From Gemmatimonadales bacterium (GTDB taxonomy: Bacteria; Gemmatimonadota; Gemmatimonadetes; Gemmatimonadales; GWC2-71-9), in NCBI GenBank assembly GCA_044869265.1, contig JBIOXD010000094.1, positions 905 to 64,904 on the forward strand: 64,000 nucleotides of DNA, written 5' to 3'. The position numbers were made by a program, and so were the translations under genes. Below are positions 1 through 64,000 of this stretch, piece after piece (the first letter of the stretch is position 1; each line of letters starts with the position of its first letter). The notes beneath the pieces are model-generated. The model made no database searches and was not told where the DNA came from. It worked only from the letters and a program-made list of their open reading frames with translations.

Positions 1-949
1 TTGCTTGCTCGTGCTGGCAGCGTGTGGAGGCGGGAATCCGCCGCCGGAGACAACCGCTCCGGCCCCTGCGGGTCCGCCTGCGCCTCCCGCTCCACCCCCG
101 ATCAACCGCACCCTGCTCGCGCTGAACGTGAATGGCACGCGTCTGACCTACCGCCTCAACGGGGACTCGGGCGCCCAAGTGGTGGTTTTCATCCATGGGT
201 CGCTCAGTGATCTGAACGCCTGGCGGGGCCAGGAAGCCATCTTTGCGCAACGCTATCGCGCGCTGGTCTACAGCCGTCGCTACCATCGGCCGAATCCGCC
301 GGTCGAGGACAACCAGACCTACTCCCCCAAGCTGCACGCCGAAGACCTGGCCGCCTTGCTCATGACCTTGGACCTCGCACCGGCACACGTCATCGGCTCA
401 TCCTATGGCGCAGCCGTGGCCTTGGCCCTCGCCCGTGAGCATCCGGCGCTCGTCCGCTCGCTCGTGCTTGCCGAACCTCCCCTGTTCCCCCTGCTGTCCG
501 GCTCCGAACTCGGCGCTTCCGTGCGCAGTGCCTTTTACAGCAACACGCTCGATCCCGCGCGCCGTGCCTTTGCCCGTGGCGACTCCGTAGGGGGGATCCG
601 GACGCTGTATGACGGATTGAGCGGGGGGTTCGGACGGTTCGACAACCTTTCTACGGCCGCGCGGGCCGAGATGCTCACGCATGCCTTCGAGCTGCGCCGC
701 GAAATGCTCGCGAACCGTGAGCAGTACTCACCCACCGTTTCATGCGCGGAACTCGGGCGGGTTACGACGCCGGTGCTGCTGCTCAAGGGCGAGCGTAGCC
801 CACGCGCGTTCCAGCTCATCAGCGACGAGCTCGCGCGCTGCATGCAAAATGACACTACCGTTACCATTCCTGGCGTTGGTCATCCCCCGCATCTCGGCAA
901 TCCCTCGTATTACAACCAGGTGGTTTTGCGCTATCTCATGACGCATTGA
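1..949 (+). CDS. Alpha/beta hydrolase lipoprotein (5' end probably outside the window)
   Basis: Lipobox-like LAAC followed by a Pro-rich linker, HG oxyanion motif (FIHG), nucleophile elbow GSSYG, C-terminal GHPPH. Confidence 0.85.
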   Translation, partial: CLLVLAACGGGNPPPETTAPAPAGPPAPPAPPPINRTLLALNVNGTRLTYRLNGDSGAQVVVFIHGSLSDLNAWRGQEAIFAQRYRALVYSRRYHRPNPPVEDNQTYSPKLHAEDLAALLMTLDLAPAHVIGSSYGAAVALALAREHPALVRSLVLAEPPLFPLLSGSELGASVRSAFYSNTLDPARRAFARGDSVGGIRTLYDGLSGGFGRFDNLSTAARAEMLTHAFELRREMLANREQYSPTVSCAELGRVTTPVLLLKGERSPRAFQLISDELARCMQNDTTVTIPGVGHPPHLGNPSYYNQVVLRYLMTH

Positions 950-976
950 CGTAAATCAGGGGTATAAGCTGGCACT

Positions 977-2242
977 GTGCCGCGTCACGTCGTTCTTGCC
1001 GCCGGGCTGGCGCTCCTTGCGCCTGCGGTCGCCGCGCAAAGCCGCAGCCAGCAGCTCCTTGCCACCGCTCGCGAACACATCGCGGCTCGCGAATTCGATC
1101 AGGCCGATGCCGCCCTCTCGGGTGCGTTTGAATCCGCGCGTTATCTCCTCGATACCGTCAACGTCTTCATCTGGCGCGGTGTTCTCGCGCACCAGCGCGG
1201 CAGCGACAGTCTCGCCCGAGCGCACTTCCGCAAGGTGATCGCGCTGGACTACTCCGGGGTCACGGGTCTCGACAAGATCTCGCCCGGCCTCGACGACTTG
1301 TTCGAATCTGAAGCTCGGCCATTCCGGGTTTACCCCGACAGCATGCTGGAGCGGCGGGCTGCGTGGCTTTCCGGTCCGGCAGTCGCCTACCCACCGGAAC
1401 TGCGGCGTCGCGGCGTTACGGGACACGCGATCGTCCGGGCCGTTGTCGACACACTCGGCCAGGCGGAGGCTAAGGGACTGGTCGTCCTCGAGTCGCCGGA
1501 TTCTCTGCTCGAGAAACCGTTGGAGCAGATGATGCTCGCGGCCCGATTCACTCCAGCGCTTCGAAAGGGACACCCAGTACGGGCGGTAATGACTCTCGGC
1601 TTCGATCTGCATCCACCGCCACCAGAGAACCCCACCCGACTCGTTACCGCGGCCCGCGAGCAGCTGCGCGCCCGTCGACCTGATAGCGCACTCGCCTTGA
1701 CCCGACAGGCATTGGACAGCTTCAACCAGCCGAGCCAAGGGGAGCGCGCCTACGCGCACTTCGTTGAAGGCACAGCGTGGCACATGAAAAGGCGCGACAG
1801 TCTCGCCACCCGCTCCTTCGATGAAGGGATGGCGGATTACAGCGATCTCAAAGCCCGCGGGGTCGATCTCGCACCCGTCCTCACACGGTTGGCCGATTCG
1901 ATTCGCTTTGCTCGCCGCAGGGTCAGGGCTGCTGCAGCGCTCGCGCCACCCACCGTCATTGGATCCGCGGACGAAGCAGCGGTGCTCGTCTCGCATCCGC
2001 CGATTCGCTACGCGCCGGAAATGCAGAAGCTCAAGATCGGCGGCACGGTGATTGTGGAAGCGACGCTCGATACGACCGGTTTCGTCATTCCGTCTACCGT
2101 CAAGATCGTCCAGAGTCCCAATCCGGTGTTCAACGCGGAGACGAAGCGCGTTGTGCTGGCGGCGGTCTACCGCCCTGCGCGAGTCCGTGGTCGACCTGCC
2201 CGCGTGACGATCCGTCAGCCGGTGACGTTTGCTCCCTATTGA
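977..2242 (+). CDS. TonB C-terminal domain protein with two TonB_C domains and helical TPR-like segments
   Basis: YPPELRRRGVTGHAIVRAVVDTLG...FTPA and YAPEMQKLKIGGTVIVEATLDTTG...YRPARVRGRP; signal peptide ending AVAA-Q. Confidence 0.8.
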   Translation: MPRHVVLAAGLALLAPAVAAQSRSQQLLATAREHIAAREFDQADAALSGAFESARYLLDTVNVFIWRGVLAHQRGSDSLARAHFRKVIALDYSGVTGLDKISPGLDDLFESEARPFRVYPDSMLERRAAWLSGPAVAYPPELRRRGVTGHAIVRAVVDTLGQAEAKGLVVLESPDSLLEKPLEQMMLAARFTPALRKGHPVRAVMTLGFDLHPPPPENPTRLVTAAREQLRARRPDSALALTRQALDSFNQPSQGERAYAHFVEGTAWHMKRRDSLATRSFDEGMADYSDLKARGVDLAPVLTRLADSIRFARRRVRAAAALAPPTVIGSADEAAVLVSHPPIRYAPEMQKLKIGGTVIVEATLDTTGFVIPSTVKIVQSPNPVFNAETKRVVLAAVYRPARVRGRPARVTIRQPVTFAPY

Positions 2243-2263
2243 CGCCTTGGCGAGAATGAAGGC

Positions 2264-2806
2264 ATGAACACACAGGTCGCCACACTCGCCGGCGGGTGTT
2301 TCTGGTGCCTCGAAGCCGTCTTCGAACAGCTGCGTGGCGTCACGCATGTGATGTCCGGGTATTCCGGGGGCCACGTGCCCGATCCCAGCTACCAAGCCGT
2401 GTGCACCGGCACGACGGGCCATGCCGAAGTCGTCCAGGTGACGTTCGATGCGGACGAGATCTCCTACCGCGATCTCCTCGAGGTCTTCTTCACACTCCAC
2501 GATCCGACGACGCTCGATCGCCAGGGCGGCGACTTCGGAACGCAGTATCGCTCCGCCGTTTTCTACCACGACGACGAGCAGCGTCAGGCGGCTGAAGCGG
2601 TTGTCCGAGAGCTGGAAGCGGAGCACGTCTTCGACGACCCGATCGTGACGAAGGTCGAGCCATTACAGGCGTTCTATCCCGCCGAGGAGTATCACCGCGA
2701 GTACTATCGCAGGAATCCCAACCAGCCTTATTGCCGCGCGGTGATTGCCCCGAAGGTAGCGAAGCTCAGAAGCAAATACTTAGAGAGACTCAAAGAGCGG
2801 GTCTAG
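2264..2806 (+). CDS. msrA: Peptide methionine sulfoxide reductase A
   Basis: [38 protein letters not shown] motifs. Confidence 0.97.
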
Positions 2807-2861
2807 CGGGCAACCGAACTCGCCGGTATAACAGTCTCCTGCCCAAGCCCAGGAGAAATTC

Positions 2862-4460
2862 ATGGCCGTGATGTCTCTCGGCGTGCTGCTGGTGGCGGTG
2901 CTGCCGGCACATTCGCCCGCAGCCCGCGATTCCGTTCCGCTGTACACCGACCTTGGAAACCACCACCGCGCCATCACCACCAAGAACCCCACCGCCCAAC
3001 AATACTTCGATCAGGGACTCCGTCTCGCGTACGGGTTCAACCACGCTGAGGCGATCCGCGCGTTCACCGAGGCGACTCGGCTCGATCCGAGCTGCGGCAT
3101 GTGCTACTGGGGCATCGCCTATGCGTATGGCCCGCATGTCAACGCGGGCATGGATTCGGCCAGCGGCGTCGCGGCATACGCAGCGGCACAAAAGGCGAAG
3201 TCGCTCTCGGGCCGCGCCACTCCGGTCGAGAAGGGGCTCATCAACGCGGTGGTCAAACGGTACGCCAAGGTGCCACCGGCCGATCGCGCGCGGCTCGATT
3301 CCGCGTACGCCACGGCGATGTGCGAGGTGAGCACGCGCTTCGCTGATGATCTCGACGCCGGCGCGCTGTGCGCCGAGGCGAAGATGGACCTCCGGCCTTG
3401 GAACTACTGGAAACAGCCGTCCGGCGAGCCCTATCCCGGGACGACGGACATTGTGGCAAAGCTGGAAAGCGTCATTCAGCGCAATCCCAACCATCCCGGC
3501 GCCTGCCACTACTACATCCACGCCGTGGAGGCGGTGGCACCTGAAAAGGCGGTGCCGTGTGCCGAGCGCCTGGCGGCGCTGATGCCCGGCGTGGGTCACA
3601 TGGTGCACATGCCGGCGCATATTTACATCCGCGTCGGGCGCTACAATGAAGCCGTCGAAAGCAATGTCCACGCGGTGCATACCGATGAGACGTACGTCGA
3701 GGGTCAGAAACCACAGGGCGTCTATCCACTCGCTTACTATCCCCACAACCTCCATTTCCTCTCGTTCGCCGCGACGATGGCCGGCCGCAGCGGCGTGGCC
3801 CTGGACGCAGCGCGTACCCTGCAGGCCAAGACGAATCTCGAGGTCGCCCGCGCGGTGCCGATGATTCAAACGTTTGTGCCCTTCCAGGTACTCACGCTTG
3901 TGAATTTCGGACGCTGGGACGACGTGCTGTCCCAACCGTTGCCGCCCACCGAGCTCAAGTACGCAACATTGATGGCGCACTACGCGCGCGGCGTCGCGTT
4001 TGCCGCGACGGGCAAAGGCACCGACGCCTCGGCGGAGCTCGAACTGGTAAAACAGGCGGTTGCCTCCGCGAGCGCGGACGACAAGCCGGTCGCCGAAATC
4101 GCCATGCATACGTTGATGGGTGAAATCGCACAGCGCAGCGGCAAGCTCGACGAGGCGGCGACGCACTACAAGGCCGCAATTGCGACGGAGGATGCTGGTT
4201 TGTACTTCGAACCCCCGACCTGGTACTACCCGGTCCGCCATTCGTTGGGGGTCGTGCTGCTCGAGCAGGGCCATGCAGACCAAGCTGAAGCGGTCTACCG
4301 CGAGGATTTGAAACGCTTCCCAGAGAACGGCTGGTCCCTGTTTGGTCTAATGCAGGCTCAGCGTGCTCAGGGGAAGACCAAGGAGGCCGCGGAGACCGAC
4401 AAGCGCTTCCGCGACGCGTGGAAAGATGCCGACGTAACACTTACGGCGTCGCGCTTCTAG
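2862..4460 (+). CDS. Secreted TPR-containing protein of a conserved His-rich family
   Basis: Signal peptide; [36 protein letters not shown] motifs; helical repeats; AGGAG Shine-Dalgarno. Confidence 0.8.
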
Positions 4461-7400
4461 AAAGGCTGACTCGCCCGGCTCTTTCCCATATAGGCCCGAA
4501 CGAGCGGCGCCGGCCGGCGCCGCATGAGCGCGGCGCGCAACACGTCGCGCTCTTCGTTTGGGACCTCGACCAGGAAACGCTCCCCTTTTCCTTCTCCTTC
4601 CTTCACGACGACCGGCACGCCGTCACGGTACAAGACGCGGTTGCTCGTGATCGCGGAGACCGCTTCTCCCGGAGTGAGGATTCCGACCAGATTCAGCGGA
4701 TCCGCGCCGCTCAGCGCAACCAGCTCTCCCGCTCCCTGCTCCCGGCGAGTTGTTCTCAGCAGCCCGATGGCTTCGGGCAGGGCATACTGCTCCCCGGAGA
4801 ATCCCCCCACGAACCTGCCACCGCGGATCTCGCCGCGCGCTTCGAGTCGGCGATACACGCGCAGGATGTCGCGCCACGGCGCGAGCAGCGACTCCCGCTG
4901 CACGAGCCGCCGGAACACCACGCCGTAGCGGCGCAGGAGCTGCCAGGCGATCGCCTCGGCGATTTGTTCATCGGGAATCGGCGGGCGCCCGTGCGTGCGG
5001 GACCAGCGCCCGGCGGTCTCCACACCGAACGGGGCGATGCGCCCGCGACGGCGGTATCCCCCGCCGAGCGGCCGGCGTCGATCCGAAGGCACCAGCAACG
5101 CGCGTAGTCCAGCAAAGCTGTCGGATGACACGAGGCCCCACGCCACCAGCTCGCCCAGCGCCTTCTCGACTTCCGTGCGGAGAAGGCCGGTGGCGTTTAC
5201 GAGGTCTCCAAAGAACAACGCGCCGCGATGATCGAATGCCTTGAGCAGCGCACAAGCAGTGGACGACAGCGGCAAGTCCGCTGCGTCGACGTCGGGGGTG
5301 CCCGCACGCCAGATCTCGCCGCGGTCTCGTCGAAACAGCGCGATGGGTGTCGAGCGCACGGGACCAGCCTTTCGGTTTCGCGTGCCGACTTCCGCGTTCC
5401 GAATTGCCGTGAACCGTCCCCACGCGATCTCACCGGACAAGCACAGCCCGTCGAGCCAGAGTGGATCGTAGTCCATGAGACGCGAGGGCAGGACCTCCGA
5501 TTCCCACGCGCCGGCCGCCAGCTCGAAGCCGTCGAGAACATCGAGGACTGCGGCCAATCCTTCAGGTCCTTCGGCGCGGGATCCGGGCGCGAGCCGCTGC
5601 CACTTGAACAGGAACCGCAGGAAGTCGGATGCCGTGACCGGCTCGATCTCCTTGCGGAGCCGATCGAGCGTGTAGCGATGAATACGCGCGAGCAGCCGGC
5701 GCTCGGACCACTCGATCCCCTCGACGCCCGATGTGAAGCGCCCGCGCAACGCGAAGCCCTCGTGCTCGAGTGCCGCCAGTGCGAAGTCGACCTCACCGAT
5801 TTCGAGGCCAAGCGCGGTCGCGATATCCGCCGACGTCGTCGGGCCGACGACTTCGAGCCGCCCGCGCACGAGCTCCCGGATAGCGTCTTCTCGTGTCCAC
5901 GCTTTGGCAAGGTCGCGCTCGGGAGGAGTCACGGCGGGCTCGAGCGTGGCGCCAGGGAACGCGGCCTGAACCATTGGCACACGCTCGGCTGCAACCCAAA
6001 GCCGACCGTCCATCACCGTTGCCCGCCCCGCGCTGAGCAACTCAGCGAACATCGGAGCCCACGTTTCCCGTTTCCCGTTTCCCGTCTCCCGCGGAACGGC
6101 TCCCATAATCAACAACGCGTCGTGGAGCTCGTCAGGATTCTCGGGATCAGGCCACGCCTGCTCCTTGACCAGGTCGATCGCGGACTGATCGAGCTTGCCG
6201 AACTCTTCAGCCGACTTTACGTCGAGGCCGCGGCGTGTGATCACCGCCTGGGTGCGGCGCTCCTCGAGCGGCGCGTCATCGAGGAACGCGTATGGCCGGG
6301 CGTTGATCACTTCGTGGGACAGCGGCGATGGCTCGCTCGTATCGCGGGCGACCAGCGTGAATTGTCCCGCCTCCATCCCTTCGAGCACTCGTTTCAGCCC
6401 TGGGAAATCCATCGCCTCGACCAGGCAGTCCGCGATCGTCTGATTCACGAGCGGATGGTCTGGGATCTCCCGGTCACCCACCAGATTCTCGGGGCACGCA
6501 AGCTGATCGGGGAACACCGCCGCCACGAGATCCTCGGCCTCCATGCGCTGGAGCGGCGTCGGGACCTTGCGCCCGCCCCGGAAGCGCAGCACGGCAAGCG
6601 CACGCGTCGAGTTCCACCGCCAACGGGTCCCGAAGACCGGCGCGTCGAGCATCGCCTGCACCAGCAGATGCTCTGCGGTCGCCGGCTTGAGATACTGGAA
6701 CACATCCTCGAGCGGGAAGCTGTGTTGCGGGCCGAGCGAGAGAACGATGGCGTCTTCCGTCGCCGCGGCCTGCAGCTCGAAGTTGAAGCTGCGGCAGAAC
6801 CGTTTGCGCAACGCGAGCCCCCAGGCGCGATTAATCCGGCTGCCGAACGGCGCGTGCAGCACCAGCTGCATACCGCCCGCTTCGTCAAAGAATCGCTCGA
6901 GTACCAGGCATTGCTGCGTGGGAATCGTGCCGAGGATCTGACGGGAAGCCGCGAGGTACTCGACGATCTGCCGGGCGCCGGGCTCGCTGATCCAGAGCGT
7001 TTCGACGAGCCACTTGATCGCACCTTCGGGATCGTCCAGCCGGTCCGCGACGTCCTGACGTAACCGGGAGACTTCCTCCGACAGCTCGTTCGTGCGTCCC
7101 GGCGCCTCGCCGAGCCAGAACGGCAAGGTCGGGGGCTGGCCTCTTGCGTCGGCGACACGCACCTGCCCCGATTCGACTTTGACGATCAGGTAGGACGTAT
7201 TGCCCAGCAGGAAGATGTCGCCGGGCTGGCTCTCGATCGCGAAATCTTCGTTCAAGGTGCCGACGAACGTCTCGGTCGGCTCGAGAATCACGCGATAATC
7301 GCCGAGATCGGGAATCGCGCCGCCGGAGGTGATGGCGGCGATCCGCGCGCCCCGGCGTCCCTTGATCCGCTTGTTGATCCCGTCGTAGTGGATGTGCGCG

Positions 7401-8791
7401 CTGCGCCGGCCCCGCCGGGTCGTGAACCCCTCGCCCAGCATCTGAACCACGTCATCGAACTCTTTGCGTGTCAGGTCGCGATACGGATAGGCCGACCGCA
7501 CGCATTCGTATAGTGCTGTTTCGTCCCATTCCTCGCCGGCCGTGGCGGCGACGATCTGCTGGGCGAGAATATCGAGCGGCTTGTCGGGAATGATCAGTCG
7601 GTCGAGGCGGCCGTCGCGAGTAGCCCGGAACAGCGCGGCGCATTCGATCAGCTCGTCGCGCGACAGCGGGAACAGCCGTCCCTTGGGGATGGCGCCAAGT
7701 CGGTGCCCTGCCCTGCCGACCCGCTGCAGTAACGTCGCGATCGCCCGCGTCGATCCGACCTGAATGACGAGATCGACGCTGCCGATGTCGATTCCCAGCT
7801 CGAGCGACGCGGTGGCGACCAGCGCCTGCAGCTCGCCTCGCTTGAGCTTATCCTCTGCTTCGAGCCGCTTCTCGCGCGACAAACTGCCGTGATGGCTCGT
7901 GACCCGATCGGCACCGAGCCGTTCGGTGAGCTGCATGGCGAGCCGCTCGCACAACCGTCTCGTGTTGACGAACACGAGGGTCGTGCGATGCTGGGTGACC
8001 AGCTCGGCGATGCGGGTGTTGACTTCTTCCCAAACCTCAGCCGACATCACGGCTTCCAGCGGCGAGGAAGGAATCTCGAGGGCGAGGTCCAGCGTCCGAA
8101 TGTGACCGGCATCGACGATCGCCGGCAACGGCTGCCCAGTCCCCACCAGGAACTGGGCGATTTCCTCTATGGGACGCTGGGTGGCCGAAAGCCCGATGCG
8201 TTGGGGACGCCTGCCGACGAGCGCATCGAGCCGAGCGAGGGAGAGCGACAGATGACTCCCCCGCTTGTCGCGCGCCACTGCGTGGATTTCGTCGACAATC
8301 ACGGTGCGCACCGAGCGCAGCATTTCACGGGCACGCTCGGAGGTGAGAATCAGATAGAGCGATTCCGGCGTGGTGACCAGGATGTGCGGTGGGTGTCTGA
8401 GCATCGCCTGCCGCTCTGATTGCGGCGTATCGCCGGTCCGCAGGAGGGTCCGCACCTCGACATCCGGCATCCCCTGCTCCGCCATCTGCGCACGGATCTG
8501 GGCGAGCGGTTCGGAAAGGTTCTTCTGGACGTCGTTCGAGAGCGCCTTGAGCGGCGAGACGTACACGACCTGCGTTTCGTCCTTGAGTTGTCCCTCGAGT
8601 CCTTGCCTGACCAGCCCGTCTATCGCGGACAGGAATGCGGCGAACGTCTTACCGGAGCCCGTCGGGGCCGCGATGAGAACGTCGGCGCCTTTGTGGATGG
8701 CGGGCCACGCCCGCTGCTGCGGCTCGGTGGGCTGCTCGAAGCGGCTGGAGAACCAACGCTCAACGACGGGATGGAAGCGGGACAGCGACAT
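4457..8791 (-). CDS. lhr: Lhr-family ATP-dependent DNA helicase with extended C-terminal winged-helix/glycosylase-like region
   Basis: [50 protein letters not shown]; C-terminal [15 protein letters not shown]; start placed at MSLSRF. Confidence 0.93.
5377..5404. repeat. Degenerate heptamer tandem array inside lhr
   Basis: ttcgcgt gccgact tccgcgt tccgaat; encodes [10 protein letters not shown] on the minus strand. Confidence 0.55.
6062..6089. repeat. Heptamer tandem array (CGTTTCC)x3 + CGTCTCC inside lhr
   Basis: Read directly from the sequence; encodes [10 protein letters not shown]. Confidence 0.9.
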
Positions 8792-8821
8792 AAGGCCCGA
8801 AATATACCCGAAGATCAAAGG

Positions 8822-10054
8822 TTAGACTACCGTCTTGTCCGGACGACGCTCCAGCTTTTCGAAGAACTTTTCAATGATGGGCCACTGCGCCCCGACGTCC
8901 TCGTACCCCGCTTCCATGAGGAGGGTGGTGTGCTCGGGGTGAAACAACACGAAACCGAGCATTTCGCCGGCGGCCGCCTTCTGTCCACCGAGCGCGCGAA
9001 CGACGCGCCGTACATTCGCCGGCAACAGGTGTGTCTTTCCCGCCGCCAGCGCCCCCAGATCACGCGTCGGGCGCACGAGCAGCAGCTCGACAGGTCGCAA
9101 ACCATCAGGCGCGGGCACACCATCAGGCATCGCCGCGAGGATGTGGTTGATCCGATCGAGGCGCTCAGCATCCGCCTCCATCGCGTCGAGGAAAATGGCA
9201 TCAAATAGCAGTCCCATCGCCTCGGCGGCAGTCGGCGCATCCATTTCGCGTGTAACGACGCGCGGCGGCCGGGCACTCTTCAGGCCGATGGCGAGGACGG
9301 CCCGTGCGCCGAGATGAAGCGCCGGCGCGAGCGGCGCCATCTGCCGCACGCTCCCATCTCCGTAGAACTCGTCCCCGATGCGTATGGCGGGAAACATCAT
9401 TGGCAGTGCGGCAGACGCCATCACGTGATCGAAGGTGAGCTGCGTTCGCACCGCCAGGCGCTGCACCCGTTCCCACATTGGGACCTCCGGCGCGGCCTGG
9501 ACGAATGACACGGACCGGCCTGTCGTATACGACGTCGCGTTGATCGCCACAGCGCGCAGCCGTTGATTGGCGATGTTCGCGGTAATCCCGCGCAACTCGG
9601 CACTGGCCGTCAAGAAGTCCCGCAGCGGCTTCGTGTCCGCCAGCCCGCGGACACCTCCAGGACCCGTGCTGCCCATCCCAATCGCACTCTTTACGCCCAT
9701 GCGAGCGAGTGAGGTAAACAGGCTGAAAAGCCGTACCTGATAGACGCCGTCGCTCGTGAGCCGCAACCACGACTCGCGCAAGCCGGCGACGCTTTCTCGC
9801 AGAGCGCCCAAGTGCGCGGCGAGGAAGATCGCGTTGATTGCGCCGACCGACGTCCCAGTGATGATCGGGAACGCCAGACCGGGAAGTCGCTCGGCAAGTC
9901 CGGCGAGCACCCCCACCTGATACGCACCCCGAGCGCCCCCCCCCCCGAGCACAAGTGAGAGGTGGGACGAGTAGCGCCACACACCTGATGGGCGCTCGTC
10001 GGCCTTGGTGAGGTCGATCGGTCTTGCAGAGGGTATGTGGCGAACGGGACTCAT
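8822..10054 (-). CDS. Patatin-like phospholipase
   Basis: GGGGARG, GTSVG (GxSxG), ASAALP, DGS. Confidence 0.92.
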   Translation of the reverse strand: MSPVRHIPSARPIDLTKADERPSGVWRYSSHLSLVLGGGGARGAYQVGVLAGLAERLPGLAFPIITGTSVGAINAIFLAAHLGALRESVAGLRESWLRLTSDGVYQVRLFSLFTSLARMGVKSAIGMGSTGPGGVRGLADTKPLRDFLTASAELRGITANIANQRLRAVAINATSYTTGRSVSFVQAAPEVPMWERVQRLAVRTQLTFDHVMASAALPMMFPAIRIGDEFYGDGSVRQMAPLAPALHLGARAVLAIGLKSARPPRVVTREMDAPTAAEAMGLLFDAIFLDAMEADAERLDRINHILAAMPDGVPAPDGLRPVELLLVRPTRDLGALAAGKTHLLPANVRRVVRALGGQKAAAGEMLGFVLFHPEHTTLLMEAGYEDVGAQWPIIEKFFEKLERRPDKTVV

Positions 10055-10090
10055 GGGTCTGCCCGGGTCCTGGCGTCCGTGCGTTCTAGG

Positions 10091-11326
10091 CTATTCGTGC
10101 GCTTTCGCTAGTTGTCCTAAAGACACGCCGCGAAGCGCCGCAATGCGCCCGATGGTTTCGCCGATCTTGTTGTTTGGCGTCGAGGCGCCCGCCGTGATGC
10201 CGATCGTGAGCCGTCCCTCCGGTAACCAGCCTTCACGGCGCTGTTCAGCGGCGTGGATCCCCACGGGCCGGTACCGGATGCTCCCATCCTCGACATCGAT
10301 GCAGGCCGCGTCTTCGACGTGGTAGGTGGTCACTTTCTCATTGCAGATGGCCGCGAGATGCGTCGTGTTACTCGAGTTGTACCCACCGATCACCACCATC
10401 ATGTCGAGCGGCTCGCCGATCAGTTTCAGCACGGCGTCCTGCCGTTCCTGGGTCGCGGAACAAATCGTGTCGAATGTGCGGAAGTGCTCGTTCACGGCTG
10501 GCTCGCCCCAGCGACGGGCCATGCTCTTCCTGACTTCGCCCGCAATCGCCAGCGACTCGCCCGACAACATCGTCGTCTGATTCGCCACGCCGACGCGCTG
10601 CAGATCGCGATCCGGATCGAACCCCGGCGTCATTGTGCCGTTGAACCGCTGTAAGAAACTCTCCCGATTCCCCGCTCCCGACTCCTTCTGTTCGATGTAA
10701 TCACAGACAATCCGCGCTTCGTCCATGTCCCGCACGACGACGTACTTGCCGCCGGGATATTTGCTCACCTGGCTCGACGTCGCCTTGGTTTCCTCGTGGA
10801 AGTTCTTGCCGTGAATCAGCGCGGTGAAGCCGTCACGCGCATACGATTCGACACGCTTCCAGACGTTCAGCACCGAGCCGCACGTCGTATCGACCAGCAC
10901 GCAGCCGATCGCGCGCAGGCGTTCGAAGTCGCGAACCGTCACGCCGAATGCCGGAAGAATCACGACATCGGCGGCGGTGATCGCGCCGAAGTCGAACTCG
11001 CCGTCCCGGCCTTCGGGCCGGTGCAAAAACTGCACGCCCATCGCCTGGAGCTTCTGATTCACGTGGGGATTGTGAATGATCTCGCCGACGAGGAAGGTAC
11101 GCTTGTGGGGAAACTTGGTACGCGTTTCGTATGCGTATTCGACGGCGCGATCGACGCCGTAGCAAAACCCGAATTCGCCGGCGAGACGGAACGTGAGATT
11201 GTCTATCTCGAGCGTGTAGCCGGAGGCCCGGATCGCGGCGACAACACGGCTGTGGTAGTCCGCAGTGAGAGCGCCTTCGATGGCGCCCTTTAAGCCGAAT
11301 CCTTTGCGAAAGTACGTCTGTTCCAC
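10091..11326 (-). CDS. ispH: 4-hydroxy-3-methylbut-2-enyl diphosphate reductase
   Basis: GFCYGVDRA, EIIHNP, DTTC, DTICSATQERQ, NSSN, GITAGASTP. Confidence 0.96.
   Translation of the reverse strand: MEQTYFRKGFGLKGAIEGALTADYHSRVVAAIRASGYTLEIDNLTFRLAGEFGFCYGVDRAVEYAYETRTKFPHKRTFLVGEIIHNPHVNQKLQAMGVQFLHRPEGRDGEFDFGAITAADVVILPAFGVTVRDFERLRAIGCVLVDTTCGSVLNVWKRVESYARDGFTALIHGKNFHEETKATSSQVSKYPGGKYVVVRDMDEARIVCDYIEQKESGAGNRESFLQRFNGTMTPGFDPDRDLQRVGVANQTTMLSGESLAIAGEVRKSMARRWGEPAVNEHFRTFDTICSATQERQDAVLKLIGEPLDMMVVIGGYNSSNTTHLAAICNEKVTTYHVEDAACIDVEDGSIRYRPVGIHAAEQRREGWLPEGRLTIGITAGASTPNNKIGETIGRIAALRGVSLGQLAKAHE
10661..10685. repeat. Heptamer tandem array inside ispH
   Basis: ctcccga ttccccg ctcccga ctcc; encodes KESGAGNRES. 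Confidence 0.7.
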
Positions 11327-11330
11327 AAGG

Positions 11331-12407
11331 TCAATCTAACTGCACGCCGCGGCCGCCGCGGACCGCGTCGAGCACGCGCTGGACCCGCCACCCGTCCATG
11401 AACGTCGCCGGCTCCCCCTGCGGCGATTCACCGGCGATCACGCGAACCATATCGCGCAACAGCCGCACGAACGAGCGCGCCCACATGTTGTTCGGCTTCA
11501 CCTGTGCGACGAGATCATCGGGCGCCGAAATGTCTTCGAGTGGCCCGCCCGGCTTGCCGAGCTCTAGCTTCGTTTCACCGGTGAGCAACAAGGTTCCTTC
11601 ACTTCCCGTCACCTGGCCGAGATGTCCGACGCCATGATGGGCGGCCGCGCTGAGCGTGATCGTGGCCGCGACGCCGTTCGCCATGCGAAGCACGCAGCTG
11701 GTGAAGTCGTCACTCGTCACCGCCCGCGGAACGCCCGCCTCGTCGGCACGATGCTTCACGTAGACTTCGGCGAATCCCGCGACATAGGTGACTTCGCGCC
11801 CGGTCCAGAAGCGGCAGAGGTCGATGAGGTGCGATCCGACCGCCCCGAGAATCCCGCCACCGCGTGACCCGTCGAACCACCAGCTCCACGGCGCGTCGGT
11901 GGTCTGCGGCCGCCCGTCGCCGCGCAGATAGGGTTTCAACGCCAGCTCGATGTGGCGAACCTCGCCGATGGCATCGGACCGAATCAGCTCACGGGCCCGG
12001 CGCCGGTTGGGTTCGTAGCGTAATTCGTGGTCAATCCACGCGACACTGTCGGGATGCTGCTCGGATGCTGCCACCATTTGGGAGGCTCCGTAGACGTCGA
12101 TGGCCATCGGCTTTTCGCACAGGACGTGCTTTCCCGCTTCGAGCGCGGCGATGGCGTATCGCGCATGAGCGTCCGGCGTCGACGACACGACGACCAGATC
12201 CACGTCGGGCGACTGCGCCAGCTCGACGCCATCGTCGAACACTCGTGGAATTCCGAATTCGCGCGCGGCCGCGTCGGCGTTGGCGCGGTGGCCGCTGGCG
12301 ATCGCGCTGGCCTTCGCTCCCGGGACGAGTGCGAGCGCCGGCAACTGCACCCGGCGCGCGAAGCCCGTGCCGATGAAGCCGATCCGAACCGTGCCGGCCT
12401 CCTTCAC
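11331..12407 (-). CDS. Gfo/Idh/MocA family oxidoreductase
   Basis: Rossmann IGFIGTG, AGKHVLCEKP, GGGILGAVGSHLID. Confidence 0.93.
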   Translation of the reverse strand: MKEAGTVRIGFIGTGFARRVQLPALALVPGAKASAIASGHRANADAAAREFGIPRVFDDGVELAQSPDVDLVVVSSTPDAHARYAIAALEAGKHVLCEKPMAIDVYGASQMVAASEQHPDSVAWIDHELRYEPNRRRARELIRSDAIGEVRHIELALKPYLRGDGRPQTTDAPWSWWFDGSRGGGILGAVGSHLIDLCRFWTGREVTYVAGFAEVYVKHRADEAGVPRAVTSDDFTSCVLRMANGVAATITLSAAAHHGVGHLGQVTGSEGTLLLTGETKLELGKPGGPLEDISAPDDLVAQVKPNNMWARSFVRLLRDMVRVIAGESPQGEPATFMDGWRVQRVLDAVRGGRGVQLD

Positions 12408-12895
12408 CGCGCGTACCGGCAGGGAACCGTGTCGCTGGGTGGAGCGATCGGGACGTCCCGAAAATCAACCCACGCGCGTTGGCGAATTGCGTTTTCTATT
12501 CCGGATCCCACGATGTGTGTGGTGATCGCATCGCCGCTCCGCTCCACGTCGACCGAGCCGCTGTCGATCGCGAAGCCATGAGGGACCTCACGTACCAGAT
12601 AACGCACCGCCACCTGTGCACCGGGCACGGTAATGCTGTCGCCGGGCGCGGTGATTGTATAAGGACCCGCGATCAGACTGTCGCCATGGTGCAGCCGCAC
12701 AAGCACGCCCGTGCCCTGCGGGCTGACTGCTTCGAGTAACAACGCACGACCGTCGGTACAACGGCGGGTGGTAGCGGGCAAGGCGAAACGGATGGTGTCG
12801 CGCGGCGGAAACGCAACGGTGGCCTCCAATCGCAACGGCTCGTCGGCGGGTGAACGGCAAGCCGTCAACAACAACAGGGCCGGAACCCGTTTCAG
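12404..12895 (-). CDS. Hypothetical lipoprotein (probable CTG start at 12895; track start 12874)
   Basis: Extending to the CTG gives (M)KRVPALLLLTA-C, a complete lipoprotein signal, and a 4-nt overlap with the upstream stop. Confidence 0.65.
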   Translation of the reverse strand: MKRVPALLLLTACRSPADEPLRLEATVAFPPRDTIRFALPATTRRCTDGRALLLEAVSPQGTGVLVRLHHGDSLIAGPYTITAPGDSITVPGAQVAVRYLVREVPHGFAIDSGSVDVERSGDAITTHIVGSGIENAIRQRAWVDFRDVPIAPPSDTVPCRYAR

Positions 12896-13371
12896 CGAGC
12901 GGATGGCGCGACCCCCAGTGCGCTACGGGCGAACTCCGGACTCAGTGTATGCGGCGCCAGCGCCTGTATCAGTCCCGCCGGCAGGGGGCGTGGTTTGAGC
13001 CGTTTGCGATCGACGCATACCAACACCATCCACCCAGCGGCACCGAGTGCAGTGGTGTCGGCGCGCAGCACATCGAAGTGCAGCGTCAGCGACTTCGTGC
13101 CAACCCTACCGACGTACGCCGCGATCCGCAGACGGTCATCCAACCGGGCAGGCCAAAAAAACTCACTGTGAACGGCTTTGCGAGGAAGAAAAATGTCGTA
13201 GTCGTCGAACATGCGATTGTACGCGAGGCCGCAGTGGCGGAACATCTCGGTCTCGGCGATCTCGAATAGCCGCACGTACGAGCCGTAAAAAATGATTCCC
13301 GCAAAGTCCACGTCGGACCAGCGGACGTACTCTTCAATGACGAACGGTGTTGGCGGTGCGGGGGACCCCAT
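12892..13371 (-). CDS. Acyl-CoA thioesterase (4HBT/YbgC hotdog family)
   Basis: VRWSDVDFAGIIFYGSY..LFEIA, PARLDD, LVCVD. Confidence 0.9.
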   Translation of the reverse strand: MGSPAPPTPFVIEEYVRWSDVDFAGIIFYGSYVRLFEIAETEMFRHCGLAYNRMFDDYDIFLPRKAVHSEFFWPARLDDRLRIAAYVGRVGTKSLTLHFDVLRADTTALGAAGWMVLVCVDRKRLKPRPLPAGLIQALAPHTLSPEFARSALGVAPSAR

Positions 13372-13391
13372 CCGCCGGTGAAGCTAGACCG

Positions 13392-13820
13392 CTAGGGATT
13401 GGCGCGAAAGCCTTCCATACCGTAGGACTTCAGGCGCCGCCAGAGCGTCGTCCGGCTTATTCCCAGCCGGCGCGCGGTCTCGGCGAGCTTCCCGCTTGTG
13501 TCCTGGAGCGTGTCGGTGATCGCCTGGCGTTCGCGTTCGGCGAGCGTGAGAGAGCCGGCCGCCGGGAGGATGGCGGCTTCGCCGAGTGTCTGCGCGCCGT
13601 TCTTCAATGGAGCGAATCGAGCGCCAAGACCCTGGAGGAGATTCCGGACATCGCCGTTGCTTCCGTCGACGGCGCGTCGCGCGGATGCGTTGGCGTAGAG
13701 GACACGCCCCTGGGGATCGAACACGACGACGCCCTCACTCAGTGTGTCGATGACCGCGCGAACTAGTGGCGAGAAAGTGGCAGGTGCGCCGCCCGCAGGA
13801 TTGATTGGTTTATCGATCAT
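13392..13820 (-). CDS. Small PAS + Fis-type HTH protein
   Basis: PAS signature IDTLSEGVVVFDPQGRVLYANASA; HTH_8 TLAERERQAI..GKLAETARRLGISRTTLWRRLK; GAGGA Shine-Dalgarno before ATG 13820. Confidence 0.85.
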   Translation of the reverse strand: MIDKPINPAGGAPATFSPLVRAVIDTLSEGVVVFDPQGRVLYANASARRAVDGSNGDVRNLLQGLGARFAPLKNGAQTLGEAAILPAAGSLTLAERERQAITDTLQDTSGKLAETARRLGISRTTLWRRLKSYGMEGFRANP

Positions 13821-13969
13821 GGGTTGGTAATCCTCATACAATCGTAACCGGGGCAATGTTTCACATGTTGCCGCGGCGCCGTTAGGGTCGTGTCAAGTTG
13901 AGACTCGGATCGACCCCAAAAGGTTGCTCCCCCAGGGTGGTCTTGCGGTAGCTAGGGATTCTCCCATTA

Positions 13970-13985
13970 TTGACCCATCGGACAA
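13970..13985. promoter_or_regulatory. Putative TetR operator
   Basis: TTGACC-catc-GGACAA inverted repeat (1 mismatch), 2 nt before ATG 13988. Confidence 0.55.
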
Positions 13986-13987
13986 AC

Positions 13988-14482
13988 ATGCCCAAAGACT
14001 CCACTGCCACACGCTCCGGGATTCTAGCGGCCGCGGTCGACACACTGCGTCGCGGCGGAGTTGAGGCGTTTACGCTTGATGCGGTCGCCCGCCGCGCTGG
14101 AGTGGTGAAGGGCCTCGTCATCTACCATTACGCGTCACGCAGCCGATTGCTGCGAGCAGCCGCATCCCGAATGGCGGAAACGCGGACGGCGGCGATCACT
14201 CGCCTGTTCAGCACAGGCTTCTCGACGGCGGCTCTCGACGCCTGCTGGGAGGAGTTGCGCCGCCAGGCGGAAGACGGCACCGCCCGTGCCTGGCTGAGTT
14301 GCTGCGCCGCAGGGCTCATTGATCGATCGGTCAATAACGGAGGTTTTGAGGATGCGGCGCGCGACGCCTTGATCGACGGCTGCGCGACAGGCCTAGCGAC
14401 CGGGGTCCCGCTCGCCGATGTGCGGGATGCCTACGACGCGCTTTGGCTCGCCCTGTTGGAGGTAACCGAGAAGCAAGTCTAG
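13988..14482 (+). CDS. TetR family transcriptional regulator
   Basis: ILAAAVDTLRRGGVEAFTLDAVARRAGVVKGLVIYHY HTH. Confidence 0.9.
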   Translation: MPKDSTATRSGILAAAVDTLRRGGVEAFTLDAVARRAGVVKGLVIYHYASRSRLLRAAASRMAETRTAAITRLFSTGFSTAALDACWEELRRQAEDGTARAWLSCCAAGLIDRSVNNGGFEDAARDALIDGCATGLATGVPLADVRDAYDALWLALLEVTEKQV

Positions 14483-17040
14483 TGGCGCCGCGGCCTACGC
14501 CCGCCTCGCATCACGCGCGCTCGATGGCTCGCACCCAGGCCGCGCAGACCCTTCCTCAGCTCATCGAGCGAGCTGGCCCGCACCGCCTCGTGCTTTCCCC
14601 GGATCACCGTGAACCGAACCGGCCGGTCGAAGGTTGGCAGATCTCGTGGGTGCAGGCGGCGAGCCTGCCCCTCCTTTAGTCGCAGTCGAATCACGCCTCC
14701 TACACCCTGTTCGACGTCGTAGTCGACTGGGACGCGATCACCATAGAGAAAAACCGACGAGGGCAGGGAATCGAGCCGCGCGCGCTCACTCTCCGAAATC
14801 GCGCTGTCAGGATCGATGGCGATCCGGGTCGCGATAAAGTCGTCCCACGAATTCACGCGGTGCATCTGCTCCGCGAGCTGCTCCGCCAGTCTTTCGGCAC
14901 GAGCTTCGTTCAGCCGCCCACCCGAGCGCCGCCAGTAACGGCCGAAACGCTCCAGCGCACGCCGCACCTTCGCCTGATCCGGATGCGGCGTCTCTCCCGC
15001 CAGCAATGCCTCAACCAGTGCTGCTCGCGCGGCGTCGGCGAGCTCGTCAGGAAATGGACTGCGTAATGGCTCGACATCTCGATCGAGCGTGAAGCCGAAA
15101 TACTCTACGGTGTGAACGACCATCAGTCCCTCGCGACGTCGCTGGCGCTCGAAGGCAACCTCCGCCCCGCCCAGACGGGCGTTGCGGCGAACGGCCCGCT
15201 CGGGTATTTGCGTCCCTTCGATGCTGGCACGCGGCACGCCAAACCGATCCGCGAAATAGCGCAGCGTACCCGCTATCGCGCCCCAGCTACCGCAGACCGA
15301 GCTGCGACTCACCCGGGCCTCGCGGCCATCCGCGGTCTGCTCGTCGATCACAAGGTCAAATGGCATGATCTTGGCCAAAAGGTCAGCAAAAAGCTCCAGC
15401 GTTTTGCGATCCCCGTATGCCAACTTCGCAGGCAGGGGGACCTCGAGCTGTCGGTAGACCGAGGCCGTCCCTAACGCGATGTCCTCGATGGCTTTGACCA
15501 GAACGCCACGCTCCTCTGCCCAGCGCACGATGTCTTCCTCTCGGAAGAGATGGCGAGGGAGGCCGTACACCTCGCCGAGGTAACCGTGCTTGTTCACCGC
15601 CTCGGCGTAGACGTTGTACGCGGTGATGTGGTCGGACCCTGGCACGATGAGTCCACCAAGCTGACGCTCTTCGCGAGTCATGCGATGCAGCGACTCGATG
15701 TTGGACGCGACGGCGACAAGCGGGACGAGCTCCGGGCCGGCGTGGTAGAGCAACTCACCCCATGGGCGCTCGACCGGCATGGCCTCGACGTCGCGCCCGT
15801 AACTCGTTAACCTGCCATGCTCTACCAGCCCCCGCTCGGTAAGCAGGGCCACGCTGTCGCGATACGCTCGGCGGTCCAATGGGACCGGCAAGTCCAGTTC
15901 TGTCGCGTCTACGCCGATGGCAGCGCAGGTGATCGCCACCCGCTCGGCGTCCCCAGCCAGTTGGAACTCCGGAGCGGTGGGCCGCAGGTCCTCGAACGCG
16001 AGGTCGCGATCACTCAGGATATAGACCTCGCCCCGCTCGACGCGACCATGTACGCGACCTGCCATCTGCAATATCTCGTTGGCGCCCAAGTAAGCCCGCG
16101 TGAGCACGTTCTTGCCACGCTCGACCACGTTGGTGTAGCGCGCATCGTAGATCACCACCGTATCAAGGCCGCGAATATTGAGCGCCGACTGCCCCGCCGC
16201 GGTCATCGCCAGGAGGAACGGGCGTTTGACCAAACCGTCAAGAAACGGACGGATCACGCGGATTGGCTCCCCTCCGTGATAGAACGCCGTCGCCATGTTG
16301 GGCCACCGATCCCCCAGCTCGCCGGCGATCTGCTCCACCTCGGCGCGTGTCGGCACAAAGACCGCGACACCGCGGCGCTCCCGCATCACGCCCTTGATGA
16401 AGCGGTCGTTCAGGAACTCGAGCGGCTGCTCCGCCAAAACGTTGACCTGGGCTGCGCGCGCCGGATCGAACGCTCGCGTCTCCAGCACTTCGGCCGAGGC
16501 CAGGTAATCGGCATAGAAAGTCGGATCGACGGTCGCCGACAACCAAATGAATCGGCACTTGGCGCGCTTTCCCAAGGCAAGGCAGAGCTCCATCTCGGCG
16601 GAGGTTTGATGGATCTCGTCGACGACTAGGGTGTCGTGCGCGGTGATGAGACCGTCCTGAAACCAGCGCCGCGCGATCCCGGTGGTGACAATCACCACGT
16701 TCCACGTGGGTGTTTCGGGAGTGGCTTCCCGCTCCCGGTTGACGACACCCACTTTCAGCGGTGCCCGCAGGATGGTTTCCGCCATGCTGCGGATCGCGAG
16801 CGTTTTGCCTGTCCCCGTGCCGGCTACAATGCCGAATCCATGACCTGAGCCTGCGAGACGGCGGATGTCGTCGCCGTGCTCACGCTCGAGCAGCGTTTCC
16901 AGCCTGAGGCCGAGTGCTAGCTCGATCGTCTCGCACGCCGCCCGCGTGGGGGCGATGACTATGACGCGACCGGTAGGCGGTTCGGCTGCGAGGAATGCCT
17001 GGGGATCTGGAGGGAGAAAATGGTCGCGGGCGATGCGCAC
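14479..17040 (-). CDS. DExH-box (HrpA/HrpB-like) helicase with atypical motif order
   Basis: GTGTGKT, TTG, DEIH, LSAT, VFVPT, QSALNI, QMAGRVHGR, LTSYGRDVEAMPV. Confidence 0.85.
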   Translation of the reverse strand: MRIARDHFLPPDPQAFLAAEPPTGRVIVIAPTRAACETIELALGLRLETLLEREHGDDIRRLAGSGHGFGIVAGTGTGKTLAIRSMAETILRAPLKVGVVNREREATPETPTWNVVIVTTGIARRWFQDGLITAHDTLVVDEIHQTSAEMELCLALGKRAKCRFIWLSATVDPTFYADYLASAEVLETRAFDPARAAQVNVLAEQPLEFLNDRFIKGVMRERRGVAVFVPTRAEVEQIAGELGDRWPNMATAFYHGGEPIRVIRPFLDGLVKRPFLLAMTAAGQSALNIRGLDTVVIYDARYTNVVERGKNVLTRAYLGANEILQMAGRVHGRVERGEVYILSDRDLAFEDLRPTAPEFQLAGDAERVAITCAAIGVDATELDLPVPLDRRAYRDSVALLTERGLVEHGRLTSYGRDVEAMPVERPWGELLYHAGPELVPLVAVASNIESLHRMTREERQLGGLIVPGSDHITAYNVYAEAVNKHGYLGEVYGLPRHLFREEDIVRWAEERGVLVKAIEDIALGTASVYRQLEVPLPAKLAYGDRKTLELFADLLAKIMPFDLVIDEQTADGREARVSRSSVCGSWGAIAGTLRYFADRFGVPRASIEGTQIPERAVRRNARLGGAEVAFERQRRREGLMVVHTVEYFGFTLDRDVEPLRSPFPDELADAARAALVEALLAGETPHPDQAKVRRALERFGRYWRRSGGRLNEARAERLAEQLAEQMHRVNSWDDFIATRIAIDPDSAISESERARLDSLPSSVFLYGDRVPVDYDVEQGVGGVIRLRLKEGQARRLHPRDLPTFDRPVRFTVIRGKHEAVRASSLDELRKGLRGLGASHRARVMRGGRRPRRH

Positions 17041-17056
17041 CGTTGGAATATAGAGG

Positions 17057-17102
17057 CCTCACCCTCCCCCTCCTCGACATCGAAAGAGGGGGAGGTGCGA
17101 GG
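17057..17102. terminator. GC-rich hairpin (terminator or REP-like element) after the small secreted gene
   Basis: CCTCCCCCTC (17063-72) pairs with GAGGGGGAGG (17086-95), extended by CCTC/GAGG; no clear U-tract. Confidence 0.55.
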
Positions 17103-17104
17103 GG

Positions 17105-17383
17105 TTACCAATCGCGATGACGATGATAGCGGCGCACGTGGTGACGGTGCCGTCGAACGACGACGACGCGCGGCTCCTCCACAACGATCAGCGGCGCGCG
17201 ATGATAATACGAGTGGTAGCGGTACGGGTGAGCGTGTCGATGATAGTAGGGACGGCCGATGACGACCTGACCCGCGACGTATGGGCTTCCAAAGCTGAGC
17301 GAGACCCCGACGCGGGTTTGGGCCACCGAAACACCAGCCGTAAGCCCGAACAGCAATCCAACAAGAATGAGTGTGCGTTTCAT
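17105..17383 (-). CDS. Small secreted His/Arg/Tyr-rich protein
   Basis: Strong Shine-Dalgarno (GGGAGGT), signal peptide MKRTLILVGLLFGLTAGVSVA-Q, low-complexity basic tail. Confidence 0.8.
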   Translation of the reverse strand: MKRTLILVGLLFGLTAGVSVAQTRVGVSLSFGSPYVAGQVVIGRPYYHRHAHPYRYHSYYHRAPLIVVEEPRVVVVRRHRHHVRRYHRHRDW

Positions 17384-17408
17384 GGTTACCTCCCTTGGAC
17401 GCTCTCTG

Positions 17409-17495
17409 GGAAAGAGGCATGCCAGGAGGTAAACGTCGCGCCTATAGCATGTTAGCTGGCTGCGGGGATGTGCGGCTGTCCGTCCTGGGCGACAG
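17409..17495 (-). promoter_or_regulatory. Possible sigma54-like promoter with upstream palindrome
   Basis: TGGCATGCCTCTTTCC (good -24 element, non-canonical -12 TC) and CTGTC-N10-GACAG at 17476-17495. Confidence 0.3.
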
Positions 17496-17517
17496 TTGTC
17501 CGTTCAGTCGCGCGGCC

Positions 17518-18585
17518 TCAGTCTCCGAAGCTGGTACCCAGGTCACGGGCGGTCGCGATCGTGTCGGAGTCCAGGGAGACACGCCGCGGAGTCGCAACCG
17601 CATCGGCGATGGGCACGGGCACGATGCGCGGCGGTTGCAGCGCCACCATCATCCCGAACTTTTGTTCCGCGACGAGTCGAATCGCCCCGGCGCCGAATCT
17701 CAGCCCGAGGAGGCGGTCGAAGGTGGTCGGACTGCCGCCGCGCTGAAGATGTCCGAGGACCAGGGAGCGGGTTTCTTTTCCCGTCATTTCTTCGATCGAG
17801 TGCGCCACTTTGTCGGCGATTCCCCCCAGCCGGGCATGCTCGGGGTCGATCAGCGACACCGTGCCGCCCTTCGGGACCGCGCCTTCCGCAACGACCACGA
17901 TGCTGAAGTGGCGGCCCTCCGCTTCGCGTCTGCGGATCTTGTCGCACACCTTGTTGATGTCGAAGGGGATCTCGGGAATGAGAATGATGTCGGCCGACCC
18001 AGCGAGGCCGGCGCTGAGCGCGATGAATCCCGCGTGCCGGCCCATCACTTCGACTACCATGACCCGTTCGTGACTCTCCGCCGTCGTGTGAAGCTTGTCG
18101 ATCGCATCGGTGGCGATCGACACCGCCGTATCGTAACCGAACGTCGTCACGGTGCCGCCGACATCGTTATCGATCGTTTTCGGAACGCCGACGACGGGAA
18201 GTCCTTTCTTACAGAGCTCAAGCGCGATTCCTAACGTGCCGTCGCCGCCGATCGTGATAAGCGCATCGAGACGATTGGCCCGAAACGCGTCGAATAGCTC
18301 CTGGCTGCGATCGCGCTCTTCCCAGGACCCGTCCGGGCGTTGCACACGCCATTTCAGTGGATTTCCGCGATTCGATGTTCCGAGAATGGTGCCGCCGAGA
18401 TGGGTGATACCGCGGACCTCATTGGGGCCCAGCGGCATCAGGTCGGATTCACCAAGCAAGCTGCCAAAGCCCCGTCGGACGCCGAAACACTCCCACCCGC
18501 GGTGCACCGCCGTGAGGACGGCGGCGCGGATGACGGCGTTGAGCCCCGGCGCGTCGCCGCCGCCGGTGGAGATCGCGATTCTCAC
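17518..18585 (-). CDS. pfkA: 6-phosphofructokinase
   Basis: TGGGDAPGLNAVIR, GGTILGT, IGGDGT, PKTIDND, EVMGR, LGHLQRGG. Confidence 0.96.
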   Translation of the reverse strand: MRIAISTGGGDAPGLNAVIRAAVLTAVHRGWECFGVRRGFGSLLGESDLMPLGPNEVRGITHLGGTILGTSNRGNPLKWRVQRPDGSWEERDRSQELFDAFRANRLDALITIGGDGTLGIALELCKKGLPVVGVPKTIDNDVGGTVTTFGYDTAVSIATDAIDKLHTTAESHERVMVVEVMGRHAGFIALSAGLAGSADIILIPEIPFDINKVCDKIRRREAEGRHFSIVVVAEGAVPKGGTVSLIDPEHARLGGIADKVAHSIEEMTGKETRSLVLGHLQRGGSPTTFDRLLGLRFGAGAIRLVAEQKFGMMVALQPPRIVPVPIADAVATPRRVSLDSDTIATARDLGTSFGD

Positions 18586-18821
18586 TTCTTCCCGGCGACC
18601 ACCTCGCGGATCAAACGCAGCACCTCGCCCGCCTCGGCGTGGCGCCTGGAGGATTTCTTGGAGAACACACGCTTGCCGTCGAGATCCACTTCGAAGACAC
18701 CGCCGGAGGATTGCACCAGCCGGATCTCAGCGTGCGGGTAGGCATTCCGGATTTCGGCCGCCAGACCGGTGGCCCGTGGCTCGTAGTTTCAGACGACGCA
18801 GAATTCGATCGTGACGGTCAT
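18582..18821 (-). CDS. Rdx/SelW/SelT-family selenoprotein, 79 aa (not in the ORF track)
   Basis: Manual translation MTVTIEFCVV-U-NYEPRATGLAAEIRNAYPHAEIRLVQSSGGVFEVDLDGKRVFSKKSSRRHAEAGEVLRLIREVVAGKK; in-frame TGA at 18791-18789 in the CxxU motif; family motif GGxFEV..DG..VFSK. Confidence 0.92.
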
Positions 18822-18841
18822 GGCGTAAACGATAGTCGCGC

Positions 18842-18870
18842 TTGACACACCGCGCCACGGCGCCGACTTT
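18842..18870 (+). promoter_or_regulatory. Possible sigma70 promoter for the chemoreceptor gene
   Basis: TTGACA-17 nt-GACTTT shortly before ATG 18884. Confidence 0.35.
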
Positions 18871-18883
18871 GCGCGACACGCTC

Positions 18884-20995
18884 ATGCGGCCAGCGCTGAT
18901 CGTCCGCCTCGCTGTTTCTCTCGCCGCGCTCGCCAGCTTCGGTGCCGGAATCATCGCGTACACGAGTGGAAGAGTGCCGGCCGTGCCGAACCTGCCGCTC
19001 GTGGGGGCGTTGCTCCTTCTTGTCGCCGCGCTGTCGCGACGCTACGGCATCGCGTTACCCGGCAACGGTTTTTCGTCCTACGTCATCGGTGTAACGCTCT
19101 TCACAATCCTCGATCGCGGCTGGGCGTTCACCGCCATCGTTGCACCCTTCGCGATGCTGGTTGGGGACGTCTTTCTGCGTCGCCTGCCGCTGCGCGCCGC
19201 ACTGGCGAACGCCGCGCATCTTACGACTGGATCGACGTTGGTGGGCTGGATGTACGCGCGCCTCGGTGGTATGTCGGGCGCCGGAGCTCTCGCTCTCGAC
19301 AATCTCGCGCCGCAGGCGCTCACCGTCGCGCTGCTGCCGATCATCGTGAACGGCACTTTCTATCTCGAGCTCGCCCTGGGTCGGACGGTTGCCTGGGTGG
19401 ACGCGCGGCTCACGATGCGCTGGGAAGCCATCGTCTATCTGGTGTCCGCCGCTCTTGCCCTCGCGTGGTTGACACTGCTGCACACCGCCGTGCCGATAGG
19501 ACCGCGCCTGTTCCTGGGCGGCGCGCTGGGACTGGCGACCGCAGGGACCCTGTACGTCCTGCGACTCGGCGTGCGGGCCGACGAACTGAATCTCATTCAG
19601 CGCCTCGCCCAGGTGATCGCCGCGGAGCTGACGTTGAGCCATAGCTTTGAGCGCGTGCAGCAGCTCACTCGCCAGCTCGTGCCGTGGGAGCACATGGGCT
19701 TTGCGCGCTACGATCCTCGGACTCGTGAAATGGAGCTGGTCGTCGACACGGCCGCGACCTCCTCGGGCAGTGCACAAGGATCGGGGTTCCGCTTCGACGC
19801 GGACGCGGGGTTGACCGGCGAAGCGCTCCGGCTCCGGCGACCGGTTGTCGCGCATGGCTTGATCCGCGACCAGGTGGTTGTACCAAGCGCGGAGACACCC
19901 GGATCGGAGCTACTTGTGCCGCTCTTTCACGGGGGCACCCTCGTGGGATTGTGGAGCGTGCGGCACTCGGACCCGGACATGTACCGGCAATCGGACGGCG
20001 ACCTGCTCGAGTTGCTCGCACCGCAGCTCGCACTCATGGTCGCGATCGACGGTTCGCTGCGGCCGGTGACTGGCGCCTCCGATCAGACGACGCAGTACGT
20101 CCAGACTCTCAGAGCCGCGACGGAGGAGATCCACGCGTCGAGCCAGGAGGTCACGGCGTCGGCGCAGCGCGCGCGGCAGGGCGCCGGACACGCGGCCACA
20201 CTCGTGAACACCGCGGGCCATGAGGCTGAACTGCTCAAACACAGCGCGGCGGAGCTTGCCGCGGCCGGTGACCGCACGCGCCACGCCGGAGCCCAGATGG
20301 AGAAGACCACGGACCGAGTCCGCACGGGAACGCAGGCCGCCGTGCAGCAGCTGACGGACCTGGGCGCGACTACGGAGGAAAGCGCTGCCGAAGTGGGACG
20401 TCTGCGCGAAGTGGCCGCGCAGGTCGAGAAATTCTCCGAAACGATCGGCTTCGTAGCCAATCAGACCAACCTCCTGGCCCTCAACGCCACCATCGAAGCC
20501 GCGCGCGCCGGTATTCATGGCCGGGGATTCGGTGTAGTAGCCGATGAAGTGCACAAACTGGCGGAGGCAAGTGGGCGCGAAGCACGCAATGTCGGCAAGT
20601 CGGTCCAGGATACACGGCGCGCACTGGACCGCGCAGCCCAGTTGATCGAGCGCATCCGCGGCGATCTCAGTCAGGTCGTCCAGAGCTCCGCCGCCTGGGT
20701 CCAAGACCTCGACCGCATCGCCGAGGCGGCAGCGGACACCGCGCGAGCCGGCAAGGAGGTCGCTGACATCGGGCGCCAGAGCGCCGAGCTCGCGACAAAG
20801 ATCACCGAGACGCTCACGCAGGCTCGGAACAGCGCGCAGGCATCCACGCAGGAAACCGAAACGGTCGCCGCCGCGGCCGCCGAACAACTCCGAGCGATCC
20901 ACGATCTCGCCCGCGGCGCGACTCAGCTCTCCACGCTGGCCGAGCAGTTGTCCCAGGCGCTGCGATTCATTCGCGGGAGCAATGGTCATCCGTAG
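18884..20995 (+). CDS. Methyl-accepting chemotaxis-like protein (multi-TM sensor + GAF + MA domain)
   Basis: Hairpin-tip motif [34 protein letters not shown]; [22 protein letters not shown]; multiple N-terminal hydrophobic segments. Confidence 0.9.
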
Positions 20996-22469
20996 ACTCG
21001 CGGGCACGGCCGGAGCTGTGCTCGTCGCGACTGTCGGGGTAGTGGGCTGCAGCGGAGAAAATACGAGTGGCACGCCGCCGGCAGGAATCGATTACGTCGC
21101 CGGCGCGATCGAGCCGTTCGTCGAACGCGGCGAGCGCATCGCAATCGAGGGTTTCGGTTTCGGAACGGACCGCGGCACCGTGCGGTTCACGCGCACTGGC
21201 GGCGGGTTTGTCGAGGGAGTGGTCGCCGATTCCGCCTGGACGCCATTTGCAATCACTACGGTCGTTCCTGATTCGGCGGCCCTGGGGCGACAAGCGCTCG
21301 ACATCATCACCGCGACAGGGACCGAGATCATCTCGACGATCCATGTCCTGGCTCGCGCTTCCTTCAATCCCCTCACGCTGACGTGGGTCGCTCGCGACTC
21401 GTACCCGGGCGCGCCACTCGGGATCGCGCTGACCGCGGCGACCTTCCCGAGCGGCGGCGATTTACGAACGACGCTGTACGCGGCGGGCGGCGCCGAGCCG
21501 CCTTTGATGACGCCCGACTCCGGCGTTTACGTCGCACGGGTGAGCGCTGGTGGGGCAGGGGCGATCGAGCCCTGGACCCGCCAGCGTGATACGTCCGATC
21601 CGGCACTCAGCCGGGTACTCCCCGTACCGCGCGGGTTCGCCGCGGGGGCGGTCGCCACGCCCCACAACTCGCGGTTTGCAGGCACCGCGTTGTACGTGAT
21701 CGGTGGAACTGACCAGGCTGGAGTGCCACAGGCATCCGTGCTCGGGGCGAACGTGACCCCCGACAGTGTCAGTGCGCGATTCGTGTTCCTCGAGCCGCTG
21801 CCCGCGCCACGCGCGGGGGCGATCGCCGTCGTGCGGCGCGGCAGGATCTACGTGATCGGTGGAACCGATGCGTCGGGCCGGCCGCAGAACACCGTGTTCA
21901 TGGGCCGGATCGGATTGGACGGGCACATCGATGGCTGGTACGTGGCGCCGCCCCTGCCGGCGCCACGGGCCTACGGAGGCGGGCTCGCGCGAGGCGAGTG
22001 GGTAGCCGCGCTTGGGGGGGTAGCCGACAGCGTACCCCCGGGAGGGGGCACAGATGCTGGATTATCCAGACTTGTGACGGGGGATACAGCGGCCGTAAGC
22101 CTGTTGACGGGATTCTTCACGGGTGCTTGGCAGTCTGCTGGAAGCCTTTTGCCCGAAGGCCGGTCTCAGTTTGCCTTACTCGACCTTGGCCAGACGGCGC
22201 TGGTTGTTGGTGGGATGTACGCCGGCGCATCGAGTAACGGTGCCGAGACACTGGCTGCGACGGTCACTGACGGTTCGGTGGGTCCGTTTACGGGCCCGGT
22301 GGGCACGAATCGGATCGCTGACCTGACCTGTCTCTCAGCGCCGGCCGGTACGCTCATAGGTCCAGCCGGTGTCAGTTGGTGGGAGACCGACGGAACTGCC
22401 CGCGGGCTAGTAGTTGGCGGGCTCGATTTGGCCACCCTAACGCGCCGCAGTTGCGCGTGGGGGTTCTGA
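20982..22469 (+). CDS. Lipoprotein with IPT/TIG-like domain and Kelch-type repeats
   Basis: VVGC lipobox; [18 protein letters not shown]....I..VP; repeated LYAAGG/LYVIGG/IYVIGG and LPAPR. Confidence 0.75.
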
Positions 22470-22518
22470 ACGAAACGCCGATTATCAACCTTGATTGCCC
22501 TAACCCGGGGATTCCGAC

Positions 22519-23883
22519 ATGCGCTCGCGAACGATCCTGCTTGTGCACTGCCTCGTAGCCCTTCCTGCGATCTCCACGGCCCAGCAGCGCACACATCAAT
22601 TCGAAATAGGAGCATTTGGCTCCTTCACGCGTTACGATCGGGCTTTCACGCTCGACAACCAGATGGGCGGTGGCGGCCGCCTGGGCTACTTCTTCAATCC
22701 CACCGTCGGATTCGAATTCGACGTCGGGTACCAACAGCCCTCTCCGACCTCCGGCGGAGGGGCGGCCACGCTCAGCCTGGGCGGCGCAAGCGTGACCTTC
22801 AACTTCGGTAACGACAAGAACCTGTTCTACGTCCTGGGCGGCTATTCACGCCTGAGCTTCGCCGACAACGCCGCTTATACCTTCGATGACAACGCCGTTC
22901 ACGGAGGGATCGGGGACAGGATCTTCCTGAACGAACGCCTCGCGCTGCGGCTCGAGGGTCGCGCTCTGTACGCACCCAACACGAATCACACCGGCGGCGG
23001 CTGGGCAGGTCACATCGTTGGCTCGGCTGGCCTGTCGATTTTCACCGGCCCGACCAGAGTCAGCGATGCTGATGGGGACGCGATTGTTGATAAGAAGGAT
23101 ACTTGCCCCAACACGCCCAAGGGCGCTTCGGTAGACGCGAAAGGATGTCCGAGCGATTCCGACGCCGACGGCGTCTACAATGGTCCCGACGTCTGCCCCA
23201 ACACGACCGGCGGTGCGGAAGTCGATGCCCGTGGGTGCCCGACCGATAGCGATGGCGACGGAGTCTACAACGGCATCGACAAGTGCCCCAACACATCGAC
23301 CACCAGTGGCGCCCGAATCGACCCCACGGGCTGTCCGGTGGACACCGATCGTGACGGCGTCTTCGACGGTATCGACAAGTGCCCGGGCACTCCGGCGGGC
23401 AAGGAAGTCGATGCGGTCGGATGCCAGCGCATCGTGGACACCGATGTCGACGGTGTCGATGACAGCAAGGACAAGTGCGCCGGGACGACCGCGGGAACGC
23501 GGGTCGATTCCGCCGGTTGCCCGATTCTGTTCCCCGAAGCGAAAACCACCGTGGTGCTGCGCGGCGTCACGTTCGAGCCGGGACGCGCAGCGCTCCGGCC
23601 GGACTCGTACACGATTCTGGACATCGTCGCGAGCTCTCTGATCGGGAACCCCGACATCAGGTTCGAGATCGCTGGTCACACAGATGCGACAGGATCGATG
23701 GCGACCAACACGCGCCTATCGCAGGCCCGCGCCGATGCGGTGATGGCCTATCTGGCGAGCAAAGGCGTGGCGCCCAACCGGATGACCGCGAGGGGCTATG
23801 GTCCGTCGCAGCCGGTCGCGCCTAACTCGACGTCGGATGGCCGGGCGTTGAACCGCCGTGTCGAGCTGCGGAAGCTCAATTGA
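22519..23883 (+). CDS. OmpA family protein: OM beta-barrel + 5 TSP3-like repeats + OmpA_C
   Basis: DxDxDGVxDxxDxCPxTxxGxxVDxxGCP x5; IAGHTD, LSQARADAV, NRRVEL. Confidence 0.93.
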   Translation: MRSRTILLVHCLVALPAISTAQQRTHQFEIGAFGSFTRYDRAFTLDNQMGGGGRLGYFFNPTVGFEFDVGYQQPSPTSGGGAATLSLGGASVTFNFGNDKNLFYVLGGYSRLSFADNAAYTFDDNAVHGGIGDRIFLNERLALRLEGRALYAPNTNHTGGGWAGHIVGSAGLSIFTGPTRVSDADGDAIVDKKDTCPNTPKGASVDAKGCPSDSDADGVYNGPDVCPNTTGGAEVDARGCPTDSDGDGVYNGIDKCPNTSTTSGARIDPTGCPVDTDRDGVFDGIDKCPGTPAGKEVDAVGCQRIVDTDVDGVDDSKDKCAGTTAGTRVDSAGCPILFPEAKTTVVLRGVTFEPGRAALRPDSYTILDIVASSLIGNPDIRFEIAGHTDATGSMATNTRLSQARADAVMAYLASKGVAPNRMTARGYGPSQPVAPNSTSDGRALNRRVELRKLN

Positions 23884-25556
23884 GACTCGCGCCGGTATTT
23901 CTGCTTGGCGTAGCATCCCTGAGCGTCTCACCCGTAGCGGCGCAGAACGCGCGCCGCTACGAGGTGGGATTGTTCGGCTCGTTTACGAAATACGACAAGA
24001 CGTTCACCGGTCTCGAGACCTTGCGCGGGGGCGGCGCGCGGTTCGCGTACGCGCTGAACTCGAAGGCTGCTCTCGAAGTCGAGGTGGTGTTCCAGACACC
24101 CGTGACCGGGTTGACTTCCGGCGAAGTCGCGCCGGTCATCGGGGCTGGGAGCGTCGTGTTCTATCCGTTCAACGTGGATCGCATAGCGGCCTACGTGGTG
24201 GGCGGCTACTCGAGGCTCGATTTCGGCTCCGCGAGTCCCTACGACTTCACAGATGGCGGCTTCCATGCGGGGGCGGGCGGTAAGTTTTTCCTGAGCTCGC
24301 GCGTCGCGTTCCGGGTCGAAGCACGCGGCATCTACACGCCTCAAACGCAGAGCACGTTGGCCACCGGCAGCGTGACCCACGTCGTGGGATCGGCGGGATT
24401 GTCGTTCTTCCAATCGAGCGGCGCACCGGCGGCCGATGAAGACCGCGACCGCGTCTCGGACGGGAAGGACGAATGTCCCGCGACGCCCGCGGGCGCGAAG
24501 GTGGATGGTCGCGGCTGCCCGAGCGACGATGACAGAGACACCGTGCTCAACGGGATCGACCTCTGTCCCAACACCCCGCAAGGAGCCACGGTCGACACGA
24601 AGGGCTGCCCAAGTGATTCCGACGGTGACAGGGTGTTTGACGGCATCGATCAGTGCCCCGACACGCCGCCCGGTGTTCCCGTGGACGCCAGGGGTTGCAC
24701 CGGCGATTCGGACGCTGACGGAGTGAAGGACGGCGCCGACCAGTGTCCCAATACGCCGCTCGGCGCGACGGTGGATCCAAGCGGATGTCCGATCGACAGC
24801 GATCAGGACACCGTCTGGGACGGGATCGACAAGTGCCCCGACACTCCGGTCGGCGCGACGGTCGATGCCACTGGCTGCCCGCTGGATTCGGACCGCGACA
24901 AGGTGCCGGATGGCACCGACCGGTGCCCGGACACCCCGCCCAACACGCCGGTTGACTCGTACGGCTGCCCGGCGGACACCGACCACGACGGCGTGGGTGA
25001 CGGGGTCGATAAGTGCCCCAACACGCCACCGGGGACCAAGGTCGATGCGGACGGTTGTCCGATCGCAAATGACACCGACGGGGACGGAGTAACCGATCCC
25101 AACGACCGCTGCCCCAACACACCGAAGGGGTCGCGGGTCGACGATCATGGCTGTCTGCTGCTCTTCGAGACGGTGGCCCCCGCGGTCGCCGGTGCCGTGG
25201 CGGCTACCCCAGCCCGTCCCACGCTCATCCTCACGGGCGTGAACTTCGAATCCGGCCGCTCGGTCCTCACGGTGCCGTCATATGTCGTGCTCGATCAGGT
25301 CGCGGCGTCACTCGTGGCGAACCCCGAGATCCGTATTGAGATTGCCGGCTACACCGATTCCACCGGCGGCAAGCGAATGAACCTGGGACTGTCGATGGCA
25401 CGCGCGGCTGCAGTACGTGCGTACCTCGCGCGTAAAGGCGTGAGCCCCTACCGGATGCGAGCCCAGGGATACGGTGCGTCAGGCTACATCGCGCCGAACG
25501 CGACACCGGAAGGGCGTGCGAAGAACAGGCGCGTGGAGCTGCATAAACTCAACTGA
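23880..25556 (+). CDS. OmpA family protein paralog with 8 TSP3-like repeats
   Basis: Same architecture with 8 repeats; IAGYTD, LSMARAAAV, NRRVEL; TTGA overlap with the previous gene. Confidence 0.93.
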   Translation: MRLAPVFLLGVASLSVSPVAAQNARRYEVGLFGSFTKYDKTFTGLETLRGGGARFAYALNSKAALEVEVVFQTPVTGLTSGEVAPVIGAGSVVFYPFNVDRIAAYVVGGYSRLDFGSASPYDFTDGGFHAGAGGKFFLSSRVAFRVEARGIYTPQTQSTLATGSVTHVVGSAGLSFFQSSGAPAADEDRDRVSDGKDECPATPAGAKVDGRGCPSDDDRDTVLNGIDLCPNTPQGATVDTKGCPSDSDGDRVFDGIDQCPDTPPGVPVDARGCTGDSDADGVKDGADQCPNTPLGATVDPSGCPIDSDQDTVWDGIDKCPDTPVGATVDATGCPLDSDRDKVPDGTDRCPDTPPNTPVDSYGCPADTDHDGVGDGVDKCPNTPPGTKVDADGCPIANDTDGDGVTDPNDRCPNTPKGSRVDDHGCLLLFETVAPAVAGAVAATPARPTLILTGVNFESGRSVLTVPSYVVLDQVAASLVANPEIRIEIAGYTDSTGGKRMNLGLSMARAAAVRAYLARKGVSPYRMRAQGYGASGYIAPNATPEGRAKNRRVELHKLN

Positions 25557-25651
25557 CGGACCGTTGGACTCTCAGAGTGAACCGACCCCTGTCGCGCGCT
25601 GCGACCGGGGTCGGTAATTTTTGGGAACCCACGACGATTCGCGAGCTCCTT

Positions 25652-27751
25652 ATGCGCAAACTGATGATCGCACTGCTTCTTCTGTCCACCGGTCCGACGG
25701 TCCAACGGTCCGCTGCGCAGACCCGGCCTTGGCAAGCAACCGACTACTATCGGCTGACGGTGGTTACCAACCCGAAGCTCTCTCCCGACGCTCGCCGCAT
25801 CGCATTCGTCGTGACGACCGTCGTGGAGGACAAAGACCGGCGCCACAACGAGATCTGGGTCGCGCCGACCGATGGCTCGGGCACACCGTTCCGCTACACG
25901 AGTCCATCGACTGAAGCGTCCAGCCCGTCCTGGTCCCCCGACGGCTCCCTGCTGGCGTTCACGAGCAGGCGCGAAGGCTCCGACGACGACGTCTGGTTCT
26001 TGCGCACAACGGCGCCCGGCGGGGAGGCCTTCCAGATCAAGGGCGTGCACGCACTGCCGGAGTTCTCGCGCGATGGAAAGTGGCTGCTATACGAATGGCG
26101 AGGCGAAGAGCCCGACAGCATGAAGAAGGAAACGTGGCGCAACCGCGTATCGCCCGTCGCCATCACCCACGGGCCCGATCCCAAACGATTCGACGGGCGC
26201 GTGTACACGTCCATTCCGATTGTCGCCGATGAGCGCGGCTATCTCGCGCCTCGCGAAACACGCCGGCCGAGCCACCTGTATCTCGTGTCACGCGACGGCG
26301 GGACTCCGCGGCAGCTCACCAGCGGCGAGCTGAGCCAGAATGCCCCGGCGTGGTCCCCGGACGGCCGTACGATCGCGTTCGTGCAAGACTCAACAGAAAG
26401 ATCCGAGGTTCGCGACCAGGTCAGGCCGTCGATTCATCTGCTCACCGTGGCCGACGCCTCGACCCGGCAGCTGGCGACAGGATTCACCGAGAGCACCGAT
26501 CCGGCGTGGTCGCCGGATGGCCGAACGATCGCGTTCGGATGCTCCAAGGGTCGCGGGCTCGAAAACGACATCTGCACGATAGCCGCTAGTGGTGGAACGG
26601 GGGGGGCGCGCAATCTCACGGCGGACTGGAGCCTGGATCCGAGCGCGCCCACCTGGTCGGTCGACGGCAAGACGATCTACTTCAGCGCGGAGGCGCGCGG
26701 CAACGTGCATCTGTTTGCCGTGGATGCGACGGGTGGACCGGTGCGACAAGTGACGAGCGGCGAGCGCCAGCTGCGCGGCTTTTCGATCGGCGCGGACGGC
26801 CGGTCAGTCACGTACACGGCCAGCGACATCACACATGGAACGGAGCTCTATGTCGCACCGCTCGCCCGCGCGGCGCAAGAGCGGCGGCTCACGTCGTTCA
26901 ACGATTCCCTCTTCAAACAGATCGCCGTCATTCCCGCCGACTCGTTCTGGTTCACGGGCGTGAGCGGGTTGAAGATCCAGGGCTGGCTGATGAAGCCGCA
27001 CGGCTATCAACCGGGCAAGCGCTATCCTCTGGTGCTGTCGATTCACGGGGGCCCGCACTCGAATTACGGCAACGTGCTCTTCCCTGAGTTCCAGATGCTC
27101 GCGGGTCAGGGCTACTGGATGTTGTTCACCAATCCGCGGGGCTCGAGCGGCTACGGTCACGATTTCACATTCTCGACGCGCGGCCGTTGGGGAATGGAAG
27201 ATTACCAGGATTTGATGCAGGCGGTCGACGTGGCGATCGCGCGGGCCCAAGGCGGGGTGGACACGACGCGCATGGCCGTGCTTGGCGGCTCCTACGGCGG
27301 CTTCATGACCAACTGGATCGTGGGCCGCACGAACCGGTTCCGCGTGGCGCAGACTGACCGCTCGATTTTCAACTGGTATTCCTGGTACGGCTCATCGGAC
27401 GCGCAGGGCCTGACCGATTACGAATTCCACGGGACGCCGTGGGAGAGTGATTCGCTCTACCGCGCGCTGTCGCCGATGACGTACGCGAGCAACATGCGCA
27501 CGCCGATGCTCATCGTGCACTCCGAGGACGACAAACGCACACCCATCACGGATGGCGAACAGCTGTTCGTGTCCCTGCGCAAACGCGGTGTTCCGGCGGA
27601 GTTCGTGCGCTACCCGCGCTCCTACCACGGCCTCTCGCGCACCGGACCGCCGTGGCTGCTGGTCGACCGGTTGGAGCGCATTCGCACCTGGTTTGCGCAT
27701 TGGATTGGGACGGGTGACGCGCCGCCGGCGGCCGCGGCTGGGTTGCATTGA
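25652..27751 (+). CDS. S9 family (prolyl oligopeptidase/acylaminoacyl) peptidase
   Basis: WSPDG propeller repeats, IHGGP, NPRGSSGYG, GGSYGG, Asp (HSEDD) and His (SYHG). Confidence 0.95.
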   Translation: MRKLMIALLLLSTGPTVQRSAAQTRPWQATDYYRLTVVTNPKLSPDARRIAFVVTTVVEDKDRRHNEIWVAPTDGSGTPFRYTSPSTEASSPSWSPDGSLLAFTSRREGSDDDVWFLRTTAPGGEAFQIKGVHALPEFSRDGKWLLYEWRGEEPDSMKKETWRNRVSPVAITHGPDPKRFDGRVYTSIPIVADERGYLAPRETRRPSHLYLVSRDGGTPRQLTSGELSQNAPAWSPDGRTIAFVQDSTERSEVRDQVRPSIHLLTVADASTRQLATGFTESTDPAWSPDGRTIAFGCSKGRGLENDICTIAASGGTGGARNLTADWSLDPSAPTWSVDGKTIYFSAEARGNVHLFAVDATGGPVRQVTSGERQLRGFSIGADGRSVTYTASDITHGTELYVAPLARAAQERRLTSFNDSLFKQIAVIPADSFWFTGVSGLKIQGWLMKPHGYQPGKRYPLVLSIHGGPHSNYGNVLFPEFQMLAGQGYWMLFTNPRGSSGYGHDFTFSTRGRWGMEDYQDLMQAVDVAIARAQGGVDTTRMAVLGGSYGGFMTNWIVGRTNRFRVAQTDRSIFNWYSWYGSSDAQGLTDYEFHGTPWESDSLYRALSPMTYASNMRTPMLIVHSEDDKRTPITDGEQLFVSLRKRGVPAEFVRYPRSYHGLSRTGPPWLLVDRLERIRTWFAHWIGTGDAPPAAAAGLH
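25682..25713. repeat. Octamer tandem array C(G/T)GTCCnn x4 within the S9 signal peptide
   Basis: ctgtccac cggtccga cggtccaa cggtccgc; encodes LSTGPTVQRSA. Confidence 0.8.
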
Positions 27752-30138
27752 CGCTGCGACGTAGCCTGTTCGTCGCGCTGCTGGGAGCACTCCCGGCAGC
27801 GCCGCTCCTCGGCCAGCGCCCGCCTCAGGGACGGCCGTCGCCGCCTCCGGCCGCCGCCTCACCTCGCCGCCCCTCGCCGCCCGTTATTCCCACGCCGCGG
27901 TCGATCCTGGGCTTTGAGCCGGGCGACGATCGCAAGCTCGTCGAATGGCCGGTCCTGGTGCGCTATTTCGACGCGCTGGCCAAGGCGAGCGATCGTATCG
28001 AATACCGCGAGCTCGGCAAGACCACGCTCGGGGCGCCGTTTATCGCGCTCGCGATTTCGAGCCCGCAGAACCTTCGCCGTCTCGACTACTACCGGCTGAA
28101 CAACGCCTCACTCGCCGACCCGCGGGGGTTTCGGACGAGTCGCGCTGCCCGGGAGGCGGTTCAAAACGGCAAGACGATTGTCCTGATCACCTCGAGCATT
28201 CACTCCGATGAGGTTGGCGGGCATCTCACGCCCGTCGTGCTGGCGTACCGGCTTGCCACCGACACGACCGCCGAGACCCGCGAGGTGCTGGACAACGTGA
28301 TTCTGTGGCTCGTGCCGTCGCAAAACCCCGACGGCGTCACGATTGTCACCCGGTGGTACAACCGCACCCTGGGCACGGGGGCCGAAGGGACGGACCCGCC
28401 CGAGCTCTATCATCACTACACGGGACACGACAACAACCGCGACTGGTACGCATTCACCCAGGCCGAAACACGCCTCACTGTAGACTCGCTGTACAACGTG
28501 TGGCACCCGCAGATCGTCCACGACATTCACCAGATGGGATCGCAGGGCGCACGCCTGTTTCTTCCACCGTACCTCGATCCCATCGAGCCGAACGTCGACC
28601 CGCTGTTGATCGATGGCATCAATGCGCTCGGCACGGACATGGCATGGGCCCTCGCGTCGCAGGGAAAGACCGGAATTTCGATCAATGCGACGTACGACGC
28701 GTGGACGCCGGCGCGGGCCTATCAGCACTACCACGGAGCGGTGCGCATTCTGTCCGAAACGGCGAGCGCCGACCTCGCGTCGCCGATCGAGATGCCATTT
28801 GACCGGTTGGAGACACGCTCACGCGGCTTCAACCCGCGCGAGCGGTCATGGAATTTCCCGAACCCGTGGCGGGGCGGCCGTTGGACCATCCGCGACATCA
28901 TTTCCTATCAGAGCGCAGCAGCGCTGGCATTGCTGGTGCACGCCGCCAAGCAGCGCGCGCGCTGGCTCTCGAGTTTTCTCGCGGTGGAGTCGCGGGCAGT
29001 GCGCGGCTGGCGCGACTGGCCCTATGCGTACGTCATTTCGCCACGGCAGGACTCCGTCGCCGTGAGCGCGCTGCTTGGCGTACTGCGCCGCGGCGGCGTG
29101 GAAATCCGGAGGTCGTTGCAGGCCTTCACCCTCCAGGGACAGCGTCTCCCCGCCAACAGTTACGTCATTGTCTTGCGGCAGCCGTACGCGTCATTCGCCA
29201 AGACGCTGCTCGAGGTGCAACGGTATCCCGACCGGCGGCAGTACGCCGGCGGGCCACCGGAGCGGCCGTATGACGTCACCGCCCATACGCTGCCCATGCT
29301 GATGGGCGTAACCGCGCTTGCCGCGAATGACTCGCTGCGCGTGCCGCTGTCATCGCCCATCACGCCACGAACCATCTCGCCTGTCCCCCCTGTCCTCGTT
29401 GCAGACAGGGGAGCGGGAGAAGGTCCGCGGATCGGACTCTACAAATCCTACGACGCGTCGATGGACGAAGGGTGGACGCGCTGGGTATTCGATACGTGGA
29501 AAGTGCCGTATACCTCGATCGTCGATTCGGTGGTGCGGGGCGGGAACCTGAAGAACCAGTTCGACGTCATCGTGCTGCCGGATCAGTCGCCCCGCGATAT
29601 CCTCGAAGGTCTGCCTGCCCGCTACCCCGCTCCCTTTGCCGGCGGCCTCGGTTCCGAAGGCGGCGACGCCCTGCGAGAGTTCGTCACCGATGGCGGGACG
29701 CTGGTCGCGCTCAATGAAGCGAGCCGCTTCGCAATCCAGGCGTTGCTGCTGCCTGTGCGCAATGTCCTCGAGGCAGTCGGCGACGAAGACTTTTACGCCC
29801 CGGGATCGATCTTCCGCCTGCAGCTTGATACCACACAGGCGATCGGGCACGGCTTGCCACGGGAAACCATCGGCTGGTTCCAGGGAAGTCCGGCGTTCGA
29901 GGTGCTCGATTCCACAGTTGCGCGCGTGGTGGGGCGGTGGCCCAGCGATCCGGAGCGGGTCCTGATGTCTGGCTGGGTTCTGCGCCCTGATCGGGTGGCT
30001 GGGAAGGCCGCGATCGTTGAGGTGCAACAAGGAACGGGACGGGTGATCCTGTTTGGACTGCGGCCGCAGTACCGTGGGCAGAGTATGGCGACCTACCCTT
30101 TGCTGTTCAACAGCTTACGGAGATCACCGCCCCGGTGA
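27748..30138 (+). CDS. M14 zinc carboxypeptidase family protein
   Basis: SIHSDE (HxxE), NPDG, HDNNRDW, HDIHQ; C-terminal MDEGWTRW GATase-like domain. Confidence 0.9.
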   Translation: MTLRRSLFVALLGALPAAPLLGQRPPQGRPSPPPAAASPRRPSPPVIPTPRSILGFEPGDDRKLVEWPVLVRYFDALAKASDRIEYRELGKTTLGAPFIALAISSPQNLRRLDYYRLNNASLADPRGFRTSRAAREAVQNGKTIVLITSSIHSDEVGGHLTPVVLAYRLATDTTAETREVLDNVILWLVPSQNPDGVTIVTRWYNRTLGTGAEGTDPPELYHHYTGHDNNRDWYAFTQAETRLTVDSLYNVWHPQIVHDIHQMGSQGARLFLPPYLDPIEPNVDPLLIDGINALGTDMAWALASQGKTGISINATYDAWTPARAYQHYHGAVRILSETASADLASPIEMPFDRLETRSRGFNPRERSWNFPNPWRGGRWTIRDIISYQSAAALALLVHAAKQRARWLSSFLAVESRAVRGWRDWPYAYVISPRQDSVAVSALLGVLRRGGVEIRRSLQAFTLQGQRLPANSYVIVLRQPYASFAKTLLEVQRYPDRRQYAGGPPERPYDVTAHTLPMLMGVTALAANDSLRVPLSSPITPRTISPVPPVLVADRGAGEGPRIGLYKSYDASMDEGWTRWVFDTWKVPYTSIVDSVVRGGNLKNQFDVIVLPDQSPRDILEGLPARYPAPFAGGLGSEGGDALREFVTDGGTLVALNEASRFAIQALLLPVRNVLEAVGDEDFYAPGSIFRLQLDTTQAIGHGLPRETIGWFQGSPAFEVLDSTVARVVGRWPSDPERVLMSGWVLRPDRVAGKAAIVEVQQGTGRVILFGLRPQYRGQSMATYPLLFNSLRRSPPR

Positions 30139-30174
30139 GGCCATAATCCTTGCCGCGTTTGGGGCCCATTCCCT

Positions 30175-31368
30175 ATGATGGCCCGTATGAGGTTGGCGTT
30201 TCTAGCAGCCGCGATCCTGTTCTGGGCCTCGCCCCACGGTCGCGGCCTTTTTGCGCAGCAACTGCCCGCGTCGCCGGATAGCATGGAGCTGCGCGGCGTC
30301 GAGCTGCGCTACATCCTCCCCGAGCCGCTCTTCGACAACATGACTGTCGAACCGGTCAAGGCACTGTACGTCAACGCGTGGGCGTTCGGCTCCAGCAAAC
30401 TGTGGCGCCTCGTGAGTCTCGCTGATTCGACCGAGATCAACGCGCTCGTCATCGATGTGAAGGACGACACCGGCTGCCTGTTGTATCCCTCGGATGTGAA
30501 AGTGGCGCAGGACATCGGCGCGACGAAGTGCGTGCGCACGCGCGACGTGCGTTCCCGTCTCGACACCCTGCGCGCACACGACATCTACGCCATCGCGCGA
30601 ATCGTGGTCGCCAAGGATCCCTTGCTGGCCGAGCGCAAAGCGCATTGGTCGGTGCAACACCGCGATGGGGGGTTGTGGCGCGACCGTATCGGGAGCGCCT
30701 GGGTGGATGCGTACAACGACTCGGTGTGGATCTACGCCGCGCAGCTCGCCGATGAGGCCGTCCGGCTCGGCTTCGACGAAGTGCAGTTCGACTACGTGCG
30801 GTTCCCCGACGAGCCGAAGGAAGCGATGGCGCTGGCGATCCTTCCGGCACGCAAGTCTGGCGAGTCGCAGCGCGCCGGCGTTCAGGCCGGCATCGCAATT
30901 CTCGTCAATCGCATTCAGCCGCTGGGTGTGCCGATTACGTTCGACATCTTCGGCCTGACGTCGTCAGCCACCGGCGATCTCGGCATCGGGCAGGTGTGGG
31001 AAGACTTCATCACCGTCGCCGACGTGGTACTGCCGATGGTGTATCCGAGTCACTACTATCGCGGCAGTTACGGGTTGGCCTGGCCCAACGCCGAGCCATA
31101 CCGAGTGGTTCGCAATGCCCTAAGCGAAGCGATAGAGCGCTCTCGTCCCTACGCCAACGCCGCAATGATCCGGCCCTTTCTGCAGGCGTTCACGCTCGGA
31201 CGCCGCAAGCCGCGCTACACGCCGCACGAGATCCGCGAACAGATCCGCGCCGCCGAAGAGCTGGGAATCGACACGTGGGTGTTGTGGAATCCGCGCAGCG
31301 TGTACCAGCGCGACTCACTCCGCCCCTACCGCAGCACGATCACGACCGTTCCGGGCGGGGCGCAGTAG
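30175..31368 (+). CDS. Putative glycoside hydrolase (DUF4015-like)
   Basis: NALVIDVKDDTG, IARIVVAKD, GFDEVQFDYVRFP, GIGQ, PMVYPSHY, IRPFLQAF. Confidence 0.82.
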   Translation: MMARMRLAFLAAAILFWASPHGRGLFAQQLPASPDSMELRGVELRYILPEPLFDNMTVEPVKALYVNAWAFGSSKLWRLVSLADSTEINALVIDVKDDTGCLLYPSDVKVAQDIGATKCVRTRDVRSRLDTLRAHDIYAIARIVVAKDPLLAERKAHWSVQHRDGGLWRDRIGSAWVDAYNDSVWIYAAQLADEAVRLGFDEVQFDYVRFPDEPKEAMALAILPARKSGESQRAGVQAGIAILVNRIQPLGVPITFDIFGLTSSATGDLGIGQVWEDFITVADVVLPMVYPSHYYRGSYGLAWPNAEPYRVVRNALSEAIERSRPYANAAMIRPFLQAFTLGRRKPRYTPHEIREQIRAAEELGIDTWVLWNPRSVYQRDSLRPYRSTITTVPGGAQ

Positions 31369-31386
31369 TATCTATATTTCCCGCCC

Positions 31387-32091
31387 ATGAAAAAATCCTG
31401 GATTGTTTTTGCATTGGCCGGCTCGGTCGGCGCATGTTCTGATCCCGGCGGCGTCGATCCCGATGCTGTTGCGGGGCCCGAGCTGCATGCGGTGCGCGCC
31501 GCACTCGATTCCGCGTTTCTCACAGACACCACGCTGGACTCTTCGTTCGCCGGCAGCAGCGGACTGTACGCGCAGATGTCGGCGCTGGTCTTCCCGTTCA
31601 TCGATCGCGCGTCGTACCTCGTCGAGGGAAGCGATACGACGCGGCTCGTGGGCATCGAGTTCGATATCGACGCCACGCAAGACACCGTCCACATCACGAG
31701 CAATTTGACGGCGATTCTCGCCTGGAATGGGTACGACGCCACGACCAACACCGTCGACACCGTCTTCTTCCTGCTCGGATCAGGCCGCGCCCCGGTCAAC
31801 GACACATTGTGGAATCGGTTTACACTCGACACTGCCGGCACCGGCACCGGCTTCGTGATCCATCAGGCCCCGAGCGCCAGCGTAACCAAGTCGCAATCCA
31901 CCGGCGGGCATCTCCGGACCACCTCGAGCCAGTTCGGGAGCGGCCAGACGCTAGGGGGTGGAGGCGTGACGTTCACGGTTTACCGGGGGCGCGTGCGGGG
32001 CGAGTTCGCGATCACAGCGGCGTCGAGCTCTGCGAAGGATTTCAGCAATGACGCGCGTGCTCTCAAGGTGAAACTGCGCGGCAACCTATGA
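31387..32091 (+). CDS. Hypothetical lipoprotein
   Basis: MKKSWIVFALAGSVGA-C lipobox; beta-rich and Thr/Ser-rich. Confidence 0.75.
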   Translation: MKKSWIVFALAGSVGACSDPGGVDPDAVAGPELHAVRAALDSAFLTDTTLDSSFAGSSGLYAQMSALVFPFIDRASYLVEGSDTTRLVGIEFDIDATQDTVHITSNLTAILAWNGYDATTNTVDTVFFLLGSGRAPVNDTLWNRFTLDTAGTGTGFVIHQAPSASVTKSQSTGGHLRTTSSQFGSGQTLGGGGVTFTVYRGRVRGEFAITAASSSAKDFSNDARALKVKLRGNL

Positions 32092-34080
32092 GGAGGAGCG
32101 CTCCGGTACCAACCCAGGCTCCCACGCCGTGATGTAACCGGTGATCGCTGACGCGGCGACCGTATACGGGTTCGCCAGGTACAGCTGCCCCGGTCCCGAC
32201 CGTCCCGGAAAATTGCGGTTGATTGCGCTAATCGTGACTTCCTCGCGCGTCTTCGAGACGCCGGGACCCGCGTTGATGCACGCCCCACAGGACGGCTCCA
32301 GGAACGTCGCGCCCACCCGCTGAAATACGTCCAGGTAGCCCCGTTCATCGCAGTACCGCTTCACATCCTGTGATCCGCACTGAATGAAGAAGCGCACCCA
32401 CGGCGCGACGCGCTCCCCACGCGCCGCCGCGTCCGCAAGCACACGCGCGTACATGTCCATGTCTTCCTTCTTCCCCGCCGTGCACGAGCCGGCATACGCG
32501 ATGTCGACCTTGATTTGCTGCGCGACCTGGTCGATATACAGCCCGTTCCCGGGGTCGCCGGGCAGCGCGATCATCGGCCGGATGCCGGCCGCGTCGATTT
32601 CGATGACTTCGCAAAACTCGGCATCGGGATCGCTGGACAGACCGTGGCAGAATCGCTCGGCGTCCTTGCGCGACATCTTGCGGTAGTCCATCAGGTAGTC
32701 GACGGTCTTCTCATCAGGGGCGACGTAACCCGTGAAGCCCCCAACTTCGGCCGTCATGTTCGTCATCGTGGCCCGCTCGTCCACCGACAGCGCCTCGACA
32801 GCATCGCCACAGTACTCAACCAGCTTGCCGATCGCGTTGCCGGTTTTGACGTACGGGTGGCGCAAAACCTCCAGCATGAAGTCCTTAGCGGTCACATTGT
32901 CGGGCTTCTTCCCTCGGATCACGATCTTCACGGTCTCCGGCACCTGCAAGCGGACATCCTTCGTGATCCACGAATTGAAGATCGCCGTCGTGCCGACACC
33001 GAAGGCAATGCAGCCGACGGCCCCCGCGTGTGGCGTGTGCGAATCGGAGCCGATGATCACCTGCCCCGGCAACGCGTGGGCTTCGAGAATCTTGGAGTGA
33101 CAGATCGCCTCCGACCCATGGTGGCCGAGCCGCAGCTCGCCGTAGAGCTTGATCCCCTGCGCGGTCGCAAACTCGCGCTGTTTCTTCTCGAGCTGCAGCG
33201 CGACGTCGAGCAGGCCTTCCTTGACGCGCTCGGGGGTCATCGCTTCCGGTAGGAAGGTGAGGTGGTCTCGGAACATCAGAATCGAGGCTGGATCGTTGAC
33301 CTTGGCGTCTTTGCCGACCAGCTGCTCGAAAAAGATCGCCGCCATCGGCGTCACGTACTCATGGCTGAAACGGATGTCGGTCAGGACGAAACCTTCATCG
33401 CCGGGCTTCACCGCCGGTACGCCAATCTTGTTGTTTGCGGGATCGACGACCCACCGGCGCGCCAGGATTTTTTCGCCCAGGGTCATGGGACGCGGCGGCG
33501 TCTCGGGGGGATGCAATACCACCTCACCTTTCAGCCGCGCCATGTTGTAATTGAAGAGCCCGCCATGCTCGATAATACCGCGGGTGATCTCTCCTTCACC
33601 TCTCGTGAAGATCGACAGGGGAATACTTTCGCCTCGACGCACTTTCTCGAGTAGCGAGAAGTCGGTCGTCGTCAGCACGCCGAGATTTTGACAGTTCTCA
33701 CGGTAGATCCGCTCGATGCTTTCGGCGACGACCAGCTTGATGCCGGCGCACATCTCGGCATACGGGGACTGTTCGCGCGAGGAGCCTTTCCCGCGGCGCT
33801 TCCCGCTGACCGCCGCGACGAACCCGCCGCGCTTCACCGAGCCGCGCGTGATGGGAAACTCGTCCCGGCACTTCAAGCCGAGGTAGGGGAATTCGCCCAG
33901 CGTTTCGTCGTAGTAGTAACAGATGTATGCGGGAGTGATTTCGTCGGTCGAGATGTCATCGCGAAGCTTGTTGCCCGGGGACCATGTGGGATTGTTTCCG
34001 GCCAGCTGGTCGCGCACGAACCCCGGATCCTCGGTCAGGTAGAGGATCCGGCCTTCCAAACGCACATTCGGCTCGCGCAT
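32086..34080 (-). CDS. Aconitase/isopropylmalate dehydratase family, fused small(N)-large(C) subunits
   Basis: N-terminal DDISTDEITP and GSSREQ (LeuD-like); RDH, ICH, GSDSHT, GSCT, SCGAC, NRNFPGRSG (LeuC-like). Confidence 0.9.
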   Translation of the reverse strand: MREPNVRLEGRILYLTEDPGFVRDQLAGNNPTWSPGNKLRDDISTDEITPAYICYYYDETLGEFPYLGLKCRDEFPITRGSVKRGGFVAAVSGKRRGKGSSREQSPYAEMCAGIKLVVAESIERIYRENCQNLGVLTTTDFSLLEKVRRGESIPLSIFTRGEGEITRGIIEHGGLFNYNMARLKGEVVLHPPETPPRPMTLGEKILARRWVVDPANNKIGVPAVKPGDEGFVLTDIRFSHEYVTPMAAIFFEQLVGKDAKVNDPASILMFRDHLTFLPEAMTPERVKEGLLDVALQLEKKQREFATAQGIKLYGELRLGHHGSEAICHSKILEAHALPGQVIIGSDSHTPHAGAVGCIAFGVGTTAIFNSWITKDVRLQVPETVKIVIRGKKPDNVTAKDFMLEVLRHPYVKTGNAIGKLVEYCGDAVEALSVDERATMTNMTAEVGGFTGYVAPDEKTVDYLMDYRKMSRKDAERFCHGLSSDPDAEFCEVIEIDAAGIRPMIALPGDPGNGLYIDQVAQQIKVDIAYAGSCTAGKKEDMDMYARVLADAAARGERVAPWVRFFIQCGSQDVKRYCDERGYLDVFQRVGATFLEPSCGACINAGPGVSKTREEVTISAINRNFPGRSGPGQLYLANPYTVAASAITGYITAWEPGLVPERSSS

Positions 34081-34135
34081 GCGCGAAGTATCACCCCTTG
34101 CCTGTAGGCGAGCAAGGCGATTTTCTTGCAGGCTC

Positions 34136-34993
34136 ATGCTTTTGTCCGCGCTGTTCTTCCTTCAGGCCACATTTCAAAGTCCGCGCGTGCTGGAAAGCTC
34201 CGGCGTCGCGATCAGCCGCGAGTACCGCGGCGTCCTGTGGACGCACAATGACTCCGGCGACGGCCCTTATCTCTACGCGGCCGACTTGACCGGCGCCGAT
34301 CGCGGCTTTCTGCTGGTCTCCGGCGCCGAAGCGTTCGATTGGGAAGACATGGCGCTCGGCGTGTGCCCGGTTCCATTCCACGCCGTCTCGTGCCTCTACG
34401 TCGCGGATGCGGGTGACAACATGGGCGTGCGACCGTTTGTAACGCTGTATGCGCTGCCCGAGCCGGTGCCGCCCGAACGCCCCGGCGACACGCTGCGATC
34501 CACCAGCGCTCCGGCGATCCTGCGAGTCAGCTATCCCGACGGCCCGAAAGACGTCGAGGCGATTTTCGTGTCGCCCCGCGACACCGCCGCGTACCTCGTC
34601 AGCAAGGGCCGCACCGGATCGATCAAGGTGTACCGGGTTGGGAGCCAGGCTTGGAATGCCGCCAAACCGGGAGCGACGGGGGACCCCGTGATGGCGAGCG
34701 TGGTGCAAACCCTCGATATCACGCCGAGCCCGGAGGCCGGCCGGCAGATCACGGGTGCCGCGATTCGGACCGACGGCCGCGTCGTCGCCCTCCGGACCTA
34801 CAACGAGGTTTATCTGTTCAATCCCGGCGTGGGCGGCCGCCTCGTGCCGGCGCGTGAGCGGCCGTGCAACATCGCCGGTCTCGCAGTGGGTGGCGAAGCG
34901 GTCGCCTTCCTCAATGACACGACGCTCGTCATGACGAGCGAAGCGGGACGCGGCCGTCCGGGTAGAATCGACACCGTCGTATGCCACCGCTAA
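34136..34993 (+). CDS. Conserved secreted beta-propeller-like hypothetical protein
   Basis: ESSG..LWTHNDSG, DWEDMA, LYVADAGDN, YPDGPKDVEA, GEAV motifs. Confidence 0.75.
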   Translation: MLLSALFFLQATFQSPRVLESSGVAISREYRGVLWTHNDSGDGPYLYAADLTGADRGFLLVSGAEAFDWEDMALGVCPVPFHAVSCLYVADAGDNMGVRPFVTLYALPEPVPPERPGDTLRSTSAPAILRVSYPDGPKDVEAIFVSPRDTAAYLVSKGRTGSIKVYRVGSQAWNAAKPGATGDPVMASVVQTLDITPSPEAGRQITGAAIRTDGRVVALRTYNEVYLFNPGVGGRLVPARERPCNIAGLAVGGEAVAFLNDTTLVMTSEAGRGRPGRIDTVVCHR

Positions 34994-35013
34994 CAAAGGG
35001 AGAAACGCAGCCC

Positions 35014-36645
35014 ATGGCGATCAAATGCTGGAATGCTGTCGCGATACTGGCACTCATCAGCACGCCTGGGTGGACGCAAGGGCCGCCACAGTCGCGAACG
35101 ACCGGCGCTCCCATCACCGCCGACACAGCCGCTATGGATGCCCACCTGCGCTTTCTCGCGAGCGATCTGCTCGAGGGGCGCGCGCCGGCGACCCGGGGCG
35201 GCCAGCTGGCGGCCCAGTACATCGCCGCCCAGTTCCAGGCGCTGGGACTCGAGCCCGCGGGCGAGAACGGCTCGTACTTCCAGCCCGTCGCGCTCGTTGG
35301 GATGACGCCGCAACCGACCTTCGCGTGGGGGAAGGCCGGCAGTGCACCCGACAGCCTCTCGTTCCGCGAGTCGTTCGTTGCGTGGGCGGAACGGCCCGAG
35401 GCCGACATCGGGACCAGTGGCGAAGTGGTGTTTGTCGGATACGGCATTCGCGCGCCTGAGTGGCAATGGGACGATTACAAGGGCACTGATCTCAAGGGCA
35501 AAGTCCTCCTGATGCTGGTCAACGATCCGGGACTCGTCGACTCCACCGTTTTTCTCGGCAAGATCCTCACCTACTACGGCCGTTGGACCTACAAGCTCGA
35601 GGAAGCGGCGCGACAGGGTGCAGCCGCTGCCATACTCGTTCACACAACGGAGAGCGCGACGTATCCATGGGATGTCGTGCGCGGGTCGTGGACCGTGGAG
35701 CAGTTCAAGCTCGATCAGCCGCACTCGCCGAGTCTTGCGGTCGCGGGATGGGTTACGGACGGGGCCGCTCGCGCGGCGCTCGTGAAGGCAGGCCTGAATC
35801 TGGATTCACTCAGCCGTGCTGCCGCACGGCGCGATTTTCGACCGGCCGCAACCGGCATTCAAACGACACTCCGCGTCAGGAGCGCACTCCGTCGTGTGCA
35901 GTCTGAGAATGTCGCCGCGCGACTGCCCGGGCGGGATCCACAACTCTCCGAACAGGCGGTCCTGATCACGTCCCATTGGGACCACAAGGGGATCGGCCCC
36001 GTTGTCCGTGGTGACTCCATCTACAACGGAGCCGAGGACAACGCGTCGGGTATTGCCGCGATGCTCGGTGTGGCAGCAGCTCTGACGCGTCTACCGCGAC
36101 CGGCGCGCTCGATCGTGTTCCTCGCGACGACGGCGGAGGAGAGTGGCTTGCTGGGAAGCGAAGCGTATGTGCAGCGCCCGCTGTTGCCACTCGCCCGAAC
36201 TGCTGCTGTACTCAACCTCGACGTGACCAACGTGCGAGGGGCAACGCGCGACATCGGCGCCCTTGGGTTGGACCGATCGACCTTGGGCCCCGTGTTTACC
36301 GCGGCCGCGCGCGCTGAGGGAATGACGGTCGAGTCGCAGCCCGATGTGCGCGGATCGTTCTTTCGTTCGGATCATTTTCCCTTCGCGCGTGCCGGGGTGC
36401 CCGCGCTATCGATCAAACCTGGCATCGACTTTGTGGGGCATCCGAAGACCTGGGGTGAGGAACAGGAACGTCTCTACAACGAGCGGCGCTACCACCAACC
36501 CAGCGACGAGTATCAACCGGCGTTCCGTTACGATGGGATGGCGCAGCAGGTTCGCGTCACAGTGCGAACGGCACAAACCGTCGCCAACAATCGTGAAGCG
36601 CCGCGCTGGTTGCCGTCATCGGAGTTTCAGCGCCCCCAGCCCTAG
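35014..36645 (+). CDS. M28 family peptidase with PA domain
   Basis: LASDLLEGRAP, VFVGYG, SHWDH, YNGAEDNASG, AEESGLLGS, RSDH, YHQPSD. Confidence 0.94.
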   Translation: MAIKCWNAVAILALISTPGWTQGPPQSRTTGAPITADTAAMDAHLRFLASDLLEGRAPATRGGQLAAQYIAAQFQALGLEPAGENGSYFQPVALVGMTPQPTFAWGKAGSAPDSLSFRESFVAWAERPEADIGTSGEVVFVGYGIRAPEWQWDDYKGTDLKGKVLLMLVNDPGLVDSTVFLGKILTYYGRWTYKLEEAARQGAAAAILVHTTESATYPWDVVRGSWTVEQFKLDQPHSPSLAVAGWVTDGAARAALVKAGLNLDSLSRAAARRDFRPAATGIQTTLRVRSALRRVQSENVAARLPGRDPQLSEQAVLITSHWDHKGIGPVVRGDSIYNGAEDNASGIAAMLGVAAALTRLPRPARSIVFLATTAEESGLLGSEAYVQRPLLPLARTAAVLNLDVTNVRGATRDIGALGLDRSTLGPVFTAAARAEGMTVESQPDVRGSFFRSDHFPFARAGVPALSIKPGIDFVGHPKTWGEEQERLYNERRYHQPSDEYQPAFRYDGMAQQVRVTVRTAQTVANNREAPRWLPSSEFQRPQP

Positions 36646-36792
36646 TCGCGCAGAGAATTGCACTCTGGAGGGAACAGCGGAACATCAGAAACGACAACGG
36701 GTTAGAGTTTGGTGATTGCCTATTCCGCGAGGGACGGATAGTTTGCCCCCGCTTTTTGACGCTGCGAAGCCAGCTGTCCCGACCTCCTACGA

Positions 36793-37911
36793 TTGGAGCG
36801 GCGGTTGGAGATTCCCTCCACGCATACGGTCCCTCTGTCGTGGTTGTTTGAGGCGGCCAGTCTTCCAATCCAGTATCGCACCCTGACGGAAATCGTTCCT
36901 GAGTCCTCGCGCGACCCCGAACGGCTCGGCGCGCTGCGTGAAGAGATTCTGAATTACAGGGAAGCGCTCGCCATCGTGCGAAAGCAGAAAGAGACGGGGT
37001 TGTGGGGTGCCAATCTCCTGGCGCCCGAACCGTTCAAAGCGATGGGCTGGAAGGAGACCGGCACTGTCTATCAGTATCGCCGCCTCCTCGAGCTTGGATG
37101 GCCGCCCGACGGACGGGCGTTTCGCTTCGCCGATCGATTCCTGTTCCGCCTCTTGTCGAGAGACGACGATCCGGCACTTCTGGTCGAGTTTCAGCGCCCT
37201 TCAAAAGGGGATGCCGGACTCGCCCTGTGGGCGCGGAGCATGCAGACGCAGGCAGCAGCCGCCGCGCTGGCGCGAGGCGCGCATCAGGAAGATCCGCGGC
37301 TGCGGGGCGCCGCGCACCGAATAGCCAGCGACATATCTCTGTATCTGCGCAGCGAGATTGCGCAGAAGCCGTTCAAGAAGGCGCAGGGCAAGACGGTGCT
37401 CGATCCGCTGGCCTATCCGCCGACGGTCTTTTCGGTCGAAATGCTGGCATTCCTGCCGGCAGTGCAGCGGGAGCGCGCAGGCTTCCTCGAACGCCTGGCG
37501 ACGTACTTTTCGGCGCCCACGTCACGACGAGAGTTCTACATCCTGGCGGGGAAGAAGCAGCTCCGGCCCCTGTTCGAGATCCTCGGCGACCCGCTGCACG
37601 CAGACGCCCAGGGGCACATCGATGATGTCCCCTTCGCGCTCTACTGGCTCGAGTTGCTCACGCGCCTGGGCATCGTTCGACAGGTCCCGAGCGCCTCTCG
37701 GGTGCTGGCCCGCCTGTTCAGCGAGTGCTCCGAGCAAGGGATCTGGAGTCCGGCCGGCCTGAGGACGATGCCCAAGTCCGAGAATCCGGTCGTCTCCCAC
37801 TACTTCCCGCTCGAGGGACCGGGGAAGAGTCCTGCCCAGCGCCAGACAGACGTCACGTTCCGACTTGCGTTGATCGCCAAGCTCTTGGGGATTCCGCTCA
37901 GCGTCTTTTAG
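36793..37911 (+). CDS. Hypothetical alpha-helical protein (possible alpha/alpha toroid, prenyltransferase-like fold)
   Basis: Long ORF with host-like codon use; WL..A..PIQYR and QKETGLWG QW-like motif; start uncertain. Confidence 0.7.
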   Translation: MERRLEIPSTHTVPLSWLFEAASLPIQYRTLTEIVPESSRDPERLGALREEILNYREALAIVRKQKETGLWGANLLAPEPFKAMGWKETGTVYQYRRLLELGWPPDGRAFRFADRFLFRLLSRDDDPALLVEFQRPSKGDAGLALWARSMQTQAAAAALARGAHQEDPRLRGAAHRIASDISLYLRSEIAQKPFKKAQGKTVLDPLAYPPTVFSVEMLAFLPAVQRERAGFLERLATYFSAPTSRREFYILAGKKQLRPLFEILGDPLHADAQGHIDDVPFALYWLELLTRLGIVRQVPSASRVLARLFSECSEQGIWSPAGLRTMPKSENPVVSHYFPLEGPGKSPAQRQTDVTFRLALIAKLLGIPLSVF

Positions 37912-37932
37912 AAGTAGCGTTTGCTACTACTA
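37909..37932. promoter_or_regulatory. Putative TrmB operator palindrome
   Basis: TAGaAGTAGC-gttt-GCTACTaCTA abutting the ATG at 37932. Confidence 0.6.
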
Positions 37933-38609
37933 TGGCGCTCAATCTCACGCCGTTCGGTTTTACAGCTACTGAATCCCTGGTTTACACCGTGCTCCTGCGT
38001 CTCGGCCCGTCCACGGGCTATGCCGTGGCGCGCGCCGCCCGCGTGGCCAGAGCCAACGCCTACAGCGCACTCGAGGGGCTGGTCATAAGGGGGGCCGCGA
38101 GCCGCACCCCGCCACCAACCCGTCCGGCGCGGTATCGTCCTACCGACCCCCAGAGCTTGCTCGCGCGACTTTCGTTGGCACAAGGGGAGGCGCTGGATCG
38201 CCTCAGCCGGGAACTGCGGGACATCTCGCATCCCGGGGAGCCGGTGACGCGGGAAGTGGCCGGAAGCCGCGCCGTCGCGAATCTCGTGATGCAGTTGGTC
38301 GCGCGAGCGAGCCAGAGAGTAGAAGGAGTGGTGACCGCAGAGCTGTGGCGGCCGACCCAGCCGGGCTGGCGGCGCGCGGGCGAGCGTGCGCAGATCGATG
38401 TGCGAATGACGGGCGACCGGCCCGCCGATGCGCCGGGCTGGCTGAAATCAGCCGGTGACGACGCGAGCGCGCTGCGCGCCACGATTCTCGTGATTGACGA
38501 GTCGCAACTGATCTTGACTTCAGGTGAAGGTGAGGCCGTGGCCGGCGTGTGGAGCTCGCATCCACTGATCGTGATGCTGGCGCGTCGCGCGCTGGAATCG
38601 CTGCCGTGA
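37932..38609 (+). CDS. TrmB family transcriptional regulator
   Basis: FGFTATESLVYTVLLRLGPSTGYAVARAARVARANAYSALEGLV..G...RYRPTDP; C-terminal ILVID. Confidence 0.88.
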   Translation: MALNLTPFGFTATESLVYTVLLRLGPSTGYAVARAARVARANAYSALEGLVIRGAASRTPPPTRPARYRPTDPQSLLARLSLAQGEALDRLSRELRDISHPGEPVTREVAGSRAVANLVMQLVARASQRVEGVVTAELWRPTQPGWRRAGERAQIDVRMTGDRPADAPGWLKSAGDDASALRATILVIDESQLILTSGEGEAVAGVWSSHPLIVMLARRALESLP

Positions 38610-39565
38610 GGTACCGACACGGGTTTGTCGCTCTGCTGGTAGTTGGCGCGGCGTGCCGTGCCGCGCCTATTCCAAGCGAGCAGCGTTACCCGGCGGGCAC
38701 TCCATTCCGTGCCTCGTACCGCGCAGTCGATGGGACGCAGCTTCACATCATCGATTCGGGCCGAGGAACGCCCGTGGTGTTGATTCACGGATTTGGTGCG
38801 TCGATGTACGCCTGGCGTCACACCCTTCCAGCGCTGGCAGGGTCCGGGTATCGGGTCATTGCGTTCGACAATCGTGGATTTGGATTCTCCGACAAACCGT
38901 CGCATGGCTACAGCACCGCGGCCTACGTGAAGCTCGTCGTCAGTCTCCTCGACTCGCTGGGAATCGCCAGCGCCGTCCTCGTCGGGCACTCGATGGGCGG
39001 TACGATCGCCGCTGAGGTCGCATTGGCCCATCCTGACCGTGTGAGCGGCGTCGTCCTGATCGACGCGGCCGGCTTCGGCATGCGCTGGCCGGGCGTACTC
39101 AAGATCGCCCGCTGGCCGGTCGTCGGCGCGATCGCCACCGCCTTTCGGTCGCGCTGGATCACCGCGCGCATTCTTCGCTCGACGTACGCCGACCCTTCGA
39201 AAGTCTCCGACGCCGACGTCGACCAGTACTACGCTCCCGTGCCGGATCCCAACTTCGGGCGCGCCTTGCGAGCTGTGCTGCGAGAGTTCAGGTTCGACAG
39301 TCTAGGTGGGGGAAGGTTGAGCGCGCTCCAAACACCGACGCTCGTCGTCTGGGGCGAAGCGGACCGCTGGACTCCACTGCGCGACGGAACGCGGTTCGGT
39401 CGAGAGCTGCCCCGCGGCGCGTTCGCCGTGGTGCCCGGCACCGGACACAATGCGCCCGAGGAGTCGCCCACCGAAGTGAATCGCTTGATGCTCGATTTTC
39501 TGAAGGAAGGCCTGTCTCGAATCCCGGAGAACGTCGCATGGTCCACGCCGTCCTCGCAGCTCTAG
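38606..39565 (+). CDS. Alpha/beta hydrolase lipoprotein
   Basis: GTGA overlap with the TrmB stop; GAAC lipobox; LIHGFG, DNRGFGFSDKP, GHSMGG, GH..PEE. Confidence 0.92.
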   Translation: MRYRHGFVALLVVGAACRAAPIPSEQRYPAGTPFRASYRAVDGTQLHIIDSGRGTPVVLIHGFGASMYAWRHTLPALAGSGYRVIAFDNRGFGFSDKPSHGYSTAAYVKLVVSLLDSLGIASAVLVGHSMGGTIAAEVALAHPDRVSGVVLIDAAGFGMRWPGVLKIARWPVVGAIATAFRSRWITARILRSTYADPSKVSDADVDQYYAPVPDPNFGRALRAVLREFRFDSLGGGRLSALQTPTLVVWGEADRWTPLRDGTRFGRELPRGAFAVVPGTGHNAPEESPTEVNRLMLDFLKEGLSRIPENVAWSTPSSQL

Positions 39566-42294
39566 CGCTGCAACAGCCCGTCGACTCGGCCTATACGGCC
39601 AAAATCCGTGAGCTGACGACCGAACCGCGCTTCAACACCGAGCTCACCGATCATCTCCCTGCCGACTCGCGGGTGCCGACACCGCTCAAAGCGCTGGGAT
39701 ACGTCCCGGGCGCAGTCGGGAAACTCTCCTATGTAGCTGATATCACTCGGTACTTCCGGACGCTCGATGAGGCGAGCCCCCGCGTGAAGGTGTTCGACCT
39801 GGGGACAAGCGACGAAGGGCGCCCGATGATTGTGGCCGCCATCGCCGACTCCGCGACGATCGAGCGCCTCGAACAGTATCGCGGCATCACCGCGGCACTG
39901 GCTGATCCGCGGCGCCTTACGGCCGACTCGGCTCAACGCCTGATCACAGCGGGGAAGCCGATCTACTACGCATCGGGCTCGATCCACTCGCCGGAGACCG
40001 GGTCGCCTGAGATGCTGATGGAACTGGCCTACCGGCTCGCGGTCGAGGAGACGCAGTTCATCAGACAGATTCGCGACAGCATCATTACACTGATCACGCC
40101 AGTGACCGAGGTGGACGGCCGAGACCGCCAAGTCGACATCTACCGCTACCGCAAAGCCAACAAGAACATCGGCCCGAACCTCGTCTACTGGGGCAAGTAC
40201 ACGGCGCACGACAACAACCGGGACGGCATCGTGATGTCCCAGGTGCTGACCCGGACCATGATGAAGGCGTTCTTCGACTGGCACCCTACGGTCCTGCACG
40301 ACCTCCACGAATCGGTCCCGTTTCTCTATACGTCCACGGGCACCGGTCCCTACAACCGTGAGCTCGATGCCATAGTCATCACCGAGTGGCACGAGCTGGC
40401 GTTCCAGGAGATTACGGAGCTGACGAAGCGTGGACTGCCCGGTGTCTGGACGCACGACTTCTACGACGGTTGGACTCCGAACTACATGTTCTGGGTCGCG
40501 AACGGGCACAACTCGATCGGACGGTTTTATGAGACTTACACGTCGCGGGGCGCTGACTGCCACACCGTTCAGCTGCCCGCGTCCCGCACGTCGGTGGAGT
40601 GGTTCCGTCCCAATCCGCCGATCAACGGCGTGCGCTGGTGCATCCGCAACAACGTCAACTACCAGCAATCGGCGTTGCTCATCGCGCTGAACTACATGGC
40701 GCGCAATGGACACCGCTACCTCGATCAGTTCTATCGCAAGGGGGTGCGTGCCGTGGAACGCGGCCGCGCGAAGGACGGGCCACACGCGTTCCACATTCCG
40801 GCGAACCAGGCACGGCCGGTGGAAGCGGCGAATCTGGTCAACCTGCTGCGCTTCCACGGTCTCGAGGTGCGCCGGGCCGATCGCGCGTTCAGGGCGGGCG
40901 GTGTAGACATAGCAGCGGGCGATTACGTCGTCCGACTCGATCAACCATACGGCCCCCTCGCGAAGAGCTACTTCAGCAAACAGGAATACGGTGCCGACGA
41001 CCCACGTCCGTACGACGATACGGGATGGACGCTGCAGTATGTACGCAATGTCGCGCTGAACCCGATCAAGGACACGACGGTGTTGCGCGCGCCGACGACG
41101 CTCATGACCGCCGATGCGAAAGTCAGAGGTCAGGTGTCAGGTGTTCGGGGCGCGGGGGCGTATTTGATCGCGCCGACGACGGAGAGCGGACTCACGCAGT
41201 TCCGTTTTGCCTTGCGCGATGTGCGCATGTGGGCGAGCGAGGACACGTTCACGGTCGACAAGCGCGCGTTCGGACGCGGCACGACCATTGTTCCGGCCGA
41301 GGGGCAAGGGAACCTCGAGCAGCGGGTGACGCAAGTCGCCGAATCGTTGGGTCTGAGTGTGACGGCAGTGCGCAGCACGCCTCAGGTCGCGCGCCATGAG
41401 CTCGATGTGCCGAAGATTGCGCTGGTTCACTCGTGGCTCAACACGCAAAACGAGGGATGGGTGCGGTACGCATTCGACGTGCTCAAGATTCCATACACCT
41501 ATCTCAGCGTACAGCAGCTCAAGGACCGGGAGCAGTTGAAGCAGTTCAACGTGATCGTGTTCCCGTTCGTCAACAACAACCCGCAGCAGATCGTGAACGG
41601 CACGCCCATGAACGGTCCGCCCATTCCGTGGCGCAAGACGGAGCTCACGCCAAATCTTGGCATCGACTCGACGGACGACGTGCGCCCCGGCATCGGGCTC
41701 GAGGGGATGACGGCGCTCAGCGACTGGCTCAAGGCCGGCGGGGTTCTGATCACGGAAGGCGGGACCTCCGGGGTTTTCACCGAGTTTGGTGTGACGCGAG
41801 GCGTGGACATCACACCCGCCCGCCAGCTACGCGCGAGTGGAGGGATCTATCGCGCGGTTACGAAAGACCCGAAGAGCCCCATCGCGTACGGCTACCCGGA
41901 TACGCTCGCGGTCTACTTCAATCAGCAGCCGCTCTTCCAAGTGGACACGAGCACCGAGGTCCCGGAGGACCAGGACCCCGGCCTCACCGCCGAGCAGGCC
42001 AGGGCGCGGCCTCGAGTGATCCTGGGTTTCCACCAAAAGCGGGACTCGCTGCGCCTCTCAGGGCTCCTGGTCAATGGAGAGGAGCTGGCTGGACGTCCGG
42101 CCGTCATCGATGCACCCGTGGGACAGGGCCACGTCGTGCTGTTCGCGATCCGCCCGTTCTGGCGCTGGGAGACCCAGGGGAGCTTCGCGCTCGTATTCAA
42201 CGCGATTCTCAACTGGAACGACTTGGGGATCGCGTGGCCCGCCGCGCCGCAGCCCAGCAGGCGGCCAGTGGCGGCGCCGAACGATGGACCATAG
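39538..42294 (+). CDS. M14 zinc carboxypeptidase family protein
   Basis: SIHSPE, HDNNRD, HDLHE, QNEGWVRY. Confidence 0.9.
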   Translation: MVHAVLAALALQQPVDSAYTAKIRELTTEPRFNTELTDHLPADSRVPTPLKALGYVPGAVGKLSYVADITRYFRTLDEASPRVKVFDLGTSDEGRPMIVAAIADSATIERLEQYRGITAALADPRRLTADSAQRLITAGKPIYYASGSIHSPETGSPEMLMELAYRLAVEETQFIRQIRDSIITLITPVTEVDGRDRQVDIYRYRKANKNIGPNLVYWGKYTAHDNNRDGIVMSQVLTRTMMKAFFDWHPTVLHDLHESVPFLYTSTGTGPYNRELDAIVITEWHELAFQEITELTKRGLPGVWTHDFYDGWTPNYMFWVANGHNSIGRFYETYTSRGADCHTVQLPASRTSVEWFRPNPPINGVRWCIRNNVNYQQSALLIALNYMARNGHRYLDQFYRKGVRAVERGRAKDGPHAFHIPANQARPVEAANLVNLLRFHGLEVRRADRAFRAGGVDIAAGDYVVRLDQPYGPLAKSYFSKQEYGADDPRPYDDTGWTLQYVRNVALNPIKDTTVLRAPTTLMTADAKVRGQVSGVRGAGAYLIAPTTESGLTQFRFALRDVRMWASEDTFTVDKRAFGRGTTIVPAEGQGNLEQRVTQVAESLGLSVTAVRSTPQVARHELDVPKIALVHSWLNTQNEGWVRYAFDVLKIPYTYLSVQQLKDREQLKQFNVIVFPFVNNNPQQIVNGTPMNGPPIPWRKTELTPNLGIDSTDDVRPGIGLEGMTALSDWLKAGGVLITEGGTSGVFTEFGVTRGVDITPARQLRASGGIYRAVTKDPKSPIAYGYPDTLAVYFNQQPLFQVDTSTEVPEDQDPGLTAEQARARPRVILGFHQKRDSLRLSGLLVNGEELAGRPAVIDAPVGQGHVVLFAIRPFWRWETQGSFALVFNAILNWNDLGIAWPAAPQPSRRPVAAPNDGP

Positions 42295-42299
42295 ATTAA

Positions 42300-42317
42300 A
42301 TCAACCAAACGGTTGAT
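42300..42317. promoter_or_regulatory. Putative TetR operator
   Basis: Perfect inverted repeat ATCAACC-aaac-GGTTGAT, 10 nt before ATG 42328. Confidence 0.72.
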
Positions 42318-42327
42318 GTGAGCGAAC

Positions 42328-42912
42328 ATGCCGCCTAAGTTGAGCAATGACCGGGCATTACGAATCTGCGCCGCCGCCCGCGAGGAGTTCGCGCGGCGCG
42401 GCTTTGCTGGGGCTCGAGTTGAGCAGATCGCCCGACGCGCCGGCGTGAACAAGCAGTTGCTGTTTTACTACTACCACTCCAAGCGCGGGCTCTTTCACTC
42501 CGTCCTCACGCAGGCCGCCGGGGAGCTTGAGAACGCGCTCTCCAGTCTCGCGCTGCCCGGGGGTGGCCCGTTGGATCGGCTGCGCCTCACGCTCCAGACG
42601 CAATTCGAGTTTCTCGCCCGCAACCCGCAGATCGTCGCTTTGCTCGGTCAGGGAAGCCGCTCGAACACCGCCTTTGCGCCGGCGATCAAACGCCTGGTGG
42701 TTCTGCTTGCCGAAGGGCAGGGGTTGGGGCAGGTGCGCGACGACCTCGATCCTCATCTCGCGGCAGCGCAGGCCCTGGTTCTGATGATCGGCTACTTGGC
42801 GATGGAGGGTGTGGTCGCAGCAAGCGCTCGCCCACTCGATGAACCCGCCCTGCGAGAGCGGTGGCGTGAAGCGGCCGTTGACCTTGTGGTGAACGGCGTC
42901 CGGGCTGCCTAA
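42328..42912 (+). CDS. TetR family transcriptional regulator
   Basis: AAAREEFARRGFAGARVEQIARRAGVNKQLLFYYYHSKRGLF. Confidence 0.93.
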   Translation: MPPKLSNDRALRICAAAREEFARRGFAGARVEQIARRAGVNKQLLFYYYHSKRGLFHSVLTQAAGELENALSSLALPGGGPLDRLRLTLQTQFEFLARNPQIVALLGQGSRSNTAFAPAIKRLVVLLAEGQGLGQVRDDLDPHLAAAQALVLMIGYLAMEGVVAASARPLDEPALRERWREAAVDLVVNGVRAA

Positions 42913-45833
42913 AAACTGAATTCGACGCCGAACCGGATGCGGCGGCCCGGCCCGTAGAAGCGATAAGGGGCGTTCACGAGATCGTACCACGCTCCGAACG
43001 AGGACGTGTACTCCGACCGGGTAAACAGACCGTCGCTGTTGCCGAAACGTCGCTCGGCGCGCTGTAACAGCACGCAGTCCGCCGGACCGCCGGCGCCGTT
43101 CGACGCGCGGGCGCTCCAACCAGCGCACACACCCGGGCTGCTCAGGTCCACTGCAGATTCCCCCGACCCGGTCATCGTCAGCAGACCCTCCCCTCGCGCC
43201 TCGTTCTCCAGTTGCACGACCTGCTCATCTACCCACCGAGCGCGGTGCAGAGCATTGGTCGTTTCCCCTGTCTCGGTGAAGATGTCCGTCAGGTTTGTCC
43301 AGTTGAACAGATTCTTGGATTCCAGGAAGACGGCACCCCTCCACCGACCCTCGATGGGGAAGGAGCGCGTGATCCGAACGTCGAACGTCTTGAACAGTGG
43401 TAGCGTCGACGAGGTCTCTCGCTCGAATCCCCCATCCTCGATTGTCAAACCCGCACCGGCGTTTTGCTGCAGCGTGTAGCGCCGATTGCTGCTGAAACGG
43501 AGTATCGAGTAGATGTCGGTATACTCGAGCAGCGCGCCGAGTGGCGCGTCTTTCGCGAATGTGACGGCGGCCAAAGCCGACGCAAAGGTGCGGGCACCTT
43601 CGATTGCCGGCCCGTCCTGGTGACTCAGGCTTACGGAGCCCGTGAACACGTTCGAGAAGCGGCGCTCGAGCAGCGCGTCGATACCCCGAACGTTGCCGCG
43701 GTCGGTGATACTCCAGACTCGCCAGGATCCCGGAGCTCCTCCTTGCCCCGGGTCGGCGAACTGCTCCAAGCGCACCGCCTCGTCCGAGAGATTCGCCGAA
43801 TACACGCTGACATCCACGAACGAGCGTTGTTCGCCCGCAAAGGTGATGTGGGCGCCCGCCTCGATGACCTCCGCGTGCGCGGGGCCGATGTCGCGCCCAA
43901 ATGCCTGGGTTCGATTGGTCAGGACCAAATCGGTGTTCTTATACGCGAAGAGACTCTCAAAGCTCGGGTCACGTGCCTGCCGCCCGATGGCGAAACGGAC
44001 CGTCGCCCGTGGCCATGCAGTGAACAGCACGCGCAGCTGAGGACTCAGCATCGAGTGCACGCTCGCCCGCCTGAAGTTGGCCGTCGGATCGAGCGGGTCG
44101 AATGGCTTTAACCGGAATGTGTCGCTGCCCGACACCGCGATCGTATCGGTGATCGAAGAAATGCGTCCCGGCACGACAGGATACGAGGAACGGCTGTCGA
44201 AACGATCGAGGCGCAGGCCCCCGATTAACTCGAATGCTCCGATGTTCAGCCGGTCCTCGAGGTAGGCCCCCATCCGCGATGGGTGTTCCGCGTACCCATT
44301 GACCGGAGATGGCGCAATCGTTCCTGCTGTATAACGCCGGGTACCGAAACTCGCGAAATCAACGCCCGCCGAGAGTTGCTGATTTGAAGCCGGCAACCAA
44401 TCGAAACCGATCTGTGCTTGCCACCGGCGCTCATAACTCAGGTCAAACGGGGAATCGAGTCCGCTCGTGAAAAACGGCAGGTGGACATTCTGCTCGACGG
44501 CGTAGGGGTTCATGCGGTACGGCTGGGCCGAGAGCAGGTCGTCGCGGTCGAGGAACGGCACGAGATCCTGGCAGAACGCGATACCGGCTTGCAAGCACGT
44601 GATCTGCGTGTCGTCCAAGTATCCCACGCCTGTATGCGTCGTGCCCGCGATCGTGACGTTGTGCCGAGTTGACACGTCGGTCACGAAGCTCAGTGGCTCG
44701 CCGGGAAGGGTGCTTCCCAAATCAACGGACTGCTCTTCTGATGCGCCCGTGAGCGCTCCTGCCGCTCGCTCATCATTCTGGTACGAGGCATTGATGTTTA
44801 ACCGGACCGGACGGCCGTTGACATTGAGCAAACCGTGCTGCCAGTCGAGAACCAGCACGTTATTGCTAACGCGCGAAGCCGTTCGATTCGCAGGATTGTA
44901 GAGCGCGGTAACTGGAAAGTCGCGCGCCTGCTGCCGGCCGGAGAGGAAGGTGAGACTCACGCGGCCATCCGTCCCGTAGGAACGCTGCAGTTTTGCCTGC
45001 AATACGGTTGAGCCGCGCCCCGTGAAGGGGACCATCAGGCCGTAGCATTTGCTTCCATTGCGCGACTTGTCGCAATAGCCCGAGTACTGGACGAAGCTCG
45101 GGATCGCGAGGTCGATGGTGTCACTCGCCGGATTCCCGAAATCCACAGGCTGGCGAATAGTCGTATCTGTGCCGCTCGCAAGGTAGACCGGCGCTTGCTC
45201 GTCGCGCAGTTTCTCGGTTTCCATCGATTCTTGCCCGTCGGCCTGAAGCGCGATGAGGGCCGTGAACCCAGCAGGAAGGCCTCCACTGGCAATGCCCTGG
45301 ATGCGCGTAAAACCGACATTGCGCCACGGTTCGAAGGGAGACTCCTTGTTGCCAAAACGGTCACCGCGACCACCAAAATCCACGGTCCACTCCCGTCCGC
45401 CAATCGCCGTCTCGATGTCGAGCGATCCCATGCGTTGAGCGCCCCGGGCTGCCGGCGCGAGTCCGGTCGTAATCGCAACCGAGTGAATTCCCCAGAGCGG
45501 CGGCAGCAACTCCGCGTCCAGCCGCTGACCGTTGCGGATCAAAGCACCATCGACGTAAATGGCGCCATCACCGGTCAGCCCACCGCGGAACGAGAAGGCG
45601 CGAGGATTGGTGAGCCCGTAGACGCCGGGCACCAGAACCGGTACGTCGAGTACATCGTCGATCGGCAAGCGCCGAAGCACCATCGAATCGTACACGATCG
45701 TGCGGTTGGCTTTCGCGCGGCCGACAGAGGAATCGCGAGCCGGTGCTGCGGACGTGGTATCCTGCGCAAGCAGCGGCGCCGCGACAGCCAGTGAAACAGC
45801 CGCCGCGGCGTGGAGATACCGCTCGTATCGCAT
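42909..45833 (-). CDS. TonB-dependent receptor
   Basis: Signal peptide, plug (PGV..FRGG..YVDG), GLRLDRF, SPQL, FD.RITR, NLFN, C-terminal GRRIRFGVEFSF. Confidence 0.85.
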   Translation of the reverse strand: MRYERYLHAAAAVSLAVAAPLLAQDTTSAAPARDSSVGRAKANRTIVYDSMVLRRLPIDDVLDVPVLVPGVYGLTNPRAFSFRGGLTGDGAIYVDGALIRNGQRLDAELLPPLWGIHSVAITTGLAPAARGAQRMGSLDIETAIGGREWTVDFGGRGDRFGNKESPFEPWRNVGFTRIQGIASGGLPAGFTALIALQADGQESMETEKLRDEQAPVYLASGTDTTIRQPVDFGNPASDTIDLAIPSFVQYSGYCDKSRNGSKCYGLMVPFTGRGSTVLQAKLQRSYGTDGRVSLTFLSGRQQARDFPVTALYNPANRTASRVSNNVLVLDWQHGLLNVNGRPVRLNINASYQNDERAAGALTGASEEQSVDLGSTLPGEPLSFVTDVSTRHNVTIAGTTHTGVGYLDDTQITCLQAGIAFCQDLVPFLDRDDLLSAQPYRMNPYAVEQNVHLPFFTSGLDSPFDLSYERRWQAQIGFDWLPASNQQLSAGVDFASFGTRRYTAGTIAPSPVNGYAEHPSRMGAYLEDRLNIGAFELIGGLRLDRFDSRSSYPVVPGRISSITDTIAVSGSDTFRLKPFDPLDPTANFRRASVHSMLSPQLRVLFTAWPRATVRFAIGRQARDPSFESLFAYKNTDLVLTNRTQAFGRDIGPAHAEVIEAGAHITFAGEQRSFVDVSVYSANLSDEAVRLEQFADPGQGGAPGSWRVWSITDRGNVRGIDALLERRFSNVFTGSVSLSHQDGPAIEGARTFASALAAVTFAKDAPLGALLEYTDIYSILRFSSNRRYTLQQNAGAGLTIEDGGFERETSSTLPLFKTFDVRITRSFPIEGRWRGAVFLESKNLFNWTNLTDIFTETGETTNALHRARWVDEQVVQLENEARGEGLLTMTGSGESAVDLSSPGVCAGWSARASNGAGGPADCVLLQRAERRFGNSDGLFTRSEYTSSFGAWYDLVNAPYRFYGPGRRIRFGVEFSF

Positions 45834-45855
45834 GGACCTACTACACCGTTGAACC

Positions 45856-48282
45856 CTAGTGGTGCGCCACGAACCCCGGGCCGACCTGCGCCTCGGTCTC
45901 GAAGATCAAATGCCCCGCCTCGTAACGCGCCCCACGCAACGCCAGGCTCAACACCTCTCCCAACTCCTGGACTAGATGGACACCCAGCGTTTTCCGGACC
46001 TCCTCTGGGAGGTCGTCGAGATCCCGCTCGTTGTCCTTCGGCAGGATCACCGACGTAATCCCCGCCCGCACGGCGCCCAACACCTTCTCTTTCACTCCGC
46101 CAATCGGCAAGATTCGGCCGCGGAGCGTAATCTCGCCCGTCATCGCGATGTCATGCCGCGCGGGCCGCCGCGACAGCGCAGATACCAATGCCGTAGCCAT
46201 CGTCACGCCTGCCGACGGACCGTCCTTGGGGATGGCGCCCGCCGGAACGTGCACATGGATGTCCGTATCCACGAACGCGCCGATGGGAATCCCGAGCAGG
46301 TCGGCGTGCGACTTGGCATACGTCAGGGCGGCGCGAGCCGATTCCTTCATGACGTCGCCCAGCTGCCCCGTCAGCACCAGCTCGCCCTTGCCGCGCATCA
46401 CGCTCGCTTCGACGAACATGATGTCCCCCCCGACGGGCGTGTAATACATTCCCGTCGCCACGCCGACCTGATCCTCGCCCGCCATGCGCTCCGGGTGCAC
46501 CTTCGGCCGGCCAATGAGATCCGGCACCTCCTCGGCTCCGACGGTGACACGCTCGGCCTGACCGTCGGCGATCTTGCGCGCAACCTTGCGGCCGAGCTTG
46601 CCGATTTCGCGCTCCAGCTGGCGCACGCCCGCTTCGCGCGTGTAGCTCGCGACGATCTCGCTCAGCGCGCCGTCCTTCAGCGTCAGCTGGTCGCTGCGCA
46701 ACCCGTTCTCGCGCAGCTGCCGCGGTACGAGATAACGCTTCGCAATCTCCAGCTTCTCGCGCTCTGTGTATCCCGCAAAGGTCACGGTCTCGAGACGGTC
46801 GAGCAGTGGGCCTGGGATGTTCTGGATGAAGTTCGCCGTAGCGATAAAGAGCACTTCCGACAGGTCGAACGGGACACCGAGGTAATGATCGGTGAACGAG
46901 TCGTTCTGCGCCGGATCGAGGACCTCCAGTAGGGCAGCCGCAGGATCTCCCTGGAACGAAATCCCCAGCTTGTCGACTTCGTCGAGCAGGAAGATCGGGT
47001 TTTTCGCGCCCGCCTGCTTCATGCCCTGAATGATGCGTCCGGGCATCGCCCCGACGTAGGTCCGCCGGTGGCCCCGAATATCCGCCTCGTCACGGGCGCC
47101 GCCGAGCGAAATCCGTACGTACGGACGTCCCATCGCCCGGGCGATGGACTTCGCGATCGAGGTCTTGCCAACGCCCGGTGGCCCGACGAACAGCAGTGTC
47201 GGCGCTCGCGCGGCTCGATCGTCTTCGTTCCCCGGCGACTCTTCCTTGGGCTGGCGCTGGCGGAGTTGACGCACCGCCAGGAACTCGAGAACCTGGTCCT
47301 TCACATCCTGCAGGCCGTAATGATCCTCCTCGAGAATCTGGGCGGCGCGCTTGAGATCGAGGGACTCCTCGGCCCGCTTGCCCCACGGCAGCTCCGCGAT
47401 CGTTTCGAGGTAGGTGCGGATGACCTGAGCCTCCATCGACTCGCGGCCGGCGCGCTCCAAGCGAGCGAGCTCACGATTGACCTCCTTGCGCGCGGCTTCC
47501 GGCAGGGTGAGCGCGTCGAGGCGCTTCTTGAGATCATCAGCCTCGGCTGCGTCCTCCTCTTCACCCAGCTCTTTGCGAATGGCCTTCATCTGCTCGCGCA
47601 GCAGCATCTCGCGCTGGCGCTCGCCCAACTCCTCCTGGACCTGCGACTTGATGTCTTCCTGGGCGTCGAGCACCGCGATCTGACGCTGCACGTGCACCAG
47701 CACCCGCCGCAGCCGGTCTTCGACGGCGAGGGTCTCGAGCAGTTGCTGGCGCTCGAGGGACTGAACGTCGAGGTGGCCGGCCACGAGATCGGCCAGTGCG
47801 CCGGGGTCGCGAACACCTTGAAGGACTTGCTGTACGACTTCCGTGGGCAATCCCGACTTTTGGCCAAGCTCGGCAGCCCGCTCGCGCACTTCACGATGCA
47901 ACGCTACGAAGGCGGCGTCCTTCTCATTAAGAGGAGGGAGGTCGGGTGTTTCCCGAACGGTCGCTTCGAGATATCCGTTCGTCTCGGTATAATGGACCGC
48001 AGTGCCGCGGCTGTCACCGTTCAAGATCAGTTGGACGCCGCCGAGGTTGCGCTGCACCTGGCTGATGCGCGCGATTGTCCCGGTCGTATAAAGGACACCC
48101 GGCGAGACCTGATCGACGTTTTCTTTCTGGGCGACCGCGAACACTCTGCGCTGTGGATCCTTCAACGCGGCTTCAATGGCTCGGAGGGTCGCGGGGCGGC
48201 CGGCACCAATCGGTGAGGCGACGCCGGGGAACAGCACGGCGTCACGCAGCGGCAATACTGGAAGTGTCATCCGATCGGACAT
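45856..48282 (-). CDS. lon: Endopeptidase La
   Basis: LPVLPLRDAVLFP, GPPGVGKTS, LLDEVDK, PKDGPSAG, GGVKEK; AAAGGAG Shine-Dalgarno before ATG 48282. Confidence 0.97.
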   Translation of the reverse strand: MSDRMTLPVLPLRDAVLFPGVASPIGAGRPATLRAIEAALKDPQRRVFAVAQKENVDQVSPGVLYTTGTIARISQVQRNLGGVQLILNGDSRGTAVHYTETNGYLEATVRETPDLPPLNEKDAAFVALHREVRERAAELGQKSGLPTEVVQQVLQGVRDPGALADLVAGHLDVQSLERQQLLETLAVEDRLRRVLVHVQRQIAVLDAQEDIKSQVQEELGERQREMLLREQMKAIRKELGEEEDAAEADDLKKRLDALTLPEAARKEVNRELARLERAGRESMEAQVIRTYLETIAELPWGKRAEESLDLKRAAQILEEDHYGLQDVKDQVLEFLAVRQLRQRQPKEESPGNEDDRAARAPTLLFVGPPGVGKTSIAKSIARAMGRPYVRISLGGARDEADIRGHRRTYVGAMPGRIIQGMKQAGAKNPIFLLDEVDKLGISFQGDPAAALLEVLDPAQNDSFTDHYLGVPFDLSEVLFIATANFIQNIPGPLLDRLETVTFAGYTEREKLEIAKRYLVPRQLRENGLRSDQLTLKDGALSEIVASYTREAGVRQLEREIGKLGRKVARKIADGQAERVTVGAEEVPDLIGRPKVHPERMAGEDQVGVATGMYYTPVGGDIMFVEASVMRGKGELVLTGQLGDVMKESARAALTYAKSHADLLGIPIGAFVDTDIHVHVPAGAIPKDGPSAGVTMATALVSALSRRPARHDIAMTGEITLRGRILPIGGVKEKVLGAVRAGITSVILPKDNERDLDDLPEEVRKTLGVHLVQELGEVLSLALRGARYEAGHLIFETEAQVGPGFVAHH

Positions 48283-48312
48283 GAAATCTCCTTTGGAATG
48301 GAGACGGCCGAA

Positions 48313-48328
48313 TGCACCCACTGTGCCA
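48313..48328 (-). promoter_or_regulatory. Sigma54 (-24/-12) promoter for lon
   Basis: TGGCACAGTGGGTGCA, i.e. GG-N10-GC, about 30 nt upstream of the start codon. Confidence 0.65.
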
Positions 48329-48421
48329 CCAAAAAACGTCGCCTGCGGCAGGCTCGTTCCAGGAAATGCCGCCAAAGCGGCGGGGGCTGCCAACTCGACT
48401 TGGGAAGGCTAATCTTAGGCC

Positions 48422-50305
48422 GTGACTGATCAGTTGGCGCAGCGGCTGGGTCAGGCCCTTGGCTCGTCATTCACGCTCGAAGGCGAGATCGGCCGCGGCG
48501 GCATGGGCGTCGTTTACCACGCGCGCGACGAGCGGCTCAAGCGGAAGGTAGCGGTCAAGGTCCTTCCGCCCGAGCTTGCGTTCCGCGAGGAGATCCGTAC
48601 CCGGTTTCTGCGGGAGGCGGAGACCGCGGCGCGTCTGTCACATCCTCACATCGTCCCAATCCACTCCGTCGGTGAAGGTCCCGACGGGCTCGTCTACTTC
48701 GTGATGGCCTACGTGGACGGTGAATCCCTCGCCGCTCGCCTCAAGCGGCGCGAGCGTCTGCCGGCCGAGGAAGCACGCCGCATCCTGATGGAAACGGCCG
48801 ACGCACTCGGCGCCGGCCACGCGCTCGGGATCATCCACCGGGACGTCAAACCCGACAACATCCTGCTCGAAGGCAGCCGCGGCCGGACGGTCCTTACGGA
48901 TTTTGGCATCGCGAAGGCGTTGACGTCGACGACGGGCCCGGGGACACTGACGGCCACCGGTGTCGCGATCGGCACGCCGCACTACATGAGTCCGGAACAA
49001 GCGGCCGGTGACCGGGAGATCGACGGTCGATCCGACATTTACAGTCTGGGAGTCGTGGGTTATCAGATGCTCGCCGGCGAGCTGCCGTTCTCGGCGCCCA
49101 CCGTTCCGGGCCTCCTGCTGAAACAGATCACGGAACAGGCGCCGAATCTCAAGGACCGAACGCCCACCTGTCCGGACGATCTCGCCTCGTGCGTCATGCG
49201 CTCCCTCGAGAAGGAACCGGAGGCTCGTTGGCCGACCGCGGACGCCTTGCGTCGGGCGCTCGAGTCACGCAGCGCGCCGCCTTACCGGCCCGCGCGAAGA
49301 GCCAGTGCGGGTGGGGCTCGCGGTGAGACGCGACTCGGGCCGCCCGCGAGGGTGTCGCCCGGTGGGGGCGCCGAGCGGCGCCGCGCGACGCGCCCGACGA
49401 CAAGAAAGGATCCCAGGAAAGACCTCACGCCGAGTGGCGAGCCCCGACTGGTCGCGAAGTTCCGCGACAGCTTTGTCTCATGGGCATCAGTGTGCGGCGG
49501 GTTGATGTTCATCGATCTGATGATGGGCGGCGGACTTAGTTGGTCGCTATTTCCCACGGGCCTCTGGGGCGGTTTTGGCTTGCTTCCGCAGTACATGAAG
49601 CTTTGGCACACCGGTTACTCCTGGCGCGATGTGTTGAATCGGCCCGCCGCACCCGATGCGTTCGGGGCGTCACTTGCCTCCCGGCGCACCCTGGGGCCCG
49701 CGCAGGCCGATGAATTCGGACGCCACGCCGACACGGTGCAAATGGCCCGCAATGACCGTGAGGCAATCCTCAAGATCATGGAGCGGGTGCCCCCATCGGA
49801 GCGGAAGCTCCTGCCTGACGTCGTGCAAACGATCGACGCATTGCTGAAGCGCGCGGAGGACCTTGCCCGAATGCTTCACGGCATGAGCGCCGACGTCGAT
49901 GAGGGCGCGCTAGGGAGAATCGAATCACGCATCGAGGCGGTGAGACAGCACGAAGAGGGCAGTGAGCGCGATCGGCAGATCGACTTGCTCGAGCGCCAAC
50001 GCCAGACGTTGAGCGATCTTCTTGCCCGACGGCGTCGTGTAGAAGAGCAAATCGAGTCGTGTGTGCTGGCGATGCAAAACGTGCGGTTCGATCTGCTCAG
50101 GCTACGGTCCGCCGGCGTCGCGGCGGTCTTGAGCGATCTCACGCACGCCACGCAGCAAGCGCGGGCGTTGTCACGCGACGTCGATCACGTGATCGCCGCC
50201 GCGGGGGAAATCCGCGACGTCCTCAGCGCTCCGGCGCCCTCGTCTCCCCGGCCGCCCGCGTCTTCTCAGTCCCCGCCCCAGGGGTCCCGCTTCCCCCATC
50301 ACTAG
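48422..50305 (+). CDS. Hanks-type Ser/Thr protein kinase with 2 TM helices and C-terminal coiled-coil
   Basis: GRGGMG, VAVK, HRDVKPDN, DFG, GTPHYMSPEQ; hydrophobic hairpin; helical tail. Confidence 0.94.
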   Translation: MTDQLAQRLGQALGSSFTLEGEIGRGGMGVVYHARDERLKRKVAVKVLPPELAFREEIRTRFLREAETAARLSHPHIVPIHSVGEGPDGLVYFVMAYVDGESLAARLKRRERLPAEEARRILMETADALGAGHALGIIHRDVKPDNILLEGSRGRTVLTDFGIAKALTSTTGPGTLTATGVAIGTPHYMSPEQAAGDREIDGRSDIYSLGVVGYQMLAGELPFSAPTVPGLLLKQITEQAPNLKDRTPTCPDDLASCVMRSLEKEPEARWPTADALRRALESRSAPPYRPARRASAGGARGETRLGPPARVSPGGGAERRRATRPTTRKDPRKDLTPSGEPRLVAKFRDSFVSWASVCGGLMFIDLMMGGGLSWSLFPTGLWGGFGLLPQYMKLWHTGYSWRDVLNRPAAPDAFGASLASRRTLGPAQADEFGRHADTVQMARNDREAILKIMERVPPSERKLLPDVVQTIDALLKRAEDLARMLHGMSADVDEGALGRIESRIEAVRQHEEGSERDRQIDLLERQRQTLSDLLARRRRVEEQIESCVLAMQNVRFDLLRLRSAGVAAVLSDLTHATQQARALSRDVDHVIAAAGEIRDVLSAPAPSSPRPPASSQSPPQGSRFPHH

Positions 50306-53300
50306 CCTGCTGGCCAGCCCAGCACCCTCGCACCAGTGCGGGGCCGTCGTCCCGCGTGACCGCGAAGTCGATCAGCTCCACGAAGCTTGCGGCCGCCTCT
50401 TCACACCGTCCCGCCCGTATTGCCGCCACCGCCGCAAGCTCCAAATAGCGGGCCGATCCCGGTCTCCGTGTGACCGCATAACGCAAAAGGCTGTCCGCAA
50501 GCAGAGCGGGGGCGTCGAGCGCGATTTGCGTGAGGGCCTGCGCGAGGAATTCTCCCGGGAAAGGGTGACGGTACGTTCCGCGCGCGGCGGCGAGTGCTTC
50601 ACGAGCGTGGAGGGCCCCCTCACCCCAGCGCGAGCTCCGCACGGCGAGCAGTGAGAGAGCGGCGCGGGCCTGTGCGGTGTCGGCGCCTGCCACCATTGCC
50701 TCGCGGAGCGCAGCAGCCGCGAACGGCTGATTGCGAGCGGCAGCGAGGAGCGCGCGCATCTGCAGCGCGTCCGCCCGCGTGTCCCCCGTCCCCCTGGTCT
50801 GCGCGATGGCGACGTTGAGGAGTGAGTCGGCGGCGGCCGTGTCACCCAGTGCCAGGCGCACACCGGCGGTTCGCAGCGTCCACTCTCCGACATCCGGCTG
50901 CGCGCGGCGCGCGGCGTCGAGATACTGCAGCACACCCTGGTCGCTGCGACGCGCTGCGAGCACACGAATCATGTCGAGCGGTGCGGTGTCGTCCTCACGA
51001 TCAGCGAGCCGTACCACAGAATCGAATACGACGTACACAGCGGTGGTAGGGTCGAGGAAGCGGCGCGCAGCGACGAACTCGAGCCGCGGGCGATTGTCGG
51101 TGTGCTCGAAACGCGCGCGCTCGACCAGCCTGGACACCCCAGCTTCGCCGAGCAAGCGCCGGCCGAAATACTGACTGGTGGACTCGATGTTGAGCCATTC
51201 CCTGCTGAGGCTGTGCAACCGGCCACCGGGGCCAATCAACTGCGCAAGCCACTGCTGGTCATAGCGCAGCGGCCGCGACGATCCAACGACAAGCAGGTCG
51301 GCGGTCCCCCCAAACCAGATATTGACGTGTGGGAACACCTCACGCAGGCTGCGCACGATCCCGGCGACGATCGGCAGCGGCAGCTGATATAGCTGTACCC
51401 ACTGACAAAACACGCCATCATCGGCCAGCCGGTCGCGTGCGATGCGAAAGAACTCGGGTGTGTAGAGTGTCGCGATGCCCGCGACCCACGGATTCGACGG
51501 CTCGGAAACGATGATGTCGTAGCGCTCGCGGTCGAGCTGCAGGGCACTGCGCGCGTCGTCGATCACGACGCGGACGTTCGGGCGGAAACGCACCGAATCA
51601 TTGACGGCTCGGAACAAGCTGTCCGCCTCCACCACCTCGGGCTCGATTTCGACGACTTTGACGCGCGTCATCCCCGGGACGGACGCCAGGACATGCGCAG
51701 TCACGCCGGTCCCGTAGCCGATGAGAAAGGCCGACGTGGCTGCACGGCGAGCTACGACCGGCGCCAAGCCGATCATGATCTGTGTGTCCATATCGCCGCG
51801 ATCCGATGCATCGACTTTCCCGTTCACGCGCAGCGTGCGACCAGATTCGCTTTCCCAAACGCTCACCGTCGCATTGGGTCCCTCACGAAAGCTCAACTGG
51901 CGGGCACCACGATGGGCGAGGAATTGATCGCGGGCGCTCTTGTCCATTCGATGACGGGCGTAGATCGTCGGTCCGAGATCGATCAGCCGAGTGCTCCAGC
52001 CAGGTCCCGCGACGGCGACCACGATCGCCAGCATGCCAAGGATGCCGGCCGAAAGCACGCGAACCCGCAGCCGCCGGTCTTCGGTGGAGCCTTCGGCGAT
52101 CCCGCGCCCCGCGAACCCGGCGAGCGCCAGGGCTGCGAGGCCGTTCAAAACGAGTCCGAGACGCAGGGTCGCCTGCGTGCCGAGCACGCCCACCAGGACG
52201 AATCCGGTCAAGACGGCACCGAGGATGCTTCCAATAGTGTTGAGGGCGTAGGCGGCGCCCACGTCGGCGCCGCGCGCGTGGCCCGGCCGGGCAGTGAGGT
52301 CGGTCAGGAGTGGAAAGCTCATGCCCATTCCAATCGCCGGGATAAGGACGACGGCGCCGACGGCAATCCCCATCAACAGCAACCGGGACGCTGCGTCGAG
52401 GCCTTGAAGCTGGAACACCGCGATGATGTAGGTCGGCAAGAATCCGAAAAACAGAAACAGCAACGCGGCGCCCACGCCCGTCACACCCTGCGCCACTCCC
52501 GCCGCGGCGGCGGTCTCGCCGGGCGGCAGACTGCGACGCGCAACAATCACGCTCCCCACCCCGATGCCAAGCAGGAACACGAGGAGGACCAGCGTAAACG
52601 CATACGTCGAGCCTCCGACGATCATCACCAGCACGCGGGTCCAAGCGATCTCGTTGAGAAGAGAAGCAAATGCCGTAAGGGCGAGGAGCGCGAGGGCGAG
52701 GCGGTGGAGAGCGGTAGAGGGCGGTCGGGGGCGGTCTTCCTGAACCCCAGGATCGCGCCGGGGATCAGGAAACCTCTGGTCGCGGCCGTATCGGATCGCA
52801 AGCGCGCCAATCGCGAGGTTGAAGGCCGCTGTGGCCAACAACGAGGCTCGGACGCCGACAAACTCGACGAGGAAAAAGCCGGCGAGCGCGGTGCCCGTCA
52901 TCGCACCCAGCGTATTCAAGCCGTACAGCCGGCCCAGGGACGGTTTGAGGAGGGTGCGGTCGTCACCCATGAGCGCGCGCGTCAGCACCGGCAGCGTGGC
53001 GCCCATGAGTGTGGTGGGGATCAGGAGAACGAGTGCAGCCAGTCCGAAACGCAGTGCGACGCTAGCAGCGCCCTGCAGCGCCAAGGCCCCGGCGGTGCCG
53101 ATGTACGTTCGGTGGGCAAGCGCGAGCACGAGCGGCGAGATGACGCCGAACACACCAATCGCGATTTCCAGCCAGCCGTAGAGCCTCGCAGGATTCGGGG
53201 AACGGTCCGCGATGCGCCCGAAGCCCCAAGCCCCCAGCCCCAAGCCCCCCATGTAGGCCGCAACGACGGTGGTGACCGATTGAATCGTCGAGCCGAAGGA

Positions 53301-53399
53301 TTGATACAGGACGCGGACCCACAGGAGCTCATAGACGAGCCCGGTGGCCCCGGAAAGGAAGAATAGGATGCTGTAGACGAGCGCCGGCTTAAAACGCAT
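50223..53399 (-). CDS. Fused membrane (MFS-like)/spermidine synthase-like protein
   Basis: [58 protein letters not shown]; start MRFKP overlaps the E1 stop. Confidence 0.88.
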
Positions 53400-55518
53400 G
53401 GAGCTCGCGCATGGCCTGCGCGAGATCGTCCACTTGGGGGAGGATGTAGTCCTCGAGGTCGGGCGCGTACCCGACAAAAGTGTCCTTTGATGCGACGCGC
53501 TTCACCGGCGCATCGAGCCATGGGAAGCATTGGTCGGCAATGCGGGCCACGATCTCGGCGCCGTAGCCCCACGAGTATGCGTCCTCGTAGGCGACGATCA
53601 CCTTGTTCGTTTTCCGAATCGAGGCTTCGATCGCTTCCCAGTCGACCGGCGACAGGGATCGCAGGTCGATTACCTCCACACTCACACCGTCTTTTTCCTC
53701 GACCTCTTTAGCGGCCACCAAGGTGCGCTGGACCACCGCGCCGTAGGTGACGACGGTGAGTCCCGTGCCCTCACGCACCACCTTTGCCTTGCCGAACGGG
53801 ATCATGAAGTTGGGACCGGGATTCGGAGCTTTGTTGTAGGTCTGGCGATAGAGATGCTTGTGCTCGAGGAACAGGACGGGATCGTCGCTGCGGATCGCGG
53901 TGCGCAGCAGGCCGTTGGCATCGAGCGCCGTCGCGGGGCAAATGACGCGCAGGCCAGGCACCGCGGTGAAAATCACGGCGCCGGTTTGCGAATGATAGAC
54001 CGACCCGCCTTTCAGGTAGCCGCCGTAAGTGACGCGCACGACGACAGGCGCGCTGAAGGCGTTGCTGGAGCGCCAACGCATGGTCGCCATCTCATTGCGC
54101 AGCTGGTGGTAGGCCGGCCAGATGTAGTCGAAGAACTGGATTTCTACGACGGGTTTGAGCCCGCGCGTGGCGAGCCCGATCGCCCGGCCCACAATGTTGG
54201 CTTCGGCGAGGGGCGTGTTATAGACGCGGTCGCTGCCGAACTGGCGCTGCAACCCCCACGTCACCTTGAAGACCCCGCCTTTGCCTTTCACTTCCTTGAG
54301 GTATTGCTCGCGGCTCACGTCGGCGACATCCTCGCCGAAGACCAGGATGCGTGGATCGCGCGCCATTTCGTCCTTCATGCAGGCGTTGAGCAGATCCACC
54401 ATGGTGGTCGGCTCGCCCGTGAAGTGGGGATCGTCCTCGGTATCGAACTGCTCCGACGTTGGATCCACATCCGGCGAGTAGACCCAGAGCGTCGCGGTTT
54501 CGGGTTTGGGCTGCGGTGATGCCAACGCCATGTCGGCGGCGAGCTGGACCTCCTCCTCTACCTGCGCCTTGATCGTCTCGATCTCACCCTCGGTCGCCAC
54601 GCCTTCGTCCAGCAGCCGCTTCGGGAAAGTGGTCACAGGATCGCGCTTCGCCTCTTCTTCACGTTCACGAGGCGGCTTGTAGAGGATTTCGTCGTCTGAA
54701 AGCGAGTGTGAATAGGGTCGAATCACGTGCGCATGAACAATGGCGGGCCCTTTTCGTTGCCGACACCACTCTGACGCGCGCAGCAGGGCCTCGTACGAGC
54801 GAATCGGATCGTTGCCGTCTACTTCTTCGAGCAACAGGTTGGGGAAATTGCACACCAGCTTCGACACGGATCCGCCGGCGGTCTGCACCTCGATCGGCAC
54901 CGAAATCGCGTACTTGTTGTCTTCGATGAGAAACAGGACCGGGAGCTTGAGATTGCTGGCGCTGTTGAGCGCCTCCCACCACTCGCCCTCGCTCGTCGTG
55001 CCATCCCCCGCGGAGCAGTAGACGATCTCGTCGCCGTGGATGGGCTTGTCCTTGAGGTCCTCGATCCGGCTGTATCGGAGCCATGCCTCGGCGCAGCCCA
55101 CCGCCTGAAGGAACTGCGTGCCGGTAGGACTCGATTGGCTAACGATGTTGAGCTGCTTGTGACCCCAGTGGGACGGCATCTGGCGGCCGCCCGAACTAGG
55201 GTCATCGGCTGCCCCCACGGCCGCCAGCATCATCTCCGTTGGGGTCATGCCGAGCGAGAGGCAGAGCGCCCGATCGCGGTAGTAGGGATAGAACCAGTCG
55301 TACCCAGACCGCAGCACCTTCCCAGCGGCTACGAGCACGGCCTCATGACCCGCTCCCGAGATCTGAAAGAAGATCTTGTTCTGACGCTTGAGCTGGATCT
55401 CCTTGTCGTCGATGCGGCGCGACAGGAGCATCACGCGATAAATGTCGAGAAGATCTGTCTTTGAGAGTGTGGCTGGGGGAGGCGCCGCTTTGCGGGCGGT
55501 GCGCGAACGGGTTGCCAT
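53389..55518 (-). CDS. 2-oxoacid (2-oxoisovalerate-type) dehydrogenase E1, fused alpha/beta
   Basis: [25 protein letters not shown] (TPP motif), SHSLSD, GEDV, NTPLAE, EIQFFDY, FLEHK. Confidence 0.95.
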
Positions 55519-55531
55519 ACTGCAAGATAGC

Positions 55532-57106
55532 CTAGTTCTGTGCGGGTCCGGGAGCCGGGGGTGGGCCGAGGCGCTCGCGCAAAAGTGGGAACTGGTCCAC
55601 TGCGACGCGAATCGTGCGGTCGTTCCGAATGACGAACTCCTCGCGCGCGTCCGATCCCCACCGGACCTCAGCAGCGCGGGCCGCGAGAATTCGGGCGAGC
55701 CGTCGCTCGAGCAGGCTGTCGGTGACCGCCGCGACGTCCAATCGGGTACGAACCCGCGTGAGGAAGGGCGGCAACAGTTTCGCGCGCCATTCGCTTTCCG
55801 CGCTGAGCCAAGCCGCGCGCGCGGCAGGGGTCGCGGGCAGAGTTTGGGCGACGCTGTCCGATACGGCGTCATCGAATCCCGAGTCCGCTGCCGCGCTCCA
55901 CCAGACCGGGAGTGGAGCTGTGATCGGCACGACGACGTCGGGCATGATGCCGCCCCCGGCGCGGACCGGCCGTCCGGCATCCGTCTTATAGACGGTGGTG
56001 GTGTCGTCGGCCGCCCCCGACTTGCCGGCGAAACTCAAGTATTGCTCGTAACCAAGCCCCTGATACCGGCGCTGAATGAATCGCCCGCTGGGAGTGACTA
56101 CGTGACCGATCGTGAGCCAGATGATGTCGCCTGAGGGGACGTAGAAGATCGACTGCATCAGGGCTTTCCCAAAGCTGCGACGCCCCACGAGGAGCGCGCG
56201 GTCGTGGTCCTGGAGCGACGCGGCCAACGCCTCGGCGGCGCTGGCGCTGCGCTCGTCAATCAGCACGATGAGCGGAATGTCGCGGAACGACCCGTCGCGT
56301 TTGGTGACATAGGTGGTGTCGGTATCGCGCTTGCGGCCGCGCGTGCGAAATACGACGGAGTTCTTGTTCAAGAACTCGCTTGCGATTTCGACTGCCAGGA
56401 CCACCGCCCCACCGGGGTTGGAGCGGAGGTCGAGGATGATGCGTTTGGCGCGCGAGCTGCGCAGCTTACCCAGGCCGTCGTGCATTTCCTCCGCGGCCTT
56501 GCCCATGAACTCTTCGAGCCGGATGTACCCGGTGATGGAATCGACCATTCGCACGACGGATACGGAACGCACCTCGAAGGGGTTGCGCTTGAGGGTGACG
56601 CGGAAGGTGTCGGGTTCGAGCCGCGGGCCCCGCTCGAGCAAAAGCCTGACCTTCGAACCCTTTTCACCGGCGAGGCGGAGCGCGAGGGTTTGGATCTCCA
56701 ACCCCGCCACGGCGGTGTCGTTCAGGGTGACGATGCGATCCCCGGGCAGCACGCCCCCCTTTGCGGCCGGGCTACGGGGGACTACGGCCAGCACGGTCGC
56801 GGCGCCCTCGATGTCCTCCAGTGTGATCCCCACCGTGAAGAGCTCACCGCGATCCAGCGCCGTCTGCCTGTCCCACTCGAGGCGTGAAACGTAGTAGCTG
56901 TGCGGATCGAGCGAGCGCAGCACGCCGCGAATCGCGGCCGCCACGAGCTCCCGATAGCTGACCGAGTCGGGGTAGTTGAGACGAATATGATTCAGCACAC
57001 CTGAGAACGTCTGTAGCTCTTCATACGCCGCGCGTTGCTGTGACGGCAGACGCACGGGCGCGCCGATGGTCAGCGCGGCCAGCACCGCGAGACTACCGCA
57101 GCGCAG
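55532..57106 (-). CDS. S41 family C-terminal processing peptidase (start uncertain, about 57085-57184)
   Basis: LDPHSYY, PDZ ([14 protein letters not shown]), [20 protein letters not shown] (Ser), SFGK (Lys), TPSGR, GGIMPD. Confidence 0.92.
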
Positions 57107-58274
57107 CCAGCCGCTGCTTGGCGTTGTCGACCTGGCGCGCGTAGCGGCTGGGCGCGAGAGCGATGAAGCGGTCGTACGAAGCACGCGCTTCCTCCTTCTT
57201 GTTGAGCTGCTGCTGCACGATGCCAAGGTAATAGGGAACGCGCGAGTCGCGTGAATTCGCGTCCATCGCCTGCTTCAGCGTCTGCTCGGCGCCGGCCCAG
57301 TCGCCCGAGCCGGCGAGGGCCTTGCCGAGATCGAGCAGCAAGCTGGGATCATCGGGATTGGCGTTGACGGCGGCACGCCGCTCCTTGATCGCCGCGGGCC
57401 AATTCATGTTGGCTTCGGCGATGGCGGCGAGACGAGCATTGGCCATGTACAGTCCCATGTCGTTTTCCAGCGCTTCACGATAGTAGCGCACCGCCTCTTC
57501 GAGCTTGCCCGCGCGGTGATTGAGCACGCCGAGGATGTACCGGTACTGATTGGCTTCGATCGGGATGTAATACAGAAGGGAATCGGGATGGTGGGCCCCC
57601 TCCGCGCGATCCAGGAGGAATCCGAAATCCAGAATGGCTTCCTGCCAGCGCTCGATGTGCGCCGCCGCGAGCCCGCGGTAGAAGTAGACGAAGTCAGCAA
57701 ACCCTTCGCGTTCCGACTGGATGAGGCGGTCTTCGATGAGCCGGTTGAAGCGATTGTACGCTTCCTGGTACCGGCCGCTCTGGATGTCATCGAAGCCGCC
57801 GAAGATATAGTCGTAGGTGTCGCTCAGGAACTCGTTCGCCGTCCAGTAAATGGACTTCGCGGGCCGGGCACCGGCTTCGATGCGGAGATCCACCAGCGGA
57901 TTGATGATGAACGCGCGCTGGTAATTCCTCCATGATTCTTCGAGCTTGGGTCGGAATTCGTCGGACACGCGACGCTCCGCGATGTCGTCCCACAATTTGG
58001 TGCGCTCACCGAACGGCAGCCGGCTGAGCGCGAGCCAGCCCTCGGCGAACTGCGGCTCGATGGTCACCGCCAGGCGCAGCTCGCGCTCGACATCACCCCA
58101 CCGTTTCGCGTTCCAGTAGGCAAGCGCCAGGTTGTAATGCGCGGCGGCATCGTTCGAGTCTTTGCGCACGATCTGTTCGAGCTCATCGAGTTTCTTGGGC
58201 AGTTTGAATTGCGCGGACGCGACGTTCGTTGCTGTCGCGACGGCGACGGCGAGGAGCAACCAGAGCTTCATCAC
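57093..58274 (-). CDS. Secreted TPR protein (paralog 1)
   Basis: Signal peptide, GGGAGG Shine-Dalgarno, TPR motifs; C-terminal FIALAPSRY. Confidence 0.88.
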   Translation of the reverse strand: MMKLWLLLAVAVATATNVASAQFKLPKKLDELEQIVRKDSNDAAAHYNLALAYWNAKRWGDVERELRLAVTIEPQFAEGWLALSRLPFGERTKLWDDIAERRVSDEFRPKLEESWRNYQRAFIINPLVDLRIEAGARPAKSIYWTANEFLSDTYDYIFGGFDDIQSGRYQEAYNRFNRLIEDRLIQSEREGFADFVYFYRGLAAAHIERWQEAILDFGFLLDRAEGAHHPDSLLYYIPIEANQYRYILGVLNHRAGKLEEAVRYYREALENDMGLYMANARLAAIAEANMNWPAAIKERRAAVNANPDDPSLLLDLGKALAGSGDWAGAEQTLKQAMDANSRDSRVPYYLGIVQQQLNKKEEARASYDRFIALAPSRYARQVDNAKQRLAALR

Positions 58275-58291
58275 GACCTCCCTGCGTCAGG

Positions 58292-59443
58292 CTACTGTAT
58301 TTGAGCCAAGCGCCATTTGGCGTCGAATAACTGCGACTGATAACGGCTTGGCGCGAGGGCGATGAACCGCTCGAACGTCGTTCGCGCATCCGCGGGGCGG
58401 TCGAGCGCCAGCTGCGCCAAGCCCAGCGCATGGTACGCCCGCGTTTCCCGCGGGTTGAGCTGGATGGCGCGCTGCAACTCCTCAGCCGCTTCGGCGTTTC
58501 GACCGGCGCGCTGGAGCGTGGCGCCAAGATCGTACACGAGGCTGGGATCGTCGGGATTCGTCTCCACGGCTCGCTGCCGTTCCGCTACCGCCCGCGGCCA
58601 GTCTTGCGCCTGTTCGTGAAGCTCGGCAAGCCGGATGTGAGCGGTGTACAGACCGATGTTCCGCTCCAACAGCTCCTGATACCCACGGACCGCATCGTCA
58701 CGATGTCCAGCGAGCTGATGCAGGAAAGCGATGACGAAGCCGTAGTCATCCGGGCTAAACCACGTTCGTGCGAACATCTTTTGCGATGCGTCGTCATGTC
58801 CGGCCCGCGGGCGCAGGCGGTCGAGGTCCTTGATCGCATCGTCGAAACGTGACATGCGCGCAGCGCACAACGCGCGGTACCAGAGGAACACGGTGGCGAC
58901 CGAATCCGCCTTGCCTTTGCTGCGTGAAATCAGGTCGCTCAACCGATCGTGGGCCTCTTGAAAGCGTCTGGCACGAAAGTCGTCCATCGCCTGATCCGCG
59001 CCGCCCTTCCAAGCGAGCGGAACCACCCCCGGCCCGGGTCTGCCGAGGTCGAGCAACGGGTTCAGGTAGAACGCGATACGGGCGAGCCGGCGCGATTCCC
59101 GTGACACGCTGTCGTTCCCGAACACAAGGATTTCGAATGGCGTCCCCCCCACATCGACACGTATCCGTTGAACAGAAAGCTTGCGTGGGATGGCGGACAG
59201 GTGGAAGTATCCCGGCGCGAACTGCGGATCGATGGCGATCGCCTCGTTCAGCACCACCTCTCCGTCCGCATACTGCTTGCGCTCGAGATAGGCGACCGCC
59301 AGAGCGAAATGGGCCATCGGATCGTTAGAGTCCGCTCGGGCTTTCAGAGCGAGGTTGGCCACGTCATTCGGCGTCTGCGCTGCGCCGAACGCGGTAAGCA
59401 TCGGAAACAACAGGAGCAGGAGCGAAAGACGGCGTCGGAGCAT
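58292..59443 (-). CDS. Secreted TPR protein (paralog 2)
   Basis: Signal peptide MLRRRLSLLLLLFPML..; same motif series; C-terminal FIALAPSRY. Confidence 0.88.
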   Translation of the reverse strand: MLRRRLSLLLLLFPMLTAFGAAQTPNDVANLALKARADSNDPMAHFALAVAYLERKQYADGEVVLNEAIAIDPQFAPGYFHLSAIPRKLSVQRIRVDVGGTPFEILVFGNDSVSRESRRLARIAFYLNPLLDLGRPGPGVVPLAWKGGADQAMDDFRARRFQEAHDRLSDLISRSKGKADSVATVFLWYRALCAARMSRFDDAIKDLDRLRPRAGHDDASQKMFARTWFSPDDYGFVIAFLHQLAGHRDDAVRGYQELLERNIGLYTAHIRLAELHEQAQDWPRAVAERQRAVETNPDDPSLVYDLGATLQRAGRNAEAAEELQRAIQLNPRETRAYHALGLAQLALDRPADARTTFERFIALAPSRYQSQLFDAKWRLAQIQ

Positions 59444-59535
59444 CCCTAGGTCGCGGAACAAAGCAGGGTCGCTGTTGTCCGAACGATCGCAAGGTGTACC
59501 GCAAGGATCAATATTCGGGCATCTTTGGGGTCACG

Positions 59536-60015
59536 ATGGACGCCGCCGCCAAGAAAACGATCCTCCGCCACTTCCCCTACGGCCTGTACGCCGTCACCGT
59601 GGCGCACGACGGCGAAGATCACGGCATGACGGCCAACTGGCTCACCCAGGCGGCGTTCGAGCCTCCGATGGTCGTCGTCGCCATCGAAAACATGTCGAAG
59701 ACGATCGGCATGATCCGCGACTCTCATCACTTTGCGATAAACCTGCTTTTGACAGGCCAACGCGATCTCGCCGGCAAGCTGGGGCGCAGCTCCGAGCAGG
59801 CGCCGCAGAAGCTCAAAGGAATCAAGACCAAGCCGGCGCCGGTCTCGGGTACGCCGGTGCTGGTCGACGGACTAGGCTGGGTCGAGTGTCGCGTCGTCGC
59901 TACGCTCCCGTCGGGCGATCACACGCTGGTGCTCGGCGAGGTGATCGCGGCGGGCATCGAGCACGAAGGGGAACCGCTCACGCTGCAGGAAGCGGGATTC
60001 AAGTACTCGGGCTAA
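59536..60015 (+). CDS. Flavin reductase-like protein
   Basis: FPYGLYAVT, GMTANW, PPMV, FAINLL, ECRV, GDHTL.LGEV. Confidence 0.92.
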   Translation: MDAAAKKTILRHFPYGLYAVTVAHDGEDHGMTANWLTQAAFEPPMVVVAIENMSKTIGMIRDSHHFAINLLLTGQRDLAGKLGRSSEQAPQKLKGIKTKPAPVSGTPVLVDGLGWVECRVVATLPSGDHTLVLGEVIAAGIEHEGEPLTLQEAGFKYSG

Positions 60016-60029
60016 GTCGCCGGCCGTCA

Positions 60030-61220
60030 TCACTTGGGAAGCTTCGCCAGCCGCTGTTGCGCATCCGCCCGCAGGTCCGTCATCCGCATCGGCGCGAGTG
60101 CCAGGAACTTCGTGTACTCCTCATGTGCCAGATCGGACTGGCCGAACGACTCTGCGGCACGGCCCAGCAAATAGTGCGGCGGTGCAAAGCGGTCGTTCAG
60201 CACGGTCACGCGGTAGAGCTGTTGCACGCATTCCCGTATCCGGCCGGTATTGAACAGCGAGACCGCAAGGTCGAACAGCGCGGCTGGATCCTCGCTGTTT
60301 ACTTCCGCGGCGCGTTGCCGTTCGAGTAGCGCGGCCGAGTCTCTCCCGGCCTGCTCGTGGATGCTCGCCAAATAGGTGTGCGCCATGACGAGACCCAGAT
60401 CATGCTCGAGTGACTCCTGGTACAGGGCCATGGCGGTGTCGGTGTTTCCTGCGCGATGGTGCAGCGCCGCGAGCATGAAACGGTATTCATTGTCGTTGAG
60501 CGGAATGGGAATGACCTCAGCCCGCTGCAGCTGCTTGATGGTTCGCTCGAGCAGGGTTCGGAAATCGCGGATGGCAAGAGGGTATTGGGCGCTGTGGGCC
60601 GCGGCCAGGCCGCGGTACCACAGGATGTAATCGGGGACTTTGTCGGGACGTTTGGCCTCGTCGAACTCCGTCTGGGCCAGTTTCGCCAGTCGTTCTCGAG
60701 CTGAGGGGTAGCGACCCCGCGCCAGATCCACAGCCCACGCGTAGTAGCGCAGGTAGAGCTGATACTCTCGCAGGCTGAAGTCCAATGCCTGCGGCTCCTC
60801 GTCGGGCGCGTCAATTCCCAGGATTTCGAGGTTGACCATCGGATCGGTGCGAAATGCCCGCTGGTAAAGCTCGCGCGCTTCCTTGACGGCGGGCCGCCAG
60901 GCTTCCGGCACCCGGTCGCGCAGTTCCTCGTCGCGGAGCTGGGTCCTGCGCGCGTACGGGAGCGAAGCCAGCGCAAGGTACACTTCCGGGTAGCGTGGCT
61001 CCATCGCCATCGCGAGCCGAAGCAGGCTATCGGCCTGGCGCCAGTGGTGCTGCCTCCAGTGCGCCAGCCCGAGGTAATACTTCCGCTGGGCATCGTTCGT
61101 ATCTTCGCGCGCCCAGGCTTCCAGGTCCTTGAGATCTCGGCGGAGAATCCATGCGAGCTGTCCGTGGGCCTCTACGGGCGGGGCCAGCAGCAGCATCAGG
61201 ACGACGGCGAGTCGGCACAT
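60030..61220 (-). CDS. Secreted TPR protein (paralog 3)
   Basis: Signal peptide MCRLAVVLMLLLAPPVEAHG-Q; same motif series; C-terminal FLALAPMRM. Confidence 0.88.
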   Translation of the reverse strand: MCRLAVVLMLLLAPPVEAHGQLAWILRRDLKDLEAWAREDTNDAQRKYYLGLAHWRQHHWRQADSLLRLAMAMEPRYPEVYLALASLPYARRTQLRDEELRDRVPEAWRPAVKEARELYQRAFRTDPMVNLEILGIDAPDEEPQALDFSLREYQLYLRYYAWAVDLARGRYPSARERLAKLAQTEFDEAKRPDKVPDYILWYRGLAAAHSAQYPLAIRDFRTLLERTIKQLQRAEVIPIPLNDNEYRFMLAALHHRAGNTDTAMALYQESLEHDLGLVMAHTYLASIHEQAGRDSAALLERQRAAEVNSEDPAALFDLAVSLFNTGRIRECVQQLYRVTVLNDRFAPPHYLLGRAAESFGQSDLAHEEYTKFLALAPMRMTDLRADAQQRLAKLPK

Positions 61221-61307
61221 GGCCAGCCTGCGATGTTCGGAATTCGTAGTTATATGCAACAGCCCTGGCGATGATCCTCAAGCCGCCCCAAACGTCATAA
61301 CCCGCCG

Positions 61308-62960
61308 TCAGTTTCCCTTGCGGTAGATAACCCGGCCTCCCACAACGGTATACCGCGCCTGGATGGTCCCGAGCGACTCCGGTGCGACCGCAAACGGATC
61401 GCGATCGAGAATGACGACGTCCGCGTACCGCCCCGGCGCCAGCGTTCCCCATTTCTGCTCGTTGAACGTCGCCCAGGCGTTGCCATAGGTGTAGGCGCGC
61501 AGCGTCTCTCCGACGGTGATCTTCTGCTCCGGCACCCATCCAGCCGGGTTCTTGCCGTCGAGCGTGCGGCGCGTGACGGCGGCGTACACCCCAAGCATCG
61601 GATCGAGCGGCGCGACGGTCCAATCGGATCCGAACGCCAGCATTGCCTCAGTCTCGAGGAGTGTACGGAACGCGTAGGTTGTCCTGATCCGAACGGGACC
61701 GATGCGCTGCGCCAGCCAGCGACCGTCATCGATCGCGTGATACGGCTGCATCGACGCCACCACGTTCTGCCTGCCGAAGCGTGGGATGTCTTCGAGACGC
61801 AGATGTTGCGCGTGCTCCACGCGGAAGCGGCGATCGCGGGGGTCGTGCGCGCGCATGACGCTGTCGAAGATCGCGAGCACGATGGCATTGGCGCGGTCGC
61901 CGATGGCGTGCACTGCGACGTGCAGGCCGGCCGAATCGGCGGCGCCGATCCACCGCCGCATATCGGCTTCGGGATGCTGCATCAGACCACGGTAATTGGC
62001 GGAATCGGTAAAGGGCTCGAAAAAGAACGCCGTGCGTGACCCGGCGGAGCCGTCCATATACCCTTTCACGCCTCCAATGCGCACCCAATCATCCCCTGCG
62101 TCACGCGCCGCGCTGTCCGCGACCGCCTTCCAGCTCTCGAGCGGCAGGAAAACAGATACGCGGATCGTCAGGCGATTGGCCTGCTTGAGCCGGCGATAGC
62201 TGGCGAGATCCGCGAACGAAGCCGACATGTGCGCGGTCGCGGTCACCCCCAGGGCAGCCGCATGCGCGAGTGCGCGCGCGAGAGCGGAATCGCGCCGCTC
62301 AGGCGAGGGCTCGGGCGCGGCGCGCCAGATCAATTCCATCGCCTGGTCCTTGAAGATGCCGATCGGCGCGCCGCGAGCGTCACGAGGAATCTCACCGCCA
62401 CCGGGCACCGGCGTTTCGTTACCTACGCCGGCGGCACGCATCGCGGCGCTGTTCGCCAGACCCATATGGCCATCAAGGCGGCTGACGAACACGGGATTGT
62501 TCGGTGTGACGGAATCGATCCAGCCGTGCTGCGGCAGCGGAGCGCCGCGCCACAGCGTGTGATCCCAGTCGCCGCCGGTGATCCACTCCCCGGGCTTGAG
62601 TCGCGCCGCATAATCCTTCAGGCGGCGAACGAACACCTGCGGCGTCGCCGCATCACGCAGGTCCACGGATGCGAGCTGAAAGCCGCCATCGATGAAGTGG
62701 GTGTGCCCGTCCCCAAAGCCCGGCATAACGAGGCCGCCGGCCGCCTGCAGCACTTCGGTCTTGGATCCGATGTAGCGCGCGATTTCGGCTGAATCGCCGA
62801 CGGCGAGAATCTTGCCGTCGGCGATCGCCACGGCGCCCAGCTGCCCACGCCCCGTCGACAGGCCGGTCCACACGGGGCCACCCTGAATAACAAGTTCTGC
62901 TTTTTGCCCGCATCCCACGAGCGCGATTGACGTCAAGACGGCGCACGACGCACGACGCAC
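61308..62960 (-). CDS. Amidohydrolase 3 family (YtcJ-like) lipoprotein
   Basis: LVGC lipobox, PGFGDGHTH, DGH, KGYMDGS, HAIGDRA, RVEHAQ, SMQP.H, GSDW. Confidence 0.93.
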   Translation of the reverse strand: MRRASCAVLTSIALVGCGQKAELVIQGGPVWTGLSTGRGQLGAVAIADGKILAVGDSAEIARYIGSKTEVLQAAGGLVMPGFGDGHTHFIDGGFQLASVDLRDAATPQVFVRRLKDYAARLKPGEWITGGDWDHTLWRGAPLPQHGWIDSVTPNNPVFVSRLDGHMGLANSAAMRAAGVGNETPVPGGGEIPRDARGAPIGIFKDQAMELIWRAAPEPSPERRDSALARALAHAAALGVTATAHMSASFADLASYRRLKQANRLTIRVSVFLPLESWKAVADSAARDAGDDWVRIGGVKGYMDGSAGSRTAFFFEPFTDSANYRGLMQHPEADMRRWIGAADSAGLHVAVHAIGDRANAIVLAIFDSVMRAHDPRDRRFRVEHAQHLRLEDIPRFGRQNVVASMQPYHAIDDGRWLAQRIGPVRIRTTYAFRTLLETEAMLAFGSDWTVAPLDPMLGVYAAVTRRTLDGKNPAGWVPEQKITVGETLRAYTYGNAWATFNEQKWGTLAPGRYADVVILDRDPFAVAPESLGTIQARYTVVGGRVIYRKGN

Positions 62961-62965
62961 GACGC
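62943..62965. repeat. Heptamer tandem array (GCACGAC)x3 spanning the amidohydrolase start codon
   Basis: Three perfect units read directly; GTG start at 62960 lies within the array. Confidence 0.88.
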
Positions 62966-62971
62966 TTCCTC

Positions 62972-63223
62972 CTACCGCAGACGTGTGAGATTGCGGATTG
63001 TATCGATCGCAGCGATGGGATTCCCACCGGCGTCGGACTTGGGTTTCAGACTACTCAAACCGTCGCGAATGTCGAGGAGCACCTCGAGCAGGAGCTGCTC
63101 GCGTTGGTAGGCGGCATCGAGATCGAGCATGCGTCGCTCGTCGCCCCCCTGTTTGGCTCGCTCGTAGGCCTCACGGTACACCGCGTCGAGATTGTCGAGG
63201 ATCTGTTGGCGCTGCCGTGGCAT
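62972..63223 (-). CDS. Small helical hypothetical protein
   Basis: 83-aa ORF that fills the gap between co-oriented genes; amphipathic helices. Confidence 0.75.
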   Translation of the reverse strand: MPRQRQQILDNLDAVYREAYERAKQGGDERRMLDLDAAYQREQLLLEVLLDIRDGLSSLKPKSDAGGNPIAAIDTIRNLTRLR

Positions 63224-63235
63224 GCGCAGAAACTA

Positions 63236-63766
63236 TCAGTCCTGTGGACCGCGCTCCAGCGCGCGAATCAACGCGCGGCAGAACTGCGGCAGGTCGGCGG
63301 GTGTCCGTGACGAAATCAGATTGCCGTCCACAACGACGGCGCTGTCCTCCCACAGCACGCCGGCGTTTTCCATGTCGTCCTTGATTGCCCGAACACTCGT
63401 TGCACGTTTTCCCTTGAGGATCTTTGCGGAGATCGGCACCCAGCCGGCGTGACAAATGAAGGCGACGGGCTTGCCCGCTTGGTAGAGTTCGCGCGTAAGC
63501 TGGAGGACCTTCTCAAAGCGCCGCAGTTGGTCAGGTGCGAACCCCCCAGGAATCACCAGTCCGTCAAAATCGGAAGCTTGAACGTGATCCACCTGAGTGT
63601 CGACGGTGACCGGATAACCCCGCTTGCCCTGATACGTCTTCTCACCAATTCCAGCGACAACCGTTTGCGAACCCTCTTCCTCGAGTCGGATCTTGGGATA
63701 CCACAACTCCAGGTCTTCATAGAGCGGGCCCGCGAAGAAAAGCACGCGTTTTCCCTGCAGCGACAT
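63236..63766 (-). CDS. PfpI/DJ-1 family type 1 glutamine amidotransferase-like protein
   Basis: YEDLELWYP, IPGGFAPDQLR, AFICHAG, VVDGNLISSR.P.DL; GGAGG Shine-Dalgarno. Confidence 0.95.
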   Translation of the reverse strand: MSLQGKRVLFFAGPLYEDLELWYPKIRLEEEGSQTVVAGIGEKTYQGKRGYPVTVDTQVDHVQASDFDGLVIPGGFAPDQLRRFEKVLQLTRELYQAGKPVAFICHAGWVPISAKILKGKRATSVRAIKDDMENAGVLWEDSAVVVDGNLISSRTPADLPQFCRALIRALERGPQD

Positions 63767-63784
63767 ATGACCTCCGGTCAGTTA

Positions 63785-63816
63785 CGGTCCATCGGTCCAA
63801 CGGTCCGTCAGTCCGC
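63785..63816. repeat. Octamer tandem array C(G/A)GTCCnn x4 across the DUF1015 stop codon
   Basis: cggtccat cggtccaa cggtccgt cagtccgc. Confidence 0.85.
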
Positions 63817-64000
63817 CGATCTCAAGACAAGCCCGCTGGGCACCTTCGGCACGAAGTATGTGGATTTCGGCGGCATCACGTCGCCGGCGTCCGCGACCGC
63901 AAAAACTTGCTCCACTTTGGTCGGGTTCAGGAGCACCGCGACCGCGGCGCCACCCTGCCGCACCGACTGCAGCGCCTCGTTCGCATCCGCGGTGTAGCGC
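63808..64000 (-). CDS. DUF1015 family protein, C-terminal fragment
   Basis: Manual translation ...RYTADANEALQSVRQGGAAVAVLLNPTKVEQVFAVADAGDVMPPKSTYFVPKVPSGLVLRSAD*. Confidence 0.88.
   Translation of the reverse strand, partial: RYTADANEALQSVRQGGAAVAVLLNPTKVEQVFAVADAGDVMPPKSTYFVPKVPSGLVLRSAD

Follow-up and report, generated by a model that had tools for sequence, protein, structure and literature searches.

Two known CTPs use TPR adaptors, namely Prc of Escherichia coli with NlpI and CtpA of Pseudomonas aeruginosa with LbcA. In the published accounts consulted, Prc-NlpI and CtpA-LbcA/WthA have one adaptor each; the way in which the TPR domain selects substrates and hands them over has yet to be explained (PMC11021448). 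The same protease fold occurs in CtpA of Helicobacter pylori and CtpB of Bacillus subtilis, which are activated without an adaptor and for which the sources consulted describe no dedicated TPR partner. We compared with these systems a locus in a Gemmatimonadales genome, lying in a 64,000-nucleotide stretch of DNA analysed as a whole (the window). A search of largely openly available full texts, judged by title and the start of the abstract, returned no publication describing the pairing encoded there.

An earlier note, made from the letters alone, had three TPR genes preceding an S41 protease gene (Table 1). The three minus-strand reading frames are present, but they do not form one uninterrupted run: a flavin reductase-like gene on the opposite strand sits between TPR3 and TPR2 and interrupts the array. 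Because this gene splits TPR3 from TPR2, the probable transcription partner of TPR3 is the amidohydrolase gene upstream of it and not the protease gene. The flavin reductase gene is retained where the protease-TPR module is lost. Of the two arrangements proposed for the first paralog, abutting or overlapping the protease gene, the second applies, the TPR1 stop overlapping the protease leader. The protease and TPR genes differ from ctpA and lbcA, which lie in separate operons (PMC12569750), in that they abut. A promoter and terminator scan of the locus gave nothing above chance level. In RNA-library contigs of relatives, S41 and TPR3 were covered and TPR1 and TPR2 little; contigs of this kind cannot prove transcription or co-transcription.

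Table 1. Features of the protease-TPR locus and its flanks (window coordinates).
Feature	Position	Strand	Basis or remark
S41b, accessory S41/CtpA-type protease	55532..57124	-	Pfam S41 and PDZ; start inferred
Catalytic Ser codon of S41b (equivalent to CtpA S302)	56240..56242	-	Alignment to CtpA
Catalytic Lys codon of S41b (equivalent to CtpA K327)	56165..56167	-	Alignment to CtpA
N-terminal helix H1 of S41b (equivalent to CtpA L43-K57, LbcA dock)	56981..57025	-	Predicted partner-binding site, function inferred
TPR1, exported-type ~390-aa all-helical TPR protein	57093..58271	-	Pfam TPR; model pLDDT 91
TPR2, fastest-evolving paralog, insertions shortened	58292..59443	-	Pfam TPR, alignment
Flavin reductase-like gene (PF01613), not a module member	59536..60015	+	Pfam
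TPR3 paralog	60030..61220	-	Pfam TPR, alignment
Amidohydrolase_3 gene, upstream flank	61308..62960	-	Pfam
Fused E1 alpha/beta 2-oxoacid dehydrogenase, downstream flank	53389..55518	-	13 nt past protease stop

In S41b, a predicted periplasmic protease, the signal peptide and the N-terminal helices are followed by a PDZ domain, the protease core, and a helical C-terminal domain. It matched PF03572 at 142.8 bits (cut-off 24), together with PDZ entries of Pfam, and scored 214.7 bits against TIGR00225, slightly below the 218.6 cut-off. The AF2 model (pLDDT 88) had CtpA-LbcA (8sxe) as its top Foldseek match (E 2e-29), and P. aeruginosa CtpA was also the best sequence match (E 3e-47), whereas E. coli Prc, a monomer of ~680 residues, matched more weakly. 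Similarity to CtpA ends at about residue 343, where a helical C-terminal domain replaces the CDR of CtpA. The Ser/Lys/Gln/His positions are retained as in CtpA, and the protease can be called catalytically intact, as had been proposed, in that its Ser and Lys align with S302 and K327; proteolytic activity itself is predicted. Both residues were present in every aligned protease of the S41b clade (Ser 64/64, Lys 64/64) and of its sister clade S41c (23/23 and 23/23). S41b is an accessory clade: the same genome also encodes an ordinary S41, and this second S41 is near-universal, whereas S41b is dispensable.

Comparison with relatives revealed no conserved ATG, GTG, or TTG ahead of the S41b signal peptide. 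Close relatives carry an ATG within the final codons of TPR1, at a site that reads ACG in the window (57124-57122); a GTG present in the window gene is replaced by GCG in a relative with 99% identity. Translation may start at a near-cognate ACG (57124) or CTG (57106), either overlapping TPR1. A pseudogene was rejected, since the dN/dS of S41b (0.07-0.10) shows purifying selection, and so was a frameshift fusion of TPR1 with S41, since a signal-peptide-like stretch is still present in the protease. No TPR-S41 fusion was found in 5 longer matches or in 150 top representatives, which is weak evidence.

Two regions of the protease were compared among S41s. The first is the Gly-x-Gly that we take to be the PDZ carboxylate loop. 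Its first Gly was found in 18/64 S41b proteases, compared with 29/31 other S41s, while the second is kept in 64/64 S41b and replaced by Pro in 23/23 S41c; the predicted tail-binding loop of S41b thus appears to have drifted. The second is helix H1, in which the positions where LbcA docks on CtpA include L46 and A50 (PMC11021448). At the equivalent of L46, 86/87 partnered proteases (S41b and S41c) have L and other S41s mostly A (23/31); at the equivalent of A50, 86/87 have S, compared with D/E in 21/31 other S41s. Judged from this alignment, the protease retains residues at which LbcA docks on Pseudomonas CtpA. The H1 signature agrees with docking without being proof of it, because H1 residues also form the dimer core of CtpA (PMC8764530) and because the adaptor-independent H. 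pylori CtpA shares with S41b an F-S at the positions of CtpA F49/A50.

The three paralogs, the sole full-length family copies found in a search of the genome, share 31-36% pairwise identity (E 1e-40 to 1e-65). The collinear motif series noticed earlier was borne out: they align end to end with the listed motifs and match Pfam TPR. Each starts with a basic/hydrophobic leader ending in A-x-A/G-Q, which on inspection is a predicted signal, and none has a lipobox Cys, again as noted before. The TPR1 model is all-helical, with about eight repeats, and its best fold match, spanning 233 residues, was to a consensus TPR (Z 17.3, rmsd 3.4). By simple Nei-Gojobori estimates, some with dS near saturation, dN/dS was 0.11-0.17 for TPR1, 0.10-0.34 for TPR2, and 0.13-0.32 for TPR3. 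The paralogs are under purifying selection, and because the locus genes span 0.07-0.34, a pseudogene reading of any of them was rejected. Recent tandem duplication was rejected because the paralogs fall in three supported multi-species clades; the duplicated, diversified set that had been suggested is one of old, retained subfamilies. Subfamily-specific positions are concentrated on helix A (59/110, compared with 39/142 on helix B), which is predicted to face the concave groove of the TPR superhelix.

The wider family (327-420 aa) is large, its best 150 matches alone forming at least 110 clusters of full-length members at 50% identity, and occurs as arrays of one to five copies per genome, whereas CtpA has a single adaptor, LbcA/WthA. 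A single copy is enough at 21/64 S41b loci, and loci differ freely in how many copies and which paralogs they carry; both observations count against the adaptor role considered below. In the ESM Atlas only TPR clusters matched, the two top ones being most frequent in Gemmatimonadota. A lipobox pattern search gave mostly false matches; judged by eye, one subclade, with six lipoprotein-like members, appears lipidated. Like LbcA, the partner of S41b is an all-helical TPR protein. However, LbcA/WthA has an N-terminal adaptor extension and 11 TPRs in ~545 residues, and the ~390-aa family, which is not homologous to it over the full length, matched LbcA only over generic C-terminal repeats (profile positions 220-345), far more weakly than it matched designed TPRs. 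A soluble TPR partner, as the window paralogs are predicted to be, is not new, because WthA of Acinetobacter baumannii, an orthologue of LbcA, is soluble in the periplasm (PMC12772221). Prc-NlpI is likewise an S41 protease with a substrate-bringing TPR partner, but NlpI is a homodimeric outer-membrane lipoprotein with four TPRs. It was absent among the 60 sequence matches and 50 fold matches listed for the family, and no NlpI model was among the NCBIfam matches. The module shows no sign of belonging to the LbcA/WthA or NlpI family.

The prospect that the TPR family occurs mostly without S41 neighbours did not hold, as adjacency, co-loss, and re-pairing tie it to one S41 lineage. In the genus, the family was found in 22/50 genomes, all 22 carrying S41b; in the order, it was found in 30/251, all within the 38 with S41b, and in 0 of the other 213. 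Because all genomes compared are kin, such co-occurrence and adjacency counts are not independent. Counted from S41 queries, a family member adjoins 34/39 S41b genes (3 lack one and 2 lie at contig breaks) and 14/15 S41c genes. S41b and S41c together form one side of a branch in the S41 tree (SH-aLRT 99), with a family neighbour in 79/87 rows, compared with 0/32 other S41 rows, 18 of which have full flanks. Metagenomic TPR1 loci had the array followed by S41 in 58/73 cases, 14 ending too early and 1 containing a fragment only. At six S41b genes the family member lies directly downstream instead and is a distant one (hhalign 99.9%, 346 columns); these genes represent two lineages, a single clade being rejected (p-AU 0.0002).

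Could the genes be neighbours through ancestry alone, a tandem TPR array flanking the protease by chance? The amidohydrolase and E1 flanks are likewise conserved neighbours within the family, yet the pair survives where these flanks are gone (L054, L057, L059, and L061), is kept on both sides of the divide between S41b and S41c, which are 35-43% identical, and persists despite a switch of side and strand. Conversely, flanking genes remain where the pair is lost: 11/11 E1-upstream regions from array-less genomes of the genus (L081-L091) lacked both protease and TPR genes. We regard this explanation as highly improbable; the locus is a real, dedicated protease-TPR module.

The family also occurs apart from the protease. 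Among fetched loci, 27 had family copies and no S41 in the flank, several of them truncated by contig ends, and 5/67 order genomes with the family yielded no S41b/c (G036, G095, G101, G115, and G206; 76-95% complete). In the opposite direction, no family member was found in G194 (93% complete), which has S41c, or in G010 (79% complete), which has S41b. The five genomes fit a reading in which the TPR proteins bind peptides or proteins in the periplasm and assist nutrient scavenging, serving several exported peptidases and sharing a function with S41b but no stable complex. Some copies at S41-less loci have other peptidases nearby, namely M6 at 3 loci and met-zincin at 4 (one genus in each case), as well as M20 and M28-PDZ, and an exported M1 aminopeptidase is inserted at several positions of the locus. 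However, neighbours at most S41-less loci are unrelated, the M1 gene persists where protease and TPRs are lost (L082 and L085), and adjacency is confined to one S41 lineage, so we consider such a role unlikely. Against an adaptor role, the annotated neighbours at partnered loci included none of the peptidoglycan hydrolases that form the known class of substrates.

We favour the interpretation that S41b is bound in the periplasm by the TPR proteins, which serve it as adaptors or activators, resembling LbcA and NlpI in action, and judge it reasonably likely. Protease and TPR proteins would both be exported by Sec, and a TPR protein would dock onto the N-terminal helices of the protease, as LbcA does on CtpA. 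Its concave groove could then capture a substrate and deliver the C-terminal end of that substrate to the Ser-Lys site; with a drifted PDZ loop, the protease would depend on the adaptor to select its targets. The paralogs might bring distinct substrates or work under conditions that differ, and it is plausible that they give one protease several specificities. The overlap of TPR1 with the non-ATG protease start may couple their translation.

Binding could serve another end, the TPR proteins being inhibitors, folding chaperones, or assembly factors of S41b. The linkage evidence fits this equally well, gene overlap suits a protective partner, and periplasmic modulators of Prc-dependent proteolysis have been reported (PMC11789061). 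One inhibitor would be enough, but as many as five old subfamilies have been retained together, and their divergence is greatest on the predicted groove-facing helices; we hold this to be rather improbable. It is very unlikely that the TPR proteins are instead substrates matured or turned over by S41b. Co-expression and co-loss would suit an enzyme with its own substrate, but most family members end just past the capping helix and the last residue is non-polar in just 2/115 and 0/61 of them, against the preference of Prc, which reportedly favours non-polar or unconstrained tails. The tail rule of CtpA differs from that of Prc, and the tail argument is accordingly not decisive.

If the adaptor interpretation is correct, S41b-TPR would be a third CTP-TPR pairing, separately derived, and interchangeable adaptors would broaden a design that in E. 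coli and Pseudomonas is known with one adaptor. More tentatively, and with less than even confidence, we suggest that a Gemmatimonadota CTP lineage passed substrate choice from its own PDZ to a large, swappable TPR-adaptor repertoire. If true, this repertoire would provide modular, evolvable targets for one protease, as F-box proteins do for cullin. One protease, three paralogs differing at predicted groove positions, and relatives with other subsets form a natural series, which the S41c sister clade, with the glycines of its PDZ loop lost, completes, and which would make adaptor-encoded specificity directly testable. The pairing would also assign a role to a large family that lacks annotation, in a soil phylum that is abundant yet little studied.

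The earlier note had described three paralogous exported-type TPR proteins of about 390 residues (TPR1, TPR2, and TPR3) beside an S41 protease; the genes, the paralogy, and the catalytic Ser and Lys held up on analysis, and a flavin reductase gene between TPR3 and TPR2 had been overlooked. The paralogs share 31-36% pairwise identity across their length, and no further full-length copy was found in the window's genome. Since the named homologs belong to Gemmatimonadales or Gemmatimonadota, the window presumably originates there. The protease has both S41 and PDZ domains, and its Ser and Lys align with S302 and K327 of Pseudomonas aeruginosa CtpA (numbering offset of 33, checked at P245, S302, and K327). 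A second S41 protease on contig C105 of this genome is 34% identical to it and represents a type present in nearly all genomes of the genus.

Features of the locus, in minus-strand gene order, and of related loci (L numbers, fetched loci)
Feature	Location	Strand	Remarks
PfpI gene	63236-63766		orientation relative to amidohydrolase varies among relatives
Amidohydrolase	61308-62960	-	upstream flank
TPR3	60030-61220	-	
Flavin reductase		+	
TPR2	58292-59443	-	
TPR1	57093-58271	-	
Protease start	57093-57124		probably non-ATG (ACG or CTG), within TPR1 end
S41 protease	55532-57124	-	
Fused E1 alpha/beta 2-oxoacid dehydrogenase (E1)	53389-55518	-	downstream flank
MFS-like membrane region/spermidine synthase domain fusion	50223-53477		1084 aa; long C-terminal extension; overlaps E1 gene; missing from many relatives
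Ser/Thr kinase-like gene	48422-50305		membrane segment, coiled C-terminus; named from motifs; kept at locus throughout family
M1 aminopeptidase insertions	L082:5833-8124, L074:10671-12941, L056:8750-11173, L069:3486-5894		
S41c with Pro/Met replacements	L121, L126-L129, L131-L134, L137, L148-L160		

The window protease belongs to an accessory CtpA-type lineage, S41b, whose sister clade is S41c. In 50 genomes of the genus (TPR family threshold E <= 1e-25), the TPR family was present in 22, all of which carried S41b. When the region upstream of E1 was fetched from 12 array-less genus genomes, protease and TPR genes were both absent and the flanks retained in 11 (L081-L091), one of which (G043) carries the pair elsewhere; the twelfth (L092) held protease fragments only. 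Across 251 genomes of the order, with only 5-7 candidates scored per genome, S41b occurred in 38 (39 genes), and those 38 included all 30 genomes with the close TPR family, TPRa. TPRa lay directly upstream of 29 of the 39 S41b genes and a distant family member directly downstream of five; three had no family neighbor, and two were at contig breaks. Among metagenome loci found with TPR1, the S41 gene followed the array, of up to five copies, in 58 of 73, 14 ended within 600 nt, and one held an S41 fragment, the surveyed genomes and loci being kin and the counts not independent trials. The proposed synteny was borne out in the order survey, where 34/39 S41b and 14/15 S41c genes adjoin a family member, and it is hardly to be expected that this neighborhood reflects hitchhiking. 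Decaying module copies (L094 in G058, L092 in G015, L098 in G014, and L270) took the form of a frameshifted protease with one TPR gene, protease fragments without TPR, or a fragmented array.

The genes downstream of S41b belong to a distant subfamily (TPRb) that aligns collinearly with TPRa (hhalign 99.9%, 346 columns). A search with TPRb as query placed it directly upstream in those 14 S41c loci; the 15 S41c genes, 35-43% identical to the protease query, had already been found with the latter. In a quick, midpoint-rooted tree of 119 S41 sequences, in which 10 of 23 S41c rows were reached via their TPR, S41b and S41c lay on one side of a branch (SH-aLRT 99). A family neighbor was present at 79 of these 87 rows versus 0 of 32 other S41 rows; of those 32, 18 come with flanks of 1.4 kb or more. 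The six S41b genes that have TPRb on their downstream side split into two lineages: in one the two genes run in the same direction and their stop and start overlap, in the other they are convergent; a single clade was rejected (p-AU 0.0002, 27 rows) in a test made after the tree had been seen. Because these S41b lineages and their TPRb genes both fall in two clades, the pairing is, on this phylogenetic reading, one that arose anew or was kept independently on at least two occasions.

The protease model (pLDDT 88) matched the CtpA-LbcA structures best. H1 of LbcA, the TPR adaptor, is reported to bind CtpA L43, L46, F49, and L53, and L46K or A50K to abolish degradation (PMC11021448). The equivalent of CtpA position 46 is Leu in 86/87 partnered proteases and mostly Ala in other S41s, and that of position 50 is Ser in 86/87 and mostly Asp or Glu in the others. 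The same CtpA H1 residues are described as also making the dimer core (PMC8764530), and Helicobacter pylori CtpA, reported to be adaptor-independent (PMC12749690), likewise has Phe-Ser in H1, at the equivalents of CtpA F49 and A50. In the predicted PDZ carboxylate loop, the first Gly is lost in 46 of 64 S41b and the second in 23 of 23 S41c sequences, and the S41c PDZ may not read C-termini. All 23 S41c sequences have Pro for the second Gly and Met at the Q331 equivalent. That the TPR proteins are themselves substrates is highly improbable: 2 of 176 family members end in a non-polar residue, whereas Prc is reported to favor non-polar or unconstrained tails (preprint 10.1101/2020.03.31.019315), although CtpA follows a rule of its own.

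The TPR1 stop at 57093 falls within the protease leader. Among the final TPR1 codons, relatives L022, L023, and L026 carry an ATG where the window, L200, L024, and L209 read ACG; the window's GTG is GCG in L200 (99% identical). Because selection on the gene is strongly purifying (dN/dS 0.07-0.10) despite neither ATG nor GTG being kept, the protease would start at a near-cognate codon, probably with translational coupling.

The all-helical TPR1 model (pLDDT 91), whose fold and sequence matches were generic TPRs, can be read in our view as roughly eight repeats with a cap and three insertions. A hydrophobic leader was detected heuristically in 107/111 anchored TPRa and 49/50 anchored TPRb (18 more were not anchorable), and we infer export. 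Six TPRb of one subclade (L051, L072, L100, L106, L123, and L146) were judged by eye to be probably lipoprotein-like, with Cys after the hydrophobic leader and then a Pro/Thr-rich linker. The 226 TPRa sequences formed 40 clusters, nine with at least six members, and the three window paralogs fall in three different clusters. Helix A lines the TPR binding groove. Positions conserved within and differing between the nine clusters made up 59/110 in helix A versus 39/142 in helix B (p 3e-5), and 44/92 in helix A without repeat 3 (p 0.002), the columns not being independent and the helix assignment our own; the paralogs may have distinct specificities. Among the best 150 representatives (50% identity), 110 were full-length family members (327-420 aa), and none of these 110 contained an S41 domain.

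Other results speak against a strict pairing. Twenty-seven fetched loci held family copies with no S41 gene in the flank; their neighbors were of various kinds, peptidases (M6, met-zincin, M20, and M28-PDZ) making up a minority, and a role of the TPR proteins as helpers of a peptide-scavenging pathway is rather unlikely. S41-less TPRb copies near M6, met-zincin (DUF4953/DUF5117), M20, and M28-PDZ peptidases were seen at L103-L105; L124, L136, L140, L142; and L144. S41b or S41c was found in 62 of the 67 order genomes with TPRa or TPRb and neither in five. Where S41b/c had no neighbor seen, TPRb lay elsewhere in five genomes (G235, G278, G082, G125, and G386), and no family member was found in G194 or G010. 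Full-length TPRb was absent from five 93-100% complete genus genomes without intact S41b. In relatives, an exported M1 aminopeptidase of ~760 aa was inserted before, within, after, or in place of the module.

By analogy with LbcA and with NlpI of Escherichia coli Prc, we consider it reasonably probable that the TPR proteins would bind the S41b protease, both being predicted to be exported, capture substrates, and then deliver them to the protease or activate it; an inhibitor or chaperone function is unlikely. Adjacency, joint loss, retention, and the residue patterns are what was observed, and export, binding, activation, and distinct specificities are what is proposed. The module is likely similar to CtpA-LbcA and Prc-NlpI in mode of action, whereas its TPR family matches neither LbcA nor NlpI in length or homology. 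The known ctpA and lbcA are reported to sit in separate operons (PMC12569750), and a soluble adaptor, WthA of Acinetobacter baumannii, has already been described (PMC12772221). Judged from literature listings, no published account of such an S41-TPR pairing was found, and the apparent novelty lies in an S41 lineage that is dispensable and has next to it a partner family open to expansion and replacement.
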